Positions 1 through 64,000 of a stretch of 64,000 nt of DNA are shown one piece after another (the first letter of the stretch is position 1; the number at the start of each line of letters is the position of its first letter). The notes beneath the pieces are model-generated. The model saw only the letters and a list, made by a program, of their open reading frames with translations, ran no database searches and was not told where the DNA came from. This DNA is from Mobula hypostoma (taxonomy: Eukaryota), in contig NC_086117.1 of NCBI RefSeq assembly GCF_963921235.1, forward strand, positions 41,230,001 to 41,294,000. The letters run 5' to 3'. The translations under genes and the position numbers were made by a program.

Positions 1-256
1 CATGCAGTGGTGCAGCGGTAGCCGGGACACACCAAACACATCTTTAAGAAAAAAGTCAAAATAAACAAGCTAATTAATAAGGTGCCGCCTGGCACATAAA
101 TGTCAGCCCAGATCAGAGGTGACTGCCGATTGCGTCACCTCTGATCTGGGCTGACATTTACGTGCCGGGTGGCACCTAATTAATTAGCTTGTTTATTTCG
201 GCTTTTTTCTTAAAGATGTGCTGGGTGCGTCCCAGCTGCTGCTGCACCACTGCATG
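1..256. repeat. Long imperfect palindrome, centre about 128
   Basis: 1-16 CATGCAGTGGTGCAGC is the reverse complement of 241-256. Inner arms GTCAGCCCAGATCAGAGGTGAC / GTCACCTCTGATCTGGGCTGAC. Confidence 0.95.
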
Positions 257-746
257 CTTCGCGGCAATGTATCGGTCCGCAGCCTGGAGGTTAGAGACCA
301 CTGCACCACTCCAACCTCTGATGACTCAGCTTAACACACCATCAGCAGTGTGCTCGCTGTCTTCCCGATTCCAGTAAGTGATACTACACTGTACATACAT
401 TATTTCTACTTTATATAGTCTGTGTATTTTCGTGTGTTATTTGGTATGATTTGGCAGCTTCATAGCTTAAAGGTTACTGGAGAGAGTGTTTCCGCCGAGA
501 GCACTTGCGTGAGATTTTCGCTACGGTGGACAGTGCGGCAATGGTTGTAGAAAAGTATTTCTACTTTATATAGGCTGTGTATTTATCATATCATTCCTGC
601 TTTTACTATATGTTACTGTTATTTTAGATTTTGTGTGTTATTTGGCATGATTTGGTAGGTTATTTTTAGGGTCTGCGAACGCTCACAAATTTTTCCCATA
701 TAATTAAATGGTAATTGCTTCTTCGCTTTACGACATTCCAGCTTAC
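1..746 (+). mobile_element. Partial copy of a non-autonomous Tigger/pogo DNA transposon (same family as 28582-30247, opposite orientation)
   Basis: 1-746 aligns by eye to the reverse complement of about 28630-29410. It includes the long internal palindrome (1-256) and stops just short of the TIR. Confidence 0.85.
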
Positions 747-1184
747 TGCATCATCCATCCTTCATTAACACCAAGTCTAAATTCCTGGACATCCTCCCCA
801 ACTACACCATGGAATACCTTCATGGGTAGGACCACAGAAGGCACTTTTCAACCACTTCTCAATGGCATTTAGAGAAAGATAATAAATGCTAGTGCAAATC
901 CCAGGGATGAATTAAAGAAATTGACTTTTCTCTTTGAACCTATAACAAATAATTCAATTAACGTTCTACGTCTCCTTTTTTTTAGTATAGTATCCCGACC
1001 CCAATCCAACTGACTGATCACAAGGGAACTAGTCCCAGCTAAGTTTAAGTCCCAGTAGAATTGTTTTCTTCTTCCCTTGTTATGTTCAAGTAATCCATAA
1101 TTTAAACCCATGAGACCTACACCATCACTAGCAACATTCAACCCCACGCCAGTCTACATATAGTTCAGATTGGAATTATTATCA

Positions 1185-3230
1185 AAAGTTCTGCCATGTT
1201 CCCAGCAGAATCAGAGACCTTATCACTGATTATTACAGCAACTTCAGGATGAGGGTCTCTTCAGGAGCAATTACATCAACCTAGCACAAGGTGAAGATTG
1301 GCATCATCACAGGGTGCACTATCTCAGTGACACTGTTCTCCCTAGCCATGAACATGCTCACTAAGTCTGCTGAACCAGAGTGCAGAGGGCCCAGAATGAA
1401 ATCCACTCAATGGCAACCACCTGTCAGGGCATTTATGGAATACCTCACAGTCACCACAGAATCAGTCCCAGGCTGCCGGTGGATTCTGCAAGGGCTCGAA
1501 AAGCTGGTGGAGTGGGCCCAGATGCATTTCAAACCAGCCAAATCAAGATCGATGGTGCTGAGGAAAGGGAAGGTGGAGAACAAGTTCCGGTTCAGCATCG
1601 CAGGCACAGCCATCCCAACCATCACAGAAAAGCCAGTCAAGAGCTTAGGCAAAGTTTTCGACAGCTCTTTAAGGGACACAACATCCATTCAGGCAACCTG
1701 CACCAAGCTGGATGGCTGGCTGAAATCTGTGGACAAATCTGGCCTACCGGGGAAGTTTAAAGCCTGTATCAGCATGGCATTCTTCCCAGTATCCTGTGGC
1801 CCTTCCTTGTCTATGCAGTTCCGATCTCGACAGTCGAAACCTTAGAGAGGAGGATTAGCAACCACCTCAGGAGATGGCTGGGGCTGCCAAAGAGCCTGAG
1901 CAGTATCGCACTCTATGGACACCACAACAAACTGCAACTGCCCTTCAAATCCTTGGAGGAAGAATTCAAGGTAACAAGAGCCAGAGAAGTGCTACAGTAT
2001 AGGGACTCAAGTGACCTGAAGGTGGCTAGAGCAGGGATCCAAGTGAGGACTGACAGGAAGTGGAGGGCAGAGGAAGCTTTTCCGGAAGCAGAGGCGAGGC
2101 TGCGTCACAGGAGGCTGGTGGGAGTGGTCACACGAGGCCGAGCTGGGCTAGGATCCTTTCCAACTCCCCAAATGGACACCAGAGGGAAGGAAAGGCATCG
2201 TACAGTTCAGGAGGAGGTGAGAGCAGTAGTGGAGGAGACGAGAGCCTAGAAGGCGGTGGGAATGAAGCAACAGGGAGCTTGGACAAGATGGGAGAATGCG
2301 GTTGAGAGGAAAGTGACCTGGGCTGATCTTTGGAAAGCCGAACCACTCCGCATCCAATTTCTCATCCAGGCAATGTACGATGTGCTTCCAAGCCCATCAA
2401 ACCTGCACACGTGGGGCAAGGCAGAGTCATCTGCGTGCCCACTCTGTTCCAAGCGAGGAACCCTGGAGCACATGCTCAGCGGCTGCGCAAGGGCACTTGG
2501 TGAGGGACGGTACAGGTGGAGGCATCATCAGGTCCTGAAGACCATCGCTGAAGCCGTCAGCGCAGGAGGTGAGTGGGCGAAGTGGTCCCGACCCTCCAAG
2601 CAGACCATTGCCTTTGTCAGAGCTGGGGAGCAGCCAATACCTGCCAAAAGAACACCTGCAGGCATCCTGACCTTGCAAGGGACTGGCAGCTGTTGGTGGA
2701 CCTCGAACGGCAGCTAAGTTCCCCAATCATATCGCAGCCACCACCCTGCGACCAGACATTGTCCTAGTGTCTGAGTCTACTAAGCAAGTGGTGCTGCTGG
2801 AGCTGACAGTCCCATGGGAAGATAGCTTGGAAGAGGCCTTTGAAAGGAAGCTCTCCAAGTACTCAGGACTGGTCAGCAACTGTCAGCAGGCTGGATGGAG
2901 AGCGAGGTGTCTCCCAGTGGAGGTTGGTTGTAGGGGATTCACAGCCCGTTCCTTAGTTAGAGCCTTGAGCAATTTGGGCATCGAGGGAGAGAGGAAGAGG
3001 AGAGCCATCCGCAGTACCACCGATGCGGCAGAGAGGGCCTCAAGATGGCTGTGGCTCAAAAGAGGGGAGCCATGGAGTCATAAGTAGCTAGCCATCCGGA
3101 CACAAGGTGGGGTCTGATCAGCCCCGGCTGGGTCACCTGGAGGAGGGTGTATGATGTTGAAAGATCCAAAACACCCAATGATTCCAGGAACATCACTGAA
3201 GATGTGTCCAGAAGCATCAGTAGATGTATA
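1185..3230 (+). mobile_element. 5'-truncated HERO-like non-LTR retrotransposon (RT, CCHC knuckle, restriction-like endonuclease), inactivated
   Basis: Frameshifted ORFs 1291-1845, 1953-2249, 2256-2717 and 2767-3087. RT region GCTIS...AFMEYLT (catalytic DD mutated), CPLC...H...C knuckle, RPDIVL...LLELTVPWE...K endonuclease motif, structured 3' UTR. Confidence 0.8.
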
Positions 3231-4839
3231 TACACAGAACTTTCACCCTGGGTCAAACTCTCCCAACAGAACCAAGTTCTGTGACAGTAGTTCACTCATG
3301 ACCTGTAACATTTTGATCTTCACCTCTCCACTTCAAGCCGTTCTCCATACACAATCCTGTCTTTAACCCTGACACACAGCCTTATGGATCCCAGTCCCAG
3401 CCACAGAGAACTTATCCATCACTCTACTATCCAACAGTAATTTGTTCCTTTTTACTCGTCCTCCCTCACCACTTACTTACACAGCGACTGCGTCAGATTG
3501 CCTGCATCCGAATGATCCACACACATTCAAAAACAAGGCTCATTCTTGTCTGCACCCTGATATTCCTGGCTACTGTCTAAGTGGTGCAAGTGTCTTCAGA
3601 TCAAGTTGTGCACGTAACACTACACTTCCCTGCACCCCATATCACTTTCTAGGCTATGATATGATCCCAGCAACGACAATGAACATTAAACCACCATTTT
3701 CCAGACTGTTGCTAATCTCATGGCTCTTCAACCTGTTCTTTTTCCACTCCTCTCCTTGATGATTTTAATCTTGATCAACACTTCAATCGGCGCGGAGTAA
3801 CGGAGTCTATCATGCACTCGTGTTCTGCCATAAGGAATCGACACAGAATCTCATCCCGCCAAATCCCCCAGGAGATCGCAGTAGCACCAGATAGTTCAGT
3901 CAGCCCAAAAATACATTCTTAAAAGTGAAATTACAGGCTACAATCAATTGCAGTTCCGAAGTATATTTAGCAGCAGTATATCCAGTAGTTTTGTAAGCCA
4001 TCTGCAAAATGTCGCCATTGGTCACTACAGCTATCTTGCCAGAGAAGTTCCAAATGCAGGACATAAAGTGAAGGACTACCCCACAGAACTCATTTGTTTC
4101 TACCCCAGTTTGACGGTCAGCTGTGCAGACCAACCCGTGAACAGGAAATTTTTACTGGGCCTAAAAACAGCACAGCACTTTAAATGACTTTTGCTGTAAT
4201 ATTTATACTTAGAATCAAAATTTTTAAAATCGCATTTTGATTTTATAAATTGAAGGTATAATGAAATACAGTACAAAGAAAATCTTTCATATTTCATAAA
4301 CTTTTTCTAACTGCATCCAATTCCAGCTAAACGGCAACAAGGGCTACATGCGTGGGAGCATTTCAGTTGCTGTGCGGCTACGCACCTGGAAGCGAAGACT
4401 GGAAGATAATTAGTAGTTCAATATTCACTAGACTATTCATAACATAAAACTCAAAACAAATTATAACATGTGACACATAACGTATCATTACTCCAATGAT
4501 AATCCCTGCTCCAAAGTGATGAACAATATAAATATAGAGTAAGGCTCTGACAATCTGTTGTTCTATTGATCTGATATCTGGCTCACCAGAGCCCCATTTC
4601 TCACAATCCCTTTAAACTCACTACATGTGTTTCCTATGCTACCTTTAAATTCACCGTGCTCAATGGCAACTTTTATTACTGTGTAACATAAAGAGATGAA
4701 TTAGAAGTGTGTTGATATATTAATAGGAGTAAAGTTCAGTTAATAAGAGTAATGTAAAATTGTCCAGAAAATGTGCCAATCCAGTACCAAAATCTCAAAG
4801 CTGCTAAATTAGCTGAGCTTTACCATGAAATGGTATGAG

Positions 4840-5880
4840 CAAGTCATAGAGCACTATGGTACAGAAACACAGCCTTCAACCCATCTAGTCCATGCCAACT
4901 ATTGCACATCCTCGTCCCATCTTCCCAGGCACATGGACCATAGCCCTCCATACCACTCCCATCCATGTACTTATCCAAACTTCTCTTAAAGGTTGCAATC
5001 AAAGCCCCACCCATCACTTTCGTTCGCAGCTCGTTCCGCACTCACATCACCCAGAGTGAAGAGGTTCCCCTTAGATATTACACCTTTCACCCTTAACTTG
5101 TGACCTCTTAACTTGTCTCACCCAACCTCAGTGAAAAGAGCCTGCTTATATTTACCATATTTAATACCCCTGATAATTTTGTACATCTTCATCAAATCTC
5201 CCCTCATGCTCCGAAGTTCCAGGGAATACAGTCCTAACCTATTCAACCTTTCCCTATAACTCAGGTCCTCAAGACCTGGCAACATCCTTGTAAATTTTCC
5301 CTGTACTCTTTCAATCTTACTGATAACTTTCTGTAGGTAGGTGAGCAGAGCTGTACATAATACTCCAAATTCGGCCTCATCAACATCTTATACAACTTCA
5401 ACTTAACATCCCAACTCCTATACTTAACATTCTGATTTTTGAAGGTCAATGTGCCAAATCTTCTCCTTATGTCACTATTTCTCTGTGACGATACTTTCAC
5501 GGAATTATTGATCTGTATTTCCAAATCCCTCCGTCCTACCACACCCTGTGCCCTATTGCTTACTGTCTATGTCCTGCCCTGGCTTGTCCTACCAAAGTAC
5601 AATTTTCTGAATTAAATTCCAATTTTCAGCCCACTATTCCAACGGGTCTAAATCCCACTGCAAACCTTGATAGCCTTCCTCACTGTCCACTATTACATCC
5701 CCAACCTAGGTGTTGTCGAAGTGCTGATCCAGTTTAACACATAAATCATCCAAATCATTAATATAGATGGCAAAACAACAAAGGAACCAGCACCAGTCGC
5801 TGCTGCGCACCATTAGTCACAGGCCTCCAGTCAGAGGCAACCATCCACTGGCACTCTGGCTTCTCCGGCTAAGCCAACAT
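4840..5880 (-). mobile_element. CR1 LINE 3' fragment, degenerate
   Basis: Minus ORFs 5261-5542 (LYKMLMRPNLEYYVQLCSP) and 4844-5041 (TFKRSLDKYMD) match the CR1 ORF2 C-terminus. Confidence 0.85.
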
Positions 5881-6700
5881 TAAATTCAATTTTTATACTT
5901 TATAGTCACCAAACAATTGATACTAGAGCGTACAATCATCACAGCGATATTTGATTCTGCGCTTCGCGCTCCCTGGGAGTACAAATCGATAGTAAATATT
6001 AAAAATTTAAATTATAAATCATAAATAGAAAATAGAAAAGGGAAAGTAAGGTAGTGCAAAAAAACCGAGAGGCTTTACCACTTTACTACTGAGAGAATTT
6101 ACTACTTCATCTCACAATTGCCACACAAGGTTACAGAAATAGCTTCATACGTTATGAAATTTCTATTAATCATACTGAACAAACTGTCTGCTAAAAATTG
6201 GTCCCAAAAATTTTGCATCTACTGATCAACTACAAGCATTACAAAACAAGGCAACACTGTAAACAGAACTAATACAATAAACCTGATCAACTCCTTTGGA
6301 TCGGGACTACAGAGCGTCGTGGGAGCTGAATTGTGAAGGAAGGCAGTTTTTTTTTTAAAACTTCGAGTGCAAGAAGGGCGAGACTGCGCAGGCACGTGAC
6401 ATCAGCAGGACCGCGCGGAGAGTTAAAAAAGGCGACTACCCTATACAGCGGGCAGCGGAGTGAGCGGTAGCAGAGTGTAGGGCTTTGGCTTCAACGGACT
6501 TCGGCGATAAACGGGAAGAGGCGAGAGCGAAGCACCAACTCTTTTTTCTCTCCCCCCCGCCACCCCTTTCGCAAATCGGCCCGGACAGACAGGAACAGCA
6601 GGGCTCTCACAGCTAACGGTTTAAAAAGTTTGTCTGTTTGGCGAGGTAAGTGGGTGAGTAGACTTATTTTTCCTGTTTCATTTGTGTAGAATTAGATAGC

Positions 6701-7636
6701 ATGCCTGCAGGGTTAGTGCTTTGTTCAGGGTGTCAGATGTGGGAATCCTGGGAGACTTCCAGCCTCCCTGATGGCCACATCTGCGCCAGGTGCACCGAGA
6801 TGCAGCTCCTCAGAGACCGTGTTAGGGATCTGGAGCTGCAGCTTGATGACCTACTGCTTATCAGGGAAAGTGAAGAGGTGATAGACAGGAGCTACAGGGA
6901 GGTAGTCATCCCTAGGCTACAGGAGTCAGAACACTGGGTCACTGTCAAGAGAGGGAAGGGAAATGCCCGGATAGTGGAGAGCACCCCTGTGGCTGTCCCC
7001 CTCAGCAACAAGTATCTTGTTCTGGATGCTGTTGAGGGGGATGACCTGACGGGGGACGCCCACGGTGACCGGGTCTCTGGCACTGAGCCTGGTGCTGTTG
7101 TGCAGGACAGAAGGAGGGTGAAGAGAAATGCGGTAGTCGTGGGGGATTCCATAGTCAGGGGAACAGGCAGGAGATTCTGTGAGCCTGACAGAGATACCCG
7201 CATGGTGTGTTGCCTCCCAGGTGCCAAAGTACGGGATGTCTCGGATCGGGTCCTGAATATTCTAAAGGGGGAGGGTGAGCAGCCAGTTGTCTTGGTACAT
7301 GTTGGTACCAATGACATAGATAGGACAAAGGAGGAGGTCCTGAAGAGAGATTTCCAGGAGTTAGGAAGGAAGCTGAGAAGCAGGACCTTCAGGGTAGTAA
7401 TCTCGGGATTGCTACCTGTGCCACGTGCTAGCGAGGGCAAGAGTAGTCGGATCAGGCAGATGAATGCCTGGCTGACAGACTGGTGTAGGGGGCAGGGCTT
7501 CAGATTCTTGGATAATTGGGATCTCTTCTGGGGGAAGTATGACCTGTTCAAAAAGGACAGGTTACACCTGAACCCGAAGGGGACCAATATCCTGGCGGGA
7601 AAGTTTAATAGAGCTGTTAGGGAGGGTTTAAACTAA
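6701..7636 (+). CDS. CR1 ORF1p: zinc finger/coiled coil plus SGNH (GDSL) esterase
   Basis: CSGC...CARC zinc finger, heptad leucine repeats, and GDSI...HVGTND...DRLH esterase motifs. Uninterrupted 311 aa from an ATG. Confidence 0.9.
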   Translation: MPAGLVLCSGCQMWESWETSSLPDGHICARCTEMQLLRDRVRDLELQLDDLLLIRESEEVIDRSYREVVIPRLQESEHWVTVKRGKGNARIVESTPVAVPLSNKYLVLDAVEGDDLTGDAHGDRVSGTEPGAVVQDRRRVKRNAVVVGDSIVRGTGRRFCEPDRDTRMVCCLPGAKVRDVSDRVLNILKGEGEQPVVLVHVGTNDIDRTKEEVLKRDFQELGRKLRSRTFRVVISGLLPVPRASEGKSSRIRQMNAWLTDWCRGQGFRFLDNWDLFWGKYDLFKKDRLHLNPKGTNILAGKFNRAVREGLN

Positions 7637-7740
7637 TTTGGCAGGGGAATGGGAACCGGAATGATAGAGCAGAGGAGGGGGAAAACAGAAATAAATCTAA
7701 GATAGTGAGCAGTAAAGATGTCACGAAAGACAGGCAGGTG

Positions 7741-10612
7741 ATGGGGCAAATGTGTAGCCATTGGGATGAGTTGCAGTGCAATAAAGTTGCAGTGAAATCA
7801 AAGCAAAAAAGTATCAAATACTGGTCTTAAGGTGTTGTACTTAAATGCACGCAGCATAAGAAATAAGGTGGATGATCTTGTTGTACAGCTACAGATTGGC
7901 AGATATGATATTGTGGCCATCACTGAGACCTGGCTAAAGGATGCACGTCTCTGGGAGCTGAACGTCCAAGGATACACGGTGTATCGGAAGGATAGGAAGG
8001 GGGAGGCATGGCTTTATTGGTAAGAAATGATATTAAATCATTAGAAAGAGGTGATATAGGATCGGAAGCTGCAGAATCTTTATGGGTTGAGCTAAGGAAT
8101 AGCAGGGGTAAAAGGACCCTGATGGCAGTTATTTATAGGCCTCCAAACAGCTGCAGGGATGTGGACTACAAATTACAACTGGAAATAGAAAAGGCTTGTC
8201 AGAAGAGCAGTGTTATGATAATTGTGGGGGATTTTAACATGCGAGTAGATTGGAAAAATCAGGTCGGCACTGGATCTCAAGAGAGAGAATTTGTAGAATG
8301 TCTGCGAGATGGCTTTTTAGAACAGCTTGTTGTTGAGCCCACCAGGGGATCGGCTGTACTGGACTGGGTATTGTGTAATGAACCGAAGGTGATTGGAGAG
8401 ATTGAGGTGAAGGAACCCTTAGGAGGCAGTGATCATAACATGATTGAGTTCACTGTGAAATTAGAAAAAGAGAAGCCGAAATCTGATGTGTCGGTGTTTC
8501 AGTGGAGTAAAGGAAACTACAGTGGCATGAGAGAGGAACTGGCCAAAGTTGACTGGAAAGAGACACTGGCGGGAAAGACGGCAGAGCAGCAGTGGCTGGA
8601 GTTTATGCGAGAAATGAGGAATGTGCAAGACAGGTATATTCCAAAAAAGAAGAAACTTTCGAGAGGAAAAAAGGATGCAACCGTGGTTGACAAGAGAAGT
8701 CAAAGCCAAAGTTAAAGATAAGGAGAGGGCATACAAGGAAGCAAAAATTAGTGGGAAGACAGAGGATTGGGAAGTCTTTAAAACCTTACAAAAGGAAACC
8801 AAGAAGGTCATTAAGAGAGAAAAGATTAACTATGAAAGGAAACTAGCAAATAATATCAAAGAGGATACTAAAAGCTTTTTCAAGTATATAAAGAGTAAAA
8901 GACAGGTGAGAGTAGATATAGGACCGATAGAAAATGATACTGGAGAAATTGTAATGGGAGATGAGGAGATGGCAGAGGAACTGAACAAGTATTTTGCATC
9001 AGTCTTCACTGAGGAAGACAGCAGGATACCGGACGCTCAAGGGTGGCAGGGAAAAGAAGTGTGCGCAGTCACAATTACGACAGAGAAAGTACTCAGGAAG
9101 CTGAATAGGCTAAAGGGCGATAAACCTCCTGGACCAGTTGGAATGCACCCTTGTGTTCTGAAGGAAGTAGCTGTGGAGATTGCGGAGGCATTAGCGATGA
9201 TCTTTCAAAAGTCGATAGATTCTGGCATGGTTCCGGAAGACTGGAAGATTGCAAATGTCACTCCGCTATTTAAGAAGGGGGCAAGGAAGCAAAAAGGAAA
9301 TTATAGACCTGTTAGATTGACGTCAGTGGTTGGGAAGTTGTTGGAGTCGATTGTCAAGGATGAGGTTACAGAGTACCTGGAGGCATATGACAAGATAGGC
9401 AGAACTCAGCATGGATTCCTTAAAGGAAAATCCTGCCTGACAAACCTATTACAATTTCTTGAGGAAATTACCAGTAGGCTAGACAAGGGAGATGCAGTGG
9501 ATGTTGTATATTTGGATTTTCAGAAGGCCTTTGACAAGGTGCCACACATGAGGCTACTTAACAAGATAAGAGCCCATGGAATTACGGGAAAGTTACATAC
9601 GTGGATAGAGCGTTGGCTGATTGGCAGGAAACAGAGAGTGGGAATAAAGGGATCCTATTCTGGTTGGCTGCCGGTTACCAGTGGTGTTCCGCAGGGATCA
9701 GTGTTGGGGCCGCTTCTTTTTACATTGCACATCAACGATTTGGATTATGGAATAGATGGCTTTGTGGCTAAGTTTGCTGATGATACGAAGATAGGTGGAG
9801 GGGCCGGTAGTGCTGAGGAAACAGAGAGTCTGCAGAGAGAATTGGATAGATTGGAAGAATGGGCAGAGAAGTGGCAAATGAAGTACAATGTTGGAAAGTG
9901 TATGGTTATGCACTTCGGCAGAAAAAATAAACAGGCAGACTATTATTTAAATGGGGAAAGAATTCAAAGTTTTGAGATGCAACGGGACTTGGGAGTCCTC
10001 ATACAGGATTCCCTTAAAGTTAACCTCCAGGTTGAGTCAGTAGTGAAGAAGGCGAATGCAATGTTGGCATTCATTTCTAGAGGAATAGAGTATAGAAGCA
10101 GGGATGTGATGTTGAGGCTCTATAAGGCGCTGGTGAGACCTCACTTGGAGTACTGTGGGCAGTTTTGGTCTCCTTATTTAAGAAAGGATGTGGTGGTGTT
10201 GGAGAGGGTACAGAGAAGATTCACTAGAATGATTCTGGGAATGAGAGGGTTAACATATGAGGAACGTTTGTCCGCTCTTGGTCTGTATTCCTTGGAGTTC
10301 AGAAGAATGAGGGGAGACCTCATAGAAACATATCGAATGTTGAAAGGCATGGACAGAGTGGATGTGGCAAAGTTGTTTCCCATGATGGGGGAGTCTAGTA
10401 CGAGAGGGCATGACTTAAGGATTGAGGGGCGCCCTTTCAGAACAGAAATGCGAAGAAATTTTTTTAGTCAGAGGGTGGTGAATCTATGGAATTTGTTGCC
10501 ACGGGTAGCAGTGGAGGCCAAGTCATTGGGTGTATCTAAGGCAGAGATTGATAGGTATCTGAGTAGCCAGGGCATCAAAGGTTATGGTAAGAAGGCGGGG
10601 CAGTGGGACTAA
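7741..10612 (+). pseudogene. CR1 ORF2 (APE endonuclease + reverse transcriptase), frameshifted
   Basis: Motifs LYLNARSI, ITETWL, GDFN, SDHN, YLDFQKAFDKV, SGVPQGSVLGP, FADD. Breaks near 7806 (A run), about 8000 (short deletion) and about 8668 (A run); 8621-10612 is open for 663 aa. Confidence 0.9.
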
Positions 10613-11551
10613 ATAGGATAAAATGGATCAGCTCATGATAAAATGGCAGAGCAGACTCGATGGGCCGAATGGCCTACTTCTGCTCCTTTGTCTTATGATT
10701 TTATGGTCTAACTCATCAATTATTGAATACACAAATGCCATTTAACCTACTTAGCCAAAAATGTAGCTGCTATATGGCATTTCTTTTTTAAATGGCAGGA
10801 AATACAAAGAACTCAGCAACAGAACAAATTGTGCACTTTGAACTTTGGATACAAACACTCCTAGAACCTTATCAGTTCACATGTTCCGAGACGTTCTATT
10901 GAAAAAGCACTTTCTTCTACCATCTGAGATGTAAGCAAATGCAGCAGATGTCAAACCGTGGCACGTACCTGTGTGCCAAACTAGCTATGATTTCAATTGT
11001 ATGCTGCGTAATCAGACTGTTAATCTGCCTTTTAGATTAAGAGACCCTTAACCTGCTAACGCAAAGCAGCTCCAAACTTTTGGATGTCAATTGTTGTGAA
11101 TTTTTGCTCCACTGTACCTATGTGAACTTGCAGCGATAACGATGCCCAACACAGCATAGAAATGCTCCTTTACAGACGGGGTACGTTTAGATACAAGTGC
11201 ACACTAATGAGTGAGGGCGCTGACATCAAGGAACACATACAAGAACAAAAATTACTGGTAATTATTACACAGTCCCCAAACCTGTTTTACTATTTGACAA
11301 GTTCACAGCTGATCTGAATCTAAGGGCTCCACATTTCCAACAGCGCGCCGCAACCTTCCATTCCCTTGTTTATCATCAATTTGGCGATTTACTTTGGGCT
11401 CCTAGGTCCCTGTCCCTTCCCCTTCCCTTCTCCCCAGCCGGCTCCGGCTCAGGCTCCGGCGCCCCACCTGCCCCTTTTCCCCGGCCCCTCTTCCCAAAGT
11501 TTGTCCTCAAGCTCCATCTGCTTTATAAACACAAGCGGGACGGCCCATCAC

Positions 11552-11600
11552 CTGGGTCGAGCATCATCTCCTGATCGGGCGGTACGATGTCCGTATCCAT
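11552..11600 (-). CDS. Candidate first coding exon (MDTDIVPPDQEMMLDP+G) of the divergent gene; PNPLA7 expected from human synteny only
   Basis: Strong Kozak context GCGGTCATGG and donor CAG|GTGATG at 11552/11551. In human, PNPLA7 is head-to-head with MRPL41. The peptide itself is not recognisable. Confidence 0.4.
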
Positions 11601-11799
11601 GACCGCTGCCGCTGCCCCTCCCGCCGGGCTGAACCCGTTGCCAGTCCCGCTGACCCAATACTGCCCGTTGTTGTGCCGTGTAGCCAGTCGCCTCCCTGAT
11701 AGGTCCGTTCCCAGGGCAGCGGCAGCAAGAGCTACTCTGATTGGACGCTCGCGAGAAAACCAATGACGGGGGCTGTTGTTTGCCGGGGCGGGTTGCAGT

Positions 11800-11870
11800 C
11801 GGAAGGAGCGTGGAGGAAATCTGATCGGCTGCCGGTGAGGGGGCAAAGAGCCGGGGTACGGGGCGAGGTA
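11800..11870 (+). other. MRPL41: Probable non-coding exon 1 of MRPL41 (limits uncertain)
   Basis: Lies downstream of the promoter motifs. Candidate donors CCG|GTGAGG (about 11834) and GAG|GTACTG (about 11867). The coding exon has its own acceptor at 16144/16145. Confidence 0.5.
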
Positions 11871-12079
11871 CTGGTTGAAGGTCAAAGGGTTGAGGAGTGG
11901 TGCGGGCAGTAGGCCAAAAGGCTGATAAAAAGGAGGGAACAAGAAAGGGCCTGGATGAGAGGGCCGCAGCGGTGGGACCCTCGAAATGAGAAATGACCAG
12001 GCTCCTGCCTTTGAGAGAGGTTGTTGGACGGGCTCCCAGACAGTGAGTGGTGGTTCGAGGCAGGGAGACCCTTAAGTTG

Positions 12080-12240
12080 CTGGAGATAAAAGAGACTCTA
12101 GATGCTGGATGAACTCAGCGGTTCTGGTAGGATCGGTGTGCTTCATGAAGAATGGATGGTAACAGATCTGGATGAAGGGCCCTCGACCAGAAACGTCAAC
12201 TGTCCCTTTCTCTCTATAGATGCTACCTGGCCCGCTGAGT
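12080..12240. repeat. Penelope-derived terminal repeat remnant with hammerhead-like core, split by the following CR1
   Basis: GATGCTGGATGAACTCAGC...CTGGATGAAGGGCCCTCGACCAGAAACGTC...ATAGATGCTACCTGGCCCGCTGAGT; the motif appears to resume (TTCC...) after about 13949. Confidence 0.65.
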
Positions 12241-13949
12241 TAAATAGGTTTTTTGCGTCTGTATTTATTAAGGAAGCTGGCATGAAATCTATGGAATTGA
12301 GGGAATCAAGTAGTGAGACCATGGAAACTGTACAGATTGAAAAGGAGGAGGTGCTTGCTGTCTTGAGGAAAATTAAAGTGAATAAATCCCCGGGACCTGA
12401 CAGAGTGTTCCCTCGGACCTTGAAGGAGACTAGTGTTGAAATTGCGGGGGGCCCTGGCAGAAATATTTAAAATGTCGCTGTCTACAGGTGAGGTGCCGGA
12501 GGATTGGAGAGTGGCTTATGTTGTTCCGTTGATTAAAAAAGGATCGAAAAGTAATCCGGGAAATTATAGGCCGGTGAGTTTAACGTCAGTAGTAGGTAAA
12601 TTATTGGAGGGAGTACGAAGAGACAGAATCTACAAGCATTTGGATAGACAGGGGCTTATTAGGGAGAGTCAACATGGCTTTGTGCGTGGTAGGTCATGTT
12701 TGACCAATCTGTTGGAGTTTTTCCGAGGAGGTTACCAGGAAAATGGATGAAGGGAAGGCAGTGGATATTGTCTACATGGACTTCAGTAAGGCCTTTGACA
12801 AGGTCCCGCATGGGAGGTTAGTTAGGAAAATTCAGTCGCTAGGTATACATGGAGAGGTGGTAAATTGGATCAGATATTGGCTCGATGGAAGAAGCCAGAG
12901 AGTGGTGGTAGAGAATTGCTTCTCTGAGTGGAGGCCTGTGACTAGTGGTGTGCCGCAGGGATCAGTGCTGGGTCCATTGTTATTTGTCATCTATATCAAT
13001 GATCTGGATGATAATGTGGTAAATTGGATCAGCAAGTTTGCTGATGATACAAAGATTGGAGGTGTAGTAGACAGTGAGGAAGGTTTTCAGAGCCTGCAGA
13101 GGGACTTGGACCAGCTGGAAAAATGGGCTGAAAAATGGCAGATGGAGTTTAATACTGACAAGTGTGAGGTATTGCACGTTGGAAGGACAAACCAACATAG
13201 AACATACAGGGTTAATGGTAAGGCACTGAGGAGTGCAGTGGAACAGAGGGATCTGGGAATATAGATACAAAATTCCCTAAAAGTGTCGTCACAGGTAGAT
13301 AGGGTCGTAAAGAGAGCTTTTGGTACATTGGCCTTTATTAATCGAAGTATTGAGAGCTGGAATGTTATGATGAGGTTGTATAAAGCATTGGTGAGGCCAA
13401 ATCTGGAGTATTGTGTTCAGTTTTGGTCACCAAATTACAGGAAGGATATAAATAAGGTTGAAAGAGTGCAGAGAAGGTTTACAAGGATGTTGCCAGGACT
13501 TGAGAAACTCAGTTACAGAGAAAGGTTGAATAGGTTAGGACTTTATTCCCTGGAGCCTAGAAGAATGAGGGGAGATTTGATAGAGATATATAAAATTATG
13601 ATGGGTATAGATAGAGTGAATGCAAGCAGGCTTTTTCCACTGAGGCAAGGGGAGAAAAAAACCAGAGGACATGGGTTAAGGGTGAGGGGGGAAAAGTTTA
13701 AAGGGAACATTAGGGGGGGCTTCTTCACACAGAGAGTGGTGGGAGTATGGAATGAGCTGCCAGACGAGGTGGTAAATGCGGGTTCTTTTGTAACATTTAA
13801 GAATAAATTGGACAGCTACATGGATGGGAGGTGTATGTAGGGATATGGTCCGTGTGCAGGTCAGTGGGACTAGGCAGAAAATGGTTCGGCACAGCCAAGA
13901 AGGGCCAAAGAGCCTGTTTCTGTGCTGTAGTTTCTATGGTTCTATGGTT
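12241..13949 (+). mobile_element. 5'-truncated young CR1 (second subfamily) in the MRPL41 intron
   Basis: ORFs 12433-12750, 12743-13264 and 13283-13840 with YMDFSKAFDKV, GVPQGSVLGP, FADD. Tail TTCTATGGTTCTATGGTT. Confidence 0.92.
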
Positions 13950-14583
13950 CCTGTCGCAGTGTCCTTTTGCCCGTAAAATTACTGCTGTATTAAATTTGTA
14001 TATGAATCAGAAACCAGCCATTTGATCTGTAGTGAAGGGAAAGTACAGAAAGTGTTGGAAATCGTGAAGCTTTGATGTTTTATTGGTTGTGAGGTCACTT
14101 GAGTTTGAAGCCGGAAACTTAGCAGGCTGTTAGATTGCATCCTAATGGTCAGCTCCTTATTAAACGTGTGGCCCAAGTACGACTTGGCAATCTAGGGAAC
14201 ACTTTAAACATAGGACTAAACTAAGAAGATTTTATCACCTGGATGACAGCCATTCCCGAGGAGTATTTGCTGGCCTCTTTTTTTCCTAGGCCCTCTCGTC
14301 TTAGCTAAACGTTCCTCGACACCCTCCTGACCATCAGCATTATTTCCCATGCATGGTCAGGGTTTTGACCTGAAATATGGGCAAATCTTTACTCCCCACC
14401 GCATCTCTACAAATGTTGTTCGACCCCCTCTGAGTTCTGCCATCAGGTTGTGTGTTACTGCAGTTATTTATCAGTTGGCTGGATCCCTGGCGGTTTTCTT
14501 TATATCTTATGTATACTTGCCCTTGTAGCAGAGGCTATGTTTGTCCAGCAGGTTGTGACACTAACCACTTCACTCCCCTCTGG

Positions 14584-14642
14584 AATGGCTGTCATCCAGG
14601 TGATAGAATCATAAAATGGCTGTCATCCAGGTGATAGAATCA
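14584..14642 (+). repeat. Tandem duplication (28-bp identical unit, period 31), also present inverted at 14228-14256
   Basis: AATGGCTGTCATCCAGGTGATAGAATCA at 14584 and 14615. Confidence 0.9.
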
Positions 14643-16156
14643 AAAGAGCCTCCCTCTGATTGTGAGACTGTAATACTTCTCTGCTTCCCAGCCAAGGGAA
14701 TCATCCTCCCCAGATTCCCTGTCAGTCTACTTGAATGCAGGAAACACAGGCTAAGTCTACTCAATCTCTCCTAATACAGCAAACATGCATTCAGGAACCA
14801 ATCTTCAATCTTTGTTGCACCCTCTCTGTGGCAAGTAAATCTTTTTTTTTAAGTTAAGGAGTTTAAAAGAGTTTTTTATTGACCATTTTCCAATTCTATG
14901 TCCTTTAATCTTGTTGATCTTGAGATCTAATCAAAAGTCACCATATCCCATCTTATCGATTTTACTAGTCACATCATTAAAAGATTTTTAATATATTAGT
15001 TGAAGATGGTTTCCTTTTCATAAATCAAATGATGATAGCTCAATGCTATTCTTCATTTCTAGAAGTTCTGTTACATATTTCATTGGAGATTCTCAAATTT
15101 TCCGTTGAATTGTTGTTAGCTGAAACTGAACATTCCTGGACTGTTTTGTTGACTTGTGATTTGGTGTTTTGTTTTATTTTCTGTGTTTTTCACACTTTTT
15201 TTGTCATTTGTATGATGTGGTTTTTCTATATGTTGGGGGTTTGGTGGTTTTATTTGTTTCATGGCTGTTGTGGTTAGACAAATCTCAGGGTTGTATACCG
15301 TATACATACTTTGGTAATAAATGTACTTTGAATCTTTAACTAATAGGTATTTTATTTTTCTTTCCCTCTCACAAATAGTAGGAATCTTGTTCAAGTGATT
15401 GTTTCAAATTTTTGATCTGACTTCTAAAGTTCCTAACACTTTCCTGTTTGTTTTTTTGTTTCCTTCAGATTTATACACACCAGTGAAATCCTTGCCCAGG
15501 TACCACTGTTCCAATGAAAGCAACCCCAGCCTATCCATTATTTCCTCTTGCTAAAATTTTCAGTCCTCGTAACAACTTCTTAATACAATCTCCTTTGTAA
15601 CCACATTTTGCATAACAATACAACTATTTATAACTTGCCCCTAATTATCTGAATATCCTTCATGAGCTGTTATGGTTCCTCTGTTTTGTTGGGAATTACA
15701 CATTTTTGATGCAGTGATAGCGTAGGAAAGTGTGGTAAATTTTCAAGTTGGGGTGAGATCTTGTAAGAGAACAGCAGGTGGCAATGTTTCCATGTTAAAT
15801 CCACAACAAGAGGCAATGCATCTTTTGTGAAGTGGAGATTTTATATTTAAGAATCTTAAAAATGGTGATTGGTTTTCTTGCATGAGTTATCAGAAAATAT
15901 TTCTGTAGCTGCCCAAAGTTGTACCGAATTCCTCAGGGAAAAAAAAGTTTCAGTTCTGTAATCATTGCAATCTGTTTTGAAATGTAATCCATCTTTCTTG
16001 GTGAGCAACATGCACAATTCCTTTAGGGAAACTGGAAAATGTTCTTTGAACTGACAATAAAATATGCTACTCTTGGGAAATGTTTGTGAAAGATTATATC
16101 TTTAAATATACAACATGCCTAACAACTTTATTCATCTATGTTAGGTATAATTAATC

Positions 16157-16564
16157 ATGGGTTTACTATCAAATCTGGCTCGGGGTTTGGTGCGTGGAGC
16201 TGATCGGACTGCAGAACTCACAAGCAAACGTGGACCCAGAAGTTTCTACAGATCCCGGGGAACCAAGCCAACAGGATTTATAACATCCAGCAAAAAGTTT
16301 GTAAAGATACGACAAATGGTACCAGAGTTGATGGTTCCTAATTTGGAAGGTTTCAATCTAAAACCATACGTGTCTTACAAAGCACCAACGGGAACAGAGC
16401 AACCCTTGACGGCCAAAAAGCTCTTCATGGAAACTGCTGCTGTACAAATAGAGAAAGATTTTCAGGCGGGTACCTTTGACCAGAACAATCTAGAAAAATA
16501 TGGCTTTGAACCATCACAAGAGGGCAAGCTGTTCCAGCTGTTTCCAAAAAATTACGTACGGTAA
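16157..16564 (+). CDS. MRPL41: 39S mitochondrial ribosomal protein L41 (mL41), single coding exon
   Basis: [17 protein letters not shown]...TSKRGPR...LKPYVSY...[24 protein letters not shown], 135 aa, clear mL41 signature. Acceptor TTAG| at 16144. Confidence 0.97.
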
Positions 16565-16617
16565 TAAGAACTGGATTTTCTGAGATTATGCCTTTTTATT
16601 CATGGACTGAATGAAGA

Positions 16618-16690
16618 AATAAATGAGAAGTGGCTACCATCAATGGTGTAATCAGTAAAGTTACATTTATGCCCTAAGTTGATGAATAAA
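16618..16690 (+). promoter_or_regulatory. MRPL41 polyadenylation signals
   Basis: AATAAA at 16618-16623 and 16685-16690; the second is followed by a U/GU-rich stretch. Confidence 0.65.
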
Positions 16691-17660
16691 TATACTTGTT
16701 GCACTGAGATGTCAACTACCTTTTGGTACCAATAATGGTAAAAACTAATCAAATTGTCTTTAATGTAATATTTTCCTATTATTACTAAAATATTAGGAAA
16801 TACAATGTAAAAAAGTTCTACCTGAACTGTAGAAGAACTAATTGTGCCTTGCACAATATTGAAGATAATTAATATAATGCAACATTTTTGTACTAAAACT
16901 TTCAGAGGAAAGATCCAATAGTAATTAAAGTTCCTGAATCTCTTTACACTCGAGTGTTCTTGTAGTATGTGTGCCTTTGTTAAAGCATAGCTTGTGAGAA
17001 TTTATTTAACAACATTGTTGTCTCACTGGTTTCCATCCAGTTGGGAAGGTAAACTAGTGATCCAAGGTATACTATTTATCAAGCAATTTCCATGTTCCCA
17101 ATTAAGTCCAGAGTTATTGTATTGCCTCTGGAGGGGCAGGCTTAAATATGAAAAATCAGTTCTCAAATGATTTTTATTAATTTAGCTAATGGTCAATTTC
17201 TATTCTGGTTCCATCCACAAATCTGAACACAAATCATAATACAAATTAATAAGATTTGTTACTGGTTATCCTAATGTTCCAAAATAATTTTGTACCTTTA
17301 TTCTAAATTAAACTCAATAGATCGTTCAAATTTTAAAGCTCTATTTCTGGATTTCAGGGTCTTTTCAACTAGCATATCTTATTTTGGGGACATGTGACTT
17401 GTGTCCTGGAACTGAATAAAAATACAACCGTTTCCCAAACAATGCTTGCTTCCTAAAATCAAATAATTCAAACTGCACCTCCCTGCTACATTCCCATTTG
17501 TTTCTGTTATCCACTGATTTACTTGTTGATTGTGAATGTATTTTCTGTCTCTACCAATAACCTTTAGCAAATCCTGCAGCCTCTAATACTTGCATGTCAA
17601 CACCACTCCTGTATTATAAAATACAGGTATTAAAATTGGCTGAATGCATCTGGCCTTTAG

Positions 17661-18290
17661 TAACACACAAAATGCTAGCGGAACTCAGCTGATCAGGCAG
17701 CATCTATGGAGGCAGGGTGTCAACATTTCTGGTCAAGACCTGTTATCAGGTCTGGAAAGAAAGGGGGAAGAAGTCAGAATAATAAAATATGGGGTGGGAA
17801 AGAAGTACAAGGTAGAAGGTGATGGGTGAAGCCAGGTGAAGTGAAAGTTAGGTGGATTGGGGATGAAATGAAAAGCTGGTAAGTGATAGGTGGAAAAGGG
17901 CTAAAGAAAGGAGGAATCTGATGGGAGAGGAGATGAAAGCATGGGGGAAAGGGAAGGAGGAGGGGCACCAGAGGGAGGTTATGGGCAGGTGAGGAGAAGT
18001 GTGAAGAGGAGAACCAGAATGTGGGATGGAAAAAAAAGGAGGGGGGGGGAGAAGAGAAAATACCAGAAATTAGAGAAGTTGATGTTTTATGCCATCAGCT
18101 TGTAGGCTACCCAGACTATAAGGTGTTGCTCCTCCAACCTGACAATGGCCTCGTCGTGGCAGTATGGACCAACAGCACAGTGAAATTAAAATAGCTGGCC
18201 ACCAGATGGAGTGAAGGTGCTTGACAAAGCGGTTCCCCAATCTACATGGGACTCACCAGCATAAAGGAAGCTAGCTGCACTGGATACAGC
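17661..18290 (-). mobile_element. Penelope-like element 3' fragment
   Basis: Terminal motif AACACACAAAATGCT...GGAACTCAGC, purine-rich spacer, GIY-YIG C-terminal remnant (ORF 18186-18446). Confidence 0.75.
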
Positions 18291-19229
18291 AGATTTTATT
18301 ACAATATCAGCTTTTCTAGCACAATTTAATAAAGCAAATGCTCTTTTTAAAAATGGATAGTACGCTGCCACACTCAGCTGAAATATAAACTCCAAACATC
18401 TTCCTTGGGTTTCTGTGAACCCTGATTTTGTTGACCTTGCTATCACTCATTTGGCTTTTAACCACAGGATTTACAATCTCTTTGATAATTCCTGTAGATA
18501 ATGTGGCTGGAAGTTGAATTTCATGGTAGGTGGCATAAATTCTAAAATTTGATCCATTCAGTATGGAGGTTGATGGGGTAGAAGGCAAGGACCAGAAAAC
18601 TCCATCCTTGTTCTGGCTGAGAGAAGAGGGCACAAGACCACAGGTACAAAAAACAGATGAGGGTTTTGTCAGCACTGATTGTAGGGGAAGCCAGCTAAGG
18701 AAAAGGGAACATGTCTGTGTGGAAAGACTCAGCAGTTCATTCTGTTGAAGCCATCTTGTACCCATAATTCTTATGCCTATTTTCCTATCAACTTTGAGTT
18801 AACGCTAAGCCCGACTGGTTATAGGGAAATTTTCAAATGATACCTATACTGATTGTTACCCAAGTTTTCCTGCATACAGGAATAGAATGCTTCACTATCT
18901 GAAGGAATTGGAGCCAAACACTATCAGTGAATATGCATTTCCCACCTCATGACAAGAGGTTATTCACTAAGCAAGACTGATGGCACTACCATAAGAAACT
19001 TCTGCATTGATCTGGCCCTGTTGTGATTACCTGCAGGGCCCATAAACAGGCCCACTGGCCTACCATCTGATCCAGTCATGAGAACGCTCGATACTAATCC
19101 CAATTTCTGACACTCAGACCATAGTGTCCAAACTCATAGTATTTCAAGAGCTCACCTTAAATACTTAAAATGTTGTGAGAATACCTGCCTCCACCAACTG
19201 CTCAGGAAGTGTGTTCCAGTGCTAATATA

Positions 19230-19670
19230 CTGGGCATTTTGAAATAAAGGAGTTGCATTGGGTCTCTTAAAGAATAGTAAGGTAGATTAGTCCTCAGGGT
19301 CTGACAGGATATACCACAGGTTATCGAGAGGCCAGAGATGAGATTGCAGGGCCCTTGAGCAATATCTTTGTGTCCTCTCCAACCACAGGCGAAGTACTAG
19401 ATGACTGGCAAGTAGCCACTGTTGTGTCCATTATTCAAGCGAAATAGAGATAATTCTGGTCACTACAGACCAATGAGGCTCATGTCAATAGTGGGAAGTT
19501 ACTGGAGAGGATTCTTAGGGATAGCATTTGAAAAATCATGGCCTAGTTAGGGTCAGTCAGCATGACTTTGTGCTGGGCAAGTTGTGTCTTACAAACTTGG
19601 TTGAGCTTTTTTTTTTAAAAAAAGGTGACAAAAGAGATTGATGAAGGTAGAGCTGTGGATGTTTACTACT
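19230..19670 (+). mobile_element. CR1 ORF2 internal fragment, degenerate
   Basis: Similar to 12380-12780 (CCTCAGGGTCTGACAGGATATAC...GATGAAGGTAGAGCTGTGGATGTT). Confidence 0.7.
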
Positions 19671-20389
19671 TTAGGTCATCTCAAAATTCAGCCTAATTCA
19701 GATCTTATTTTTATCTCCACTTTTCAAGAATTTCCCTAACATCACTTTGCTCAACATATTTTGTTGGTAGACCAAGATATGTAAATTTAAAGCATTAAAG
19801 CATATTGTAATAAAAAAGCTCATTCCTTAAGCCCAAGGTGATTTGAGTTTAATTGTATTATCCATAATACTTAGAAAACAGCCGGAATATTTAGTATTAA
19901 CTATTTTATATAAACATGTCAGAGCACTGTCTTAAACAACAGAGCTTTCATGAATTATTAGAAAAGTACTGTTGGCCAGAAATTGTAATGTATAGTTATG
20001 GATATGTCAAAAACAAGCCTGCCTTTACTATTAGTAATGAAAGTACATTTTTGCCTAGTACAATGGGAGTGTTATTCCTCACTTTACGTGACATTATATA
20101 AACCATGATGCATAAATGTTTGAGCCAACTATATTTGCTATTGTTCTGTTCGAATTCAGCCAAAGCTTCAGATCACATCCAATGTCTATCAGGTTGTTTT
20201 CTTTTAAAGATGATTGATCAGAGCATTTATTTCAAGAATATAGTTTAAACAGACAAAAAAATTCAACCTTCAAAGACGTTACATAAATGTAAATTATTTA
20301 ATCAAAGTGATATCAAAATGTTTTACAAATAACCCCTTTGAGAAACAATTATATTTTCAATACATCCCTTTTTGAGAAACAATTACTTA

Positions 20390-20545
20390 TGTAGAGGTAC
20401 AGTGTAGAACAGGTCCTTCCAGCCCAGCGAGCTGCAATGCCCAGAACCCTCATATTTAACCCTCATCTAATCACAGGATAATTTACAGTGATCAATTAAC
20501 CTAGTAATCAGAAGTCTTTGGACTGTGGGAAGAAACTGGAGCAAC
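20390..20545 (-). mobile_element. SINE 3' fragment (HE1/V-SINE-like)
   Basis: Shares blocks with 32110-32345 and 62025-62130 (GGTCCTTCCAGCCC...AATTTACAGTGATCAATTAACCTA...TTTGGACTGTGGGA). Confidence 0.55.
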
Positions 20546-21570
20546 CAGAATTATGCTTAACCTCATTATTCCCCATAATTTATCTTGGCACAGGATGCTA
20601 TGGAGCAAGGTAGGGGAACAGGAAGATAGATGTAACAAATAATTAGAGAAGAGTATTATTACAAACACCCTTTCTCTCCCCATGGGGAACACTTTCAAGA
20701 ATATTCAAGAACAAACATCAAATACTCAGCATAATTACCTTCTAGAGCATCTTTAAGATGTGTATATACATTAAAAATTTGTTGTACACGTCTGCAGACG
20801 GCAGTTGCAAAAAGATTGACAAAAATAGTTTAACTCCATACTTGAGTAAAAATAAATTTAGCCTTGCACAACTACAGTGGACTTCCTAGAAATCTAAAGC
20901 AAAAACTCCTGAGATCCAAGTCTTTAATTAATGTACGAGGTCCACAGGACCAAAAAGGTTTGCTATGAGAAGCTTCAATTGTATAGCTACTCAGCTCACC
21001 ACAAAAGTGAAGTGAAACAATTTACTAGTCACATGACGTTTTGAGACAAATTTATAAAGCACCAGATTAAGCGTCATTTCAATGCACTGTGTAAAAAAAC
21101 TGATGTGTATGAATGGGTGTATGACAAGCTTTTCACTCTACCTCAGTGCATTTGACAAAAATAATAAATAATTCCAATTTATTGCCTAAAATTCTAAATT
21201 ATCTCTTGACACCTGACTGCTGGAAGTTCTAGCAAAATGAATCCTTGGAGATAAACTGATTTAAATGACTTCTACAAATCTTTCAATTCCTTTGCCAACT
21301 CTTAATTCTGGTTTAAATTAATAAATGAATGAAGAAACATTTCTGACTAAATTCTTCATGTATTACTGATAATACTATGTTTCTTAGTGTATCTTTTTCT
21401 CCTCCCCATTTTCTCATCACACTTCTTGTTGTTGAACATTTTGAAATTAATGGTGAATACATTTCTCCTACTTTTTGCTTTACCCGAAGCAGCTACACAG
21501 CTGACATTAGGAAATCTCACTTAACACCTCTCACTATCACTTAATAATATTGAACTATCTTCATTATAAA

Positions 21571-21576
21571 TTTATT
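21571..21576 (-). promoter_or_regulatory. First candidate DPH7 poly(A) signal
   Basis: TTTATT on + (AATAAA on -), about 130 nt after the stop; further candidates near 21180 and 20226. Confidence 0.45.
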
Positions 21577-21707
21577 GCTCAATCTTGTAGTTTTTTCCTG
21601 CAGGATATTGAAAAAATGAAAATGACCAGACTATGCTCTTCTCCCTCACATTACCAAGTATGGTTTTGCTCTAGTACTTTATAAACATTACTTTTTAAAA
21701 TAGAAAA

Positions 21708-22174
21708 TTAAATGGAAGATACAATATTATTTCTTTCCCATTTCCAAACGTGCAAGACATGGTCATAGAAGGAACATGTTGCCAACAAATCACCCTTATT
21801 CTTTGTCCAGTCAATACCTGCCTTGTAATTCTGTTGCTCTGTAATGGCACAGTTCACATTTGGACTATGAGATGCACCTCCGGCCTGCAAACTGCCAGAA
21901 ACCTCAGTGCCATAATCATCCACCTCATCTTCCACCACCATATCAAATAAACCAGTGGGAGATTCATACTGAATCTTCAGGTGCCGGAATTTGATTTCTG
22001 CTTCCTTTGTTCCTTGCTTGCATTCCTTTTTCCTTTGAGTTTCAGATAAAGATGACGATACAGGGCAAGGCTTAGTGGTGGGTAGAGTATCAACAGATAG
22101 TCTTGACCAGTCTGCTCCATATGCCAATGAATTGTGCAATATATAGGAGTAAAGAATGGGGCATTTTTCTTGGC
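21708..22174 (-). CDS. DPH7: DPH7 coding exon 9 (last)
   Basis: Acceptor TTGCAG|GC; SLAYGADWS...LLATCSFYDHVLHVWKWE...stop. Confidence 0.96.
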
Positions 22175-23229
22175 CTGCAATTGAAGAAAACAATGCTTAA
22201 TTAAAATAAGTGTGCTCCACAAAATAACACATACTGAAAAACAATATCTCTATGTGATTGGCTGTTAAAAGAGGCTTCCATTACATCAAACTTGCAAATT
22301 ACTGAACCATTTGCAGTACCAATCATATCTGGGCTATTTTTAAAAGTACTAATTTTATACTTGATGTCATCATTCATTCTGAGTTCATTGACAAAAGAAG
22401 CTATCACATAAGCTCTTGATTATCAGTTACTCTTAATTCAGTCTCCAGCAACAATATTCACCATCTATGGAAATGTTATGACATTTACAAATTGGTCATT
22501 CAAATACATGTCTACAAGGCATTTACTAGAACAAACAGTTTCCTCCCCATCTGTTTCATTAAAACTTCTCAATTTTGCATTCAATAGATCTCGTCAACTA
22601 TCCATGTCATAGGAGAACAAGCCCAACATCTCCAATGTCTCCACAGATAGAGATTTTCACCCCTACAGCAATTCTAGCAAATCACCTCTGACAATTCTCC
22701 AAGACCTTACAGCATTGCTGTTCAGAATTGTACACTATGTTCCAGCAGAAATTTTAACACTATTTGTAGAGGCTTGGAATGACATTCCTGTTTTGTATTC
22801 AGTACCTTTTTCACAAAGCCAAAGTGACTATCTTATCAAAATGACTTTCAAATATGCAACTCCAGGTCTCTCTGCTGCAAATTAATACAATTTAGATCAG
22901 AAAGTTGAGAGTCTTCTGCCACATACCATGACAAATAATGATATATTAGGAGAGAAAATGGAGACCTGTCAATAAAAGCGAAAAAAGTTATCAGCCAGTC
23001 TGGCTGATTTCCCTACACTTCAGATAGACTCAGAGAAGGTGTTATGTATGCTCAAAGCATCATGTCATGAATGTATAGTCAATGTTTAAGCTTTCATTGA
23101 AGGACTAGCACCCGAGCCACACCAGAGAGCTAATGAATTGTTTTCTTAGCTTTTGCCCCATTTAGTAATATGCTGGACAGTTCCTGTTCCATTTCCAAAT
23201 TCAAAATTGTTCTTGTCTTTGCAACTGAA

Positions 23230-23600
23230 TCCTCTACTTCCACATTTGGAGACCAGTTAGTATGGATCAGTGATAACATCTCCTTTTCGCTGATACATCA
23301 ACACAGGTGCACCTCAAGGACACGTATTTAACCCACTGCTCTACTCTCTCTACACTCATGACTATGTGGCTAAACACACTCAAATGCCATTTATAAGTTC
23401 TGACTGGTTGCATCACAGCCTGGTATTGGTGCACTAATGCACAGGATGGCAAGAGACTGCAAAGGGTTGTAGACTCATTCAGCACCATCACAGGCACAAC
23501 CCTCCCCACCAGAAAAGAAATCTTCAAGAGCCAGTGACTCAAGAAAGTGGCGTCCATTGTTAAGAACCCTCACCCTCCAGACATGCCCTCTTTAATACTG
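23230..23600 (+). mobile_element. Rex1/Babar-type LINE fragment
   Basis: ATCAACACAGGTGCACCTCAAGGA...CCACTGCTCTACTCTCTCTACACTCATGAC; internally deleted. Confidence 0.7.
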
Positions 23601-25499
23601 GAACTTTTGAATGGTTAGAATATTACTACCGAAACACAGAAGCAAAATATTAAAAGGGGCTAATTTTCTTGAGTTTGTCAAAGTAAATTCTAAAATGATT
23701 AAAAGAGCATGAAGCTCACGTAATTATTTTCAATTCATATCAGACATTTGGACAACAGCAGGATACCATTGTGCAAAACAGTATTGTGGCATATAAAGCA
23801 AAGAGGACTATTAAAAGGGAAATGGCAGAACAGGAAGATGTGAATTTTCACAAGCCAGGGAATAAGTTTAACCCTTGTTATTTCATGCAACATAATCTAT
23901 AGATCACAGAATTGTTACAAACCAGATGATAAGTATTGAGTCCATCAGGTTTCTGACAGCTCCTAGCAGTTAATACCAGCCAGTTCCATTACATTTTTGA
24001 TGGATTCTATTTCCAGTACTAATTCAGAAAGCAAATTCCAAATCCTAACATGTGCTCATACTAAAACTGAAATATTCCTCAATTTTTCTTGTAGTTTTTG
24101 TTTAAAAATTTCAATTGCAATATCCACTTCCCTATTTACTTTTTCTATACAAGACAGGATCCTGTTCATCATTAAATTTCCTTTTAACATTTTGTTTTAA
24201 AAAAAAAGCACTTCAGTTCCTCCTGTCTAACCTTGTATTGAAAGCCATCACCTTCAGAACCATCCTAAAATACTCCTTCTGTTCAGCCTCAATGAGCTTC
24301 ATGCACTTTCTAAACTGTGGCAACCACAACTAAATGCAGTATCCATGTTGGGGCGCAAGCCTTGCTTTGCACAGTTTGTAACACGTTTCCCACTTCTGTA
24401 TTCCAGTCTTTGTAATTGAATCACATAATTTACTAATCATATTCTCAGAATGCCTTTCCACTTCCAAGGATTTCAACAGGTTCAATAGGTACATTTAACG
24501 TCGGAGAAATGTATACAATATACATCCTGAAATTCTTTTTCTTTGCAGACATCCATGAAAACAGAGAAGTGTCCCGAAGAATGAATGACAGCTAAAACAT
24601 TAGAACCCCAAAGCCCCCCTAGCTCCCCATCCCACACACAAGCAACAGCAAGGCAATGACCCCACCCATCCCCACCAGCAAAAAAGCATCAGAACCCCCC
24701 ACTGAGCACTCAAGCGTGAAGCAAACATCAATAAAGGCACAGACTTGCAGTACCCCAAAGACTACTCATTCACCCGGTAATTCAAAATACCACAGGCTCT
24801 CCCACTAATAAGGGAAAAAGAGGTGTACCCGTTTCACAGCGAGAGGGGAGACATAACAACTCACTGATTTAACCATGTATCTACCCGAACTTCAGTGCAC
24901 ACGACTAAAAACTGCTCGCATGCCCATACAGCAACCACATGTCTTTGGTGAGACAGACTTCAGATGTTAGAATTCGGGCCAACATACAGTCACACAACTT
25001 CTATGGAGAGAAATGAGCAGCTGACATTTTGGGTTGAGAACCTTCTTCTGAAACCTTTCTTTCTAAAGATGCTGCCTGACCCACTAAGTTCCTCCAACAG
25101 TTTGTGTGTTGGCCCTTTGTTTGTTGTGTTGTATTTTTATCCTTGTATTTATTACAATTCCAAGCTTTGTTTCATTCATAAATTTGGAAATTTTGTTCTG
25201 CTTGGCCATGCCTGCGTCATTAATATATAAAGTGGTTTCAAAATTAACTCCATGGTATCACATCTGACAACCATTCTCCAGATTGAAAAGCAACTGCTGC
25301 TATCTGCTTTTAAGATAGACTGTTCTGTTGTATATTTTACTGTACATACTACTTCTTACAAATTACTGTAATTTGCACATTGCACATTCAGGCGGAGACA
25401 TAACTCAAGGATTTTTACTCATGTATGTGAAGGATGTAAAATAAAGTCAATTCAATACTTCACTGCTCATGCAAAACGTTGTATAAATTCTATGCCACA

Positions 25500-26620
25500 T
25501 CAATTTCGCTAACTAGCCTTTGATGTGTGCTTTGACTATATGCTCTGAAAATCCATGTGGAAGACACTTCCTGTATTCTTTTCATTAACTCTATTATCTC
25601 TTTAAAAAAGAATTCAACTAAGTTAGTTGAAAATAATTTGTTTTTCAATAATTCTGTGCTGGCCCTGGCTCTTTTTTCAATTTAATCTTTCTTTGTACGT
25701 ATTAATGTTTTCTCTATTTCCAAAACCTTGTCATCAACCAAACTTGAACTAACTGGCCTGCAGTTGATTGGCATTTGCTCACACTACTTTCTGAACAAGG
25801 GTAATACATTTGCCATTTCCAATCCTCTAGCACCTTTCTTGTAACAAGTGAGAATTGAAAGATTATAGCAAACTCCAGCACAACTTCCTTAAGTGATCTC
25901 TGCTGTATCCTATTTGGATCTGGTGACTCAGTTACTTTAAGTATGACCAATTTATTAGACTTCCTCCTCAATTATCACTTCTGCCTCCCTTTCTATTGGG
26001 ATAGTGGAAGCATTCTTTTTTTAAAAATACAGCACCTTAGGCGCCACAACATTTGCCTTTTTGTATGGAAAAAAAGTCATAAGCCTTCAGAATGACAACA
26101 TAGATAAAGCGGAAGACTGCTTTAACTAGAGTCATGGACTAATGCAACAAGGACAGGCCTTTCAGCCCCACTGGTTCGTGCAGGGAGTATGCTGTAGTCA
26201 GCAAGTCACAGTTACCCATGTTTGGCCCATAATCCCTTCCAAGTACTTATCCAAATGCCTCTTCAATGTTGCAATTCTACAACCTTTACTACTTCCTCCA
26301 GAAACTTATTCCAGGTGCTTGCTATCCTCTGGGTAAAGTTGTCTCTCAAATCTCTCTTAAATTTCTCCCCTTTAGTATCTGTGCCCTCTGGCTTTGGATA
26401 CCCCAAACCTGGTGAAAAGACTAAGATTTTCCACTATAATCTTACCCCTCATGATTATATAAATTTCTATGAAGACACCTCTCATTCTTCTACACTCCAA
26501 GAAATAAAGATTGAGTGGTCAACCTGTCCCCATAACCCAATCCCTCTTGTCCAAGCAGCATTCTTATAAATATCTTTTGCACCCTATCAAGCTTGCAGTG
26601 TTATTCCTACAACAGGGCCC
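25500..26620 (-). mobile_element. Two degenerate CR1 fragments
   Basis: Minus ORF 25714-25971 (SPDPNRIQ...LKEV...EDWK) and a CR1 3' remnant at 26120-26620. Confidence 0.65.
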
Positions 26621-27176
26621 TTCTCAATAGTTAGCCCTTTCTCTCACATTAGATTTACAAAAACAAGAAGGGTAAATGTACTCTAGTTCTTCTTTCTCAT
26701 CCATTTCAGCATTCTACCAGAGCTGCTCTCCCAACAAAGTTTGCAAAGCAGAAATATGATCATGACCAGTATCCTATATTTCACTTCTATGCACAATCTA
26801 TATAATCTACAATATTTATATAATCTATAAGAAATCCAATTAACAAAATTAACATTTTTGTTACCTTAATAAAACAACCATTCCTCACAATAGTCCAGAA
26901 ATCCATAGTCATAAACTACAGCTGAACTGATCCTGCCCTCATCTTATGTTAACAATATACAAATTTTATAAGTATATTACCACCAAACTGATTTTTTTTT
27001 ATATTGCCCAGAGGCACTGCAGCTAAATTTATCATTTCAGTCTCCATCTCTGCCAAGACACGACAGTTAATTTTCTAATCTGTAAGTGAACTGTTACCAC
27101 ATCAAATAATTCATTTACTACGAGCAAATGTCTAAGCTCAATACCTTTTCCATTTTAGCAAATTAGATGCTAGTAT

Positions 27177-28035
27177 TGTTACATACCGTAAGATGTGATT
27201 TTTTTTTTGAGAGAATGATGTGATGGTCTTTTGGAGGTCACCTGATGTAATTTTCCCACCGATGTGAGGTCACGTGATGACGTGCACCACGGGTATAAAA
27301 GGGAAGACCTCAGATGACGCAGTTAGTTTTTAGTTTTTCAGATTTCCAGCTAGAACGTACTGTCTCCCCATTTCTATTGCGTATTTGTTTTATGACGCAG
27401 TTTCATTTTAAAACAGTTGTTACGTTCTGTTGCAAGGTACAATAGTGCTGGACTGGAAATTTTTGCTAGATATGTTGATGTACCTTATTCCAGCAGTAGT
27501 ACGGGAGAGTGAAGAGGGACCCGAAGGATTGAGAGGGGTCGGTATTGTTCGGCAGTTTAACAAAGGATCGACCTTATTGAGTCTTCGTTGAAGGAGTAGC
27601 GACCTGCATCGAAGATAACTCTTGCCAAAAGAGAAAGGTAGTTCATGCAAAGGTTTGCTCTCTAGAATTTAAGGTCAGTTGTTTTAAACTGTTTATTTCC
27701 TGCATCGTGAATCCTTTGGACAGAACCAACAGGAAAGTCGCGTCTATGAAGAAATCCTTCTCCAGAGAAGTCTCTCCCAATTGAACGTATCAATCTGTTG
27801 GACTTTTGAATTTACCATTTTAAGACCTATATCTGACTTTACTGCTTTAAGAACTGTTTTCGCATTTAACGCTTTAAGAACCAGTGCCCAGTGACAATTT
27901 GTTGAACGGCTGCATAGCTGTTAACTTCTGTTTAAGGTTTTGGTTTTTTTTATTGTTTATCCGTGTTTAATAAATGTTTGGTTGTTTTTATATAACCTGT
28001 CTCGATTGATATTCATTGTTGCCGGTTACGTAACA
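27177..28035 (+). mobile_element. Solo LTR (859 bp; Gypsy- or ERV-type)
   Basis: TGTTAC...GTAACA termini, 4-bp TSD GTAT (27173-27176 / 28036-28039), CACGTG 27271, TGACGT 27278, TATAAAA 27294, AATAAA 27969. Confidence 0.9.
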
Positions 28036-28076
28036 GTATATATAATGCATCTTTTATAGTTGCTATCAAGACTCAC

Positions 28077-28249
28077 CTTGTGCACCCTCACAGTCTAGGA
28101 TATGATATCCATTGTGCATGCACGCTGCAAGCAGCAAGTTTTCCTGACTTGGATGCCACTTAACTCTCCAGACACCTCCCTGGACATGGGTATCTGCCAA
28201 TGGCTGTTTCATCTGCCGGGAATCCCAAATGAGAACATGCTCATCATAA
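28077..28249 (-). CDS. DPH7: DPH7 coding exon 8
   Basis: TTCCAG|T...[33 protein letters not shown]...ACMHNG...G|GTGAGT. Confidence 0.97.
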
Positions 28250-28581
28250 CTGGAAAGAAAAGTAGAATTAAATTCGATCACTAGTAACAGAAGTCATTTC
28301 ATTTCAACAGATACCTAATCCAAATTTTGTAAAGTTAAGGTATCGCAATACTACAGAATTAGTTGCAAGTTTATGATGAAACGTACAATGCTTATAACTT
28401 TCTTAATATTTTAAATGCAATTTTTCTTCTCTACTTCTACTTTAGCCATTGCACTAGCTTTCCCAAAAATTCACCATCAGACACAATCTCAAAGTTGCAG
28501 AACTTGAGAGCAGCAAAGCGACCAAATGTCTTCTATGAATAAAATGTCTATCATTCAGTTTCTCAAAGACAGACTTGAATA

Positions 28582-30247
28582 CAGGTTTCCCCTGCCATCC
28601 GAAGGTAAAGCTTTCCTATGAAATGGTTCATAAGCCAGAATGTTGTAAAGCGAAGAAGCAATTACCATTTATTTATATAGGAAAAATTTGTGAGCGTTCA
28701 GACCCAAAAATAACCTACCAAATCATGCCAAATAACACATAAAACCTAAAATAACAGTAACATATAGTAAAAGCAGGAATGATATGATAAATACACAGTC
28801 CACATAAATTAGAAATACTTCTCTACAACGATTGCCTGCACTGTTCTCCGTAGTGAAAATCTCATGCAAGCGCTCTTGGCAGAAACACAGCGCAAGCGCC
28901 GTCGGCAGAAAATCTCACGCAAGCGCTCTTCAGTAAACTCTAGGCTATGAAGCTGCCAAATCATACCAAATAACACGTAAAAATACACAGCCGATATAAA
29001 GTAGAAATAATGTATGTACAGTGTAGTATCACTTACCGGAATTGGGAAGACAGCGCAGAGCACACTGATGAGAGTGTGTTAGGCTGAGTCATCGCAGGTT
29101 GGGGTGGTGCAGTGGCCCTCACCCTCCAGGCAGCGAACCGATACCGATACGCGAAGCGTGCAGTGGTAGAGCGGTAGCCGGGATGTATCCAGCACATCTT
29201 TAAGAAAAAAGCCTATATAAACATGCTAATTAATTAGGTGCCGCTCGGCACGTATATGTCGGCCCAGATCAGAGGCGATTGCTGATTGCGTCGTCTCTGA
29301 TCTGGGCCGACATTTACATGCCAGGCGGCACCTAATTAATTAGCATGTTTATTTTGGCTTTTTTCTTAAAGATGTGCTGGGTGGTCCTGGCTACCGCTGC
29401 ATTCTCCGCGAATCGGTATCTGTCTGCGGCCTGGGGGCTGGGGTGGTGGGACACTGGGGTGTCACCTCATCGTCGTCTGTTTCTATTAGGGCAGGCAGGT
29501 CATCTTCTTCTATGTCTGCCTGCCTCGATGTCGAAGGTCGAGGTTCGTCGTCTGCTGTGGCTGATGGGGAAGGCTTGCTTGACTGCTTAGCCATGCGCAT
29601 TTTTCTATCATACAGTTCTTTGTAAGCACTCAAATCATCCTGCAAATATGCCCTAAACTGACGTACCCTTTCAAAATTAAAGTCGTACTTTATCATTGCA
29701 GCGAAAATCTCATGCAGTTGCTTCACGTTCAGTTCCTGGACGACTTCACTTTTGGTCCGTTTGCTACTGTATTTGGTTTCGATTGTTATCCTTTCCTCTT
29801 CCAATTGCATCAGCTCTTCATCTATCAGCTCTTGGTCATGGGATGCCAAAACCTCTTCAACATCATCTTCGTCAACTTCCACAAGCCAAACTTACTTTGT
29901 CCTAACTTCGTTCACCATGACTGAACACTTAATTATGTCTAGTTTTACGCTAAGTGTAACACTCTTACAAGCTCTTTTAGGCTTTTCCAACACTTTAGAA
30001 CTCATCTTGCTAACGGCTGCTCACAGGCACGTGTTTAAGCAATGCTGGCGAGAATGCAGTTCCAAATCCGGGGGAGAGCGGCTGCTCGAGGCGCGCGCTA
30101 TTTTTTAATCGCACACTTTTTTTTCGCACGCTGCCTTTTTTCCTAACAGTGAAAACACCTTCTGTTAGCGAAAACAGGGAACTAATGTAGGTCTTTTGTA
30201 ACAGTGAGGTTTCGTAAAGTGAACGTTCGAAAAGCAGGAGACACCTG
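28582..30247 (-). mobile_element. Internally deleted Tigger/pogo DNA transposon with both ends
   Basis: TA TSD on both sides. TIRs CAGGTTTCCCCTGC / reverse complement CAGGTGTCTCCTGC. ORF 29391-29882 (EVDEDDVEEVLASHDQELIDEELMQLEEE) resembles the Tigger transposase acidic C-terminus; no DDE core. Confidence 0.88.
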
Positions 30248-30337
30248 TAATAGGTTTTGAGTTTACTATAATTTACAGCTCAATAAAAAAATTCTCAAAG
30301 AACAAAAATGTTCCTCTGGTTTAAGTAGAAATCTTAC

Positions 30338-30403
30338 CTTCCAGTAGCCAGTATGTGTTGTTTATGTGGATTGCTCTGGATACTACACACTCCCATTGAA
30401 TGC
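30338..30403 (-). CDS. DPH7: DPH7 coding exon 7
   Basis: TTTCAG|G HSMGVCSIQSNPHKQHILATG AG|GTAAGA. Confidence 0.96.
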
Positions 30404-31387
30404 CTGAAAAACAAGATTTTTGTTTGAGAATTCAGTGGAGACATGGGATTTTCCATTTCACTTTAAAAATGTCAGTGCAGTCAACTACCATCAGAAGCTG
30501 CCAGGTTCAAAGCCAACTTAAAAATATTAGGTATCTCAATTAGCATCACAGAAGAAGTGGTATTATTGAAGTGAAAAGGCATAGAACTATAGAGATTCAA
30601 AATATCAATCAGGATTCCAATTTTTGGTTTTAATCTATCAGCCTCTGTTCAAAAATATGCAAGAGAATGTTGATTATAAAAGGGATCAAGACCCACATTG
30701 GGATAGATACCTCAATGAAATCAGAACAGTGGTGTGATGCAACTATTTTACCAACCAAAAAGAATAATGTAAAGTTATTGCTCATTCCTCTTGATCCTAT
30801 GCCTATCATTCTACAACAGGTTTCAACATGATCTTACATTTCTGCTCAGGAGAATACAAAAGCAAATTGAGAATTTATTTTTTAAAAATCCCCTGTTCTT
30901 CTCTTCTTTGCTAAAGTTAATTTGGACTGAGCAGAAGCAAGAGAACTGGCAGCATATAGATTTCATTGATGTGAATTCAAACCTAGGGCTGGCATATTGT
31001 GCTTCTAAGTGTTCTCCTTTCACGTCTGGGGTCTATGCTGGGAATCTGCCCAGGTGATGAAACTTTTGTGAAAACGAGGTTAAGACAGTCTCAATTTATT
31101 CCCGTGTTGACGAAAGTTTTTAGTGCCCTAATGTCGACAAAGTTATGAAAAGGGACAGAATAATGGATGCAATAAAGGGGTTTTCATACAGACTTAAACT
31201 CAAGCTGTATCCTAACCCTTTCATTACTTAATACTGATTAGATCCTTGTGCAATACAACTCCACTAAAAGCTTATAGCTTCAACAGGATATACTGTACAA
31301 ATTTAAATAGAAATTTATTGCTATAATTATTACAGAGTAGTTATACAAAATACACCAGCAATTCCTTCAAATAAATGGAGCACACAC

Positions 31388-31460
31388 CTAGTGCTGGTAA
31401 AGAGTGGTCTGTTGGTCCCCATCCGCATATCCCAAACCTTCAACTTACTGTCATCACCTC
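31388..31460 (-). CDS. DPH7: DPH7 coding exon 6
   Basis: TTGCAG|GA GDDSKLKVWDMRMGTNRPLFTST AG|GTGTGT. Confidence 0.95.
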
Positions 31461-32109
31461 CTGCAAAAGGAAAGAGAAACAAAAACAATAAACTAGCCCA
31501 TGATGTTCTTCACAACACAAACAAAATGCATTCCCAAAAATGCTTGCTTTTCTCTGTCCTTGGGCAGAGAATTTGATTCCCATCTTATTTGTTCAGATAC
31601 AAATGTCGCTCCAGGCTAGGATATGACTTTGATATTATGCTTTTCATAAATGCATTCTCAAAGGATGAAATTGCATGAAATATTTTGAGATTATAGCCTC
31701 TACACAGAAAAGTCATTAACACAGAAAAAGTGCTGCACTAGATCAGAAAACTAAAGTAACAAATCACTTATCTCTAGATTTTACACAAGCTGCATTAAGT
31801 TCAAAGGATTGTCAATGTTTAATATTTTGTCAGCAAAATTCCAATTACAACACTTGTGTTTTTCATATTATGCAAGATGCAATCTTTTACAGTAATTAAA
31901 AAATGCAGAAAAATCAAGCTTAGACTTAATGTTAAAAATTCAAAGATCAATTAACATTCAAGATCAAAGACACACAAGACATTAGATAGAATTTTTCATG
32001 CACAATTCAGCCAGCTGGTCAGTTAAAAAATCAAAACTGAGCACAGTTAGAATATCAATAGCATATTTTGAGAGTTGTAGGATTTACCACTGACTAGATT
32101 TTTTTTTAA

Positions 32110-32347
32110 AAAGTTACAGCATTGTAACAAACCCTTTTGGCCCAACAAGCCCATGCACCCAATTCACCTACTGTATATGACTAATTAATCAAATAACAAA
32201 CACATATCTTTGGAATGTGGGAGGAAGCCAGAGGAAATCCACATGGTCAAGGGGAAAACGTACAAACTCCTTACACATAACAGTGGAAATTGAACCCAGG
32301 TTGCTGTAGTAGCATTACACTAACCTTTATGTTACTGTGCCGCCCCA
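32110..32347 (-). mobile_element. HE1/V-SINE-like tRNA-derived SINE, degenerate
   Basis: Minus strand starts GGGCGGCACAGTAAC, has B-box-like GGTTCAATT and V-domain-like GTAAGGAGTTTGTACGTTTTCCCC. Confidence 0.7.
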
Positions 32348-32986
32348 AAATTTTAACAAGAAAGAATGTGTTAAATAACTTAAGTCAATTATTTTGTAAT
32401 ATAATCATCCTTGGCAATAACTCTGAGGCAGATGACCTTTTATGGTAAATTATCTCAAATTTTAATTTAGTAACTAATTGTCTAATATTGGAAAGCTCAC
32501 ATCCTACTTCAAGGTTAAATTTCCATCTCATCAATTACACCAAAATGTTGGAACAGTTTTCCTCTGACAGTTCAACAGATAAATACAGGGTACACAGTTC
32601 AGTGTCAGGCCTGTGTCCAGTTATTCAGCTTTAGTTGAACTGTTGGTACTTAAAATGGCCATGACTGGAATTGGAGGATGGGGTTGATAATGGTTATTTT
32701 GAGGTTCTTCTCCTTCCCGTTCATTTCAGAAATGTTCTTGCATCTAGAAATTCGATGGCATGAACTCTCTAGTTTAACACTTGAGGAATTAATGCTTTGA
32801 AGATATGCTAAAGGATGCAACAAAATTGTACACAACACTTTAATGAACTCTGCCTTCATAGGAGACAATTTAAAGTGTCAGAATGTTTGCTAGTGTGAAA
32901 GCAAAGCAACAGTTCATACACAGATAAAAAATAAGTTTTAAGCTGACTTCTTTCGCACAACTGCTCAGAACAGATGAACAGGCTAC

Positions 32987-33144
32987 CTGAGTAAACAACA
33001 TCTGTATTCCAGTAATTGAAAGCCGCAATCCAAGCCTCAAAGTCATGTGCCTTCCACTGAGAGACCACATCCAGTCTACAGCTATCCACAGACACCAGAC
33101 TCAAACAGCCCTTAGAGTCACTGCTAATAATCTTGACAGGTTCA
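32987..33144 (-). CDS. DPH7: DPH7 coding exon 5
   Basis: TTGCAG|[13 protein letters not shown]...[24 protein letters not shown]|GTAGCC. Confidence 0.97.
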
Positions 33145-34771
33145 CTGCAATGACAAAAGTTAAATATTATGATTAGCAGCACAACATTTCACATTTCAGA
33201 AACAATTTCTGATTTCTTTTATTATGCATTGTTCTTGTTTTACCTTATTCTAGCTCAATGCACTATGTAATGAACAGCATGAAAGACAAAGTTTTCACTA
33301 CCTTAATACATGACAGCCAATTCCAATTCAACTTCAAAAAGTAGATAAACTACAACTTTAAATGAGAACATTTGCAAGTTACTCAGAGTTTACACATTAA
33401 ATTGACAGAAATAATCAATAAATTACTCTTAAAATCTTCAAAAATTGATGACATTCAACATGCTAAATAAATGTGAGTGATGTCAATTGTGGAGGTAGAA
33501 TATTAATTACGTTTGTTATCCAATATCAAGAACAAAAATAGTTAGATACATGAAAGGTCAACCTATCTGAACAGTTTTTATACACTTTAGTATTGAATAG
33601 TTAATAATAGTTATACTTTTAAAAAATGTTTGAGTCTATATCCTGCATACTCAAGGGAGATTTGATCAATTGCCATGAAATAATAAATTGAGCAGATTGT
33701 GTTCACGCTGCCAAATTATTTCAGATCAATGACACGTCAATATAAGGTTACACAAGATTACATGCATCTTGTTTTAAAGGAAAATAATGGAATTATTGAG
33801 TATCATTGCTGGTTGCACATCATTCCTATCTAAAATTGAAAAGATAGAAGCCAATTCATATGATATAGTTATTGCAGTTCTACGAGATGGTTTTAATGGG
33901 CTTGCTGGGGTTGGCTTAAGGAGTAGTTATGATGGTAGGGAATTTTTCAGTGGAACGTCAAATACCAAATTGACATATACACTACATGGCAAAGACTTCA
34001 AGAGTGTTGATGCACCTGAGATGCAAGTTCATAAGAGTTGGATGTCACACTAAGGTGTGCAAAACATCATTCAATCTGCACGGAGTATTGTATACAGTTC
34101 TAACTGCTTCATTACTGGAAGGATGTGGAAGCATTACAAACAATGCAGAAGAGATATTGGGTAGATTGGGTTTTACCTCACTGTAGAGGCCAAGTGGTGG
34201 GCCCTATAGTGATTTATAAGATTGGATAGAGAGTCAGAGATTTTTTCCCAAGACTAAAACTAGAGGAGAGAGAGGGAACTTTAAAGGAGTGCCAAGGGGT
34301 GAGTTTTCCCCACACAACTGGTGATTATACAGAATCAGCTCCTGAGAAAGTGGTACAGGCAGGTACAATATTTAAAAGGTATTTTGACAGGTGAGTGGAT
34401 AGGAAAGCGAAGGATACAAGCCCTATGCAGGTAAATGGGATTAGCGTAGATGGACATCAGAAGGTAGTATGGGCAAGTTGAGCCAAGGGGCCCTTTACGG
34501 TGCTTTTCAACTCAAAGACTCAATTTTGTTTCAATAATTCGATATGCTCTTACTTTCATTTTGAAATTTTCCCGAAGATTATCCCTTAACCTCCTAGGTC
34601 CAGGACTTAATCATGAAGCAAAATAAAATACAATTTTATAGGCTTTTCATATCCCCAACATACAGGTTTGACAGAAATACAAATTACTTCATACACTAGT
34701 TCCAGGAGATAAGAATGCATAGGGTGAACATACATTTGAAAAAAAAAATTGGGGGAGAAATAAAAACTTAC

Positions 34772-34863
34772 TGTTGTCTTCCTGTTGACCAATCCAGGGA
34801 CAGAGCCAGACATTCTGGCCATAACTTAACACTACACACAGACTCCAACAGGCAGCTGTTTTT
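34772..34863 (-). CDS. DPH7: DPH7 coding exon 4
   Basis: CAGTAG|KNSCLLESVCSVKLWPECLALSLDWSTGRQ CA|GTAAGT; CLALSLDWSTG is conserved with human. Confidence 0.95.
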
Positions 34864-35469
34864 CTACTGAAAGAAAAGATTTCACTGAGCCACAAGCAAT
34901 TCCAAATTGATGTCTACATTTCCATGTGCCTTTGTCACCAATTTTCTTCCCATTTCTTTTTCACGTTAGTGCAAAGTTTCAAAAGTATTAGTATCAACAA
35001 AAAGGCTTGAAAATTTTGTCTACATTTTTCTAACTGCAAGGAGCTTTAGTGACATATCCATTTTTGTTCTCCCATCTAGTATAAACATACCAGCAGGCAT
35101 GGAAGATAAGAACTGAAAAGATGTATAGGACCAATTACCCCTCCCTAATCCATGTGGGTGTAGCTAAGTACATATTTATATGAAGCAGTGGGTGTAAAAT
35201 GGGAGCAACTTGCAGTGAAAGATGAAGCAAAAGCCTCTTTCAACTTTTTTTCCTGTAGCACACAAAAAGCAGCATTTGACATTTTATCATCTTACAAAAT
35301 ACAGTTTAACTTTATCCTTGGACTAAACAAAACTATAAACATATTAACTGAAAGACCAGCCACACAAAACTAAGATTGATCACTATGCAATTTGTAGTAC
35401 AATAACTCTACAAACCAAAACAATATGCCGCAATTCGCCTACTACTCTACACAACAGATACAATCTCAC

Positions 35470-36540
35470 TGGCTCTCCACTCTGCTTCGGGGTACTTAGA
35501 CAACCGCAAACACCATACATTTTGTTGTTATTTATTGATTACAGCTCAGGATTTAACACCATCATCCCCTCATTACTAATCACCACACTTCAAGATCCTC
35601 AACTTTTTTAAATCAAGAGACCAGTCAGTGTAGATTGTTAATAACATCTCCTCTTCACTGACATCAACACAGTTGCACCTAAATGATGTACACTTAGCCC
35701 ACTGCTCTACTTTCTCTCTACACTTCTAACTGCAGATGAACACAGCTCAATTGCAATCTGTAAATTTGCAGAGGACACCAGTATTATTAGTAGAATCTCA
35801 AACAGCAACAAGGAGTCATACAGGCATGAGATAGATCAACAGGTTGTGTGGTGAATTGATTGGACTTAAGGAAGGGGGAATTGGGAGAACGTACTCCAGT
35901 CCTCATTAGGGGTCGGCAGTGGAAAGGACAAAGCAGTTTTAAGTTCTTGGGCATTAACTTCATGGAGAATCTACCCTGCACTCAGCACATTGATGGAATC
36001 ATGAGGAAGGCATGCCAGAAGTTATACTTTGTCAGGAGTTTGATGAGATTCGGTGTGTCACCAAGGTCTGCTACAGATTTCTATAGATGTATGATGGAGA
36101 GTATTCTGTCTGGTTGCATCACAGCCTGGTATGGAAGCTTCAATGCACAGGATCACAAGAAGCCACAGGGTCAGAGACTTCACCAGCTCCATCACAGACA
36201 CAACCCTCTCTATTATCAAGGACATCTTCACAAGATAGTGCCTCAGGAAAACAGTATCCATCACCAAGGGCTCTCACAAATCAGGACATGCACTCTTCTC
36301 GTTACCACCATCGGAGAGGAGGTACAGGAACCTAAAGACCCATACTAAAGAGTTCTGAAACAGCTTCTTCCCCTCCACCAGATTTCTGAATAGTCTAGGA
36401 AAACATGAACACGACCTTGCTATTCCTTTCTTTATGCACTATCTAGATTTGTAGTTTATGGTAATTTTGTGTTTGCACTGTATTGCTGCTGCAAAACATT
36501 TTACATCATATAATCGGTGATAATAAATGTGATTTGAATA
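35470..36540 (+). mobile_element. Rex1/Babar-type LINE, degenerate 3' part
   Basis: ORF 35860-36348 (SFKFLGI...LYFVRSL...FYRCMMESILSGCITAWYG); tail with AATAAA. Confidence 0.8.
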
Positions 36541-36769
36541 TTCTCCTTCAAAACCAAGCAAAATTGTTTCTAAATAGTCACTATTAATAGCATTCAAAGA
36601 CTAAAAAAAAATGATTCTTCATGATGAACCAGAAACCAAAAGTATACCTTCAAACATAATAAATCTCAATTAATGCAAACATTGTTATCTGTGGTCACAC
36701 AAATAAAAATGTTTTGATGCCCCATAAAGAAAAGGCACAAAAGGCTTAGCAAGTACTGCAAACCTTAAA

Positions 36770-37975
36770 CTCAAGAGATTCTGCAGATGCTGGAACTACA
36801 AAGTAACACACACATACAATGCTGAAGGAACTCAGCAGGTCGTGCAGCATCTAGGGCAGGGATTCATAATCTTTTATTTGCCATGGATCAACACCTTTAA
36901 GCAAGAGGTCTGTGGACCCTAGGCTGGGAAACCCTGATCTAAGGGAAGGAAAAAAGAGTCAACATTTTGAGCTAAGACCCTTCATGACTAGAAAGGAAGG
37001 GGAAAAAAGCCAGAATAAGGTAGTGGGAGAGGAGTACAAGCTGGAAGGCAATAAGTGAAGTCAGGTGAAGGGGAAGTTAGGTCAGTGGGGAAGGAGGAAT
37101 CACGTAAGAAGCTGAGAGATGGCAGTTGGAAAAGGTAAAGGGCTTGAAGAAGGAGCAATCCAATGAGAGGAGAGTGTTCCATGGGAGAAAGGGAAGGAGA
37201 CCAGAAGGAAGGAATAGGCAGGTGAAGAGTAGAAGGGGCAAGAAGGGAGCCAGAATGGGGAATGGGAAAAAGGGGGGGGGGGGAGGAGAGAGAAATCAGA
37301 GGAAGTTAGAGAAATCGATGGTCATGCCAACAGGTTGGAGACTACCCAGATGGAATAAAGTATTGCTCCAAAACCTGAGAATTACCTCATCATACCAGCA
37401 GAGTAGGCCATGGACTGATATGGGAGAATGGGAATCAGGATTCGAATTAAAATGGTTGGCCACTAGGAAATTCTGCTTGTTGCATATGGAGCAAAGAGGG
37501 CTCAACAAAGTGGTCCCCCTATATAGGTTGGCTCTCACCGATGTACAGGAGGCCACACCAGGAGTGCAGAATATAGTGGGTGACCCCAACAGACTTGAAG
37601 GTGAAATGTCGCCTCACTTGGAAGAATTGTTTTGGGGCCCCAAATGGTGATGAGGAAGGAGGTGAATGAGCAGGTATAGCACTTCCTCTGCTTCAGGAAT
37701 AAGAGGCAATAGGGAGGGAAGAATGGACAAGGGAATCACAGAGGGAACAGTTCCTGCAGAAAGAGGAGAGGGGAGGAGGCAAAGGTGTGCTCAGTGGTAG
37801 GATAGCATTGAAGATGGCAGAAGTTGCAGCAAATGATGTTCTAGGTGTGGAGGCTCATGGGTGGTAGGTAGGGAGAAGAGGAACACTATTCCTGTAAGGC
37901 GGCGGGAAAATAGGGTGAGGGCAGATGTCTAGGGAATGGAGGAGATGAGGGTGAGGGCAATATCAATGGTTGAGC
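36770..37975 (-). mobile_element. Penelope-like element 3' part
   Basis: Minus ORF 37296-37589 VANHFNS...HGLL...FHLGSLQPVGMTIDFSNF (GIY-YIG C-terminus) plus the terminal repeat. Confidence 0.85.
36857..36936. mobile_element. 80-bp hAT (Charlie-like) MITE nested in the Penelope terminus
   Basis: TIRs CAGGGATTCATAATCT / reverse complement CAGGGTTTCCCAGCCT. 8-bp TSD ATCTAGGG / ATCTAAGG. Confidence 0.8.
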
Positions 37976-39263
37976 AACTACTGCAAAATGTGTATATGCT
38001 CACATGAAGCAAGGACAAAAATTCTGCCTTGCTATAAATGAAGGATATCCAATACCTAGCCTCAAATGAAAAATGATCAGTCACAGACAGTAACAGCATG
38101 ACACAGCCCCTTCAGCCCAGTGTCCATGCTGACCATTAATCTCCCAATTTACACTAGTCTTACATTAATCCCAATTTTTTTTCTCATCACATTCTCCTAC
38201 TCACCTACACACTGGGGTAATTTACAATAGCCAGCTAACTTAGCAATCCACACATCTTTGAGATGCAGCAGGAAATCATTCAGTGGGCTGCAATCATCGC
38301 GAGAAGAAATTTGTTGGTGCGGCAGGGTACGGTTTAAAAAGAACTCAGAGCCTTTCCATGGGCTGTAATCATAACGATCACTTAGGTACTCGGCAGGGAC
38401 CAATAAAAAGAAGCAAGGTGTGTGTGACCACTGTTGGAGTGGACAGTGTTAAGTGGCCACGCTTTGGCTCAATAGGCTTAGGCAAGAACTCAAGCCTGAG
38501 AAGTTAGGCAGGATGGTAGTTAAGGCTGTGGAGTGCTCGTCTTGTAAGATGTAGTGATGTAGTATTGCAGGGTACTGACTTATCTTCCTGATGACTACAT
38601 CTGCAGGAAGTGCACCCAACTTCAGCTCCTGACTGACAAGGGAAAGGAACTGGAGCTGGAGCCTGATGTATTCAGGACCATCTGGAGGCTGAAAGCCTCA
38701 TAGGTAAGACTTTTGCTGAGTTGATCATACCCAGAGTTCAGGTTTTAGATAGTAGGTGTGACTATCAAAAGTAGTAAGGGGAGTAAGCAATCAGCACAGG
38801 GTTCTCCTGTGGCCATTCTCCTCAGCAACAAGCATATCCTTTGGATACTGCTGGGCCAGAGGGGGGGCTGGTGGGAGAGCTAGGGGGAGATGACCTATCA
38901 GGGCAGAGCAGCAACAAACAGGCCAGTGGCACTGTGGCCATCTCTGAGGCTCAGGACAGAAGGGTAAAGTCAGGCACAGCGATTATGATAGAAGACTATA
39001 GCTATGATGGCTATGGGGATGAACAGATGCTAGGGTCCAGGATGTCTCAGAGTGGCAGCAGAAGATTTTGAAAAGGGAGGGTGAACAGCCAGAGGTCGTG
39101 GTGCACATTGGCACCAATGACATATGTAGAAAGGGAGAAGAGGCCTGAGCAAGGAATATAGGAAGTTGGAAGAGGCTGAAGAGTAGGACCTCCGAGGTAG
39201 TAATTTCTGGATTACTCTCAGTTTAGTGTACTAGCCAGGAAAGGAATAGGATGATAGTACAGA

Positions 39264-40414
39264 CCAGCACAGACAAAATGCTGGAAGAAATCAGCAGGTC
39301 AGGCAATATCAATGGAAGTGAATAAACTCAACGTTTTTGGGCGAGACCCTTCTCCAGGACTAGAAAGGAAAGGGGAAGACACCAGAATAAAAAGGTGGGG
39401 AGAGGGAACAGAGAATAACTAGAAGGTGATAGGTGAAGCCAAGTGGGTATGAAAGATAAGGGCTAGAGACAAAGGAATCTGATAGGACAGGAGAGTGGAT
39501 CATAGGAGAAAGGGAAGGGGGGGGACTCGGGGGAGGTGATAGGCAGGTGAGAAGAGGCAAGAAGTCACAATGGAGAATAGAAGAGGGGAGGGGGAGAAAA
39601 AAAATCAATATTCATGCCATCAAGTTGGAGGCTAGCCAGACGGGATACAAAGTGTTGCACCTCTACTCTGAGGATGGCCTCATCCTAACACAGGAGGAAG
39701 CTATGAACTAACATGTCAGAATGAGAATGGGAATTGGAATTAAAATATTTGGCCACCGGGAAGTTCCGCTTTTGACGTATCGAGCGGAGATACTCGACAA
39801 ATTTGCGACTTGTCTCACCAATGCACAGGAGGCCACCTCAAGAGCAGCAGACACAACAGATGACCACAGCAGATTCGCAGGTGAAGTGTTGCCCCACCTG
39901 AAAGGACTGTTTGGGGCCCTGAAAGGAGGTGAGAGAGAAGATGAATGGGCAGGTGTAGCACATTGGCTGCTTGCAGGGATAAATACCAGGAGCGAGATTA
40001 GCAGAGAGATATGAATGGACAAGGGAGTCACAGAGGGAGTAATCCCTGAAGAAAGCGGAGACAGAGATGAGGAAAAAATGTGTCTGGTGGTAGGTTCCCT
40101 TTGAAGATGATAGAAGTTGCAGGGATGATATGTTGGATGCAGAGGCTCATGGAGTAGTAAGGACAAGAGGAACTATCACTTTTAAGACGGTGGGAAAGTG
40201 GGGTGAGCACAGATATTCAGGAAATGGAGGAGAGGTGGGTAAGGGCAGCATCAATGGTGGAAGAAAGGAAACCCCACTCTTTAGAGGAGGACGACACTTC
40301 TGACATCCCGGAAAGGAAAGCCACATCCTGGGAAAAGATGAGGCAGAGATGAAGGAACTGAGAAAAAGGAGGAGCATTTTTACAGGCGACATGGTAGGAA
40401 GAGGTATAGTCAAG
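39264..40414 (-). mobile_element. Penelope-like element nested in CR1 ORF1
   Basis: 9-bp TSD TAGTACAGA at 39255-39263 and 40415-40423. Removing the insert restores the CR1 ORF1 reading RNRMIVQMDEWLRKWC. Confidence 0.88.
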
Positions 40415-41047
40415 TAGTACAGATGGATGAGTGGCTGAGGAAGTGGTGCAGGGGATAGGGTTTCAGATTTCTGGATCATTGGGATCTCTTCTTATATCTT
40501 CTGCAGGACGGTTTATACCTGAACCCAAGGGAGACCAATATATTTGTGGATGGATTGCTAGAGCTGCTGGGGAGGGTTTAATCCAATTTGGCAGAGAGAT
40601 GGAACTGGAGTGATAGGGCTGAGGAGGGGGCAGTAGGTATACAAGTTGATGCATTGTGCAGTGAGACAGAGAGGACAGGCAGATGATAGGGCAAAATTGC
40701 AAAATTGGGATGAGTTGAAGTATAACATGAGGGCAAAATCGAAAAAATTGATGAATTCACGACTGAAGGTGCTATATTTGAATGCTTGTGGGATACGGAA
40801 TAAGGTAGATGAACTTGTAACAGTTAGAGATTGTCAAGTAAGATGTTGTGCACATCACAAAGTCATAGCTGAAAGAAGATCATAGTTGAGAGCTTAACAT
40901 CCAAGGACACGTATTGCATCGAAAGGACAAATATTAAATCAAATCGTTAGAAAGAAGTGATGTAGGATCAAAAGATGTAGAATCTTTGTGGGTAGAGTTA
41001 AGAAACTGCAAGGGTAAAAACACCCTGATAGGAGTTATATACAAGCC

Positions 41048-41560
41048 TCCATCGAGTCAACTTTGTTCATCTCCTCTCTCTTATCTCTGTAATTCCCTTT
41101 ACTCCATTGTAATACTGAAACATTTGACCTTTATTTTCTCCCCCTCAAACAGTAGCAAGGAAATGGAATATAAATTACAATAGGAGATTAAATAGTAATA
41201 TAAAAAGGGTAAAGTTACAACAGTTATGTGTGAATTTCTATATGTACATAGATTGGAAAAATCAAATTTGTGCTAGATCCCAAGAGAGATTTTGTAGAAT
41301 GCCTACAACATGGTATTTTAGAGCAGTTTGTGGTTGAGCCCACTACGGGAAAGGCAATTCTGGATCGAGTGTTCTATAATGAACCAAATTGGATTAGGGA
41401 ACTTAAGGTAAAGGAACCCTTGAGAGGAAGTAATCATATTATAGAATTCACCCTGCCATTTGAGGGGGAGAAAATAAAGGTCAAATGTTTCAGTATTACA
41501 ATGGAGTAAAGGGAATTACAGAGATAAGAGAGAGGAGATGAACAAAGTTGACTCGATGGA
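41048..41560. repeat. Perfect 102-bp inverted repeat (41048-41149 vs 41459-41560)
   Basis: Base-by-base comparison by eye shows no mismatch; 309-bp spacer. Confidence 0.95.
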
Positions 41561-43340
41561 AACACTTGCAGGGGTAACATCAGAACAAGAAAAGGTGCCC
41601 AAATTTGCCCTTTTTCTTACAATTTGGAAGGTGCAGGATAGAAGCATTCCAAAAATGAAGAAGTATTCTAAAGGAAGAATAAGTCAATCATGGCTGACAA
41701 AGAAAATCAAAGGAAGCATTAAAGGAAAAGAGAGGGCATAAAATATTGCAAAAATTAGTGGGAAGTTAAGAGCATTGGAAGCTTTTAAAAAACAAAGAAG
41801 GCAACTAAAAAAGCCATAAGGAGAGAAAAAATGAAATATGAAGGTAAGCTAACCAATAATATAAAAGAGGAAACCAAAAGTTTCATATTTTTATAAAATA
41901 AATAAAAAGAGGTGAAAGTGGATATTAAACTGCTGGAAAATGCCACCAGAGAGGTGATAATGGAGGTTCAGAGAAATTGCAGACTGACTAAACAAGTATT
42001 TTGCATCAGTCTTCGCTGTGGAAGACATTAACAGTCTGCCAGAAATTCAAGTGTGTCAGGGGTGAAAAGTGAGTGTAGCTGCTATAAGTAAGAAGTCACT
42101 TCAGAAGCTGAAAGGTCTAAAGGTAGGTAAGTAACCTGGAGCAGGTGAACTATACCCCAGGGTTCTGAGAGAGGTAGCTGAGGAAATCTTGAAGGCATCA
42201 GTAATGAGCTTTCAAGAATCACTAGATTCTGGAATGGTTTTGGAGTACTGGAGAATTCAGTCCACTCTTTAAGGAAGGGAGGCAGAAGAAAGGAAATTAT
42301 AGGCCAGTTAGCCTGCTTCAGTGATTGGGAAGTTGTTGCCATCCATTATTAAAGATGAGGTTTCGGAGTACTTGGAGGCACAAAATAGGCCAAAGTCAGC
42401 ATAATTTCCTTAAAAGAAATGCCTGGAATTCTTTGATAAATAACAAGCAGGATAGACAAAGGAGTCAGTGGATGTTGTTTATTTGGATTTTCAGAAGGCC
42501 TTTGACAAGGTGCTGCACAAGAGGCTGCTTAAGATGATCAGAGTCCATGGTAGTACAGGAAAGATACTAGCATGGATAGAAGATTGGCCGACCGGCAGGA
42601 GGCAAAGAGTAGGAGTAAAGGGTTCCTATTCTGGTTGCCTGCCGATGACTAGTGGCATTCCGCAGGGGTCAGTATTGGGACTGTTTCTTTTTACATTATA
42701 TGTCAATGATTTAGATGATTGATTTGATGGCTTTGTAGCCAAGTCTGTGGTTGATGCAGGGGCTGGTAGTGGGAGCAAAAGGTATTGGGACCACTTCCTT
42801 TCACATTATACAGTATGTCAATGATTTGGATGACAGAATTGATGACTTTCTGGCCAAGTTTGCAGGCGATACAAAGATAGGTGGAGGGACAATTCTAGAG
42901 ATTGCCATGAAGGAAAACATCAGCTCCAAACCTACCCCTTAAGAATGCTGTATGTTTTCAATTAGATTACCTCTCATTCTTCTAACACCACAGATTATAG
43001 ATGCAATATGCTTCTCTTCCCTCCTCCAACAGATCCATCACCACAAGCATCCCAGTCTCACCAGTAATTAACACCAGTATGGCAACCCCAATCCCAGGTA
43101 TTCTAACCTTGAGAAATACAGTAACATTAAATGGAATCTTACAGAAGTCTGAAAACCTCAATATAGCACATCAACCAATTTATCCTTATCCATTGTTAGC
43201 TACAATGTCAACCAAAAGTTGCGAAATCTATAAAACAAGGCTACATTTGATAATTCCCGGTTAATATTTTTCAAATTCCCAGTTACCAGTTCCATGACGA
43301 TTTCAATGTTTTCCCCACCACAGAAAAAAAATACGCATAC

Positions 43341-43428
43341 CTCACATGGTGTTAGGTTACACAGCTCCAGACTTCCTTCAGCATTCACTATTCCAAGTAC
43401 AGGGTACCCAGCTATTGGCACATGGCAC
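43341..43428 (-). CDS. DPH7: DPH7 coding exon 3
   Basis: TTGTAG|G CHVPIAGYPVLGIVNAEGSLELCNLTPCE|GTATGC. Confidence 0.95.
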
Positions 43429-43959
43429 CTACAATTGAGATAACTTTAGATTACACTCCAACTTTCAGAAAAAGATATCTCATAAACTGAAATTTTGCAC
43501 AACTCCTCCATGTATTCATGAGAATCATTGCTGCTGTCTCAAAAGAATGCCCACAATACACTACAGAGGCCTGTGGACATAGCTCAGCACATCACAGAAA
43601 CTAGTCTACCATCCACAGCCTGTCTTCAGTTACTGCTGCTTCCCTACAATCAAAATCCCAGCTCACCATGGACATTCTCTTTTCTGCCCTCCTCCCATCA
43701 GACAGAAGATACACAAGGCAAAAAAAAAATGCCACTATTATAAGACAATTGACAAGTTTCCCACAAGATGGACTCTTGACCTCACAATCTACATTATGAC
43801 CTGACACCTTATTGTCTACCTGCAATGCATTCTCTAACCGTAACATTACATTCTGCACTTAGTTATTGTTTTAGCTTTCACTACCTCAATGCATTTTTGT
43901 AATGAGTTGATCTGTATGAATGGCAAAAAACGATCGCAGAGGGGAGCAAAACATCCAGG

Positions 43960-46900
43960 GATATAAATGATATTGAAAAGGCAGGTAGGTGTGCAGAGTA
44001 GATGGGATAGCTCTGTTGGTGCAAAACATAATCAAGTCTTTAGCAAGAAGTGACACAGGATCAGAAGATTCCTATGTAGAATCCTTTTGGGCAGATTTAG
44101 GAAACTTCAAGGGAAAGAAAGACCCTGATAGAAGTTATATACAGACCTCCAAATAGTAACCAGGATATAGGGTACAAATTATAACAGGAGGTAGAAAAAG
44201 GAATGCAAGAAGGCATGGTGAGGGGAGGGAGATGGAATTTCAATATGTAGGTATACTGGGAAAATCAGGTTGGCATTGGATTCCAAGAGAATGAATGTAT
44301 GAATGTGTAGAATGCCCACAAGACAGCTTTGCAGAGCAGCTAAAGCTAGGTAAAAGGCAATTCTGGGTAAGATGTTGTGCAATGAACTAGAACTGATTAG
44401 GGAGCTTAAGATAAAGGAACCCTCAGGAGAGAATCATCATAATAAAATCAAGTTGATCCCACAGTTTGAAAGGGAGAAGTTAAAATTTAATCTATTGGTT
44501 TTACAGTTGAGTAAAGATAACTACAGAGACACAAGAGGAACTGGCCAAAGTTGATTGGAAGGAGACCCTGGCAGGGATGACAGTAGAGTAGCAATAGCAG
44601 GAGATTCTGCAAGTCATTCAGAAGATGCAAGATAATTTCATCCCAGAGAAACAGCAGCATCATGGGGGGGGGGGGGGGGGGAGATGAGACAACCATGGCT
44701 GACAAGCAAAGTCAAAGACAGCATAAAAGAGAGGACATGCAATATTGCAAACATTAGCAGGAAACTAGAGGACTACAACTTTTAAAAACCAGCAAAAGTT
44801 AAATAAAAAAGCAACAAAGGGAGAAAAGTAAATATGAAAGTTAGCCAATAATATAAAATAACCCACTGCAATTTGCTTATGGCCACAACAGGTCTATGGT
44901 GGATGCAACCTCACTACTTCTCCACTCAGCTTTGGACCACCAGGAAAATAACACCACCAAAATCAGGCTACTATTTATTGATTACAGCTCTGTATTCAAC
45001 ACCATCATACCCCCAGTACAAATAAATAACCTCCAAAACCTGGGCCTTTGTACCTCCATCTGCAACTGAATCCTTGACTTCCTTATCAGGAGTCCACAGT
45101 CAGTGCGGACCAGAAATAATATCTCTTTGCTTACGATCAACATTGGCGCACCTCAAGGATTCGTGCATAGCCCACTGTTCTGCTCCTTTTACACCCATGA
45201 CTGTGTGGCTAGGCAAAGCTCAAATGCCATCTATAAATTTGCCGATGACAACTGTTGTTGGCAGCATTTCAGATGATGACAAAGAGGGTACAAGAGCAAG
45301 ATAGATCAGCTGGTTGAGTGATTTTTACAACAACAACCTTACACTCAACATCAGTAAAATTAATTGTGAATTTTAGGAAGAGGAAATCGAGGGAACACAC
45401 ACCAGACCTCATCAAGGGATCAGAAGAGCAGCTTCAAGTTCCTGGGAGTCAACATCTCTGAAGATCTACCCTGGGCCTAACATTTTGATGCAAATATGAA
45501 GAAGGTACACCAGTAGCTACATTTCATAAGGAGTACAAGGAGATTTGGTAAATCACCAAAAACACCAGCAAATTTCTACAGATGTACAGTGGAGAGCATT
45601 CTATCTGATTACATAAGCATCTAATATGGGGGGGGGGGGGGGGCGGCAATGCACAGGATCAGAAAAAAAATACAGAAAGCTACAAACTTGGCCAGCTCCA
45701 TCATGGGCACTAGCCTCCCTAACAAAGATAAAAAGTGATGCCTGAAAAAGGCAGCATCTATAATTAAGGGCCCCATCTTCTCAATGAAACCATTAAGGAG
45801 GCAGTACAGGAGCCTGGAGAGAGATAAACAACGTCTTAGGAAGAGCTTTTTTCTCCCCATCATATTTCTGAACAGACAATGAGTCGAAGTACACCACCTC
45901 ACTTCTTTTGCTCTTTTTTTGTTCTACTTATTTACATAATTATCTATCTATCTCAATTGGGCCATCAGTTACTTGGGGCTGCCGGTTATTTGGAAAAACT
46001 CTTAAAGAATAAAACCTAATCAAGAAAATATCCGGTATTCCGTTCATTAATTTGAGACATTATGCTACTTAATTGGGACAGAAGACTATTGCAGAACATT
46101 TTCTGTCAGTCATATCGGAACATTATCAGTCATATGTGTTTGTGTGGCCTGAAACAGCCCAAAGTGAAAATCAAACGATTTCACAAGTTAAAAACTATGA
46201 AGAATTTGAAGGTATTGGCAATAAATTTGAAGATATCAACAATCTTGAATGTTACCTTTAGTCTCCACCAGACACATGGCTCTCACCTGTGAATCAAATA
46301 GCTGTTTTCATGCAACAGCAGCCACAGCCCAATGCACCACACTTTGAAGGGCAGGATAAACCAGGTGAGGTCATCCAGCAGATCTCATACTCCGATGAAA
46401 TAGGGACATGCCTGCCTTTCTCTATGTACAGTCATTTTCAAGTGGTCTGATACTTAGACACACGCAGTACAAGAGAAACAAAAGTAGATATTTGACCACT
46501 GGAAAATGACATTGGAGAAGTAATAATGGAAACAAAGAAATGGCAGATGAAATGAATAATTATTTTGCATCAGTTTTCACTGTGGAAGGTGACAGCAACA
46601 TGCCAGAAATTCTAAAGCGTCTGGGGGTAGAAGTGAACATTGTCGCTATTACTTGGGAGAAAGCACATTGGACATGAAAGCTCTGAAGATGGATAAGTCA
46701 CCTGGATAAAACTGACTACACCCTACTGCTCTGAAAAAGGCAGCTAAAGAGATTGTGGGGGCACTTATAATAATGTTCCAAGAATCACTAAATTCTTGAA
46801 TGCTTCCAGAGGACTGAAAAATGTAAAATGTCACCCCACTCCTTAAGAGGACAAAGCAAAAGACTATAATCTGACATCAGTGGTTGGTAAGATTTTAGAG

Positions 46901-47035
46901 TCCAATATTAAGAATGAGGTTTGGGAATACTTGGAAGCACATGACAAAACAGGCCAAAGTCAGCATGGTGTCCTTAAGGGGAAATCTTGCCTGACAAATC
47001 TGTTGGAATTATTTAAGGAAGTAACAATCAAGATT
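43960..47035 (+). mobile_element. Mosaic of degenerate CR1 (about 43960-44860 and 46460-47035) interrupted by Rex1-like sequence (about 44860-45900) and another remnant
   Basis: CR1 APE/linker similarity (LCNELELIRELKIKEP) resumes at 46460. Rex1 motifs GATTACAGCTC...TTCAACACCATC and AAATTTGCCGATGAC lie in between. Confidence 0.75.
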
Positions 47036-48063
47036 GCATTTGGCATTTCCGGATGAACAAGTCTGAGTCCTCACCAATTCTCCACTATCACAGAAGGTAG
47101 TTTTTAGCCAGTACGGTTCTTGATACCACCAGGACTAAAATGGTACAGTACACAGATATAGCAAGGACTATAGGGAAAAAACAATATCCTTGCTACTGTA
47201 ATGACGTGCTCCAGAACTAAACGTGTCTCCAGAATAATTATAACACTGGCACCTATCCAACAATCTGGATAATTGTCGAGTGTGTCATGCTTACAAAAAA
47301 GCAGGGGAATCCGATCTAACCAATTTACACCCTATCAGCTATCAGCCACTTATCAAGCATTCTTATTCACTAAAATCTGCTCACTGATTACCTGTCTTAT
47401 AATCAGTGAGCAGATCTATTAGGTGTGGCTTCATCATATGTCTTCAGGCCCTAGCTATGGGTTGATGTGGATTCCAGAGATGAGGCAAGAGTGACTGTCC
47501 TTAAAATAAAGAGAGAATTTGCTGAGCCATAATTTGCACAGAGGAAGACGGATGTTTATTGTTATAGCCCCAAGACATTACTGAAGGAGTTCCTCAGGGA
47601 CAATTATCTTCAAATGCTCAATCAACAGAGATGATCACTAATAAGATGATCAATTCCATTAGTGCCTCAAAACAAAATGAAGTAGTCCAAGCCTGCAAAC
47701 AGCAAGAGCTAGCAAACTCATGAGTAACACCATACAAGTATCATTAACAATCACTTCCAACAAAACACAATCTAATCACCTATCCTCGACATTCAAGGCC
47801 ATTACCAAAAAACTGAAGAAAACAACTGCAGTGAACATTCACCTAGTGCGTGCTCATTGACACAGACATAATTAAGAATCCTGGACTGCCAGCAGGCAGC
47901 TATGTATCTCAAAATAAATAAAATAAATATCATTTTAAGAACTTTATGGAAGTGTAAGACTCTTCCCTCTAAATCTTTAAGACTTCTATAACTTTATTTA
48001 ACAGGAGAGCAGTGCATAAACAGATAAACCTGCTGAGCTACCAGTCAGACCAGTTCCCAGCAA

Positions 48064-48985
48064 TACACTCAAAATGCTGGAGGAACTCAGCAGGCCAGGC
48101 GCCATCTATGGAAAAAAAGTCCTGCCAAAGGATTTCAGCCCAAAACATCGACAATATTCTTTTCCATAGATGCTACCTGGCCTGCTGAGTTCCTCCAGCA
48201 TTTTGCATGTGTTTCTATGGAAAAGAGTACAGTCAACGTTCCAGGCCAAGACCCTTAGACAGAACTGGAGAAAAAAAGCTGGAGTGGACTTAAAAGGTGG
48301 GGGAGGGGATAGAGAAACACAAGGTGATAGGTGAAACCTGAAGGGAGAGGGATGAAGTAAAGAGCTGGGAAGTTGATTGGTGAAAGAGATAAAGGGCTGG
48401 GGAAGGGGGAGTCTGATAGAAGAGGACAGAAGGCCATGGAAGAAAGGGAGGAGGAGCAACAGAGGAAGGTGATGGTCAGGCAAGGAGATAAGGTGAGAGA
48501 GGGAAAAGGGGATGGGAAATGTGAAGGAGAGGAGAGAAGGGGCCATTACCAGAAGTTCGAGAAATCGATGTTCATATCGCCAGGTTGGAGGCTACCCGGA
48601 CGGAGTATCAGGTGTTGTTCCTCCAACCTAAGTCTGGCCTCATTACAACAGTAGGGGAGGCCATGGATAGACATATTGGAATGGGAATGGGAAGTGGAAT
48701 TAACATGGGTGGCCACTGGGAGATCCTGCTTTTATCGGCAGACAAGAGCGTAGCTGCTTAGCGAAGGAGTCTCCCAATCTACAACAGGTCTCACTGATAT
48801 ACAGGTGGCCACACCAGGAGCACCAGACACAGTATATGACCCGAACAGACTCACAGGTAAAGTGTCGCCCTACCTGGAAGGACTGTTTGGGCCTTGGATG
48901 ATAGTGAAGGAAGAAATGTAGGGGCAGGTGTAGCACTTATTCTGCTTACAAAGACAAGTGCCAGGAGGGAGATCAGTGGGGAGGG
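48064..48985 (-). mobile_element. Penelope-like element 3' part with inverted terminal duplication
   Basis: Minus ORF 48700-48936 PKQSFQV...FTCESVRVIYCVWCSWCGHLYISET...RLGDSF (GIY-YIG). 48068-48114 is inverted at about 48160-48208. Confidence 0.88.
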
Positions 48986-50116
48986 ATGTTTCCTCCTGCA
49001 TTATATCCCCTCCCTTAAGAAGCAGTCCATCAGCTTAGTCAAACTATTATCCAAGATCAGAAGAACAAGGATTATAAAAAAATACAAATTAAACACTAAA
49101 ACATTTTTAAAAATTGCACAGAAAATATCAGTGTTTTCCCATATATGGTCTGACAAATGAAGAGGAGCATCGTGAATGGGTGTTTCTTGTACATCAAACA
49201 AGAAATTATAAAGCAATTAATTAGGAAGGCAAATGAGTGGTCATTATCAGAGATCCCCACCACCCAGGTCACGCTCTCTGCTTACTACTGCCATCAGGTA
49301 AAAGGTACAAGAACCTCAGGACTCGCACCACCAGGTTCAAGAACAACTACTACCCTTCAACCATCAGACTTGAATAAAAGATAACTATACTCACTTAACC
49401 CACATTTGAAAAGTTCTTACTTTAAACGGTTCTTTAACTCACTATTTAATGCTATTTATTTATATTTGCATTTGCACAGTTTGTTGTCTTCCACACGCTG
49501 GTTGATCTTTCATTGATCGTGTTACGGTTACTATTCTATAGATTTACTGAGTATGCCCACAAGAAAATGAATCTCAGGGTTGTATATGGTAACATACATG
49601 TACCTTGACAATAAAACTTACTTTGAACAAGGGCAATAAAATACTGAAATAATGAAGTCATTCTGCAGTTTATAAGGCATTGACACAATCATACCCAAGG
49701 TACTGTCTACAATTTGGACTCCCATCCAAAAAATTAATGCATATTTGAAGGAGTTCAGAGAAATTTACCATTGATTCCTGCAATAAAACAGCTGTCTAAG
49801 GTGCAAAGGATGAGTAGATTGGGCCTATGCTCAATGGAGTTTAGAAGAATGAAGGACGAATTTCTTCTCTCAGACTCCAGAATCTCTGGACTCTATATTG
49901 CAAGGGATGAATTATTGAACTATATTCAAAAGCTGAGACAAAAAGATTTTTGAACTATAGAGGAGACAAGTTATATGGGCAACAGCTGGAGGAGAAGATT
50001 TGAGCTGATATCAGATTACTATGATTTTATTCAATGGTGGTGTAAGCTTTAGGTATGTTCTATTCCTGCTCCTAATTCCCTATTTGATACTTTACACCTG
50101 TCTCTTTAATGCTTAC

Positions 50117-50256
50117 CATTTGAGATCTAATATTGCAGGCATTTCAATCCTTTGTACCTCCGTTAATGGAGAATAAAGCTGTTTCTGTTGAAAGCAGTAT
50201 AGGTAAAGGCGCCCCTGCCGGAGCTGGGGCTCATTAATTTCTGAGTCTCCTGAACC
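50117..50256 (-). CDS. DPH7: DPH7 coding exon 2 (missed by the ORF track)
   Basis: TTTCAG|[48 protein letters not shown]|GTAAGC. Confidence 0.96.
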
Positions 50257-50720
50257 CTGAAAGGTCAAAGTTACAAAGAAAATTTGTTAAAACTTTAATA
50301 AGACAATATAAGACATCTAAATTCAAGACATCTCTCTGTTGTAAAATTGTTTGAGTGAATTCTTTGAACCATGAAATGAATCACAGTTAAATCTGATCCT
50401 ATCCTCTATCTCTATAGAATCATTGTGCAAGAAATCAATGGGTAGCAATGAAACAATGCTATTTTATTATACTCCACAGGCCGGTTCTCAGGATAATTGC
50501 AGTAACCCTACTGCAGACTAGAAAGATCACCAGAGGCTCAGATTGAATCACTGACCTTCTAAGTCTGCACTAAGTATTTACTGTTACTCCCATTTGAATC
50601 ATTAGAAACCTGAAATCCATTGCAACCTTCAAGATAGGAAAGGCCACAACATTCCTAAAAATAACCAAAGTGAGACTAATATGCAAGAACAAAAGTCTCT
50701 TCCTGTAAATAGCACTGTAC

Positions 50721-50861
50721 CTTCTCCTCAGGATTCTTTAATTGATAAGTACCACAGGTTAGTACATTATGAAACTTGTCAATAGGGCACCACTCCACAG
50801 CATCTGCACTGTACTCTGTGTCCACCACCTGCAGGGTTCGAGATGTACATCGAGTGTCCAT
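50721..50861 (-). CDS. DPH7: DPH7 coding exon 1 (exon including 5'UTR starts at 50915)
   Basis: MDTRCTSRTLQVVDTEYSADAVEWCP...LTCGTYQLKNPEEK|GTACAG. Upstream acceptor TTTTTCAG| at 50916/50915. Confidence 0.96.
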
Positions 50862-52234
50862 GTCAATCACTCATTGCAGGGCCCAGATTATTTTTTTTAA
50901 ATCTGCATCTAAAATCTGAAAAACAGAAAAATTACATTTGATTTTCTACCAGAAAACCAACATAATATTAATAACAAGTGGTATAAAGGGAATGTACATC
51001 AAATATACACTTCTAGTTTGACATATTACATAGTAGTTATAGCACAAAACCAGGCTAGTGAGCTAAACTGATCCATGCTCCACAAGTCTCATCCTTTATC
51101 TAAAACCATCAACTTAGCTTATTTCCTCATCAGTTTAAATGGACGAAACAACATAATTTAATGATAGAGCAAGTGCTCTCCAAACTGGAAATGGCTACTT
51201 ATATACCAGTATTACTGTGAATAAATGTTAAATCCTGGGGGACAACAGATTATTCAAACTAATGCAAACACGTAAAGCTTTAATTTTCCAAATGGCACTA
51301 ACATTCTGCATTATGCACCTAAGCAGCTCACGTCAAAATGCTTACAAAAGCCCTTGATAAGCACACATTTATACAAGCGTTTTCCTTATTGTTTTACAGC
51401 CATGAAAACTGAATCTAAATTTTGTATATATAAACTAGCTAAATTTACCTTCAGAGACTTTTATTCTGAAAGAGAAAGGCATTCACATTTCAGCACCATG
51501 TAATCAGGATAACCAAAGCACCTTTAGATGAAAATGCAAGCTCCCATTAATCCCTTCCGACAATGTACTTTTCACTGTCTCCTCATACAAGTGATAATTT
51601 ACACAATTCACTAACATTGATGTTTGATTTCCAGATTGCGATTTTGCTCCAGAAGTGTATTGTGGGTCACTGAAGCCCTTAGATGTGAAGTTCCCAATAG
51701 ACTAATTTAGTTTTCAGCACAATTCTCCTAAAAGGAGTGATGTCTCAGAAGGACAGCATCACATCATTAAGGACGCTAATCACCCAGGACATGCCCTGTT
51801 CTCATGTTACCATCAGGAAGGAGGTACAGAGCCTCAGGGAATTTTTTCTATTCTTATATATTGCATTGTACAGCTGCTGTAAAAACAACAAATTTCACAA
51901 CATATGCCGGAGATATTAAACCTGATTCTGAAATTAGCCAAATGAAAATAAAAAGAAACCCAATCACAAATAGTTTCTCACTTTTTTACTAATTTAAAAT
52001 CAACCACACATCTTGATACTCAACCAGAACAAATCAATCACCATGGTGAGATTCACTACATTCATCCGTATCCATTAAGTTCAACCTTCAGAAAGACTCA
52101 AAATTAAACCTAAAATAAACACATTAATTGGCAATTGGCATAAAATTAGCACATTTTATTTCATTTGCTATTAAAAGAAAAACTGTAGTACTCCCATAAT
52201 GTTAATAACAATTGAACACATTTACAGCATATTC

Positions 52235-53220
52235 AACATAGGAAACACCAGCGTGCCTCAAGGCTGTGTGCTGAGCCCTCTTCCGTATTCCCTTTTCACC
52301 TATGACTGCGTTCCTGTACATGGTTCTAACTCCATAATCAAGTTTGCAGACGACACCACGGTGGTCGGCCTGATCAGAGAGGATGACGAGACGGCCTACA
52401 GGGATGAGGTCCAGCACCTGGCCACGTGGTGTGCCAACAACAACCTGGCCCTTAACACCCAGAAGACCAAGGAGATCATTGTGGACTTCGGGCATGCTAG
52501 GAGCCACACTCACATCCCCATCTACATCAACGGAGCTGTAGTGGAGCGTGCATCAAGCTTCAAATTCCTTGGTGTCCACACTTCCGCGGATCTCACCTGG
52601 TCCCTGAACTCCTCCATCCTGATCAACAAGGCACAACAGTGCCTTTATTTCCTGCGGAGCATCAAGAAAGCTCACCTCTGTCCCAGGATACTGACGGACT
52701 TTTACTGCTGTACCATTGAGAGCATACTCACCAACTGCATCTCAGTTGGTCTGGCAATTGTCCCGTATCGGACTGCAAAGCACTCCAGCGTGTGGTGAAA
52801 ACTGCCCAGCGGATTATCGGCACCCAATTGCCCACCATTGAGAACATCTACCATAAATGCTGCCTGGGCAGGGCAAAAAAGCATTATCAAGGATGCATCT
52901 CACCCTAACCATGGACTTTTTACTCTCCTCCCATCCGGTAGGTGCTACAGGAGCCTCCTCTCCCGCACCAGCAGGCACAGGAAGAGCTTCTTCCCTGAGG
53001 CTGTGACCCTGCCGAAACTCACATCACTTAACAGTATTGCACCCATATTGTACTGTCTTAGTACTTTTATATTTGTGTGCTGTAGTACTTACTTTTTATT
53101 CCGCAGTTATTTTGCAAATAACACTATTCTTTGCATTTCTGGATAGATGTTAACTGCATTTCATTGGCTTTGTGTCTGTACTCGGCACAATGACAATAAA
53201 GTTGAATCTAATCTAATCTA
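52235..53220 (+). mobile_element. 5'-truncated Rex1/Babar LINE, relatively young
   Basis: PQGCVLSPL...KFADDTTVVGLI...KTKEIIVDF. Tail AATAAAGTTG(AATCT)3. Confidence 0.9.
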
Positions 53221-53362
53221 AAAATGCCCCAATTTTTTCACAAAAAATTGATACTCCTGTACTTCCATAAATTAATGATTTTCTGGAAATCATTCATGCA
53301 GAAAATATTTTGAAGTAATTAAAGCTGGCAAGATTAGCTGTGAGGAACATACATATATTCTA

Positions 53363-53892
53363 CACTCAATGGCCACTTTATTAGGTACACTCGTTAATGC
53401 AAACATGTAATCAGCCAATCATGTGTCAGCAACTCAATGCATAAAACCAGACCGATACGGTCAAGAGTTTGTTGTTGTTCAAGCCAAACCTCAGAAATGG
53501 GAAAGAAATGTGTTCTAAGTGACTGACTGTGGAATGATTGTTGATGCCATATGGGGTGCTGTGGGTCATGTCAGAAAATGACGACCTCCTGGGATTTTCA
53601 TGCAAAACAGTTTTTAAGAGTTTACAGAGAATGGTGCGATAAACAAAATCAACCAGTGAGTGGCGGTTCTGTGAATGAATACCCCTTGTTAATTGGAGAG
53701 GTCAGACGATAATGGCCAGATGGGTTCAAACAGACAGGAAGGCAACAGCAACTCAAAAAACCACACGTTACAAAAGTGATGGGCAGAAGAACATTTCTGA
53801 ACTCCACTATCAAACCTTGAAGTGGATGGGCTTCAGCAGCAGACCACCACACCAGGTTCAACTCCTGTACCTAATAATGTGGCCGGTGACTG
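53363..53892 (+). mobile_element. Non-autonomous Tc1-type element
   Basis: TA TSDs. TIRs CACTCAATGGCCACTTTATTAGGTACA / reverse complement CAGTCACCGGCCACATTATTAGGTACA. HTH remnant MARWVQTDRKATATQ...TLKWMGFSSR. Confidence 0.88.
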
Positions 53893-54899
53893 TATATATA
53901 AAATGGTACCACTCCACAATGTATGCAAAGTGCAGTAGCTTTCCATAGTAATCTTTCAATTTACTGTAAAAATATTTTCCACATAATTATTCAAAAGTTT
54001 TTCCATGCATTGTCTCTAACTCCAGAGCAGTGAGACACTAATTTAGAGGTTATGATTATATACACTGTACAAAGTTAACTTTACAGTAGGAATTGAGTGC
54101 ATACAAGCCTGTATATTTATATTGGTTGGTCTTTTAAAAATATACTTTGCTGTCTCCCTCATTTCCAACCTTCAACCTCTCCGTTTTTGGGCAGCAGCTC
54201 AAGGGGGTGGCTCACAACCAATTTCTGAAGGCCAGTGGGCATCAAATGTTTGGCATGGTGGTACATTTAAAAAAAAGAAAGTATTTCCTCTAATGGGGAA
54301 TCCAAGGCTAAGTATAAACTAGAAATTAAAGGCAAAGCATTTGGGGACAATGTCAGAAACCAAAGAAAACTGGAACATTAGAACTTATATTCACCAAAAG
54401 CTGCAGAGGATAAGTCAAATGAAAATTCAATAACTAAGACTGCTGTGCTTAAATCGGACTAGAGTAAAGGATATATAGACTAACAGTGGGCAAAAGGAGA
54501 CAGGATACTAGTTAACTACTGAAAAGCAAAATAATCTTAAGAGGCTGACTACTTATTACACCAACTCATATTATATGTACATACATTTTAAACTTCACAG
54601 AAAAAACAATCAGAAATTGACTGGCTTTCCATTCTGAACAAGCAACTCATTCAGCTTGAATGACACATTAATTTTCATCCACATCCTAAAAATAAACAAC
54701 TGCATCTAGAGAAGATTTTTGTCCAATACAAAGCCAATGAAAACTCCATGTCAGTCACAAACTGAAATACCAAAGACTTTGAAGGGGGGGAAACTATTTT
54801 GTTTAAAAAGTACAGCAGCATCTAACTCAGTTGTGACACTAACTATAACTAACTGTACATGGTCATATCCTTCTATTACTTAACACACCGAGTCTAAAT

Positions 54900-56460
54900 A
54901 CACCACTGTGCAATAGGGTGTTGGACATCCTAACCAACAGATGTTAGATAGTCAAGATGCACAACCGCTCCTACTTCCCCATCATCCTCAACACAGATTG
55001 TGTGCGGAGCCCATTGGGGTACACTCTGCCCACACCATGACTGCACAGCCAAATACCTGAGTAATCACGTTGTCAAATTCACCGATGACACGACAGTGCT
55101 GGGGCTCATCACCAACAACAATGAGACAACCTACAGAGAAGAAGCGGAAGAGCTGGAGGCCTGGTGCCAGGTAAATAACATCTTCCTCAACGTCAACAAG
55201 ACAAAGGAAATGTTTATTGACTTCCAGAGAAAGCGCATCACTCACACCCCCCTTTACATCGGCAGCAGAGCAGTGGAAACTATCAGTACTTTAAAAAACT
55301 CCTGGGAGTGCACACCTCACACAAACTCCCATGGTCCCAGAACACATCTTACACAATCAGGAAAGCTCACCAACGTCTCTATTTCCTGAGGATGCAAAAG
55401 AGAGCTGGATCATGCATATCTATACTGCAGATGCACAGTAGAACGCATCCGACTTTATTCTGTGTCACCACATGGTACAGCATCTGCACTGTGGTGGACT
55501 GGAAGGCTTTACAACAGGTAGTCAAAACTGTCCAACACATCACCAGCATCAGCCTACCTGCCATCAAGGACATGTACCCAGAAAGATGCCAGTAACACCA
55601 TGAAATATCCTACCCATTCTGCTCGTGGACTGTTCATTTCTATAAGAAAGGAGGCTATGTACCATCCACACCAGGACCACCAAAATTCAAAGTAAAATTT
55701 ATCAGAGTACACACGTCACCACATACAACCCTGAGATTCTATTTCTGCAGGCATGCTTTAGCAAATCTATACAGAACAGTAATTGTAAACAAACTGTGCA
55801 AATGTAGATATAAATAAATAGCAATAAACAAATATGAAATAACAATATAACAGAGTCCTTACATGAGTGTAGCTATCTATTTTTGTACAAGAGCCTGATG
55901 ATTGAGGGGTAGTACTGTAACTATTTTTCAACCGGGTGGTGCAAGTCCTGAGGCACTTGTACCTTTTAGCTAATGGCAGCAGTGAGAAAATAACATGGCC
56001 TGGGTGGTGAAGATCTTTGATAATGGATGCTGCTTTTCTATAGCAACCTTTCATGTAGATATGCTCAATGGTTGGAAGGGTTTTACCCTTGATGTATTGG
56101 GCCGAATCCACTACCTTTTGTAGGATTTCCTGCTCAAAAGACATTGCTGTTCCCGTACCAGGCCACAACGCAGACTCAAAAACAGTCACCTTCTGCAAGC
56201 AGTAAAGTTGATCAACAACTCCACCCACTAAACCATCCCTCCACACAATCCCCCACCACCACTATTTTAACATTTCCTGTCTGAGTCAGTTTATATACTC
56301 CTGTTGCTAGCATCAATTTATGGATGTACAATGTATACAAGTAATCCTGTGCATTTACATCGTGTTCTTTGTCTTATTTTTGTGTGCTGCATCAGATCAA
56401 GAGTAACAATATTTTTGTTCTCCTTTATACTTCTGTACTGGAAATGGCATTAAACAATTT
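54900..56460 (+). mobile_element. Rex1-like LINE (+) with a nested minus-strand Rex1 3' fragment (about 55690-56160)
   Basis: KFTDDTTVLGLI...KTKEMFIDF on +. On minus, LQKVVDSAQYI...RKAASIIKDLHHPGH. The + element resumes near 56160. Confidence 0.75.
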
Positions 56461-56469
56461 TGAGTTCCT

Positions 56470-57060
56470 TGCCTGTTCAGATGTTTGTCTAAGTGCCGCT
56501 TAAATATTGCTATCATATCCGCTACTATATAAAAAAAACAGAGTTTGTACATCTTCTTTAAATTTTCCCCTTCTCATGTCCTCGAGTGCTCGACTTATCA
56601 CCCTGGGAAAAAGACTGGCTACCCTATCTAAGCATTGGTTAAACTTTATATATTTACACCAGGATATCCCTTTGCCTCTGATAACTCCAGATAAAACAGT
56701 ACAAGTTTTATCAATAACAAATAGATTCCAATCCAGCCCACATTCTGATGAACCGTCCTCAAAGTTATGCATCTCAAGTGCGGCAACCAGAAATACTCCA
56801 TACCATACTCCAAATGTAGTTCAACCCATGTTTTATACAACTGCAATGAGAGCAAGCATTCCATACACTTTCTTTACCAATTGTTATCCATTTGTGTAGA
56901 CACTTTCAGGAAGCCTACAATCCCTCTGTATATCAGTGCTCCTAAGAGCACTGCCATTTACTGTAGACTTGGCTCTTCCATTTTCACGCCCAAAACACAT
57001 CACCTCACTCTTGCCTGGATTCAGCTCCATCTGGCACTTTCCCATGCAGTCCTTCCAGAT
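56470..57060 (-). mobile_element. CR1 3' fragment, degenerate
   Basis: Minus ORFs QMELNPGKSEVMCFGR and LQLYKTWVELHLEYGMEYFWLPH. Confidence 0.7.
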
Positions 57061-58594
57061 GAAGCATGTACCTCCTACAAGCTCGGTTACTGCATTCGGT
57101 GCTCTTGATGTGGCCTCCTCTAGGTTAGCAAGACAAAGCACGGGCTAGGTAATCGCTTTGCACTAGCTTTAGCATCTTGTAACCAATTCATACAGCCAAG
57201 AATCATATCAGATTTTACTCTTATTTTCATCAGGCCAGAGTGTTAACTTGTCTTAGACTCAGGTGAGGAAGATCAGCTGAAGTCCCCATTACTGAACCCT
57301 ATCCAGGGTATGGTAACATCAAGGAAGCAGACAACAAATCTCTGCTGAAATGAACTACATTAACTCCAGCAAGAGAAAACGTCCCCTAGATAAAATAGTT
57401 ATTCAAGAAGAAAGGATTAGACACGTAAAGCTCAATATGACACACACATTCCGCTCCACAGCACAAACAGGAACAACTTTAAACACTGGCATGCTATCTA
57501 TGCAAAAACGACATCAAAGAGATTGCTGCACAAATAATTCAAAATCTTGGCAGCATTGTGGTTAAATTACGGGACTTGTAATTTAGGAAAGTATACTTTA
57601 ATTTAAATTTCAACAAATAAAATGCTGTTAGCAGTTGTGACCATGAAACCACCACAGATTTGTCACAAAAAAATTCACTGGATTCCCCAATTTTCCTTTT
57701 TTTTTAAAAAAAACATAAGACCACCCACACTTGCACATTTTATTTATTAAAGATCTTCTATGTTAAATGGTGTCACTTCCAACTTATCTTCATGGACAGG
57801 TCAAAGCATTGTTTTCCATGATGTGGGATTCATGTCCAGCTCATTGAACATCTCCCATTAAGCAAGGACAGAATTCATTCATGATATTTGCCAGTTCTGT
57901 TTACTTTCTTTGAAGGCTGCCAAAGCTGGGTCAAAGAGGAAGGACTCCATCATCTAATGTATCCTATAGTACAACCCATCTCAACACCAGGTTCCTACCC
58001 AGTCTGGGCCACGTGCAGTTCAAGACTCATGACAACATTGTTTATTCCGAAGTAGCCATTAAGCCACAATTCAAGGACCTCAAGGCTGGGCATGAAATAT
58101 TGTCCTTGCCACATCCTACCATAACATAATCCAAACAACAAAGAGACCATGGAGCAACAATCAACCTGATGAGGGAAATCAGCATCCGAGGGGTGAGGGA
58201 AGCAAGGGAAAGTGGGGTAAATTGTTACCTTTGAGTCAAAGACTTACATTAGGACTATCCAGCAAATAATCAGGGTGCTCAAATGTTCAATCCGCTTCAG
58301 CAGGTTCTTAAACACAAAATATGCAGATGATGAAAATCAAGAGGAACAAAGAGGAACAAACACAAAATGCTGGAGGAGCTCAGGTCAGGAAGGCCCTATG
58401 GAGGCGCTCTGGTATTTTGTGTTTGTTCCTCCAGCAGATTGTTTCTTGCTCCAGATGCCAGCTTCTGCAATCTAGTGTCTTATACTGAAACATACTTTGC
58501 CTTTTAAGTACTGACACATTAAAAGTTGCATTAAGACAGCTGCTCTCACAAAGTGAAACAATACTGCCTATTCCTCCAGATAAGAGCAATTGGC

Positions 58595-61500
58595 CAGAAG
58601 GAGAGGGCTTAAACTAATTTGGCAGGGGGATAGGAAACAGAATGATAGGGCTGAGAATAGGGCAGTTGGTTTACAAACAGATGCAGCGTGTAGTTAAATA
58701 TAGGCATCCATTAGTCTCGTGAGATCATGGATTTGCACCTTGGAAGGTTTCCAGGGCGCAAGCCTGGGCAAGGTTGTATGGAAGACCAGCAGTTGCCCAT
58801 GCTGCAAGTCTCCCCTCTCCACGCCACTGATATTTTCCAAGGGAAGGGCATTAGGACCCATACAGCTTGGTACCGGTGTCGTCACAGAGCAATGTGTGGT
58901 TAAGTGCCTTGCTCAAGGACACAACACGCTGCCTCAGCCAAGGCTCGAACTAGCAACGCTCAGATCACTAGACGAACACCTTAACCACCTGGCCACACAC
59001 CAACACAGTAGTGAGACCGTGAAAAAGGACCGGCAGATGACAGGGCAAAACTGCAGTCAATGGAATGAGCTAAGTGGGGCACAGGGGCAAAATTGAAGAG
59101 GGTGAAGAATACAGGACTGAAGGTGTTATATTTGAATGCACACAGTAGACAGAATAAGGTTGATGACCTGGTAGTGCAATTAAAGATCGGCAGGTACAAT
59201 ATTCTGGCATCACTAGAGTCATGACTGAAAGAAGATTATAATTGTGAGCTTAACATCCAAGAATACACCTTGCATCAAAAGGACAGGCAGGTAGGCAGAA
59301 GGGGTGGGGTGGCCCTGTTGGTTAAAAAAAAATGAAATCAAATCCTTAGTTAGCATAGATCAGAAGATGTAGAATCCCTGTTGGTAGAATTTAGAAAATG
59401 CAAGGGTAAAATGACCCTGATGGGAGTTATATACAGGCCTTCAAATAGTAGCCAAGATTTGGGTTGCAAATTACAACGTGAGATAGAAATGGCGTGTAAA
59501 AAGGGCAATGTTATGATAGTTATGGGGGATTTCAATATGCAGGTAGACTGGGAAAAATCAGGTTGGAGTTGGATCCCAAGAGAGAGTAATTAATAGAATG
59601 CCTACAATAAGGCTTTTTAGAGCAGCTTGAAGTTGAGCCCACTAAAGGAAAGGCAATTCTCAATTGGGTGTTGTGTAATGAACCAAATTTGATTAGAGAG
59701 CTTAAGGTAAATGAACCTTTAGGGGGCAAAGATCATAGTATGATGGAATTCACCCTGCAGCTTGAAAGGGAGAAGTTAAAGTCAGATGTATCAGCATCAC
59801 AGTGGAGTAAAGGGAATTACAAAGGCATGAGAGGGGAAATGGCCAAAGTTGACTGGAAGGGGACACTAGCAGAGGTGATGGCAGAACAGCACTGGCTGGA
59901 GTTTCTGGGGCAAATTGGAAGGCACAGAACAGATACATCCCAAAGAAGTAGTAGTATTTGAATGGGAGAATGGGGCACCATAGCTGAAATTGAAGACAAC
60001 AAAAAAAGTCTTTAAAAAAAAAGGCAGATAATATAGCAAAAATGAGTGGGAAATTAGAGGATGGGAAGCTTTTAAAAATGAACAGACGGGAATTAAAAAA
60101 GCCATAAGGAAAGAAATGATGAAATATGAAGGCAAGCTCGTCAAAAGGTTTTTTTTCAAGATGAATTGTATAAAGAGTAAAAGAGAGGTGACAGTGGATA
60201 TTGAACCGCTGGAAAATGACACTGGAGAGGCAGCAATGGGGGACACAGAAATGGGAGACAAACTAAATAAGTATCTTGCACCAGTCTTTACTATGGAAGA
60301 CTGTAGCAGTATGGCAGGAATTTGAGTGTGTCAGGAGGGAGAAATGAGTTAGCTGCTATTACTAAGGAGAAAGTGTTTCAGAAGTTCAAAGGTCTAAAGG
60401 TAGATAAGTCACATGGACCAGATGGACTATATCCTAGGGTTCTGAAGGAGGCAGCTGAAGAGATTGTGGAGGCATTAGTAATGATTTTTCAAGAATCACG
60501 AGATTCTGGAATGGTTGTGTAAGATGGGAAAATTGCAAATGTTATTCCACTCTTTAAGGGAGAGGGAGAAGAAAGGAAATTATAAGCCTGTTAGCCTGAC
60601 TTCAGTGGTTGGGAATATGTTAGAATCCATTATTAAGGATGAGCTTTCACTGTACTTGCAGGCACATGATAAAATAGGCCAAAGTCAGTATAGTGTCCTA
60701 CAGGGGAATTCCAAATCTGTTGGAATTCCTTGAGGAAATAACAGGCAGGAAAGACAAAGGAGAGTGAGTGGAAGTTCTTTACTTGGATTTTCAGAAGGCC
60801 TTTGCCAAACTACCGCACATGAGGCTGCTGAACAAGAGCCTGTGATATTACAGGAAAAATTCACTAGCATGGATACATTTGCTGACTGGCAGGAGGCAAA
60901 GAATGGGAATAAATGGCACCTTCTATGGTTGGTTGCTAGTAACTAGTGAACTGGGCGGGGTGGGGAGGAGAGGAGTTGTGACCATTTCTTTTCACATTTT
61001 ACACGTCAATGATTTGGATGACAGAATTAATGGCTGTGTGGCCAGATTTGTGGATGATACAAAGATAGGTGGAGGGCCAGGTAGTGTTGAGGAAGCAGGG
61101 AGTCTGCAGAAGGACTTGAACAGATTAGGAGAATGAACAAAGTGGCAGATGGAATATAGTGTAGTGAAGTGTATGGCCATGCACTTTGGTAGAATAAATA
61201 AAGGCGTAGACAATTTTCTGAACCAGGAGAAAATTCAAAAACTGGAGGTGCAAAGGAACCTAGGAGTCTTCGTACAGGATTCCCTCAAGGTTTACTTGCA
61301 GGTTGGATCAGTGGTAAGGAAGGCAAATGCAATGTTAGCACTGATTTTGAGTAGACTAGTATACAAGAGCAAGGATATAATACGGAGGCCCTTAAGGCTT
61401 GGTCAGACTGCACTTAGGAGCTTTGGGTGCCTTATTGAAAAATATGTACTGGCATTGAAGAGGGTCCAGAGGAGGTTCATGAGAATGATCCCAGGAATGA

Positions 61501-61885
61501 AAGGGTGAACATATGAAGTGTTTGATGGCTCTAGGCCTGTAATTACTGGGGTTTAGAAAGGTCTGGATAGAGTGGATGTGGGAAGGATGTTTCCTATAGT
61601 AGGTGAATCTAGGTCCAAAGGGCACAGCCTCAGAATCAAGGGACGTCCATTTAGAACAGAGACGAGGAAAAATTTCTTTAGACATTTATTGCCACCAACG
61701 CCTGTGGAGGCCAAGTCACTGGGTGTATTTAAAGCGGAAGTTTATAGTTTCTTCATTAGTCAGGGCATTGAAGGTCACAGGGAGAAGGTAGGAGAATGGA
61801 ATTGAGAGAGATAAGAAGTCAGCCATGATAGAATGGAAGAACAGATACAATGGCCTAATTCTGCTCCTATGTCTTATGGTCTAAG
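58595..61885 (+). mobile_element. Degenerate CR1 (end of ORF1 through 3' tail)
   Basis: APE and RT remnants (VMGDFNMQVDW, NYKPVSLTSVVG, FVDDTKIGG). Tail GCCTAATTCTGCTCCTATGTCTTATGGTCT. Confidence 0.88.
58695..59007 (-). mobile_element. tRNA-derived SINE with a CORE-like central domain, nested in CR1
   Basis: Minus strand: A box TGGCCAGGTGG, B box AGTTCGAGCC, then GTGTCCTTGAGCAAGGCACTTAACC. TSD GTAGT at 58690-58694 / 59008-59012. Confidence 0.82.
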
Positions 61886-62024
61886 CTGGATACCACACAT
61901 AATTGCTGAGCTAGCTAAATCATATTCCTAGAAGATTCCTGCCTCCAATATTTCAGAACCAGTAGTCATCCAACACAATGTTAACTAAAATGAAAACAAT
62001 TTGTAACTTTATTGTATTTAAGAG

Positions 62025-62665
62025 ATACAGCACGGTACAGCCCTTCCAGCCCTACGAACTGCACTGCCCAACAACCCACCTATTTAATACTAGTCTAATC
62101 ACAGAACAATTTACAATGACCAATTAACTTCTAACCCTAATATTCAAATTCTAATATACTAACCTGAGATTAATTTTCTTGCAAGCATAATCAATAAATC
62201 CATAGTAGAATAATAACCATAATAGACTCAATGAAAGACCACACCAACTTGGGTGCGCAACCAGCGTGCAAAAGACAACTGTGCGAATTAAAAAAGAAAA
62301 ATAAATAAGCAAAAAATATCAAGAACACAAGATGAACAGTCCTTGAAAGTGAGTCAAGTGAAGGCATCACATCTGGTTCATGCGCCGGATGGATAAGGGG
62401 TAATAACTGTTCCTGAACCTGGTGGTGAGTCCTGAGGCTCCTGTACCTTCTTCCAGATGGCAGCAGTGAGAAGAAAGCATGGCCTGGAGAATACCTACCT
62501 ACTAGGTCTGTGTGAAAAACACAGTCACCTGGAGGAATTCCACATAGTCACAGGAAAAACATAAAAACTCCTTACAGGCGGCACCTGAGCTGAACACCGA
62601 ACTCTAGAACATGCCAAACTGTAATACAGTACCATCACCATAACCGCTGCGCTACCGAATTGCCC
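62025..62665 (-). mobile_element. HE1-like SINE interrupted by a Rex1 3' fragment (about 62135-62490)
   Basis: SINE tail 62025-62130, SINE head 62490-62665 (TAACCGCTGCGCTACCG), and Rex1-like CTGTTCCTGAACCTGGTGGTG...CTCCTGTACCT in between. Confidence 0.65.
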
Positions 62666-62934
62666 TCATGATGCGCTCCACCCCAAACCACCACCACCCC
62701 TTCGGCTTCCCGCTGGAAATGATTATGTTTTTTAACAAACTACAAGATTAGAGTCCCCCCAACCCCGACCTATTTATTTTGGCTTCTGCCCTCCACTCTT
62801 CCTCGTCATTCCTGCTGAAAGGTCTTGGCACGAAATATCGGTTGTTCATTTCCCTCTGCTTGACCCGAGTTTTGTGTGAGTGTGTCTTAATCCAGATATA
62901 CAACATCTGCAGTTATCTTTCGTGCTTCAGGACT

Positions 62935-63300
62935 CGAGTCCCCGCTGGCCCCGCCATTCACCTCCCGGGTACGGGCGCCTGCGCGCACTCACCACCCGCC
63001 TCCACCGCCACGAGCGGCGCGCACCGCCCCCGCACGCGGCTCCCCTCGCGCAGCTCGGCACTCACCCTCCCGCCGACTGGCTCGCGGTCGCACACCACCT
63101 TCCTCCCCTCGCACTCGCTCTCTTCCGGCAGGGCGGTCCTGCTGCGCCCGCGCTCCGCCAGCGCCAACGTGATTGGCAGCCGAAATAGCCAATTATAACA
63201 ACCGATAAGGTGGCCCGCCTTGTGACGATATCGGGTTCGTGTCGTGACAGACGAGGGCAGTGGTCACTCGCTGCGGTGTGCGTGACTGTTGCTTCCATTA
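62935..63300 (-). promoter_or_regulatory. DPH7: CpG-island promoter and probable non-coding exon 1 of DPH7
   Basis: CpG-dense, CCGGAAG on minus near 63122, ATTGG 63172, CCAAT 63189. Minus-strand donor GAGG|GTGAGT at 63066/63065, with alternatives near 62992 and 62961. The first coding exon has an acceptor and no CpG island of its own. Confidence 0.72.
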
Positions 63301-64000
63301 TAGCGAGATGTAGTCTTGCGCAATAAGCCATTGAACTTAAAGTCGCGGAATTGTTACGACACTAAACCAGTGGAATTCTGTCCCTCCTGTAGATTACAAA
63401 GTTAAATATTTGAAATAATACAAAGTGTTGGAAATAATAGCGCAAAGACGTGAAAATATGCAGATGCTAGAAATCCAAGCAACATACCCAAAATGTTGGA
63501 GGGTTGTGTGTGTTGTGTGAAATAGTAAGTAGGTCGAGCAGAGTCAATAGAGGGAGAGGCAATTCATGTATTAGGGCAACTTCCTTTCATTGGGGTGGGA
63601 GACGTTACTCAACAGAGATGTTCTAAACTGCAAAGGGAGAGACCAAGAGAAGAAAGGGGTTACGAATGGTGGCGTGAGGTGAGAAGGGTTACTAAATGTA
63701 CGAGTTTAGAAGAAACAGTGAGGCACGGGCTGGGAGCATTTAAGAGAAGGGGAAAAGCAGAGGCATATCTCAATGCACCAGGCAGAAGTACTGAAATGTG
63801 ACACCACAGGACAGCAGGTAGGGAGGTGATTAGAAAGATCTAGATCTTTTCTAGACGTTAGAATCAGATAAAGCAGAGGACTTCTGAGTATAAGGTTATC
63901 AAATCTAAGCTGCAGAAAAATATTCTGGGCATGTGATGTTTTGCAGCTGCCAGGATGTGAGGTAGTATGAGCACTGAGTTCAGTAGATAAACTAAATTGG

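Follow-up and report, generated by a model that had tools for sequence, protein, structure and literature searches.

The 3' end of intron 3 of DPH7 in Mobula hypostoma carries two candidate acceptors three nucleotides apart, CAG followed directly by TAG, and raises the question of which of them is used and whether the stop codon exposed by the upstream one serves as a regulatory switch or is a tolerated leak. DPH7 (WDR85) is the diphthine methylesterase of diphthamide synthesis. The original prediction described this acceptor as a switch that could titrate diphthamide synthesis, an idea that we regard as speculation. Here, we examined the gene and its intron 3 acceptor in a 64,000-nucleotide stretch of M. 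hypostoma DNA (the window), together with transcript contigs and the orthologous acceptors of other cartilaginous fishes.

DPH7 gene model and the tandem acceptor of intron 3

A nine-exon DPH7 model was assembled by combining tblastn matches to DPH7 homologues with splice sites identified in the sequence. The exons, all on the minus strand, are as follows:

50721..50861, minus strand: exon 1, 141 nt, 47 codons, start codon ATG at 50861-50859, ending in phase 0
50117..50256, minus strand: exon 2, 140 nt
43341..43428, minus strand: exon 3, 88 nt, last codon GAG (codon 123), ending in phase 0
34772..34863, minus strand: exon 4, 92 nt, translated as KNSCLLES...LALSLDWSTGRQ, joint 33144/34772 present in an RNA contig
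32987..33144, minus strand: exon 5, from the homology model and the RNA contig
31388..31460, minus strand: exon 6, from the homology model and the RNA contig
30338..30403, minus strand: exon 7, from the homology model and the RNA contig
28077..28249, minus strand: exon 8, from the homology model
21708..22174, minus strand: coding part of exon 9, stop codon at 21710-21708

Translated with the distal acceptor, the model yielded 465 aa with no internal stop and matched, residue for residue, the NCBI DPH7 protein of M. hypostoma (XP_062929875.1; P0228), which is named in the sources as diphthine methyltransferase or methylated diphthine methylhydrolase. The protein differs from M. birostris DPH7 at 4 residues, shows 77-99% identity to the DPH7 of eight chondrichthyans in pairwise alignments (full-length orthology), and equals its homologues in length across the exon 3/4 junction. 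Because the model is identical to the NCBI protein, the junction coordinates of the original prediction are right (43341 to 34863 for the productive form, 43341 to 34866 for the poisoned form), and so is the intron end that it gave, TAG/AAA AAC behind a phase-0 GAG, which we read off the same sequence.

Exon 3 terminates in ...CCATGTGAG at 43341, followed by gtatgc with the GT donor at 43340-43339. The intron, 8.5 kb long, ends in ...tcttttctttCAG TAG, and the first base of exon 4 is 34863; the minus strand from 34875 to 34861 reads ttctttCAGTAGaaa. The elements of this acceptor region are as follows:

34864..34866, minus strand: distal acceptor TAG, the productive site; in-frame stop at codon 124 on proximal use; CAG in skates
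34867..34869, minus strand: proximal acceptor CAG, the same in 5/5 species; its use retains TAG in the mRNA
34870..34879, minus strand: short polypyrimidine tract tcttttcttt, 10-11 nt, with a pyrimidine (T) at -4 of the proximal site
34886..34889, minus strand: putative branch site ctcA, with the A at 34886, predicted from the sequence

Counted from the A of the putative branch site, the G of the proximal AG is 19 nt away and that of the distal AG 22 nt away, and the spacing from ctcA to the acceptor is kept in ray, skate, sawfish and whale shark. Sawfish, skate and whale shark read ctcAAt at this point, but Mobula reads ctcAGt (34885-34886); the change gives Mobula an extra AG on the putative branch site, 19 nt ahead of the proximal acceptor.

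The hexamer CAGTAG (34869-34864) stands directly before the authentic exon 4 boundary, which was fixed by the gene model, the NCBI protein and an RNA contig, and the acceptor is thus a NAGNAG site. Both variable bases (C and T) fit the 'plausible' HAGHAG motif, and CAGTAG has been classed as a 'plausible' two-site motif (PMC2951375). It is the sole NAGNAG among the Mobula DPH7 acceptors; the exon 6 acceptor reads CAG/GAG (31458-31463), the common NAGGAG type that is regarded as single-site.

Exons 1-3 comprise 369 coding nucleotides (141+140+88), that is 123 codons, and intron 3 therefore lies in phase 0. At the mRNA level, the exon 3/4 junction is GAG/AAAAAC for the distal site and GAG/TAGAAAAAC for the proximal site. 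Use of the proximal CAG makes TAG codon 124. Five exon junctions follow downstream, and 562 coding nt separate this stop from the last of them, exon 8/9; the usual rule for nonsense-mediated decay (NMD) therefore applies. The frame analysis accordingly bore out the original prediction in three respects: the distal TAG alone leaves the frame open (465 aa), proximal use stops translation after residue 123, and the five downstream junctions make such an mRNA eligible for NMD.

Introns 4 and 5 additionally contain very high-copy interspersed repeats (32071-32392, 33198-33358 and 34003-34163), whose summed contig depth reached about 63,000 in the DNA run of a relative and exceeded 1,000 in RNA runs.

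Acceptor use in Mobula transcripts

The transcript data consisted of assembled contigs of public runs, compared with stretches of at most 6 kb of the window; as intron 3 is longer than this, the exon 3/4 junction was read from the end of the matching piece and not from a joint. One RNA-type run of the source species (X1) contained a 2627-nt contig spliced over exons 4, 5, 6 and 7, whose exon 4 piece ended at 34865 with 166 further contig letters upstream. The last two letters of exon 3 (GAG) and of the intron (TAG) are the same, so a distal junction fits the genome for two bases beyond the exon start, to 34865, whereas a proximal junction would extend the match to 34868. The X1 mRNA therefore uses the distal site, which is also the one taken in the NCBI model.

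A second sample of the same species (run X36) gave a contig covering 34772-35066 with 0 differences, unspliced from exon 4 to 35066. In this RNA contig the unspliced 3' end of intron 3 (34864-35066) is joined to correctly spliced exons 4-7, which suggests that the 8.5-kb intron is removed late or retained in part. In run X18, from a more distant relative, a contig broke exactly at 34865 beside a separate unspliced contig, and pre-mRNA is enough to explain this break. The DNA run of a relative (X37) gave no contig over 34808-35100, a gap that carries no weight either way. Among the assembled contigs listed, no proximal junction was found for Mobula or for any other species with CAGTAG; as assembled contigs drop rare variants, a minor proximal form in Mobula is compatible with those listed.

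Apart from the choice between the two acceptors, annotated short isoforms lacking exactly exons 3 and 4 exist in M. birostris (405 aa), Narcine (408 aa) and Carcharodon (415 aa) (P0229, P0231 and P0233). This skip removes 180 nt in frame and changes W94 to C at the new junction. The first three bases of Mobula exon 5 (33142-33144, minus strand) are TGA, while Rhincodon has TAA and Narcine has TGG. Skipping of Mobula exon 4 alone would join GAG to TGA and likewise stop translation after residue 123, so a 123-aa reading frame is by itself no proof of proximal use. We therefore rejected the 123-aa N-terminal reading frame as a sign of the poisoned form, given that exon 4 skipping leads to TGA and retention of the intron leads to the same TAG.

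Conservation across sharks and rays and the skate orthologue

Chondrichthyan DPH7 proteins were reached with a profile made from a lamprey protein and the exon translations of the window. A protein search with a teleost DPH7 query returned only teleosts among the matches listed, and in tests, lamprey, hagfish or Lingula queries alone ranked sharks no higher than teleosts. The acceptor was compared in five species, one shark and four rays, with a skate among the latter. The ends of intron 3 are as follows:

Mobula: ctcagtgaaatcttttctttCAGTAG
Pristis (sawfish): ctcaatgaaatcttttctttCAGTAG
Narcine (electric ray): ttaattattttctttCAGTAG
Rhincodon (whale shark): ctcaatataatattttctttCAGTAG
Amblyraja (skate): ctcaatgaaatcttttctttCAGCAG

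The results showed CAGTAG in phase 0 in Mobula, Pristis, Narcine and Rhincodon, with exon 3 ending in TGTGAG in all four, so that the stop-inserting layout is common to one shark and three ray orders. The concern that CAGTAG might be absent in relatives, raised with the original prediction, is thereby excluded for sawfish, electric ray and whale shark. Fifteen of the last 20 intron columns were invariant among the five species, the whole proximal CAG included. For the other DPH7 acceptors of the same species, six had 6-11 invariant columns of 20 and that of exon 9 had 14 (four species). The intron 3 acceptor is thus the best conserved of the DPH7 acceptors compared, and ungapped identities agree; fair conservation is likewise seen at the acceptors of exons 3, 8 and 9. 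Between ray and shark, it is the flanks of exons 3 and 4 that can still be aligned, and, as a side observation, the acceptor flanks of these two exons (window positions 34772-43428) are the best conserved between the two groups.

In terms of the expectation that the alternative site of a splicing event coupled to NMD is conserved, the proximal CAG is present in 5/5 species and the TAG in 4/5. Parsimony, with a single shark, suggests that TAG is ancestral for elasmobranchs and that a T-to-C change occurred on the skate branch. Stop-inserting sites of this class exist in humans too (PMC2279118), and CAGTAG in a single genome is therefore not beyond chance. Judged by sequence comparison, it is the conservation across species, and not the presence in one genome, that exceeds chance.

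Amblyraja has CAGCAG at the orthologous site, behind the same 20-nt tract and with the same exon 4 start. Two isoforms are annotated in each of Amblyraja radiata and Leucoraja erinacea, X1 with 470 aa and X2 with 469 aa, and the additional residue of X1 is a single Q placed precisely at the exon 3/4 junction (...NK-Q-KNSC...), as splicing at the proximal CAG of CAGCAG would give. The proximal CAG therefore works in a nearly identical intron context. The pyrimidine tract and the proximal CAG are identical in skate and Mobula; the difference lies in the second triplet, which in the skate is CAG, so that proximal use adds a glutamine and no stop, and both forms are productive and annotated. In the Logan transcript assemblies, the listed members of the skate cluster were 469 aa long, except for one 77-aa fragment, and the exact X2 sequence (without Q, distal) had a Logan source while X1 was without one, which suggests that the distal site is the major one in skates too. 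By analogy, species with CAGTAG probably make some proximal product that is hidden by NMD and by annotation pipelines.

The donor of intron 3 in Amblyraja is GC (AAG/gcatgt; L001:4342-4343), compared to GT in Mobula, Pristis, Narcine and Rhincodon; the skate lineage with the TAG-to-CAG acceptor change thus also has a GC-AG intron 3 (Amblyraja).

Explanations of the stop-inserting acceptor

We consider it probable that intron 3 ends in a tandem acceptor whose distal site is the major one, with a minor leak cleared by NMD. This explanation starts from the observed anatomy, reading frame and conservation, from one contig with the distal junction and from the skate isoforms, and it adds a predicted branch-site position, predicted proximal use in Mobula and predicted NMD. 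The distal TAG would be the productive and dominant 3' splice site of intron 3, and the proximal CAG, 3 nt upstream, would be a competent but probably minor one. Its use would place UAG at codon 124, giving a 123-residue stub and an mRNA marked for NMD by the exon-junction rule. The stop-inserting form would then be a constitutive low-level leak, tolerated because NMD removes the transcript, and the change of TAG to CAG in skates would have turned the site into a harmless +Q/-Q tandem acceptor.

The arguments on site strength follow published rules. In general, preference goes to the proximal NAG and to a C at -3, while the distal NAG gains from a nearby branch site, from a short pyrimidine tract and from a pyrimidine at -4 (PMC3250501). 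The close putative branch site (19/22 nt), the short pyrimidine tract and the pyrimidine at -4 are the reasons why the distal site probably wins in DPH7, and if the predicted ctcA is the branch site, the distal AG lies at the better distance. Since the general rule favours the proximal position and its C at -3, the case for distal dominance is built on a single contig, on the NCBI model and on the analogy with skates. That the proximal CAG is so strongly conserved could point to a function that a tolerated leak leaves unexplained.

It is unlikely, though well worth weighing, that splicing never selects the proximal CAG, for instance on account of its lying too near the branch point, and that the hexamer is merely part of a constrained tract and acceptor. 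The putative branch site is indeed close, but the predicted distance of 19 nt to the AG is outside the usual exclusion range. The Mobula contig and every annotated protein from species with CAGTAG show the distal junction only, and distal-major YAGYAG sites exist (PMC3250501). However, in skates, where the 20 nt upstream are the same, one annotated isoform results from use of the proximal CAG, both sites of a CAGTAG were used in the human allele CFTR E831X (PMC2951375), and a minor form removed by NMD would be missing from assemblies and annotation.

A leak tolerated through NMD must also be weighed against regulated unproductive splicing, in which the choice of site is under the control of tissue, stress, or a feedback signal (translation or diphthamide status), DPH7 output is adjusted through NMD, and CAGTAG has been selected since the ancestor of sharks and rays; we judge this improbable. 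The proximal CAG is invariant in the most conserved DPH7 acceptor over five species. Selection is expected to act against tandem sites that insert a stop (PMC2279118), which makes long retention unexpected, many NAGNAG sites are conserved and regulated by tissue (PMC3250501), and the annotated skipping of exons 3 and 4 suggests a regulated region. Nevertheless, the contigs listed include no proximal transcript, and skates, which have CAGCAG and no stop, keep an otherwise normal DPH7, so that the poison feature is dispensable at least there. Moreover, the conservation could stem from constraint acting on a weak 3' splice site or on the skipping of exons 3 and 4, combined with the slow sequence evolution of cartilaginous fishes, and the acceptors of exons 3, 8 and 9 are fairly conserved as well. 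In its most specific form, this proposal would have a selected 3-nt rheostat send DPH7 mRNA to NMD and tune the last diphthamide steps on eEF2, with skates secondarily disarmed by the T-to-C change, and it is to be seen as a long shot.

An artefact is very improbable, be it a mistake in the assembly, an allele private to one individual or an incorrect gene model that misses an exon or has another phase, as the RNA contig of an independent sample has 0 differences over the acceptor region, three other species have the same hexamer, and the model equals the NCBI protein and matches its homologues in length across the junction; we found no support for it. The contig with 0 differences and the three other species also exclude the assembly error that had been named alongside the original prediction as a way in which CAGTAG could prove false.

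The nearest known case is CFTR E831X (2623G>T), described by Hinzpeter et al. (2010), in which both CAGTAG sites were used in patient cells, with 16% stop form and 8% distal form plus exon skipping (PMC2951375). As in DPH7, a CAG-then-TAG hexamer ends a phase-0 intron, and proximal use gives an in-frame UAG and NMD, the latter as a prediction in DPH7; in CFTR, the distal site removes the stop and yields a functional protein one residue shorter than wild type. However, CFTR E831X is a human disease allele derived from a mutated exonic GAG, and its normal site is the proximal one, whereas the DPH7 layout is the wild type, has the distal site as its normal site and is conserved over sharks and rays. 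A phase-0 CAGTAG acceptor has served as a standard example of a stop-inserting tandem site that yields an NMD target (Hiller et al. 2008, PMC2279118), and the creation of premature stops by tandem sites is noted in TassDB (PMC1669710). One survey set aside 35 stop-inserting human introns without studying them (PMC2279118), made no claim of deep conservation or function for them, and does not mention DPH7. The poison exons of SR protein genes (Lareau 2007, Ni 2007), as far as they are described where cited in PMC2279118, resemble DPH7 in that a splice choice leads to a premature stop and decay and the splice-site sequence is conserved, but they are cassette exons with demonstrated autoregulation and ultraconserved flanks, whereas the DPH7 event is a predicted 3-nt shift.

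The human stop-inserting sites and the TassDB remark mean that the kind is already known. What is new is a wild-type, deeply conserved stop-inserting NAGNAG in DPH7, together with a sister lineage in which a single base has converted it to a +Q/-Q site; our literature searches found no paper on DPH7 tandem splicing. Stop-inserting tandem acceptors are usually treated as rare noise or disease alleles and omitted from surveys, and here one is the wild-type state of a housekeeping gene for a translation modification, which sharks and three ray orders have retained along with the upstream AG. Skates, with CAG in place of TAG, provide a natural control in which proximal use can be read without being hidden by NMD. 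The locus thereby opens a general question to existing RNA-seq data, namely whether conserved stop-inserting NAGNAG sites are tolerated leaks or regulatory devices. If the DPH7 site is merely a leak, it still documents how strongly the context of a 3' splice site can be frozen, and it confirms the annotation.

Elsewhere in the gene, a difference of two residues (AT) separates the isoforms X1 and X2 of the shark Mustelus asterias (P0349 and P0234) where they align with the exon 8/9 junction of the window, which suggests a 6-nt tandem splice site at that position in this species.
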